From an archaeon (GTDB taxonomy: Archaea > EX4484-52 > B79-G9), in NCBI GenBank assembly GCA_043813875.1, contig JBDRKP010000028.1:1-22777 (forward strand): a DNA stretch of 22,777 nt. The letters are read 5' to 3'. Of this stretch, positions 1-22,777 are shown in pieces. The notes beneath the pieces were generated by a model. It saw nothing but the letters and a program-made list of their open reading frames with translations. It had not been told where the DNA came from and searched no databases. Position 1 is the stretch's first letter. Each line of letters starts with the position of its first letter. Both the position numbers and the translations under genes were made by a program.

Positions 1-60
1 GTGCACTTTGCACCTCTTCTTTATTTTTGAATTTCAATCGAGAAATAGTTAATGCACGAT

Positions 61-135
61 TAGGCTCGCCTTTTGAAGTTGGTTCGCAATTCAATCTTCG
101 GCTTAAAAGCCGAAGGGTTTCTTGCTAGGCTCGCC
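61..135. repeat. Hairpin flanked by 10-bp direct repeats; possible terminator or IS200/IS605-like end remnant
   Basis: CTTCGGCTT-AA-AAGCCGAAG (96-115); TAGGCTCGCC at 61-70 and 126-135; lies just downstream of the permease stop. Confidence 0.5.
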
Positions 136-146
136 CTAAAGTGACA

Positions 147-1382
147 TTATCGCGCAAAATACACCAATATAAAATAGATCATGACCACGCACGAGGTTGC
201 GCCAAGAAACGCGATAACCGGGAACCTGCCGATATTTAGCGGCGTCCTGAACGGCCGCTCAAGTTTCGGCTTTTTGTATCTTAAGGTTATGAGGCTCATA
301 TTGACAAAGAAATACACAACAAAAGTGCCAAGATTCGTGATCATAGCCACTGTTTCTATATCGCCCATGAACAACGCCGCAATCGCAGCCACACCCGCAA
401 GAATTATGGCATTGTAAGGAGTGCCCCGCCTTCCCACTCTTGAAAGAAACACAGGAAGCGAATTATCGGCAGAAATACCATAAAGCACACGCGAACTGAC
501 AATCAGCATGATAAGGACCGTATTGCTTGTAGCGAACAATGCGATGACAGACATGAAAATTCCAGCGCCCGGAATCGCTTCAGATACGGCCTCAGTCAGC
601 GGCGCTCCCGATAAAGAAAGCCTCTCCCAGCCAAGAATCGATACAGCAGCCACAGCAACAAGCACATAAAGCACAGTCGATATGATAATCGAAAGGATGA
701 GCGCTTTCGGCACCACGACAGCAGGATTTTTCGCCTCCTCCGAGATATTGGCGACATTCTCAAAGCCGATAAACGCAAAGAATATTAGAGCAGTCGCAGT
801 GATTATGCCCGAAAACCCGGGCGTCGCAGTCTCAAAGAAATCAATATTAGAGCCGCTAAAAAAGAAGAATCCAATCACCACGACCAGCACAAGCCCCCCT
901 GCCTCGATAAGCGTAGCCACTACATTGAATCTTGAAGACTCCTTAATACCTATGTAATTCACAAGAGTAAGCACAAGAACAAGCGCACCCGCAATCAGCA
1001 GGTCAGAACCGCCGAAAAGATAAGAGAAATACCCTGCAAAACCGAGACTGACCGCAGCAGCGCCAATAGTCCCGGAAGCGACAAGAAAAAGCCCGACAAT
1101 AACAGACAGCCTCTTCATCCTGAACGCATTCAGGGTATAATTATACTCCGCCGCAGCCTTTGGATACATGCTCGAAAGCTCGGCATAGCTCAGCCCCGTA
1201 AACGCTGCGATTACCGCAGCAATAAAAAAAGAAATCCACAACGCATTCCCTGCAAGGCCCGCACCTTTGCCGATAAGCGCATAAATACCTGCGCCAAGGA
1301 TGATTCCGACACCATAAAGAGTCGTCTCAAACAGCCCAAGCTCTCGTTTCAGTTCGCCTTTCACTGCATTACCCGTCATCAT
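147..1382 (-). CDS. APC-superfamily amino acid permease
   Basis: 411 aa, many TM helices; LKRELGL start, GIILGAGIY (TM1), YAELSSMYP, FAFIGFE (TM6), EEAKNP, RPFRTP. Confidence 0.93.
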   Translation of the reverse strand: MMTGNAVKGELKRELGLFETTLYGVGIILGAGIYALIGKGAGLAGNALWISFFIAAVIAAFTGLSYAELSSMYPKAAAEYNYTLNAFRMKRLSVIVGLFLVASGTIGAAAVSLGFAGYFSYLFGGSDLLIAGALVLVLTLVNYIGIKESSRFNVVATLIEAGGLVLVVVIGFFFFSGSNIDFFETATPGFSGIITATALIFFAFIGFENVANISEEAKNPAVVVPKALILSIIISTVLYVLVAVAAVSILGWERLSLSGAPLTEAVSEAIPGAGIFMSVIALFATSNTVLIMLIVSSRVLYGISADNSLPVFLSRVGRRGTPYNAIILAGVAAIAALFMGDIETVAMITNLGTFVVYFFVNMSLITLRYKKPKLERPFRTPLNIGRFPVIAFLGATSCVVMIYFILVYFAR

Positions 1383-1399
1383 AGCACCGAAAACATAAT

Positions 1400-2203
1400 C
1401 TAGCGATAATCACACAGAAGCTTCTGCAGATAGACTTCACATAGGCCGGCATACTTCCCGAACTTATTCTTCGCAAAACTCCTGACCTCAAAATCATTCA
1501 TCAGCTCTGCCTTATAGTAATCAGCAAATATCTTCTTGATCAGCCTGTCCACATAAAAATATCCATAATCCCTCAGCTGGAAAAGCCTGAAAATATCCAT
1601 CGAATAAGGACCAAAACCGCGTATTTCGCTAAGCTTCAACAAGTCTGTCTTCTCCCTGAACAGGTAATACCTGCACATATCAAGTATGAATTTATCCCTA
1701 TACCCGGCACCGCATTCCGCTAAAAGGCCGGGATTGGCAAGTATCTGTCCCGGCTCCGGAAAATATACGCCCTCTCCATAAGCATCAACGATTTTTTTGG
1801 CCATCGACTTATAGAGCCTGAAACTCACATTCTGAGAGCAGATTATCATGACTGCAGCCTCGAAGTCAGTAAAAGCAGAAAGCAGGCGATTACCGTATAT
1901 AGCCTCAGTATGTTTCGAAAGGACATGATCATCCCGGACAATCGTATAGAAATCAGAGTAATTCTCACCCACCCCAAGGCAATATCTTATCCTCTCACGC
2001 AAAAACTCAAGAGACTGGTCATCCGGATTCCCTTCGATATTCAGCTCCAGAAAATCATCCTCCTGAAAGAACTCGACATCAAGAAGCTTCCCCTTATACA
2101 GAAAAGACCTGAGAGGTTTATCCTCAAAAAAAAAGAAAAAAGGCCTGTATTTCAGTATCTTGCATAGATCAAAATCATCAGCCACAGGAATCTTGATAAG
2201 CAC
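1400..2203 (-). CDS. HhH-GPD DNA glycosylase (AlkA/Ogg-like)
   Basis: IICSQNVS, CGAGYR, HhH motif LSEIRGFGPYS, conserved Asp in YVD, C-terminal FGKYAGL. Confidence 0.8.
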   Translation of the reverse strand: MLIKIPVADDFDLCKILKYRPFFFFFEDKPLRSFLYKGKLLDVEFFQEDDFLELNIEGNPDDQSLEFLRERIRYCLGVGENYSDFYTIVRDDHVLSKHTEAIYGNRLLSAFTDFEAAVMIICSQNVSFRLYKSMAKKIVDAYGEGVYFPEPGQILANPGLLAECGAGYRDKFILDMCRYYLFREKTDLLKLSEIRGFGPYSMDIFRLFQLRDYGYFYVDRLIKKIFADYYKAELMNDFEVRSFAKNKFGKYAGLCEVYLQKLLCDYR

Positions 2204-2207
2204 AACA

Positions 2208-2726
2208 TCACCCTATCTCTCTCATCATATCATCCACTTTCAGATGCAGGCTATCAAGAGACGAATCATTATCGATTATAATCGTAGCCATAGAAAAAAC
2301 AGAATCAAGCCCCTTCTTCAGGACATCATCAGAATCCCTGGAAACCACATCATCATTTCCCAAAAAGACCGCCCTGTCAACCCTCAAACTCTTTGAAGCC
2401 CTGACCTCGACAAGAAAAAAAGAATCCGTCAGTTTCTCAAAAAAGTCGACCTCTTCAGGGCTTCGAAAACCCACGACAGTGACCTTACCATAATCACTGC
2501 AGCGCTCATAAAGCATCCTTGCGACAACATCATTCCCCTTCTCACTCCGAAGCTCATTTCCAAGTTCAGCCATATTCTTCTTAGTGACCTCTTTCCCGGA
2601 TGATATAAGCTCATCCCGCAGGACATCGCTCAACACAAATTTCCTGTACCCGTATTTCCTCTCAATATAATCAGCAACAGTATCCTTCCCAGACCGCGCA
2701 AGACCGCAGATGCCAATGACATTCAT
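2208..2726 (-). CDS. P-loop nucleotide kinase (archaeal dephospho-CoA-kinase-like/UPF0200 type)
   Basis: IGICGLARSGKDT Walker A, LSDVLR, GFRSPEEV, IIIDND; start moved to ATG 2726, about 25 nt from a TTTATA box. Confidence 0.75.
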   Translation of the reverse strand: MNVIGICGLARSGKDTVADYIERKYGYRKFVLSDVLRDELISSGKEVTKKNMAELGNELRSEKGNDVVARMLYERCSDYGKVTVVGFRSPEEVDFFEKLTDSFFLVEVRASKSLRVDRAVFLGNDDVVSRDSDDVLKKGLDSVFSMATIIIDNDSSLDSLHLKVDDMMREIG

Positions 2727-2829
2727 AAGCACTATTTGCAGAGGAAGATATAAAAAACATACATAAAAAACCTCCGCCAAAAGTCATAAGTAACTAAGAA
2801 ATATATACTCCAATACCCAATAATATCAC

Positions 2830-3150
2830 ATGAAAAAACTCATCGCAATCCTCCTCATCACAACAATCATGTTATCGGGCTGCACACAGGAAGAGACACC
2901 TCCGATACCTCCGACAGATGGATTGCCTATAAAAGAGCCGCCTTCAACAGACGGTGAATTCTGCGGCACATCGACAGACGGCCCATGCTCAACTGACAGC
3001 GACTGCACAAAAGGCGGATGTTCCGGCCAGGTCTGCCAGAGCATAAAAGAGAAATCCGCAATCACAACCTGTGAGTACAGGGAATGTTACAATGCACGAA
3101 ATTACAATCTCGCATGCAGATGCACAGACAGCAAATGCCGATGGTCATAA
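2830..3150 (+). CDS. Lipoprotein with eight-cysteine-cluster-type domain
   Basis: Lipobox LSGC after a hydrophobic signal peptide; Pro-rich linker; FCG...CSTDSDCTKGGCSGQVC...TTCEYREC...CRC...CRW. Confidence 0.75.
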   Translation: MKKLIAILLITTIMLSGCTQEETPPIPPTDGLPIKEPPSTDGEFCGTSTDGPCSTDSDCTKGGCSGQVCQSIKEKSAITTCEYRECYNARNYNLACRCTDSKCRWS

Positions 3151-3152
3151 AA

Positions 3153-4916
3153 TCATGCGCAATAATATTCTCCTTTCCTCTTCTGCATGTCATCATGCTG
3201 CGATCCTAACTTATTCGCCCTCGGCCTCCCGGTTTCCTGTTCGCGCCGAAACGTGATGCCAAGCGACTTCAAAAATATGTTCATGCCCTTATGTAAAGTG
3301 ACCGGCGCCTTGGCATGACCCGAAACGCCTGACTCGCCAAGGAAAATGATCGCCCGGTCAGATATATAATTCAGAAGCATCATATCATGATCGATGACCA
3401 TGCACGTCTTCTTGTTCACCTCTATGAACCGCCTGATGATCTTCGCAAGCTTGACACGCTCCTCGACATCAAGATACGCCGACGGCTCATCGATAAGATA
3501 GAACTCGACATCCTTCGCAAGGCAGATGGCGACAGCGACCCTCTGCAGCTCACCGCCTGAAAGCTCGCCGACATAATTATCAAGCAGCACCTCAAGCTCA
3601 AACGGCTTGACGATCTCCATCTTGAACTTGCTCGTGCCATAATCATCGCAGCTCTTGGCAAGAAGTTCGGCAACAGTCCCGTCATAATCGCCCTTAAGAT
3701 ACTGCGGCTTGTATGCGATCTTGATCTTCTTGTCGATCTTGCCCTTGTTGGACTTGATCTCTCCTGCAAGCACTTTGGCGAAAGTCGTCTTGCCGAGCGC
3801 ATTCGCCCCGAAAACACCCACAATCTCGCCAGCATAAAGAGTGCCATCATCAACCTCAAGACCGAACCTGTCAAACCTGACCCCGATTGCCGGATAATCA
3901 AGCGCCCTGTCCTTTCCCTTGAAAATCTGCCCCTTCGCCATGAAAGAAAGCTCATCAGGCCTGAACCTCACATTGCTGTCCTTGATATAACCGGAAAGAT
4001 ACGTATTGACGCCCCTCCTCGAAGAATAGAGCGTTGAGATGACCCCGTAGACAGACGAGTGGCCGTAAACGATATGGATCATATCGGTAAGGAAATCAAG
4101 AGTCGCAAGATCATGCTCGACAATCATCACCGCCTTGTCGGCCAGCGCAAGCTCCCTTATGACCGAAGCCACAATAAGCCTGTGCCTGATATCAAGGAAC
4201 GATGACGGCTCATCAAAATAATACACATCACCCTCGCGCAAAATCGCTGCAAGTATGGCGACCCTCTGAAGCTCACCACCCGAAAGCTCAGTCAGCTTCC
4301 GGTCAAGAATATGCTCAATCTCAAGCTTCTTTGCCATCTCAGCCATCAACCCTCTCTCATCTTTGATTATGTCTGTGACCTTGCCTTTGTACATCTTTGG
4401 GATAAGATCAACCTGCTGCGGCTTATATATCGCCCTGACTTTCTTCTCCTTCAGGTCAGAAAGATAATTCTGAAGCTCAGTACCCCTGAAACGCAGTATT
4501 ATCTCATCCCAGTCAGGCGGATTGTCAAATTTCCCAAGATTCGGCATTATCTGCCCGGAAAGAATCTTCAGCGCAGTAGTCTTCCCTATACCGTTAGCGC
4601 CAAGAAGACCCGTGACCTTGCCCTTCAATGGGATTGGAAGATTATAGAGCCTGAAAGCGTTCTTGCCGTACTGGTGGACCGGCTCGTCAAGCTCATGCGC
4701 AAGATTGATGACCATGATAGCCTTCTTCGGGCACTTCTTGACACATATCCCGCACCCGATGCACAAATCCTCTGATATCTCGGCGAACTTGCCCCTGACG
4801 ATGACAGTCTCCTCATCCCCTGCCCGGACGCGCGGGCAGAAATTGTGGCACTCCTTGCAGCACTTGTCAGGCATGCACTTATTCCGGTCAATTATAGCGA
4901 TCCTGTTGGTACCCAT
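3153..4916 (-). CDS. rli: Ribosome recycling ATPase ABCE1/RLI
   Basis: N-terminal FeS motifs CMPDKCCKECHNFCP and CIGCGICVKKCP; two NBDs (GANGIGKT, GANALGKT, LSGGELQR twice, DEPS twice); TGRPRANK tail. Confidence 0.97.
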   Translation of the reverse strand: MGTNRIAIIDRNKCMPDKCCKECHNFCPRVRAGDEETVIVRGKFAEISEDLCIGCGICVKKCPKKAIMVINLAHELDEPVHQYGKNAFRLYNLPIPLKGKVTGLLGANGIGKTTALKILSGQIMPNLGKFDNPPDWDEIILRFRGTELQNYLSDLKEKKVRAIYKPQQVDLIPKMYKGKVTDIIKDERGLMAEMAKKLEIEHILDRKLTELSGGELQRVAILAAILREGDVYYFDEPSSFLDIRHRLIVASVIRELALADKAVMIVEHDLATLDFLTDMIHIVYGHSSVYGVISTLYSSRRGVNTYLSGYIKDSNVRFRPDELSFMAKGQIFKGKDRALDYPAIGVRFDRFGLEVDDGTLYAGEIVGVFGANALGKTTFAKVLAGEIKSNKGKIDKKIKIAYKPQYLKGDYDGTVAELLAKSCDDYGTSKFKMEIVKPFELEVLLDNYVGELSGGELQRVAVAICLAKDVEFYLIDEPSAYLDVEERVKLAKIIRRFIEVNKKTCMVIDHDMMLLNYISDRAIIFLGESGVSGHAKAPVTLHKGMNIFLKSLGITFRREQETGRPRANKLGSQHDDMQKRKGEYYCA

Positions 4917-5086
4917 ACAAATCACGACATTTCATTTATAAAATTAAATAGATTAAATCATTTATATTATTTGTATTTATTTGTATCAAATGTATTAAAA
5001 ACATCCCCAAAACTTTAAAAAAGATAGGCACGGATTTAAACTGCTGATTTAATCAGTAGATTTCATCAATCATCATCAAATATCCT

Positions 5087-5160
5087 GCCGAGGTGGCTCA
5101 GTTGGTTAGAGCGCGAGACTCATAATCTCGAAGTCGCGGGTTCAATTCCCGCCCTCGGCA
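5087..5160 (+). tRNA. tRNA-Met (CAT), probably elongator; no intron, CCA not encoded
   Basis: Cloverleaf: GCCGAGG/CCTCGGC acceptor, GCTC/GAGC D-stem, CGAGA-CTCATAA-TCTCG anticodon arm (CAT 5121-5123), GCGGG-TTCAATT-CCCGC T-arm; G1-C72 and no run of three G-C pairs argue against initiator. Confidence 0.95.
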
Positions 5161-5249
5161 CTCAATCTTTTTTTCCATACCCACAAAACAAACACACATA
5201 CTTTTCGGCACAGTATATGTTTGTGTTCTGCCATCAACTGAAGAGGTAG

Positions 5250-5402
5250 ATGGCAATTGAAAAAAGAAATGAACCGGTTAAACCAACATCAAAAGAGGCA
5301 TTATATGATCTGAGTCGGATGTTGGATAGTGAGTTTTTGATTAAACTTTGTTTTGCTGGAAAAATTCTTTATTCAGAAGGCATCTTTGGTCTCCTAGTAT
5401 AG
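5250..5402 (+). CDS. Possible 50-aa small ORF or gene remnant ([21 protein letters not shown]...)
   Basis: GAGGT just upstream of ATG; stop overlaps the phosphorylase 3' end; no recognisable domain. Confidence 0.25.
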
Positions 5403-7118
5403 ATATGAATTCAAGACATATTGCTGGACCATGCGGTGGGTATTAAAGAATGAGGCATTAACTGCTATGGCATGGCGCATTACATTGATCCAATTCTCCC
5501 TGTTTGTATAATATGTGCGGATTATAGTGAATTCCAATTTATCATATAGTGAGATGGCATCTTCTTTGTCGTCGCTTTCTTTGTCTTGGAGGGAATCAAT
5601 AGCCCAGCCCGTAACGCCTTCAATGCACCCTTCAATCCACCACCCGTCTAAAATGCTTAAGGAAGGCACGCCATTATGCGCGGCTTTCATGCCTGATGTG
5701 CCGGATGCTTCTTTGGGTTTCTCTGGAGTATTGAGCCATAAATCTGCTCCGCTAATCATCATTTTAGCTAACTCCATATCGTAATCTTCAAGGTAGACTA
5801 TTTTGATCCGGTCTTTTAATTGTCTGGATGCTGTAATTATTTTTTTTATCAATTCTTTACCTGGCAAATCTTTCGGATGGGCTTTGCCGGAAAAGATGAA
5901 TTGCATCTTGCCTGCTTTTTTGGAAATCTCTGACAGCCTATCAATATCATAAAATATCAAATCCGCCCTCTTATAGGTGGCTGACCTGCGAGCAAATCCT
6001 ATTGTGAATGTCTCGTAATCCATCCCAACGCCTGTCTTTTTGTTAACATAATCAATGAGCTTGTTCTTTGCCTGCCCGTGAGCATTCCATATTTCATCTT
6101 TAGGGATACCCAAGGCATAACGCAAGCTAAAAGGATCGTTCTTCCATCCGGGTATATATTTATCATAGAGTCCTTTGAAACTGTCGCAAACCCAGGTCCG
6201 GGAATGCACGCCATTGGTTATAGACTCTATATGATATCCTGGAAACATTGACTGTGAAACCTCGCCATGCTTCTTAGCCACGCCATTTACATACTTGCTT
6301 AAGTGTAAAGCTAATAATGTCATATTAAGCTTATCTTGGCCTGCGAACATCTTCAGGACATCAGAAGGCAGGAAATCTCCCAATGCCCTTTTTACCAGAT
6401 CAAGAGGAAATTGATCATGGCCTGCAGGCACCGGAGTATGAGTGGTAAAAACACAGAGCTCTCTCACCTGCTCAATATCCCTTAATGGTTCTTTTTTTCT
6501 CTTTCGCTCATTCAGCAATTCCAAGGTCAAGAAAGCTGCATGGCCTTCATTCATGTGGTACTTTTTTATCCCGGTATAACCTAACTCTTTGAGCATACGC
6601 ACGCCTGCTATCCCTAAGATTATCTCCTGCAAGAGCCTGTACCATTGGTCTCCTCCGTAGAGGTAATCATTAAGACCGCGGTCATATTCGCCATTTTCCT
6701 TCAAATCTGTATCCAAAAATATGATCGGCACAATGTGCCCGGTTATGCCTACAACATCATACTGCCAAGCCTGAATAGATACGGTCCTGTTCTCTATCTG
6801 GACGGTGACTTTATTCGGAAGGGGTTTTAGAAATTGTTTCGGATCCCATTGGAGCGGAGATTCCTTCTGGTTTCCCTCTGAGTCCAAAGTCTGCTTGAAA
6901 TAACCTTTTTCATATAAAAGCGTAACCGCAACCATCGGCACTTTTAAATCTGCGCAGGATTTGATGGTGTCCCCTGCTAATATTCCTAATCCGCCGCTAT
7001 AAGTAGGCATGCGGGAATCAATACCTATTTCCATTGAAAAATAGGCTATCTTTCTTTCCTTTTTTCCTTCAAACTCTGACAACATTTTGTAAACCGGATC
7101 GTGCAATATCCTATCCAT
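5394..7118 (-). CDS. glgP: Alpha-glucan (glycogen/maltodextrin) phosphorylase, GT35, short type
   Basis: [56 protein letters not shown]-lysine motif [18 protein letters not shown]. Confidence 0.95.
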
Positions 7119-7305
7119 TTAGTTCACTCCATTTGCTGCTCTTTTGTTTTCATGTGATAAAGCAGCTTGTATGATTCTGGCATAATTTTAAACAAGATTA
7201 AAAGTCTTTTGCGTTCTTTGCAAGTGCTTTTCGATGATTTTTGTCCCTTCTTGTGACGGATTTCTCGAGGTATTCGGGACTTCGTCCTACTACGATTTCG
7301 TTCAT
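7119..7305 (-). pseudogene. Frameshifted short gene remnant upstream of glgP
   Basis: ATG 7305 with TATA-like box about 27 nt upstream gives a 38-aa ORF (MNEIVVGRSPEYLEK...); a second frame (...QEGTKIIEKHL...GVN) ends at TAA directly abutting the glgP ATG. Confidence 0.4.
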
Positions 7306-7351
7306 GAGGTATCTATGGGATTCGCAAGGTATATATGTTTGCGGGTCCATA

Positions 7352-7492
7352 CAAAATCTTACACTACAACGGATATTAAGATTTTGCCACCCTCGGTGAA
7401 ATCTATTGTGACAATTGTCACATTATCTGTGATACGTCCTATTTGGTGACTTTTAGCGAACTCTATATTTTGTGTCACAACATTGTCCAATA
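7352..7492. repeat. Cluster of inverted repeats in a divergent intergenic region
   Basis: CAAAATCTTA (7352-7361)/TAAGATTTTG (7377-7386); perfect 16-bp palindrome TGTGACAATTGTCACA (7407-7422). Confidence 0.7.
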
Positions 7493-7685
7493 AAGATGTG
7501 ATTGACGGACATCGCAATCTTACCGGCAAATCGCCACCAGCAAATATCACAAAATATGGCCGTTTGCGGACACTTGCCAGACCTTGTGTAATTTTCACCC
7601 AGAAAAACGACTTTATACGCAGAAAGCACTATTTACAACCGTAACTACCGCAAAGTATTTAACTATTGATGCGAATAAAAAGACT

Positions 7686-8009
7686 ATGAATGCACCGGAA
7701 AGGTATGATATTAAAACTGGAACGCATTTAAGGCTACAAGAAAAAGAGCGCCCAGAGAGATATTTTGATCTATTTTTCCCTTATCTTAAAGTTGAAGAAT
7801 TTGATGAAAAACGTTTGTTCAATTACTTAGAAATCCCTGAGCTCATCATTTTATCACATCATAAAAGTCAATATGCAACAATAGAATCTGATGTTGACAA
7901 GATTGAAGAATTCAACAACATCAAAATGGATAACATGAGGACTCTTGTCAATAGAATACGCAGGGATAAAGACTATTTATTGCTAGTCTGCAATGGTGTT
8001 TGTTCCTAA
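7686..8009 (+). CDS. Hypothetical protein (107 aa)
   Basis: Open frame with ATG 7686 about 25 nt downstream of TATTTAA; globular, charged composition; ends CNGVCS. Confidence 0.6.
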   Translation: MNAPERYDIKTGTHLRLQEKERPERYFDLFFPYLKVEEFDEKRLFNYLEIPELIILSHHKSQYATIESDVDKIEEFNNIKMDNMRTLVNRIRRDKDYLLLVCNGVCS

Positions 8010-8198
8010 GACTAATTATAGCTCATTCTCGCCATATCTTGCAGGATTGACAAGAACTTGCACCTAATTTAAAAGTTCAGACCATAACCAGTTATCAGGG
8101 CAGACGTTGTAGGTATGGAACGATACGTTATAAACCCGCTCTCGCCATTTTTTTATTATCTATAAAGCATATATTGAGAACAACAAACTACCCCAGCA

Positions 8199-8519
8199 TC
8201 ACTTTTTCTTCGTCTCTGCAATCTTCGCATCAGCGACTTTCGTTTCCACGAGCTTTGGCTCTGATCTCTTAGACTCCGCCATCCTCACATCAGGAGTTTT
8301 CTCATCCACAACCTTCGCTCCAGTCTTCGTCCCGATTATACTCTCGCATTTATCTTCAGTCCCAAGACAATCAACGACAGTTGGCGTCTTCTCCATATTG
8401 CGGCATACCCCTCTCGCGCTGTCATCATTGCCCTGATAGAATTTGCATCCGTCCTTGTTACTGGTATGATTGATGTAGTATTCACCGTCTTTATTATCCC
8501 TCTTTGAATATCCTTTCAT
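8199..8519 (-). CDS. Hypothetical protein with 4 Cys and a K/E-rich quasi-repeat tail
   Basis: GGAGG SD upstream; 106 aa; tail ...MAESKRSEPKLVETKVADAKIAETKKK. Confidence 0.65.
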   Translation of the reverse strand: MKGYSKRDNKDGEYYINHTSNKDGCKFYQGNDDSARGVCRNMEKTPTVVDCLGTEDKCESIIGTKTGAKVVDEKTPDVRMAESKRSEPKLVETKVADAKIAETKKK

Positions 8520-8551
8520 ATATATGCGCCTCCATCATTATCCGACATAAA

Positions 8552-8647
8552 GTAAAAGTCATAATCTTTTGGACTATCTGACTTTTACATATAGATTGAC
8601 ATCTATTGGTTTGTTGGTCCTATTTGTCCAATAGGTAACGATGTCAA
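8552..8647. repeat. Two adjacent stem-loops in a divergent intergenic region
   Basis: GTAAAAGTCA (8552-8561)/TGACTTTTAC (8579-8588); TTGACATC (8596-8603)/GATGTCAA (8640-8647) enclosing CTATTGG/CCAATAG. Confidence 0.65.
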
Positions 8648-8787
8648 CTATAAAACATCACAAACAACGAACCATATTCGCCGTATCAAGTAAGAACAGC
8701 TAGATTTATTAAGCAGACACATGCATGCTGCCGATAGGACATGAGACCACACCAAAACATTAAAAGACAAAAACACTTCTAATAAAT

Positions 8788-9597
8788 ATGGAAAACCGAT
8801 TCCAATATATGCTCGCCCCGCTCGAATCCATGACCGACTCATGCTTCAGGGCAATCTGCCATGGAGCTGACATGACATTCACCGAATTAGTCAGCCTTGA
8901 AGCCCTGGCAAAAAACAACGCATACGCATCGGAAAGGATAAAGCTCTACGACAGCACCCCATGCATGATCCAGATAATCGGCCAGAAAGAGCAATCCCTC
9001 CAAAAATTCCTATCCGCATTCACGCCCGATAATGGCTTTCAGGGATTCAACCTGAATCTCGGCTGCCCAGACCCGTATTTTGTCGGCCAGGGCCTTGGCT
9101 GTGCGATGATAAAGCGCATATCAAAGACAAAAAGGATGATCGACATCATAAAGGATCATGGCTACAGCACAAGCATAAAAATGCGCCTCGGCCTCAATCA
9201 GCACGAAAAAGACAAAAAGGTATACATCAACCTGATAAACAGCGTCGATGCAGATTTTTTTATAGTCCACGCAAGGCACGGCAAACAGACCTATAGCGAT
9301 AAAGCAGACTGGAGCGTCTTCCCGGAATGCGTCATGACCGGGAAAAACATCATCGCCAACGGGGACATAAAAACAAGGGATGATGTCGAAAAGATGAGAG
9401 ACTGCAAAGGCGTGATGATCGGGCGGGCCGCGATAATCAACCCTTTGATCTTCGCTGGATTGAAAGGCCTCCCACTCTCGCCATTGGACGAAATCAAAAA
9501 AGAATACGAAATATTGCTAAATGAAAGGAAAGCGCCGCCAAAATATCGCAAAAACATCTTCAAGCATCTTGGAAACGATGACTCCAAAATAGCCTGA
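8788..9597 (+). CDS. dus: tRNA-dihydrouridine synthase family protein
   Basis: LAPLESMTDSCFR, FTELV, QIIG, NLNLGCP, SIKMRLG, IVHAR, IANGDI, GVMIGRAAIINP. Confidence 0.92.
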   Translation: MENRFQYMLAPLESMTDSCFRAICHGADMTFTELVSLEALAKNNAYASERIKLYDSTPCMIQIIGQKEQSLQKFLSAFTPDNGFQGFNLNLGCPDPYFVGQGLGCAMIKRISKTKRMIDIIKDHGYSTSIKMRLGLNQHEKDKKVYINLINSVDADFFIVHARHGKQTYSDKADWSVFPECVMTGKNIIANGDIKTRDDVEKMRDCKGVMIGRAAIINPLIFAGLKGLPLSPLDEIKKEYEILLNERKAPPKYRKNIFKHLGNDDSKIA

Positions 9598-9626
9598 ATT
9601 CCCATCAAATCAACAATCCACGGAAG

Positions 9627-9782
9627 CTATCTCTTGAAACACGGCAGAGCCAGGACAAATATCGCCACCGCCGCGAGAAAAAATCCGAAAATATTGTTGG
9701 GCGGACTCTGCAGCCCTGCAAGAATCAGTATTTGAGCCGATAAGGCCATGACATATATTCTGTGAACCTTGTTGCCATCCAT
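9627..9782 (-). CDS. Small 2-TM membrane protein (51 aa)
   Basis: MDGNKVHRIYVMALSAQILILAGLQSPPNNIFGFFLAAVAIFVLALPCFKR; ATATATA box about 25 nt upstream of ATG 9782. Confidence 0.55.
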   Translation of the reverse strand: MDGNKVHRIYVMALSAQILILAGLQSPPNNIFGFFLAAVAIFVLALPCFKR

Positions 9783-9883
9783 GACAATATTTAAGTCAGA
9801 ATAGTATATATTTCTTATCACTGGCACGACAGAAATTGGAAAACACATCGGAGAAATAAAGATACACCTGCCGTGGATTGCGC

Positions 9884-10330
9884 TCACACAAGAGCCTTTT
9901 CAGCGAGATCCTTTAATATTTTGCCTACAACATCTGGAGTGCTGTCATCCACAATGCCCAGATACATCAGCAAAGCGTTCTTATAATCCACCTCTATCTT
10001 CGGCTCGCAATCCTTGACATACCTCCATGGGATGCGCACGGGTTCAGAAAAATAGTGAGATGTACCCGCACCGACATTCCTAATCTTATCGGAACTGAGA
10101 CCCGAATCCGGCGGCACTGATACAAACTGGACTCCTGAAAGGAGTTCAAGATACTCCAGAGTAGTATCGCCTACAACCCCCATATAAGCAAAAAGCCCTT
10201 TCTCAGCATCCTTTTTGAGCAGATCATTCTCATTAAAACCGGCCATATACTCAGTTCGCAGGAGGCAGTGAGTATACCCGCCACCAAACAGCTTCTCAAT
10301 ACATTCGATACAATCACTAATATTTATCAT
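9884..10330 (-). CDS. Hypothetical protein (148 aa)
   Basis: Open frame with locally typical codon bias and an AT-rich upstream region; no motif recognised. Confidence 0.6.
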   Translation of the reverse strand: MINISDCIECIEKLFGGGYTHCLLRTEYMAGFNENDLLKKDAEKGLFAYMGVVGDTTLEYLELLSGVQFVSVPPDSGLSSDKIRNVGAGTSHYFSEPVRIPWRYVKDCEPKIEVDYKNALLMYLGIVDDSTPDVVGKILKDLAEKALV

Positions 10331-10565
10331 CTCAATGAAATATTAGATAATATATATTCATAAAAAAATATATATCTAACGATAAGTAATCTTTAAGTCA
10401 CTTTAATCCTCCAGAAGATAAGCATAATCGCAGGACAAAAATAACAATATACCCCACCCAGACATCAATAGATATGATAAAATCAAGAAAAAACAGCGGA
10501 TTTATACATCCAAAAACTAAAAATAGACCATAAATCCGCGCAAATAATTTAACTAAAGCATCAGC

Positions 10566-10736
10566 TTAGAATTTCCTGTGTTTTTGAAAGCATTCTCTGC
10601 AGTAGACTGGTCTGCCTTCTGTAGGCTTGAACGGTACTTCAGTCTCTTGATTACATTCAGCGCAAGTTGCTTTATGCATCTCGCGTGGAGCGCCGAAATT
10701 ACTTTGGCCGCCTCTGCTTCTGTTGTCAAAGCTCAT
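10566..10736 (-). CDS. CxxC-x17-CxxC zinc-ribbon small protein (56 aa; not in the ORF track)
   Basis: MSFDNRSRGGQSNFGAPREMHKATCAECNQETEVPFKPTEGRPVYCRECFQKHRKF; AAGGTGA SD; typical REMHxAxCxxC...VPFKP...RPVYCxxC pattern. Confidence 0.93.
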   Translation of the reverse strand: MSFDNRSRGGQSNFGAPREMHKATCAECNQETEVPFKPTEGRPVYCRECFQKHRKF

Positions 10737-10843
10737 TTTTTCACCTTATTGTTAACTAGATATACGAGTTATTCCCATTTACCAAGAAGTAGAAACTCTC
10801 TATATACTAAAACCTAATTGGAAAAATAGCTTTATATATATAT

Positions 10844-10996
10844 GTATCGCTGAACTTTTGCGTTTTTTGCCTTGAGACATTATATTTAAGCCATAGCATC
10901 TCGTTTTTAGAATAAGTTACGTTTTTACAGGTTGTACGGACGGTTTCGATAGCAGTTGACTAATTTAGCTCGGAAAACGCAAAAGTCTGGTATCGC
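10844..10996. mobile_element. Candidate MITE (139 bp, 10851-10989) with 7-bp flanking direct repeat
   Basis: Perfect 13-bp IR ACTTTTGCGTTTT (10854-10866)/AAAACGCAAAAGT (10974-10986); GTATCGC at 10844-10850 and 10990-10996, each 3 nt outside the IR; no ORF recognised. Confidence 0.6.
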
Positions 10997-11333
10997 CTGT
11001 TTCATTCATCGCCCAGGAAAAAACCGCAAGCTCCACCTCACCTCACCACACCCCCCAAAAAAGCGCACAAAGACACGGACATTCCTCCACATTTGACACC
11101 CACATACGTTTTTTACGCTGCAATATGACCTCCCAAAAATAACCTTCTGGCAAGAAGCAATACATAGCTATTTATTATTAATATGCCAATAAAATAATAT
11201 TCGTTATTTCTATGGTGTGGTAAGGTCAGGCACATAAATAACCGGACAAAATAGCCTTATGGCCATGTCATGATTGAGAAAAAGACATACGAACCAAAAG
11301 AAATAAAAATAAAAGAGCGGGGCGGCTGTAAAT

Positions 11334-11633
11334 ATGCAACTAATAATAAGTTCAAAAATATGCAAAGAAGGTGTGATCGAGATATCAAAAACAGTCACCG
11401 GCTGGCAGATAAGCAAAGTAAAGCATTGCGGCGATTGCGATAAGGATGGCTACCCATACTTATATCAGACACTTGAATACAACGGCATAACATATCGCGC
11501 GACACTAGGCACTTACCTGGAAGAGATATGGAACACTTCACACAACGACAAAAAAGAAGATTCATGGATACAGGAACGCTTCAACCAGATATCCAACTGG
11601 ATGAACGATTCCGAGACACCAGTCCGCATTTAA
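11334..11633 (+). CDS. Hypothetical protein (99 aa)
   Basis: KTVTGW...GDCDKDGYPYLYQTLE...ITY...YLEEIW pattern recalls a small conserved accessory family (from memory). Confidence 0.65.
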   Translation: MQLIISSKICKEGVIEISKTVTGWQISKVKHCGDCDKDGYPYLYQTLEYNGITYRATLGTYLEEIWNTSHNDKKEDSWIQERFNQISNWMNDSETPVRI

Positions 11634-11708
11634 GAAAGCCAGTCTGATTTCACTTTAATACACATATGCACAAGCAGATTAAGCATCGCTTTCTTTTGCA
11701 ATTTCCAC

Positions 11709-12335
11709 TCACTCGATCTTGCAGGAATCAAACCATTCCTTCCTGAACAGCTTGAGAGGCATCGCATTTATATCGTCCCTGGTGCCTTCCACAAGATAAC
11801 TCACCGCCATCTTATTATTCTTCTTGTCAATATCCGTACTGATCAGCTTGCATCTCTTCGTACCGATCAGCGTTTTTATCTCCCGCTCATTGATAACCAT
11901 ATTCGTAGTCACATGCACCTTTTTCTGATAAGATCCGATACCTTTTCTCTCAAGGATCGTATCAAAGATGAGCACAAACCATATCAGGACATAAAGGATG
12001 ATACCCACATCATACTCCCCGACACCGATAAGCAACCCGAAGATGGAGAATATCCATATGCTGGCAGCGCTCGTGAACCCGAAAATCTTGTCCGTAGTCT
12101 TTATCAGGGCGCCTGCACCAAGGAACCCGACACCGGTTATGATACCGCTCAGAAGCGGAAGAGGAGCCTCAGGACTCAGGTTTATCGCAGTTATGGCAAG
12201 CCCGCATGAACCGACAGCCACAAAAATAAAAGTACCGAAACCGATAGGCTTATGCGCCCTCTGCCTATCCACGCCAAAAAGAAGCGACAACACAAACGTA
12301 ATGACAAATCGCAATACTACAACAGATATTTCCAT
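11709..12335 (-). CDS. MgtC/SapB family membrane protein
   Basis: LFGVDRQRAHKPIGFGTF, IITGVGFLGAGALIK, GFTSAASIW; start reset to ATG 12335 (208 aa) to avoid overlap with the HNH gene. Confidence 0.9.
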   Translation of the reverse strand: MEISVVVLRFVITFVLSLLFGVDRQRAHKPIGFGTFIFVAVGSCGLAITAINLSPEAPLPLLSGIITGVGFLGAGALIKTTDKIFGFTSAASIWIFSIFGLLIGVGEYDVGIILYVLIWFVLIFDTILERKGIGSYQKKVHVTTNMVINEREIKTLIGTKRCKLISTDIDKKNNKMAVSYLVEGTRDDINAMPLKLFRKEWFDSCKIE

Positions 12336-12467
12336 AACAATCCCAAAAACCATGAATATGAAGTGTTTCTCCCCGGAGCAATTCTTTTGTACAAATAAGC
12401 TTAAATACACATAGACAACACCCAAAACAGAGACAAAAATATAAAATGCATACACAAAACAGTATAC

Positions 12468-12908
12468 ATGAAACTCGAAATAGAACTCGTCCCCAGAACA
12501 GCATGGTATTCCAACCTGCGGACAAAGATCCCACAAAAAGAATGGGACAAGATCAGGAAGCAGAGCTATTCCGATGCGGGCAACAGATGCGAAATATGCG
12601 GAGCCGTTGATAAACTGAACTGCCATGAGATATGGACGTACAATGACAACAGCCATACCCAAAAATTAGAAGGCTTCACCGCCCTATGCGATAACTGCCA
12701 TCTCATAAAACACATTGGATTCGCACAGATACAGGCAGAAAAAGGACTCATCAGCATGGAAAGACTGGTAAAGCACTTCATGGAAGTAAACCACGTAGGC
12801 AGAAACACATTCGAAAAGCATCATGAAGAATCATTCATCACATGGGAAAAGCGCTCAAAGCATAACTGGACCACAGACTTATCCCGATGGTCAACACTAG
12901 TAAGATGA
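12468..12908 (+). CDS. HNH-type (zinc-knuckle) endonuclease-like protein
   Basis: LEIELVPRTAWYSNLR, WDKIRK, CEICG, CHEIW, ALCDNCHLIKHIG. Confidence 0.8.
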   Translation: MKLEIELVPRTAWYSNLRTKIPQKEWDKIRKQSYSDAGNRCEICGAVDKLNCHEIWTYNDNSHTQKLEGFTALCDNCHLIKHIGFAQIQAEKGLISMERLVKHFMEVNHVGRNTFEKHHEESFITWEKRSKHNWTTDLSRWSTLVR

Positions 12909-12971
12909 TTTCTTCAGGCATCCCGCCAGAGTAATACGCAAACAAAAAAGCCAATGCATAATGAACAAATC

Positions 12972-13631
12972 CTATAAATCTTCCACAAGGACAAACTCCT
13001 TCCCGCAAAGCCTGCACAAGGCGCTGAACTCCTTTTTCCCGACCCTCACATTAGTGCACCCACAGCTATACTTCTTCAGGTTGGACTTGCCCTTCTTGAA
13101 CTTCCGCTCCCCCTTCTTCTCTTCAATTATCCTGACCCCGTGCGCCTGGATAAACCCTGTAAAAGGCTCACCCATCCCAAGTGAATATCCCTTCGCATCA
13201 CTCGGGATCCCAAGCAGGCCAGCCCTGTCGCGAAAGAACTTCGAATGATGGTTCCCGGATGACTTCTTCGGCGTCATACCGAGCAGGTCCTCCTCAAGAT
13301 GGATCATCTCATGAAGAAGCGTGGCAACAATCTGACAGAAAGGCCTCTCCATATACTGCGAATTCATGTTGATCTCATGCTTCAGCCCGAACTCATTGCG
13401 CCCGAACCTGTAATGCCCAAGACTCGTCACCCGCGTCTTCTTGAAAGCGATGACCGCCTGCGGCAAACGCCCAGAAAACCACTGCGCATTGAAAAGATCA
13501 AAAAACCGGTAAAGATACTTGACAGCATTCTTCAGGTACCAGTCACCGACACTGGACTCATGCTCACGCAGATTCCGATTTATTTCCTCAGCCATAAAAT
13601 TCAACCCTAAAACATCTATTGTTTGCCCCAT
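12972..13631 (-). CDS. SprT-like zinc metalloprotease domain protein
   Basis: FDLFNAQWFSGRLP, HEINMN, TLLHEMIH (HExxH), NHHSKFF, C-terminal YSCGC...CRLCG zinc ribbon. Confidence 0.85.
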   Translation of the reverse strand: MGQTIDVLGLNFMAEEINRNLREHESSVGDWYLKNAVKYLYRFFDLFNAQWFSGRLPQAVIAFKKTRVTSLGHYRFGRNEFGLKHEINMNSQYMERPFCQIVATLLHEMIHLEEDLLGMTPKKSSGNHHSKFFRDRAGLLGIPSDAKGYSLGMGEPFTGFIQAHGVRIIEEKKGERKFKKGKSNLKKYSCGCTNVRVGKKEFSALCRLCGKEFVLVEDL

Positions 13632-13659
13632 AATTTAAACTTAATCCGGCAATCTCAAA

Positions 13660-13674
13660 AAACTATATAAAACC
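13660..13674. promoter_or_regulatory. Putative bidirectional TATA box between the SprT-like and MscS genes
   Basis: AAAACTATATAAAAC in a 63-bp divergent gap, about 23 nt before the MscS ATG. Confidence 0.45.
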
Positions 13675-13694
13675 ATTCGCCCCTATTTCTAGGT

Positions 13695-14795
13695 ATGGCT
13701 ATAAACATCACACAATCAGGCATTCTGACAAATCAGGTAAACACGCTTACAAGCGGCTACTTCACAGAACTCCAGTTAGAGTTAATCACCGCCATCGCAA
13801 TCCTCATCATATTCCTGATACTCGCAAAACTCTCAGACATAGTCTTTGAACAGGTATTCAAAAAACTCACGCAGAAAACCAAGACAGAGATAGACGACAA
13901 GATAATCAACGTCCTGATGACCCCGATATTCCTGACTGTCACCCTCTTTGGCGTCATAATAGCCTTGAGCACGATAATGGTGCTGGAAAACACAATGGTG
14001 TTCCTCACAAAGATAGCAAAGACGGTCCTCATAATAATATGGACAATAACAGCAGCAAAGATATCGACAATAATCATATATGACGTCCTCGGAAAAGTCA
14101 CAAAAAAGACAAAATCGACACTAGACAACGAGATGCTTCCGCTTTTCCAGAACCTCGCAAAAATAATCATATATTTCCTCGGCCTCACGATGATCCTGAG
14201 TGCATGGCAAATCGACCTCACGCCATTCCTCGCGACAGCAGGAGTAGCAGGTATCGCCATCGCATTCGCGGCCCAGAACACGATATCGCACATATTCGGC
14301 GGCATATCAGTCTACTTCGACAAGCCATTCAAGGTCGGCGACAGGATCCAGCTTGAAAGCGGCGAATACGGGGATGTGACAGAAATAGGGATCAGAAGCA
14401 CACGGATACTCACCCTTGACGAGACAATGATAGTCATACCGAACGACAAGATAGCCAACTCCAAGATAGTCAACTACCATGCCCCCTATTCACGCATGAA
14501 AGTGAAGATGCGCATCGGCGTCGTTTACGGATCAGACGTCGGAAAAGTCAAAAAGACACTATTGAAGGTAGCAAAAAACGCGCCGCACGTATTAAAAAAT
14601 CCTACCCCCGTAGTCCTTTTCGTCGAACACGGCGACTTCAGCCTCCAGTTCCTCCTCATAACGTGGGTCGAGAATCCTATGCTGAAAGGAGATGTGACAG
14701 ATGAACTGAACGTGGGAATAGACAGGGAATTCAGGAAAGAGAAGATAGAAATAGCATTCCCAACCCAGACAATATACACAATAAAAGGAAAATGA
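13695..14795 (+). CDS. mscS: Small-conductance mechanosensitive channel (MscS family, extra N-terminal TMs)
   Basis: Pore helix AGVAGIAIAFAAQNTISHIFGG, PFKVGDRI, GDVTEIGIRST, IPNDKI, GVVYGSD, IEIAFP. Confidence 0.94.
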   Translation: MAINITQSGILTNQVNTLTSGYFTELQLELITAIAILIIFLILAKLSDIVFEQVFKKLTQKTKTEIDDKIINVLMTPIFLTVTLFGVIIALSTIMVLENTMVFLTKIAKTVLIIIWTITAAKISTIIIYDVLGKVTKKTKSTLDNEMLPLFQNLAKIIIYFLGLTMILSAWQIDLTPFLATAGVAGIAIAFAAQNTISHIFGGISVYFDKPFKVGDRIQLESGEYGDVTEIGIRSTRILTLDETMIVIPNDKIANSKIVNYHAPYSRMKVKMRIGVVYGSDVGKVKKTLLKVAKNAPHVLKNPTPVVLFVEHGDFSLQFLLITWVENPMLKGDVTDELNVGIDREFRKEKIEIAFPTQTIYTIKGK

Positions 14796-14799
14796 TACC

Positions 14800-15936
14800 A
14801 TGACCTCAACAAACGCAGAATCAATCAACGCAAAAGACCTCAATCTCCAGGCCCTGACAGCCGACGAAGAGAACGAGATCCTGAAAAACACAGTCTCAGA
14901 ACTCCATAAAGAGCTCGAGAAATACAGGAAAACGCCATACATAGTAGCATCTGTAGTCGACATAATCAATCCCGACGAAGTCGTGATAAGGCTCAACGGC
15001 GGCGACTTCTGCGTAAACGTCGCAAACGACGTAAAAAACAAGATAAAAGTGAACGACCGCGTCCTCGTCGAACAGAAATCACTGACATTAGTAAGAATTA
15101 TCGGCACATCAAAGCACTTCGACGTATCAAACTACATAATCTGCGAAAAGCCCAACATTGACTGGAAAAAGATTGGCGGCCTGAAAAAAGAGATCAACGA
15201 GATAAAAGAAGTGATAGAACTGCCCTTATTGCACCCGGAATTATTCGAACAGGTAGGCATAGACCCGCCAAAAGGCATGCTGCTCTACGGGCCTCCAGGC
15301 ACCGGCAAGACCCTTCTTGCAAAAGCCGCAGCAACAAACACGAACTCAACATTCCTTGAGATAGTAGGCTCAGAACTTGTCCAGAAATTCATCGGGGAAG
15401 GCGCAAAATTCGTCAAATCAATCTTCGATCTTGCAAGAGAAAAAGCCCCGTCAATCATATTCATCGACGAGCTTGACGCCATCGCCGCAAAAAGAATAGA
15501 AGTAGGCACATCCGGCGAACGCGAAGTCCAGCGCACCTTCATGCAGCTCTTATCCGAGATAGACGGCTTCAAGCACCTAGGCAACGTAAAAGTCATCGGC
15601 GCAACCAACCGCTTAGACATCCTGGACCCGGCGATAACAAGGCCAGGCAGGCTCGACCGACTCCTTGAGGTGCCCCTCCCGAACGAAGAAGGAAGATACG
15701 AGATATACAATATACACACATCAAAGATGCACCTTGAAAAAGACGTAAACTTAAAAGAAGTAGCCCGTCTAAGCACAAAGATGTCAGGCGCAGAGATAAA
15801 ATCCGTCTGCACAGAAGCAGGATACTTCGCAATCAGGGAAAAAAAATCCAGCGTAAACATGAGCGAATTCATATCAGCCATAAAGAAAGTGAAAACAGAA
15901 GACAACACGCACAACAACATCCACATGTACGGCTGA
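14800..15936 (+). CDS. pan: Proteasome-activating nucleotidase (AAA+)
   Basis: N-terminal coiled coil plus OB-like region; GPPGTGKT, ELVQKFIGEG pore loop, IIFIDELD, GEREVQRT, ATNRLDILDPAITRPGRLDR, C-terminal HbYX motif MYG. Confidence 0.93.
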   Translation: MTSTNAESINAKDLNLQALTADEENEILKNTVSELHKELEKYRKTPYIVASVVDIINPDEVVIRLNGGDFCVNVANDVKNKIKVNDRVLVEQKSLTLVRIIGTSKHFDVSNYIICEKPNIDWKKIGGLKKEINEIKEVIELPLLHPELFEQVGIDPPKGMLLYGPPGTGKTLLAKAAATNTNSTFLEIVGSELVQKFIGEGAKFVKSIFDLAREKAPSIIFIDELDAIAAKRIEVGTSGEREVQRTFMQLLSEIDGFKHLGNVKVIGATNRLDILDPAITRPGRLDRLLEVPLPNEEGRYEIYNIHTSKMHLEKDVNLKEVARLSTKMSGAEIKSVCTEAGYFAIREKKSSVNMSEFISAIKKVKTEDNTHNNIHMYG

Positions 15937-15994
15937 ATTAAAAAACCAGCATATACCACTAAAATATATAAAACATCACACAAATTAATTTATT

Positions 15995-17509
15995 ATGATA
16001 CTGGACGACACGACATACAAGATAGCCATTCTCTTCGTGATACTCCTTGTCGGCTACACCATCTCAAAGATCACAGAAAATCTCATCACATCCGCCTGGA
16101 GAAAGAAATACAGCACAAGCCTCGAAAAAGTGCAGCTGGCCCACATATCAGGCCTGGTAATAAACATCATCACACTCATCATAGCCTTGAGCATCCTGAA
16201 GATAAACATCACAGAAAACACGCTCCTTGAAATATACAATTATATCCCGTTCATTCTATCTATAATACTTCTCGGCGTCCTCATAATTCTCATCGTGAAA
16301 CTGACATTCTACACAATAGATAAATTCATATCCACAAGCGGCATCAAAAGCATAATAGAAGAAAACGACCACGAGGATACACTTGAAACCTTGCTATTGC
16401 TCTTAAGGTACGCCCTCTACATCATCCTCGGCCTGATCGGCCTGAAATCAACAGGCATAAACATAGACTATGCAGTCACTCTGCTAAAGACAATCCTTTA
16501 TCCGCTATTGATATTAGGCCTTGTCCTGTTATTCGTAGGCCTGAAACCATACATCGAGAACTGGTTTTCCGGCCTCTACCTGAAAAACATGAACTTCCTG
16601 AGAGTCGGCGAGCAGGTCAGGATAAAAGAAGACATCTATACCATAGACTCTCTGAAAAAGCAGGGCATAACCCTGAAAGGAAAAACCGACTTCAACACCT
16701 TTGTCCCTTACAAAAAACTATACGAAGACCAACTTCAATACAAAGAGATAATATACGACCTGACCACCCTTGAAAAAATTAAAGACCACTTCCTCGCCCA
16801 GCAGCCAAGCTACTGCGGGCCGGCATCAGCATCGATTATTTTGAAAATCTTCGGCTACAATATCAGCCAGGAAGAGATCGGAAAAGAAGCAAATACATTG
16901 GTTCCGCCGCAAAAAAGACTGGACGGAAAACCGATTCCCGGCGGAACAAGACCCGATAATCTCATAGACACAGTCGAAAGATTGACAGATGACAAAGTGA
17001 AAGGCGCATGGATAAACATCGACAAGATCAACGACCTCAAACTTGAAATAAAGACATGGCTCGACAACAAGGCCCTGGTAATCATTGATTACAAAAAAAG
17101 TTTCCTCTTCCCTGAAGCTGAAAAAGCCCACTATTCAGTCTGCCTTTCGATAAAAGGTGACGAATTGCTCATCCTCGACCCCAGCCTGAAAAAAGGAGGC
17201 GTATATTTCGCAGACATAAAAAAAGTATACTTGGGCATGAACACATACTCTGAATTCCTGAAAGAAAAGAGAGGATACATCGTCCTCGCGCCATTTGGCA
17301 CAACAGCATACCACAGGATTGAAAAAGGTCTCATATACTCCGACCCGAGCCTATACGACAACCTTAACAACAACCTGACAAAAGAACTGGACACCCTTAT
17401 AAAAAAAGCCTCAAAGATAGAAAACATCCTGCCATCCAGCATAAAAAAGACCATCAACGAGTACAAGAAAAAAGAGAAAGTGACCCGCATATGGACGCCG
17501 GGATCATGA
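15995..17509 (+). CDS. Fusion of an MscS-like membrane/beta domain and a C39/phytochelatin-synthase-like cysteine peptidase
   Basis: About 5 TM helices, then YIENWFSGLYL...FLRVGEQVRI...FVPYKKL (MscS beta-domain-like), then QQPSYCGPAS (Cys274), AHYSV (His379), LILDPS (Asp395). Confidence 0.8.
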   Translation: MILDDTTYKIAILFVILLVGYTISKITENLITSAWRKKYSTSLEKVQLAHISGLVINIITLIIALSILKINITENTLLEIYNYIPFILSIILLGVLIILIVKLTFYTIDKFISTSGIKSIIEENDHEDTLETLLLLLRYALYIILGLIGLKSTGINIDYAVTLLKTILYPLLILGLVLLFVGLKPYIENWFSGLYLKNMNFLRVGEQVRIKEDIYTIDSLKKQGITLKGKTDFNTFVPYKKLYEDQLQYKEIIYDLTTLEKIKDHFLAQQPSYCGPASASIILKIFGYNISQEEIGKEANTLVPPQKRLDGKPIPGGTRPDNLIDTVERLTDDKVKGAWINIDKINDLKLEIKTWLDNKALVIIDYKKSFLFPEAEKAHYSVCLSIKGDELLILDPSLKKGGVYFADIKKVYLGMNTYSEFLKEKRGYIVLAPFGTTAYHRIEKGLIYSDPSLYDNLNNNLTKELDTLIKKASKIENILPSSIKKTINEYKKKEKVTRIWTPGS

Positions 17510-17657
17510 CCGCAGATATTTTGTTAATCCCCTCACATTATAATGCAATCTTTAAAAAGAACCCACAGGAATACGATTCAAACCACATTAATCTGGAAAC
17601 ACCAACAATAAAATATTTAAAGCTATCGGTCAAATCAATAAAAAAGGTGGTTTGCAA

Positions 17658-17831
17658 ATGTCAGTATTTAGATGTTGTGAATGTGGAAATACAATAGAAG
17701 AAGAGGCTCCGCCTGAAAAATGCGCATGCGGTGCAAAGTTCAGCTACGACGAAGTCTTCGATTACGACGATGACGACGACGACGACGAAAGCGAAGTCGA
17801 ACCAGAAAAAGAAGAAGAAGAAATAGTTTAA
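17658..17831 (+). CDS. Small rubredoxin-like zinc/iron-ribbon protein with acidic tail (57 aa; not in the ORF track)
   Basis: MSVFRCCECGNTIEEEAPPEKCACGAKFSYDEVFDYDDDDDDDESEVEPEKEEEEIV; AGGTGG SD; TATTTAAA upstream. Confidence 0.8.
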   Translation: MSVFRCCECGNTIEEEAPPEKCACGAKFSYDEVFDYDDDDDDDESEVEPEKEEEEIV

Positions 17832-17967
17832 ATTTTTAATTTTTTCATTGAGTATAAAGTATATGCCGACAATGAAAAAGCTTGAAATGCTCAAATAGCA
17901 TCGAAATTTCATGATTTTTGATTGTATTATTCATGATTTGATTACTGATTCTCTATATACACAATCA

Positions 17968-18288
17968 CTACATCCTGATCCCGCCATAAGAAAGAAGTTC
18001 ACCAAGTTGAGCAAGAATGACCCGATAAAACTCGCGCCCCTCATCAGTAAGGCCATATATCTTCCTTTCTCTTTCCCCCTCATAAGCAAGCCTGACAGCC
18101 ACATATCCCTTCTTCTGCATATTGTTGAGCAGCGGATAGATCTGTCCTGCGCTCAGCTTCTTCCCGGTGACCTTGAAGAAATCAGCCATAAGCTCATATC
18201 CATGCCGGGGAGACTTGTTCAGCGCAACCAGCACATAAAGCTTTGTCAGATTAGTCAGAAACGATTCTTCGGTTTTCATAAAAATCAC
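17968..18288 (-). CDS. PadR-family transcriptional regulator
   Basis: LYVLVALNKSPRHGYELM, SAGQIYPLL, RKIYGLTDEG; start overlaps the ATPase stop (alternative ATG at 18279). Confidence 0.9.
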   Translation of the reverse strand: MIFMKTEESFLTNLTKLYVLVALNKSPRHGYELMADFFKVTGKKLSAGQIYPLLNNMQKKGYVAVRLAYEGERERKIYGLTDEGREFYRVILAQLGELLSYGGIRM

Positions 18289-19640
18289 ATATCCTCCAGA
18301 TCAAATACCAAATAGCCCATTTCTCTTAACTTATCTTTATTCTCTATTTTCTTAGCAATCAGCCCGAAATACTCTCTCCTTTTTCCCGTATTCCAGTCAA
18401 CATAACTGCTTTTTCCAATAAGCTCATCCAATATCTTTTTTGCTTCATCATATTTCAGGCTCTTATATTTGCATTCAAAGAAGCCCATCTCATTTGTTTG
18501 TGCATTTAACGTGACGATATCTATCTCATACTGATTTTTCCCTGCTTCCGCTCCCTTTACTGTCCCCCACTGCCTCCCGATATTCTGGAAACTAAACGGC
18601 AGTGCGTCGCGCTTTTCAACCAAAAACTCACCGCATATTCTCTCAAAAACTCCTCCAAGATAATGACTATATCCTTTCCTGATTTCATCAGACGAAAAGA
18701 TGGCTTCCTCTAAAAAAGAAATATTCGGATTAATAAACCTGAACCAGAAATTCACAAAATTGTCCTTGATATAATACCGCCCTTTCCTAGACTTGGCATT
18801 ATCTATTAAAGGAGTACTCTTTTCAACAAGCTCCACCATAATCAGATTCTTAAGATAAGGTGTTATATCTGTTCCCTTGACACCGATATAGTTTTTAATC
18901 GACCCAAGCTTCGTATTTCCAAAAGCGATAGCCTCAAGTATTTTTTTATAAGTCCCGACATCTGAGAATTCATATTTCATAAGAAAATCTATTTCAGATT
19001 TAAAAAATGTATCAACCTTCTTTAATTCATCATCGAGCCACTTCCAGAACGGTACATCAACCTTCTCTAGATAATAAGGGATACCATCAGAAAAACCATA
19101 TATCTCTATACACTCGATAATTGTAGACTCAGGAAAAAAATCATCCAGTTCCCGAAATTTCAATGCCCTAAGCTTCAACTGGCCTGTTTTTCTTCCATAT
19201 AAAGGAGAATTATAACTCAGGACATAATTTTCCATCATCGATATGGAAGATCCGAGTAAGACCAGTTTTGTCCTTGTACCCTTCAATTGGACATCAACAA
19301 TCCTCTGGAACTCAGAAACAACCTTCGGATTCTCTTTGATGAGATTAGGAAATTCATCAATAATCACAATCTTATCCTTCAAAAAGCTAAAAATAGACTC
19401 TAAATCCTCCTTAGCATACTCCACACGCGGCTCAATCCTTTTGGCAACATCCTTCAGCTTTCTAAGATTATTCTCTTCAGTCGCAAGATAATAGACAAAC
19501 TCTTTATCTTTTACAGATGCAAGCACAAGCGTAGTCTTCCCGACCCTCCTGCGGCCATAGATCACGTAGAACTCAAGATTGGCGCTATCGAGTTTATCTT
19601 TAAGCGCCCGAAGTTCCCTTTTCCTGTTGATGAATTTCAT
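18285..19640 (-). CDS. Archaeal ATPase (ATPase_2/DUF234 type) with C-terminal PD-(D/E)XK-like domain
   Basis: MKFINRKREL, YGRRRVGKT, IIDEFP, LGSS, SPLYGR, GIPYYL, DNFVNFWFRF, EIDIV...FECKY. Confidence 0.92.
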   Translation of the reverse strand: MKFINRKRELRALKDKLDSANLEFYVIYGRRRVGKTTLVLASVKDKEFVYYLATEENNLRKLKDVAKRIEPRVEYAKEDLESIFSFLKDKIVIIDEFPNLIKENPKVVSEFQRIVDVQLKGTRTKLVLLGSSISMMENYVLSYNSPLYGRKTGQLKLRALKFRELDDFFPESTIIECIEIYGFSDGIPYYLEKVDVPFWKWLDDELKKVDTFFKSEIDFLMKYEFSDVGTYKKILEAIAFGNTKLGSIKNYIGVKGTDITPYLKNLIMVELVEKSTPLIDNAKSRKGRYYIKDNFVNFWFRFINPNISFLEEAIFSSDEIRKGYSHYLGGVFERICGEFLVEKRDALPFSFQNIGRQWGTVKGAEAGKNQYEIDIVTLNAQTNEMGFFECKYKSLKYDEAKKILDELIGKSSYVDWNTGKRREYFGLIAKKIENKDKLREMGYLVFDLEDM

Positions 19641-19861
19641 TTAAATCCCTTAGACTGCCAAATCAATCAAAACCCATATAATTCAGTAAATTAATATAAT
19701 TCTAATTATACTAATTTATATTATATTAAACTTATAAACATTTCGCCTGCATAAAGTTTTAGTTTTATCAGTCTCGAGAGGAGCGATTCCTCGGTCTTCA
19801 TATATCTCATTATATGCGCAACAGCTATATAAACATAGCGCAAACAAAGATATATCTAATA

Positions 19862-20366
19862 ATGACATCTAAAATCAAAAAAAGAAATTTGGGTAAAAAA
19901 ATAAATCCCTTAACTTAAAAGAAAATGCGAACGCCACAAAGAATATCTCCACATAAAAAACACAGACGCAAAAGACCTCCCATTCATAGACAACACATTC
20001 GACGGCATAACATCCATGTTCGTCCTCCAGTACACGGACGGCCCCGAAAAATATCTCAAAGAAAACTACCGCACCCTTAAAGTTGGCGGCATCTTCGCAT
20101 TGACAGGAAGGATAGACAGAGGCAGGATGGACCTGATCCTTGACTCATACGAGCAGTCGCTGATAAAAAAAGGAAAAATGAAAGAACTAAAAAAAGAATT
20201 CCATATATTCAAGGAAAAATTTCAGAAAAACGTCACCAAAGCCGTCATAAACAGCTACACATTTGATGACATAAAAGACATACTGGAGCACATCGGCTTC
20301 ACAGACATAAAAGAGCACAAGAATCCCTACTTCGGCCAGTGCTACTCGCTCACGGCACACAAATAA
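19862..20366 (+). pseudogene. Class I SAM-dependent methyltransferase fragment lacking its N-terminal half
   Basis: Frame open from about 19914: DAKDLPFIDNTFDGITSMFVLQY...YRTLKVGG; no GxGxG motif I; upstream TATA and ATG 19862 run into a stop in a different frame. Confidence 0.7.
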
Positions 20367-20422
20367 GTTATCAGCCAAAGACACAAAAGACAGTCTCAAG
20401 TTCCACTCAAGACAACAAAAAT

Positions 20423-21733
20423 CTATCCCCTTATCATCCTCATATGATCAATCCTCTTCTTGACAAGTTCCCTCGTCCCTATATCTGTCCGGTGCCTGAC
20501 AGCTCCCCTGACCTGCCTGCATCCTTCTTCGGCAATCTTTTCTGCCTCGTCAAGAGTATCCGCAATCCCGACAATCGCCAAAGCCCGCGACTTGCCCATC
20601 ACAAGTTTATCGTCATCCTCGTCAACAGACGCAAAATATATCTTCGCGCCAACCGAAACCCCCGACACATCAACGGTATCACCACTACGTGGATTATCCG
20701 GATACCCATCAGGCACAATATACTTGCACACAGTCGCCAACTTATCAAAAGACACAGGAAGCATAGAAAGCGTCCCATTGATTATAGCCAAAGAAATATC
20801 AACAAGATCAGTGCGAAGCACAGAAAGCACATTCATCGCCTCGGGATCACCAAGCCGCGCATTATACTCTATCAGCCTGACCCCGTCGCGCGTCGCCATG
20901 AACCCGCCATACATCACGCCCTTGTAATATCTGCCGTACTTCTTGTACATGGCATCATTCACAGCGACAGTGATTGCATGCGCATCAGAAAGATCTTTAG
21001 AAGTAACAAACGGCAATCCGCGAGATCCGCTATAAGACCCCATGCCCCCGGTATTCGAGCCCGTATCGCCTTCATAAGCCCTCTTATGATCCTGCACAGG
21101 CGGCAGGTCAACGACAGTCTTCCCGTCGACAAAAGACATCAGGCTGAACTCCTCGCCGACAAACTTCTCTTCAATCACGATCCTTCCGTGAGAACCGATG
21201 ACCTCCCTGCAATAAGCGAGCGCCTCATCCTTCGATTTAAAATGCTCACCCGACACCTTCACGCCCTTGCCCCCTGTAAGCCCGTCAGGCTTGAGCACAT
21301 ACCCGGTATCAGAAAGCTCATCAATGAACCCAGCAACGCCTTCCATTGTAGAAAAGCTCACAAACCGCGGCCCGCCGACAATCCCGTACTCAGCCATAAG
21401 CTCCCTGACAAACGACTTGCTCGACTCAAGCGCCGCAAGCTCCTTAATCGGTCCGACAGACGGCACCCCGACATCAAGAAGCGCATCAACGACACCGACA
21501 GAAAGCGGCAACTCAGGCGAGATAAAGGCGAAATCAGGCCCGACCTTCTTTGCAAACGCAACAATAGCCGAAACATCATCAAGCTTCCCGAGAGCATAAT
21601 CAGCAGCGATCTTCACAATCCCCGGATTCCGGGCGCTCATGAACGCAAAAATCTCCGGCTCATGCCTGCTCTCACTGAGTTTCTCGGCAATTATGTGCGC
21701 TCGTGCGCTGTTCCCGACAAGAAGAATCTTCAT
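20423..21733 (-). CDS. purD: Phosphoribosylamine-glycine ligase
   Basis: KILLVGNSARAH, NPGI, LESSKSF, KPDGLTGGKGV, QDHKRAYEGDTGSNTGGMGSYS, IEYNARLGDPEA, RTDIG. Confidence 0.96.
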   Translation of the reverse strand: MKILLVGNSARAHIIAEKLSESRHEPEIFAFMSARNPGIVKIAADYALGKLDDVSAIVAFAKKVGPDFAFISPELPLSVGVVDALLDVGVPSVGPIKELAALESSKSFVRELMAEYGIVGGPRFVSFSTMEGVAGFIDELSDTGYVLKPDGLTGGKGVKVSGEHFKSKDEALAYCREVIGSHGRIVIEEKFVGEEFSLMSFVDGKTVVDLPPVQDHKRAYEGDTGSNTGGMGSYSGSRGLPFVTSKDLSDAHAITVAVNDAMYKKYGRYYKGVMYGGFMATRDGVRLIEYNARLGDPEAMNVLSVLRTDLVDISLAIINGTLSMLPVSFDKLATVCKYIVPDGYPDNPRSGDTVDVSGVSVGAKIYFASVDEDDDKLVMGKSRALAIVGIADTLDEAEKIAEEGCRQVRGAVRHRTDIGTRELVKKRIDHMRMIRG

Positions 21734-21933
21734 TTTAAACGCCTCTAAATACTTACATATTAGCTATCTGCATGAAATTATATAAATTAATACGATGCAA
21801 TATCAATCCTTATTATGCGTTAAGCATACTGATTTATACCTAATGCGATTCCCCGCTTCAAGCAAAAAGCATTGCGCATTTGACGATACAGAACCAGAGA
21901 TAAACATATAATCTGTGGCATTCAAGTATATTC

Positions 21934-22362
21934 ATGGCAATGCAAAAATTCACAGGATTAGTTGGACTCGACGCACTTAAAAAAACTCTTAAAAAATACT
22001 CCGTTGGGGCTGTATACATTTTTGGAACCCAGATAAGCGGAAAGACAACTCCGTTAAGCGATATAGACATAGGCATAGTCTTCATGAATCAATCCGCGAA
22101 AGAAAAAGACCCTTCCGGCACCTATACAGCTCTTGAAGATGCATTAAAAAAATACTTCAATTCGCCGAAGGCAAGAATAGATATTGTATACCTTGGCGAA
22201 ACATCATTTTACTTCCAGATGAATACAATAAAATCCGGCACTATTCTATACAGCCATGGCAAAAAATTCAGGGAAGACTATGAAGACTACGTAATGATGC
22301 GCTATCTGGACTGGAAGTATGTAGAGGAAACATTCAACAGGGAAATGATGGAGGCGATATGA
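21934..22362 (+). CDS. mntA: Minimal nucleotidyltransferase (MntA-type antitoxin)
   Basis: YIFGTQISGKTTPLSDIDIGI (G[S/T]x10DxD), IDIVYL, GTILY; directly followed by a HEPN ORF. Confidence 0.88.
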   Translation: MAMQKFTGLVGLDALKKTLKKYSVGAVYIFGTQISGKTTPLSDIDIGIVFMNQSAKEKDPSGTYTALEDALKKYFNSPKARIDIVYLGETSFYFQMNTIKSGTILYSHGKKFREDYEDYVMMRYLDWKYVEETFNREMMEAI

Positions 22363-22557
22363 ATGCCCATAGACAAAAAAATAATACTTGATCGCATCGC
22401 CACGATAAGAGAAGACATTGTTCGCCTGAATAAAATGGCAGATCTCTCTCTGGAAGAATTTAAGAATAACACAGATAACTATGCGATCGCCGAGCATCAT
22501 TTGAGGCGCGCTTCCGAAAGCGTTCTTGACATCGGCAGGCGCTCGGCCCTTAAATAA
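22363..22557 (+). pseudogene. hepT: Truncated HepT/DUF86 HEPN toxin
   Basis: LSLEEF...AIAEHHLRRASESVLDIGR is the usual N-terminal half; ends at 64 aa with no Rx4HxY active site and no continuation recognised downstream. Confidence 0.8.
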
Positions 22558-22664
22558 CACTATTGACAAGTAATTATAAAAACATAACCTTTCAGCAGTC
22601 TATTTATAGTCAACTGAATTACTTTTGAGCAAAAAGATACCCAAAAACCAAATTCAATTGAGTA

Positions 22665-22762
22665 TCCTGAGCTATTTTGAAAACTTGTTTTTCAAAATAA
22701 GCAAGTTTTCAATTTCGCAAATAAACTTGCGAAATGCTCGGGAGCTTGCCACAAAGTGGCAA
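22665..22762. other. Multi-hairpin non-coding element
   Basis: Several perfect 7-11 bp inverted repeats, two of them inside a TCCTGAGC/GCTCGGGA closing stem. Confidence 0.55.
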
Positions 22763-22777
22763 AGATATGGGAATTCA

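Follow-up and report, generated by a model that had tools for sequence, protein, structure and literature searches.

An MscS-type membrane protein of DPANN archaea with a papain-fold domain in the place of the cytoplasmic cage

MscS channels known so far have been elaborated with extra transmembrane (TM) helices, periplasmic domains and ligand-binding modules (cyclic-nucleotide-binding, EF-hand). The window analysed here, a stretch of 22,777 nucleotides from an archaeon (assembly GCA_043813875.1, contig JBDRKP010000028.1), contains a gene of another kind, which an earlier note made from the sequence alone had described as an MscS-like membrane protein whose cage domain is replaced by a papain-fold cysteine peptidase. 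Literature searches found no description of an MscS channel with an enzyme replacing the cytoplasmic cage and no paper on an MscS-papain fusion, and the architecture appears not to have been characterised before. The locus raises the question of whether both halves are what they seem to be and, if so, what a thiol enzyme would do beneath an MscS-type core. The answer that we consider probable is that the fusion is an MscS superfamily protein peculiar to DPANN archaea, in which the cage has been exchanged for an active papain-fold domain that has a second, non-catalytic role.

The membrane half

We found 100 homologues of the fusion, with 31-94% identity to the window protein and mostly 490-530 aa long. 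The AF2 model of the window protein (mean pLDDT 83.4) has five long helices, at residues 5-38, 47-67, 79-115, 127-152 and 158-198, which are matched by hydropathy peaks. By itself the protein has no MscS Pfam match at E<=1, and the assignment to MscS, drawn from sequence profiles, is one for the family rather than for the window protein alone: PF00924 matches 40 and PF05552 14 of 60 aligned homologues, and a profile built from 60 sequences (A1) matches residues 95-175 of E. coli MscS (2vv5), corresponding to TM3 and the beta domain, with an E of 2e-10, profile positions 7-74 aligning to E. coli MscS 28-95. The model superposes on chains of MscS, YnaI and MscK with Z 11.4-12.0, the superposition ending at about model residue 251 (for 7raz, rmsd 2.0 over 89 residues, model 163-251), and the YnaI-MscS chimera 9h2s aligned across model residues 1-251. 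The MscS C-terminal alpha/beta domain (PF21082) was found in none of the 60 homologues at E<=0.001. These results bear out what the earlier note had proposed for this half, namely about five TM helices and an MscS-type beta domain, with the usual alpha/beta domain missing. The specific likeness it had drawn between ENWFSGLYL...VGEQVRI and the neighbouring MscS is indeed among the top local BLASTP alignments, but is insignificant (E 3.2, 19% identity).

Other searches returned little. In the PDB, single-sequence queries produced insignificant matches (best E 0.12 for the whole protein and 0.044, to Fis1, for residues 250-504), and significant ones were obtained from profiles only. The fusion had no significant NCBIfam match (best E 0.3) and no PADLOC match, and no shorter protein (30-276 aa) related to residues 1-250 was recovered.

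Lys and Arg residues average 5.0 and 2.9 per inside loop over the 60 sequences, against 0.4, 1.3 and 0.3 in the outside loops. This positive-inside pattern, together with the homology to MscS, gives a topology with the N-terminus outside and the C-terminus inside, which places the C-terminal half in the cytoplasm. Coordinates of all features are given in Table 1.

Table 1 Parts and key codons of the fusion gene, in positions of the window.
Feature	Positions	Strand	Basis
Whole ORF, MscS-type core plus papain-fold domain	15995..17509	+	ATG start, 504 aa plus stop
Residues 1-157, four N-terminal TM helices, N-out	15995..16465	+	AF2 helices, hydropathy, MscS/YnaI alignment
Residues 158-198, fifth TM helix, equivalent of MscS TM3a/TM3b	16466..16588	+	Conservation, profile
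Residues 199-250, MscS beta domain (strands 207-238)	16589..16744	+	PF00924, profile, 7raz superposition
Residues 253-436, clan CA papain-fold domain, phytochelatin-synthase-like and C39-like	16751..17302	+	PF13529, PF03412, Alr0975, PeiR
Gln269 codon, oxyanion-hole position	16799..16801	+	Invariant in 60/60; aligned with Alr0975 Gln before the catalytic Cys
Cys274 codon, nucleophile, opens helix 274-286	16814..16816	+	Conservation, AF2 model, Alr0975 alignment
Lys368 codon, opposite NsPCS Arg173 (second-substrate cavity)	17096..17098	+	Invariant; alignment; PMC3855540
His379 codon, catalytic base	17129..17131	+	Conservation, Alr0975 alignment
Asp395 codon, third triad member	17177..17179	+	Conservation; retained in degenerate orthologues too
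Arg426 codon	17270..17272	+	Invariant with intact site, lost with degenerate site
Residues 437-504, conserved C-terminal tail	17303..17506	+	Helices 437-443, 451-456, 459-478, 481-492
Arg498-x-Trp500-x-Pro502 terminal motif	17486..17500	+	Conservation, full-length versus peptidase-half models

The papain-fold domain and its active site

The window protein scores above Pfam's own curated cut-offs for PF13529 (27.1 bits against 24, residues 268-396; 59/60 homologues match) and for PF03412 (26.6 bits against 22; 51/60), and below that for PF05023 (22.2 bits against 24.9), which 35 of the 60 homologues match at E<=0.001. PF05023 is the phytochelatin synthase family, which we take to be MEROPS C83. 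A profile of the peptidase half (A2) matches Alr0975, the phytochelatin synthase relative of Nostoc (NsPCS), with an E of 6.7e-10 over profile positions 15-173, as opposed to 0.45 for the C39 domain of ComA; the sequence match to PeiR has an E of 0.01. A structure search against 48,161 chains matched the domain to PeiR (Z 18.0) and Alr0975 (Z 17.4), and VIA structure scores over the searches were Z 18.0-18.2 for PeiR (rmsd 2.0-2.1, 146-148 residues, 20-21% identity), 17.4-17.9 for Alr0975 (rmsd 2.1-2.3, 157-163 residues, 22% identity) and 15.5-16.0 for the peptidase domains of PCAT1/ComA (rmsd about 2.1-2.2, 134-136 residues). Among solved proteins Alr0975 thus comes nearest by sequence and model comparison; PeiR equals it in structure, and C39 domains are more distant. 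The earlier note had called the domain C39-like, which the PF03412 match sustains, although Alr0975 is nearer; it was also right that the protein has no ABC domain (none by Pfam), so that the exporter to which a C39 peptidase acting on double-glycine leaders would be joined is missing. The note had argued for C39 from the His-x15-Asp spacing; in AtPCS1 this spacing is His162-x17-Asp180 (PMC3855540).

Gln269, Cys274 (QQPSYCGPAS), His379 and Asp395 are invariant in all 60 aligned homologues, and each has its counterpart in Alr0975 (Gln, Cys, His and Asp, respectively). The triad recognised by the note is complete and is joined by a glutamine. The oxyanion-type role given to Gln269 derives from NsPCS Gln64, which precedes the catalytic Cys (PMC3855540). 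Conservation of the triad has its limits, since in a wider set of scorable sequences the catalytic set is present in 127 of 140 and degenerate in 13, and among scorable nanohaloarchaeal genomes the site is degenerate in 30 of 62. It is intact in the window protein, in the three genomes of the window's phylum that were checked (3/3) and, without exception, in the 10 near-kin loci (L001-L012). On a tree of 45 representatives, loss of the site requires at least 4 separate changes.

Degenerate orthologues of Nanohaloarchaeota retain Glu351, Asp395, Arg441, Trp500 and, mostly, Trp355, and they keep the fold, the tail, the full length and the gene position, from which we infer a further role of the domain that is not catalytic. 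Since catalysis has been given up in about half of the nanohaloarchaeal orthologues, it may be of secondary importance. Where the site is kept, it seems to be under selection: besides the invariance of its residues, no part of the protein is better conserved among 26 active orthologues of Nanohaloarchaeota than the peptidase domain, with 62.8% identity as against 52.4% for TM3 and the beta domain.

Arg426 is probably a substrate-binding residue, a prediction based on its being invariant when the site is intact and lost when it is degenerate; it aligns with a conserved Arg of Alr0975. A literature search found no paper naming NsPCS Arg232. The cavity residues of NsPCS (Gln64, Arg173, Lys206 and Tyr207) were taken from PMC3855540: Gln64 is kept, Arg173 (numbering counted from His183) is replaced by Lys368, Lys206 by Lys400, which is common without being invariant, and Tyr207 by Gly401. 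With Gln269, Cys274, His379, Asp395 and the co-varying Arg426 all intact, we read the domain as a thiol hydrolase or transpeptidase that is active and tethered to the membrane; the window protein is apparently a functional enzyme, and its predicted substrate is most likely a small carboxylate-bearing peptide or amide rather than folded proteins.

Within Nanohaloarchaeota the identity of the C-terminal tail is 57% for orthologues with an active site and 55% for those with a degenerate one. In the full-length model the strand at 496-500, which belongs to the terminal motif, has a pLDDT of about 72-79, and in a model of the peptidase half alone the motif is disordered, with a pLDDT under 50. The last strand of the tail thus appears to dock back onto the MscS half, a reading made, like that of the triad geometry, from alignment, secondary structure and pLDDT only.

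Distribution, gene neighbourhood and alternative explanations

A search of 1.84 billion representatives gave 63 matches to the peptidase subfamily, nearly all in proteins some 500 aa long that carry the domain between about residues 250 and 500; this subfamily occurs almost only in fused form, and the fusion is its normal state. All named records of the fusion are from DPANN archaea. It is near-universal and single-copy in Nanohaloarchaeota-type genomes (64/70), and is found in 11 of the 42 genomes of the window's phylum and in 19 of 401 genomes of a third phylum. Among public runs no RNA runs matching the gene were listed, and DNA runs share at most 0.16 of words. PAN, which lies between the canonical MscS gene and the fusion gene in the window, was rejected as a partner of the fusion, as this gene order is common only to the close relatives L002 and L004. 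Neighbour clusters yielded no conserved substrate candidate adjoining the fusion across the family.

The neighbourhood in Nanohaloarchaeota suggests an alternative to our reading in which the main business of the protein is glutamyl-peptide turnover: the peptidase would trim or bind the oligo- or poly-glutamate product of RimK-like ligases, and the MscS half would tie this to osmotic state or to glutamate release. In 28 of 80 loci, all from the nanohaloarchaeal clade, two RimK-like genes, one divergent and one canonical, lie downstream of the fusion in the same orientation, and YheC/D-type ATP-grasp, GCS2 and AstE/AspA-type genes often come after them. The same fusion-RimK order occurs in 18 of 18 further nanohaloarchaeal genomes, and the block survives in two different upstream contexts. 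The PF05618 retropepsin-like protease was not found in the four genomes examined with this arrangement (4/4); in G046 and the window's genome, which have the fusion at another place, it is the gene just upstream of RimK. The residues opposite the NsPCS cavity, Lys368 and Lys400, and Arg426 opposite the conserved Alr0975 Arg, would also suit such a substrate. RimB strips glutamates from polyglutamylated RpsF (PMC11957791), and RloB, a membrane protein with a papain-fold domain, is encoded with the ATP-grasp protein RloC in a system that has a hypo-osmotic phenotype (PMC12239564). A fusion acting in this way would be a counterpart of bacterial RimB/RimK and RloABC.

Nevertheless, we regard glutamyl turnover as rather unlikely. 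The window has no RimK-like ligase beside the fusion; the RimK pair of that genome is on another contig (C34) and has its own retropepsin-like gene. A RimK profile finds neighbours in 29 of the 80 loci, of which the sole one outside the nanohaloarchaeal clade (L036) is convergent, and the nanohaloarchaeal loci are kin, with flanking genes that are likewise syntenic. Nor is there a co-occurrence signal within the window's phylum, where RimK is present in 37/42 genomes and the fusion in 11/42. Moreover, catalytically dead orthologues hold the RimK adjacency equally, so that the adjacency is no argument for cleavage.

It is also unlikely, in our view, that the MscS-like half only tethers and oligomerises the enzyme and has no mechanosensitive conductance. 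In TM3a, positions 171-181 are mainly Leu, Phe and Ile and small residues are common at 170, 173 and 182 only, so that the Gly/Ala-rich pattern that lets seven pore helices of canonical MscS pack tightly is absent here, in contrast to the neighbouring canonical MscS, and there is no guarantee of a heptameric pore that conducts. TM1-4 are weakly conserved, with about 34-36% identity within Nanohaloarchaeota. A simple anchor would, however, hardly be expected to keep the hallmarks of TM3b and the beta domain as this one does: Asn189 is present in 56, Gly193 in 47 and Gly205, which immediately precedes the beta domain strands and is near-invariant, in 58 of the 60 homologues, and the identity over TM3 and the beta domain stays at 52-55% whether orthologues are active or dead. 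Nor does a pure enzyme anchor explain why dead orthologues persist as full-length membrane proteins.

We consider it very unlikely that the domain works as in PCAT transporters, cutting a double-glycine-type leader from a cargo that then leaves through an MscS-type pore in place of the ABC exporter. The PF03412 matches and the superposition on PCAT1/ComA are what such a protein would show, and the occurrence of dead variants calls to mind RTX exporters, whose C39-like domain is inactive (3zua, Z 11.1) and has a substrate-binding role. However, the sequence is far nearer to Alr0975 than to ComA, the domain, of about 180 residues, carries phytochelatin-synthase-like decorations and aligns over more residues with Alr0975 than with C39 domains, and the neighbour clusters, in which ORFs <70 aa were not called, contain no small-peptide or other conserved cargo gene. 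MscS channels also lack an energy source for directed export. An outward-facing domain cutting isopeptide bonds of the host's or its own wall, as PeiR does, is hardly credible, since despite PeiR being the top or tied-top structure match, its sequence match is weak beside that of Alr0975 and the loop charges and MscS homology put the domain in the cytoplasm.

Proposed mechanism and comparison with known systems

We return to the reading of the fusion as an MscS-type protein with an active papain-fold domain that also has a non-catalytic role. In this protein an N-out membrane part of five TM helices, the last being the equivalent of the TM3 pore helix of MscS, leads into the beta domain, and the distal alpha/beta cage is replaced by a cytoplasmic papain-fold domain from the phytochelatin-synthase/C39 neighbourhood. 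After the domain comes a conserved helical tail, its terminal strand apparently folding back on the channel half. The role that is independent of catalysis would be that of a cytoplasmic vestibule or of a regulatory module of the channel. Architecture, topology (from homology and loop charges), conservation and taxonomic spread are thus established, and heptamers, conductance, enzyme activity and a coupling of the halves are predictions.

A more far-reaching form of this proposal, which we put forward as speculative and improbable, is a mechanosensitive enzyme: a vestibule made of seven papain-fold domains would lie below a tension-gated MscS pore, and membrane tension or osmotic state would govern either access to its ring of Cys sites or their activity, the sites cutting an acidic, glutamyl-type peptide at the pore. 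The ring of protease sites that the earlier note had pictured would likewise require heptamers. If true, turnover of an osmolyte or peptide would be coupled directly to channel gating, and in about half of the Nanohaloarchaeota the chamber would be a pseudoenzyme restricted to ligand binding. More generally, coupled halves would connect membrane tension directly to proteolysis or peptide metabolism, and uncoupled halves would illustrate the freedom with which the MscS cage can be exchanged. The matched active and inactive natural orthologues offer a ready-made experiment for separating the catalytic from the structural role, in a design which is near-universal in one archaeal phylum of very small genomes and recurs in other DPANN lineages.

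The best solved sequence relative of the domain, Alr0975, is a papain-fold gamma-glutamylcysteine dipeptidyl transpeptidase, from which the fusion differs in having Gly401 at the place of Tyr207. To our knowledge, a glutathione-type substrate has not been established for DPANN archaea. Alr0975 is a soluble dimer (PMC3855540), whereas the domain of the fusion is attached to the membrane. PeiR has a similar fold and is an extracellular pseudomurein wall hydrolase, unlike the domain of the fusion, which is predicted to be cytoplasmic. The C39 domains of PCAT1/ComA share with it the papain fold, the fusion of a peptidase to a membrane conduit and, as a class, the occurrence of active and inactive versions in one architecture, but the fusion has no ABC transporter, its domain is larger and no leader-peptide cargo was found in the neighbour clusters.

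RloABC of Pseudomonas aeruginosa offers another likeness. RloB combines 7 TM helices with an inactive transglutaminase domain, and is, like the nanohaloarchaeal fusion, of which about half of the orthologues are inactive, a membrane protein with a papain-superfamily domain encoded together with a RimK-like ligase; it differs in having 7 TM helices instead of an MscS core and in that its domain is predicted to be periplasmic (PMC12239564). Compared with both RimB/RimK and RloABC, the fusion has no adjoining retropepsin partner, and the RimK link is missing in the window and, apart from the convergent L036, outside Nanohaloarchaeota.

With the MscS family itself (E. coli MscS, YnaI, MscK and MscM) the fusion shares the TM3 pore helix, the Asn and Gly residues of TM3b and the beta domain, and with YnaI also the number of five TM helices. 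[quoted passage not shown] Unlike the fusion, these short forms have nothing beyond the beta domain. From MscS, YnaI, MscK and MscM the fusion differs in that it lacks the alpha/beta domain, and with it the canonical cage and the C-terminal barrel, and carries an enzyme fold instead.

The MscS-type membrane half

The earlier note had described the 504-residue fusion protein as an MscS-type core in which a papain-fold peptidase replaces the usual C-terminal alpha/beta domain, and both this observation and its architectural reading are confirmed. Judging from sequence comparisons, the MscS assignment of the membrane half rests on the family and not on the window protein alone, for which no MscS match was found in Pfam at E ≤ 1. 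BLASTP of the fusion against the neighbouring MscS of the window was likewise insignificant (E 3.1–3.2), although the segment pair compared in the earlier note is indeed one of the two top-scoring local alignments.

Of 5.8 billion proteins searched, 100 were retrieved as homologues (31–94% identity, mostly 490–530 aa), and 60 of these, selected for spread and full length, were aligned (alignment A1). Scanned one by one against Pfam, these gave PF13529 in 59, PF03412 in 51, the MscS beta domain PF00924 in 40, PF05023 in 35 and PF05552 in 14, while the MscS C-terminal domain PF21082 was found in none of the 60. The A1 profile matched E. coli MscS (2vv5) at E 2e-10, with positions 167–247 aligned to MscS 95–175 (TM3 and beta domain) and positions 7–74 to MscS 28–95 (TM1 and TM2), and therefore two helices are inserted between the TM2 and TM3 equivalents. 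The AF2 model (pLDDT 83.4) contains five long helices followed by a small beta domain, and its structural matches to MscS, a YnaI-MscS chimera and MscK (Z 11.4–12.0) all stop at residue 250–252. The distribution of Lys and Arg in loops, with means over the 60 sequences of 5.0, 2.9 and 5.1 on the predicted inside versus 0.4, 1.3 and 0.3 outside, fits an N-out, C-in topology. The pore-helix segment is Leu- and Phe-rich in the fusion but Gly/Ala-rich in the neighbouring canonical MscS; the TM3b hallmarks Asn189 (56/60) and Gly193 (47/60) are retained in the fusion family.

Core-only MscS paralogues of 285–328 aa, ending directly after the beta domain, occur in nanohaloarchaeal genomes (loci L050, 2294–3151; L066, 2115–3005; L069, 2027–2890 (minus strand); also L107 and L114), where they adjoin TrkH and lie within a few genes of the fusion. 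They share 24–27% identity with its N-terminal half, and the three scanned (L050, L066 and L069) carry PF05552 and PF00924.

The papain-fold domain and the C-terminal tail

The window protein scored above the Pfam cut-offs for PF03412 and PF13529 and slightly below that for PF05023. A second profile (A2), built from the C-terminal halves of the window protein and 44 of 78 locus proteins picked for spread, matched Alr0975, the phytochelatin-synthase-like enzyme of Nostoc, across the whole domain (E 6.7e-10), the pseudomurein endoisopeptidase PeiR at 0.01 and the C39-carrying exporter ComA at 0.45. In the alignment with Alr0975, Gln269, Cys274, His379 and Asp395 match its equivalent residues. 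On these profile comparisons, the papain-fold domain that forms the cytoplasmic half is closest to phytochelatin-synthase-like enzymes. By structure, PeiR (Z 18.0–18.2) and Alr0975 (Z 17.4–17.9) were tied, with PCAT1, a further C39-carrying exporter, and ComA behind (Z 15.5–16.0), a ranking obtained both by re-aligning the Foldseek list and by searching 48,161 chains independently with the domain-only model. The C39 domains, to which the earlier note likened the His-Asp spacing, are more distant relatives than Alr0975.

The His-x15-Asp spacing of the fusion is one that we take to be the same as in C39. It differs from that of AtPCS1, His162-x17-Asp180 (PMC3855540). The same source describes Arg173 and Lys206 of Alr0975 as residues of the second-substrate cavity, the AtPCS1 equivalents of which are essential (PMC3855540); the fusion has Lys368 and Lys400 at these positions, and Gly in place of Tyr207.

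The tail (residues 437–504) is conserved, with Trp500 invariant in A1 and at least 90% of sequences agreeing at each of Leu446, Tyr448, Asp450, Tyr454, Arg498 and Pro502. It ends in a strand (496–500, pLDDT ~72–79) in the full-length model, and when the C-terminal half was folded alone the same last residues were disordered (pLDDT <50, no strand). We infer from these models that the terminal Arg-x-Trp-x-Pro strand would pack on the MscS half.

The genome of the window also encodes a stand-alone C39-like ORF of 222 aa (contig C23, locus L087, 3773–4438, minus strand), which matches only the N-terminal part of the PF13529 profile (E 1.9e-11) and adjoins a 740-aa protein with no Pfam match and a T2SSE-type ATPase.

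Conservation and loss of the catalytic site

The complete Gln-Cys-His-Asp set is intact in the window protein and in 127 of 140 scorable sequences (homologue and HMMER search sets pooled); it is degenerate in the remaining 13, and in 30 nanohaloarchaeal genomes. On a quick maximum-likelihood tree of 45 full-length representatives at 50% identity, the 13 degenerate sequences need at least four changes. The nanohaloarchaeal census covered four genomes (G042–G045; 4 intact, 0 degenerate), 40 fetched matches (28 intact, 12 degenerate, one of the latter ended by a contig edge and one with a stop codon) and the 20 lowest-scoring genomes (0 intact, 18 degenerate, 2 not scorable), giving 32 intact, 30 degenerate and 2 not scorable among 64 genomes with the domain. 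The site was intact in 17/18 sequences checked from the phylum of G046, a third phylum, in 3/3 from that of the window, and in 77/78 pattern-seeded locus proteins, a set that is biased because the search pattern included the CGPA motif.

Degenerate orthologues remain full length and in the same genomic position, and retain Asp395, Arg441, Trp500, the Gly402-Val-Tyr and Gly427-Tyr motifs and, in nearly all, Glu351 and Trp355. Arg426 is Arg in all intact and replaced in all degenerate nanohaloarchaeal sequences compared. Mean pairwise identity within Nanohaloarchaeota, for 26 intact versus 18 degenerate orthologues, was 62.8% versus 46.6% in the peptidase domain, 52.4% versus 54.6% in TM3 plus beta domain and 57.3% versus 55.4% in the tail. 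The intact-site domain is probably a real enzyme, since the intact site is under strong selection, and we read these data as indicating that the domain also has a role needing no catalysis. Intermediate decay is seen in five loci (L147, L148, L150, L151 and L065), where the Cys persists, the His has become Asn or Glu (sets Q-C-N-D and E-C-E-D) and Arg426 has already been lost.

Occurrence, gene neighbourhood and relation to known systems

An exhaustive HMMER search with residues 250–504 against 1.84 billion representatives found 63 proteins at E ≤ 0.001 (58 at ≤ 1e-10, 40 at ≤ 1e-30), nearly all of ~500 aa with the domain at ~250–500; this peptidase normally occurs as part of the fusion. Among the short matches read, P0110 and P0118 are 5'-truncated pieces with the end of the beta domain still visible, and P0136, P0142 and P0152 look like rare stand-alone forms. 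The ESM Atlas cluster has 73 members, all archaeal and every one named "hypothetical protein". Scanning 185,579 species genomes from a pattern seed gave 102 relatives; 80 were retained. Informative record titles are all DPANN (Nanohalarchaeota/Nanohaloarchaea, Aenigmatarchaeota, Woesearchaeota, Nanoarchaeota/Nanobdellota); we distrust the automatic labels "Methanosarcinales" and "uncultured archaeon" on some records. Whole-genome searches gave matches in 11/42 genomes (2/13 genera) of the window's phylum, 64/70 of the phylum of G042 and 30/401 sampled genomes of that of G046, the last comprising 19 strong full-length and 11 weak matches. Two unpublished genomes, G471 with a strong and G355 with a weak match, are counted in this last figure and enter no other result. 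The weak matches are ORFs of 148–204 aa (e.g. G399:C11:2429-2770; E 1e-12 to 1e-15, profile positions ~12–137), which may represent stand-alone proteins distantly related to the fused domain.

Features of the window and of contig C34 of the same genome
Feature	Position	Strand	Remarks
Canonical MscS	13695-14795	+	PF21088, PF00924, PF21082; first of three same-strand genes
Proteasome-activating nucleotidase (PAN)	14800-15936	+	NF003069, 503 bits; gap to MscS 4 bases
Fusion ORF	15995-17509	+	ATG start, 504 codons; third of three
PadR-type regulator	17968-18288	-	4-base overlap with ATPase_2/DUF234 gene
ATPase_2/DUF234 protein	18285-19640	-	PADLOC candidate defence family PDC-S27, E 5.8e-40
PF05618 retropepsin-like protease, divergent RimK-like, canonical RimK, CBS-pair protein, in a row	C34 (L086), 6971-9673	-

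In the window's assembly (1.64 Mb, 90 contigs, 91.5% complete), an A+T-rich spacer of 58 bases separates PAN from the fusion, and the MscS-PAN-fusion order recurs only in two close relatives (L002 and L004). The ATPase_2/DUF234 and PadR pair adjoins the fusion in L002 and L005 too, and the PadR gene alone in L006. Five Woesearchaeota-labelled loci (L010, L014, L015, L023 and L026) have directly 3' of the fusion a same-strand protein of ~620–910 aa with CARDB and a C-terminal TM segment, and an unassigned ~476-aa protein recurs downstream in nine loci.

In the nanohaloarchaeal clade two RimK-like genes, the first divergent and the second canonical, which encode ATP-grasp ligases, follow the fusion on the same strand (28/80 loci); a RimK profile adds one convergent case outside that clade (L036). 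This block is kept with two different upstream contexts, with YheC/D-type ATP-grasp (14 loci), GCS2 (6), AstE/AspA-type (4) or unassigned 344-aa protein (19) genes further downstream. Against a RimK link for the window protein, however, the adjacency is absent from the window and from 50 of the 51 loci lacking the same-strand pair, and RimK occurs in 37/42 genomes of the window's phylum, with the fusion or without it. Moreover, all 18 degenerate orthologues examined keep the block, and as catalytically dead orthologues do so the adjacency is uninformative on cleavage.

No MscS-peptidase fusion was described in the main texts covered by our full-text searches. A classification of papain-like peptidases published in 2023 describes C39_2 as "single-domain peptidases", and a term search of it did not find the word "mechanosensitive" (PMC10318531). 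By term search likewise, MscS genes but no peptidase are mentioned in a preprint that deals with halophilic archaea (10.1101/2023.07.03.547478). Public annotations of the homologues read "C39 family peptidase", "mechanosensitive ion channel" or "hypothetical protein".

The fusion and RimK-like genes of the nanohaloarchaeal clade recall RimB/RimK (PMC11957791). A PF05618 retropepsin-like gene was not found in four genomes with the fusion-RimK block; it lies directly upstream of the RimK genes in G046 and in the window's genome, in both of which the fusion is elsewhere. The four-gene row on C34 resembles the bacterial RimB/RimK arrangement and looks like its counterpart in archaea. The protein itself adds a new variant to two known kinds of protein, namely the MscS superfamily and the clan-CA peptidases, with putative roles as channel and enzyme.
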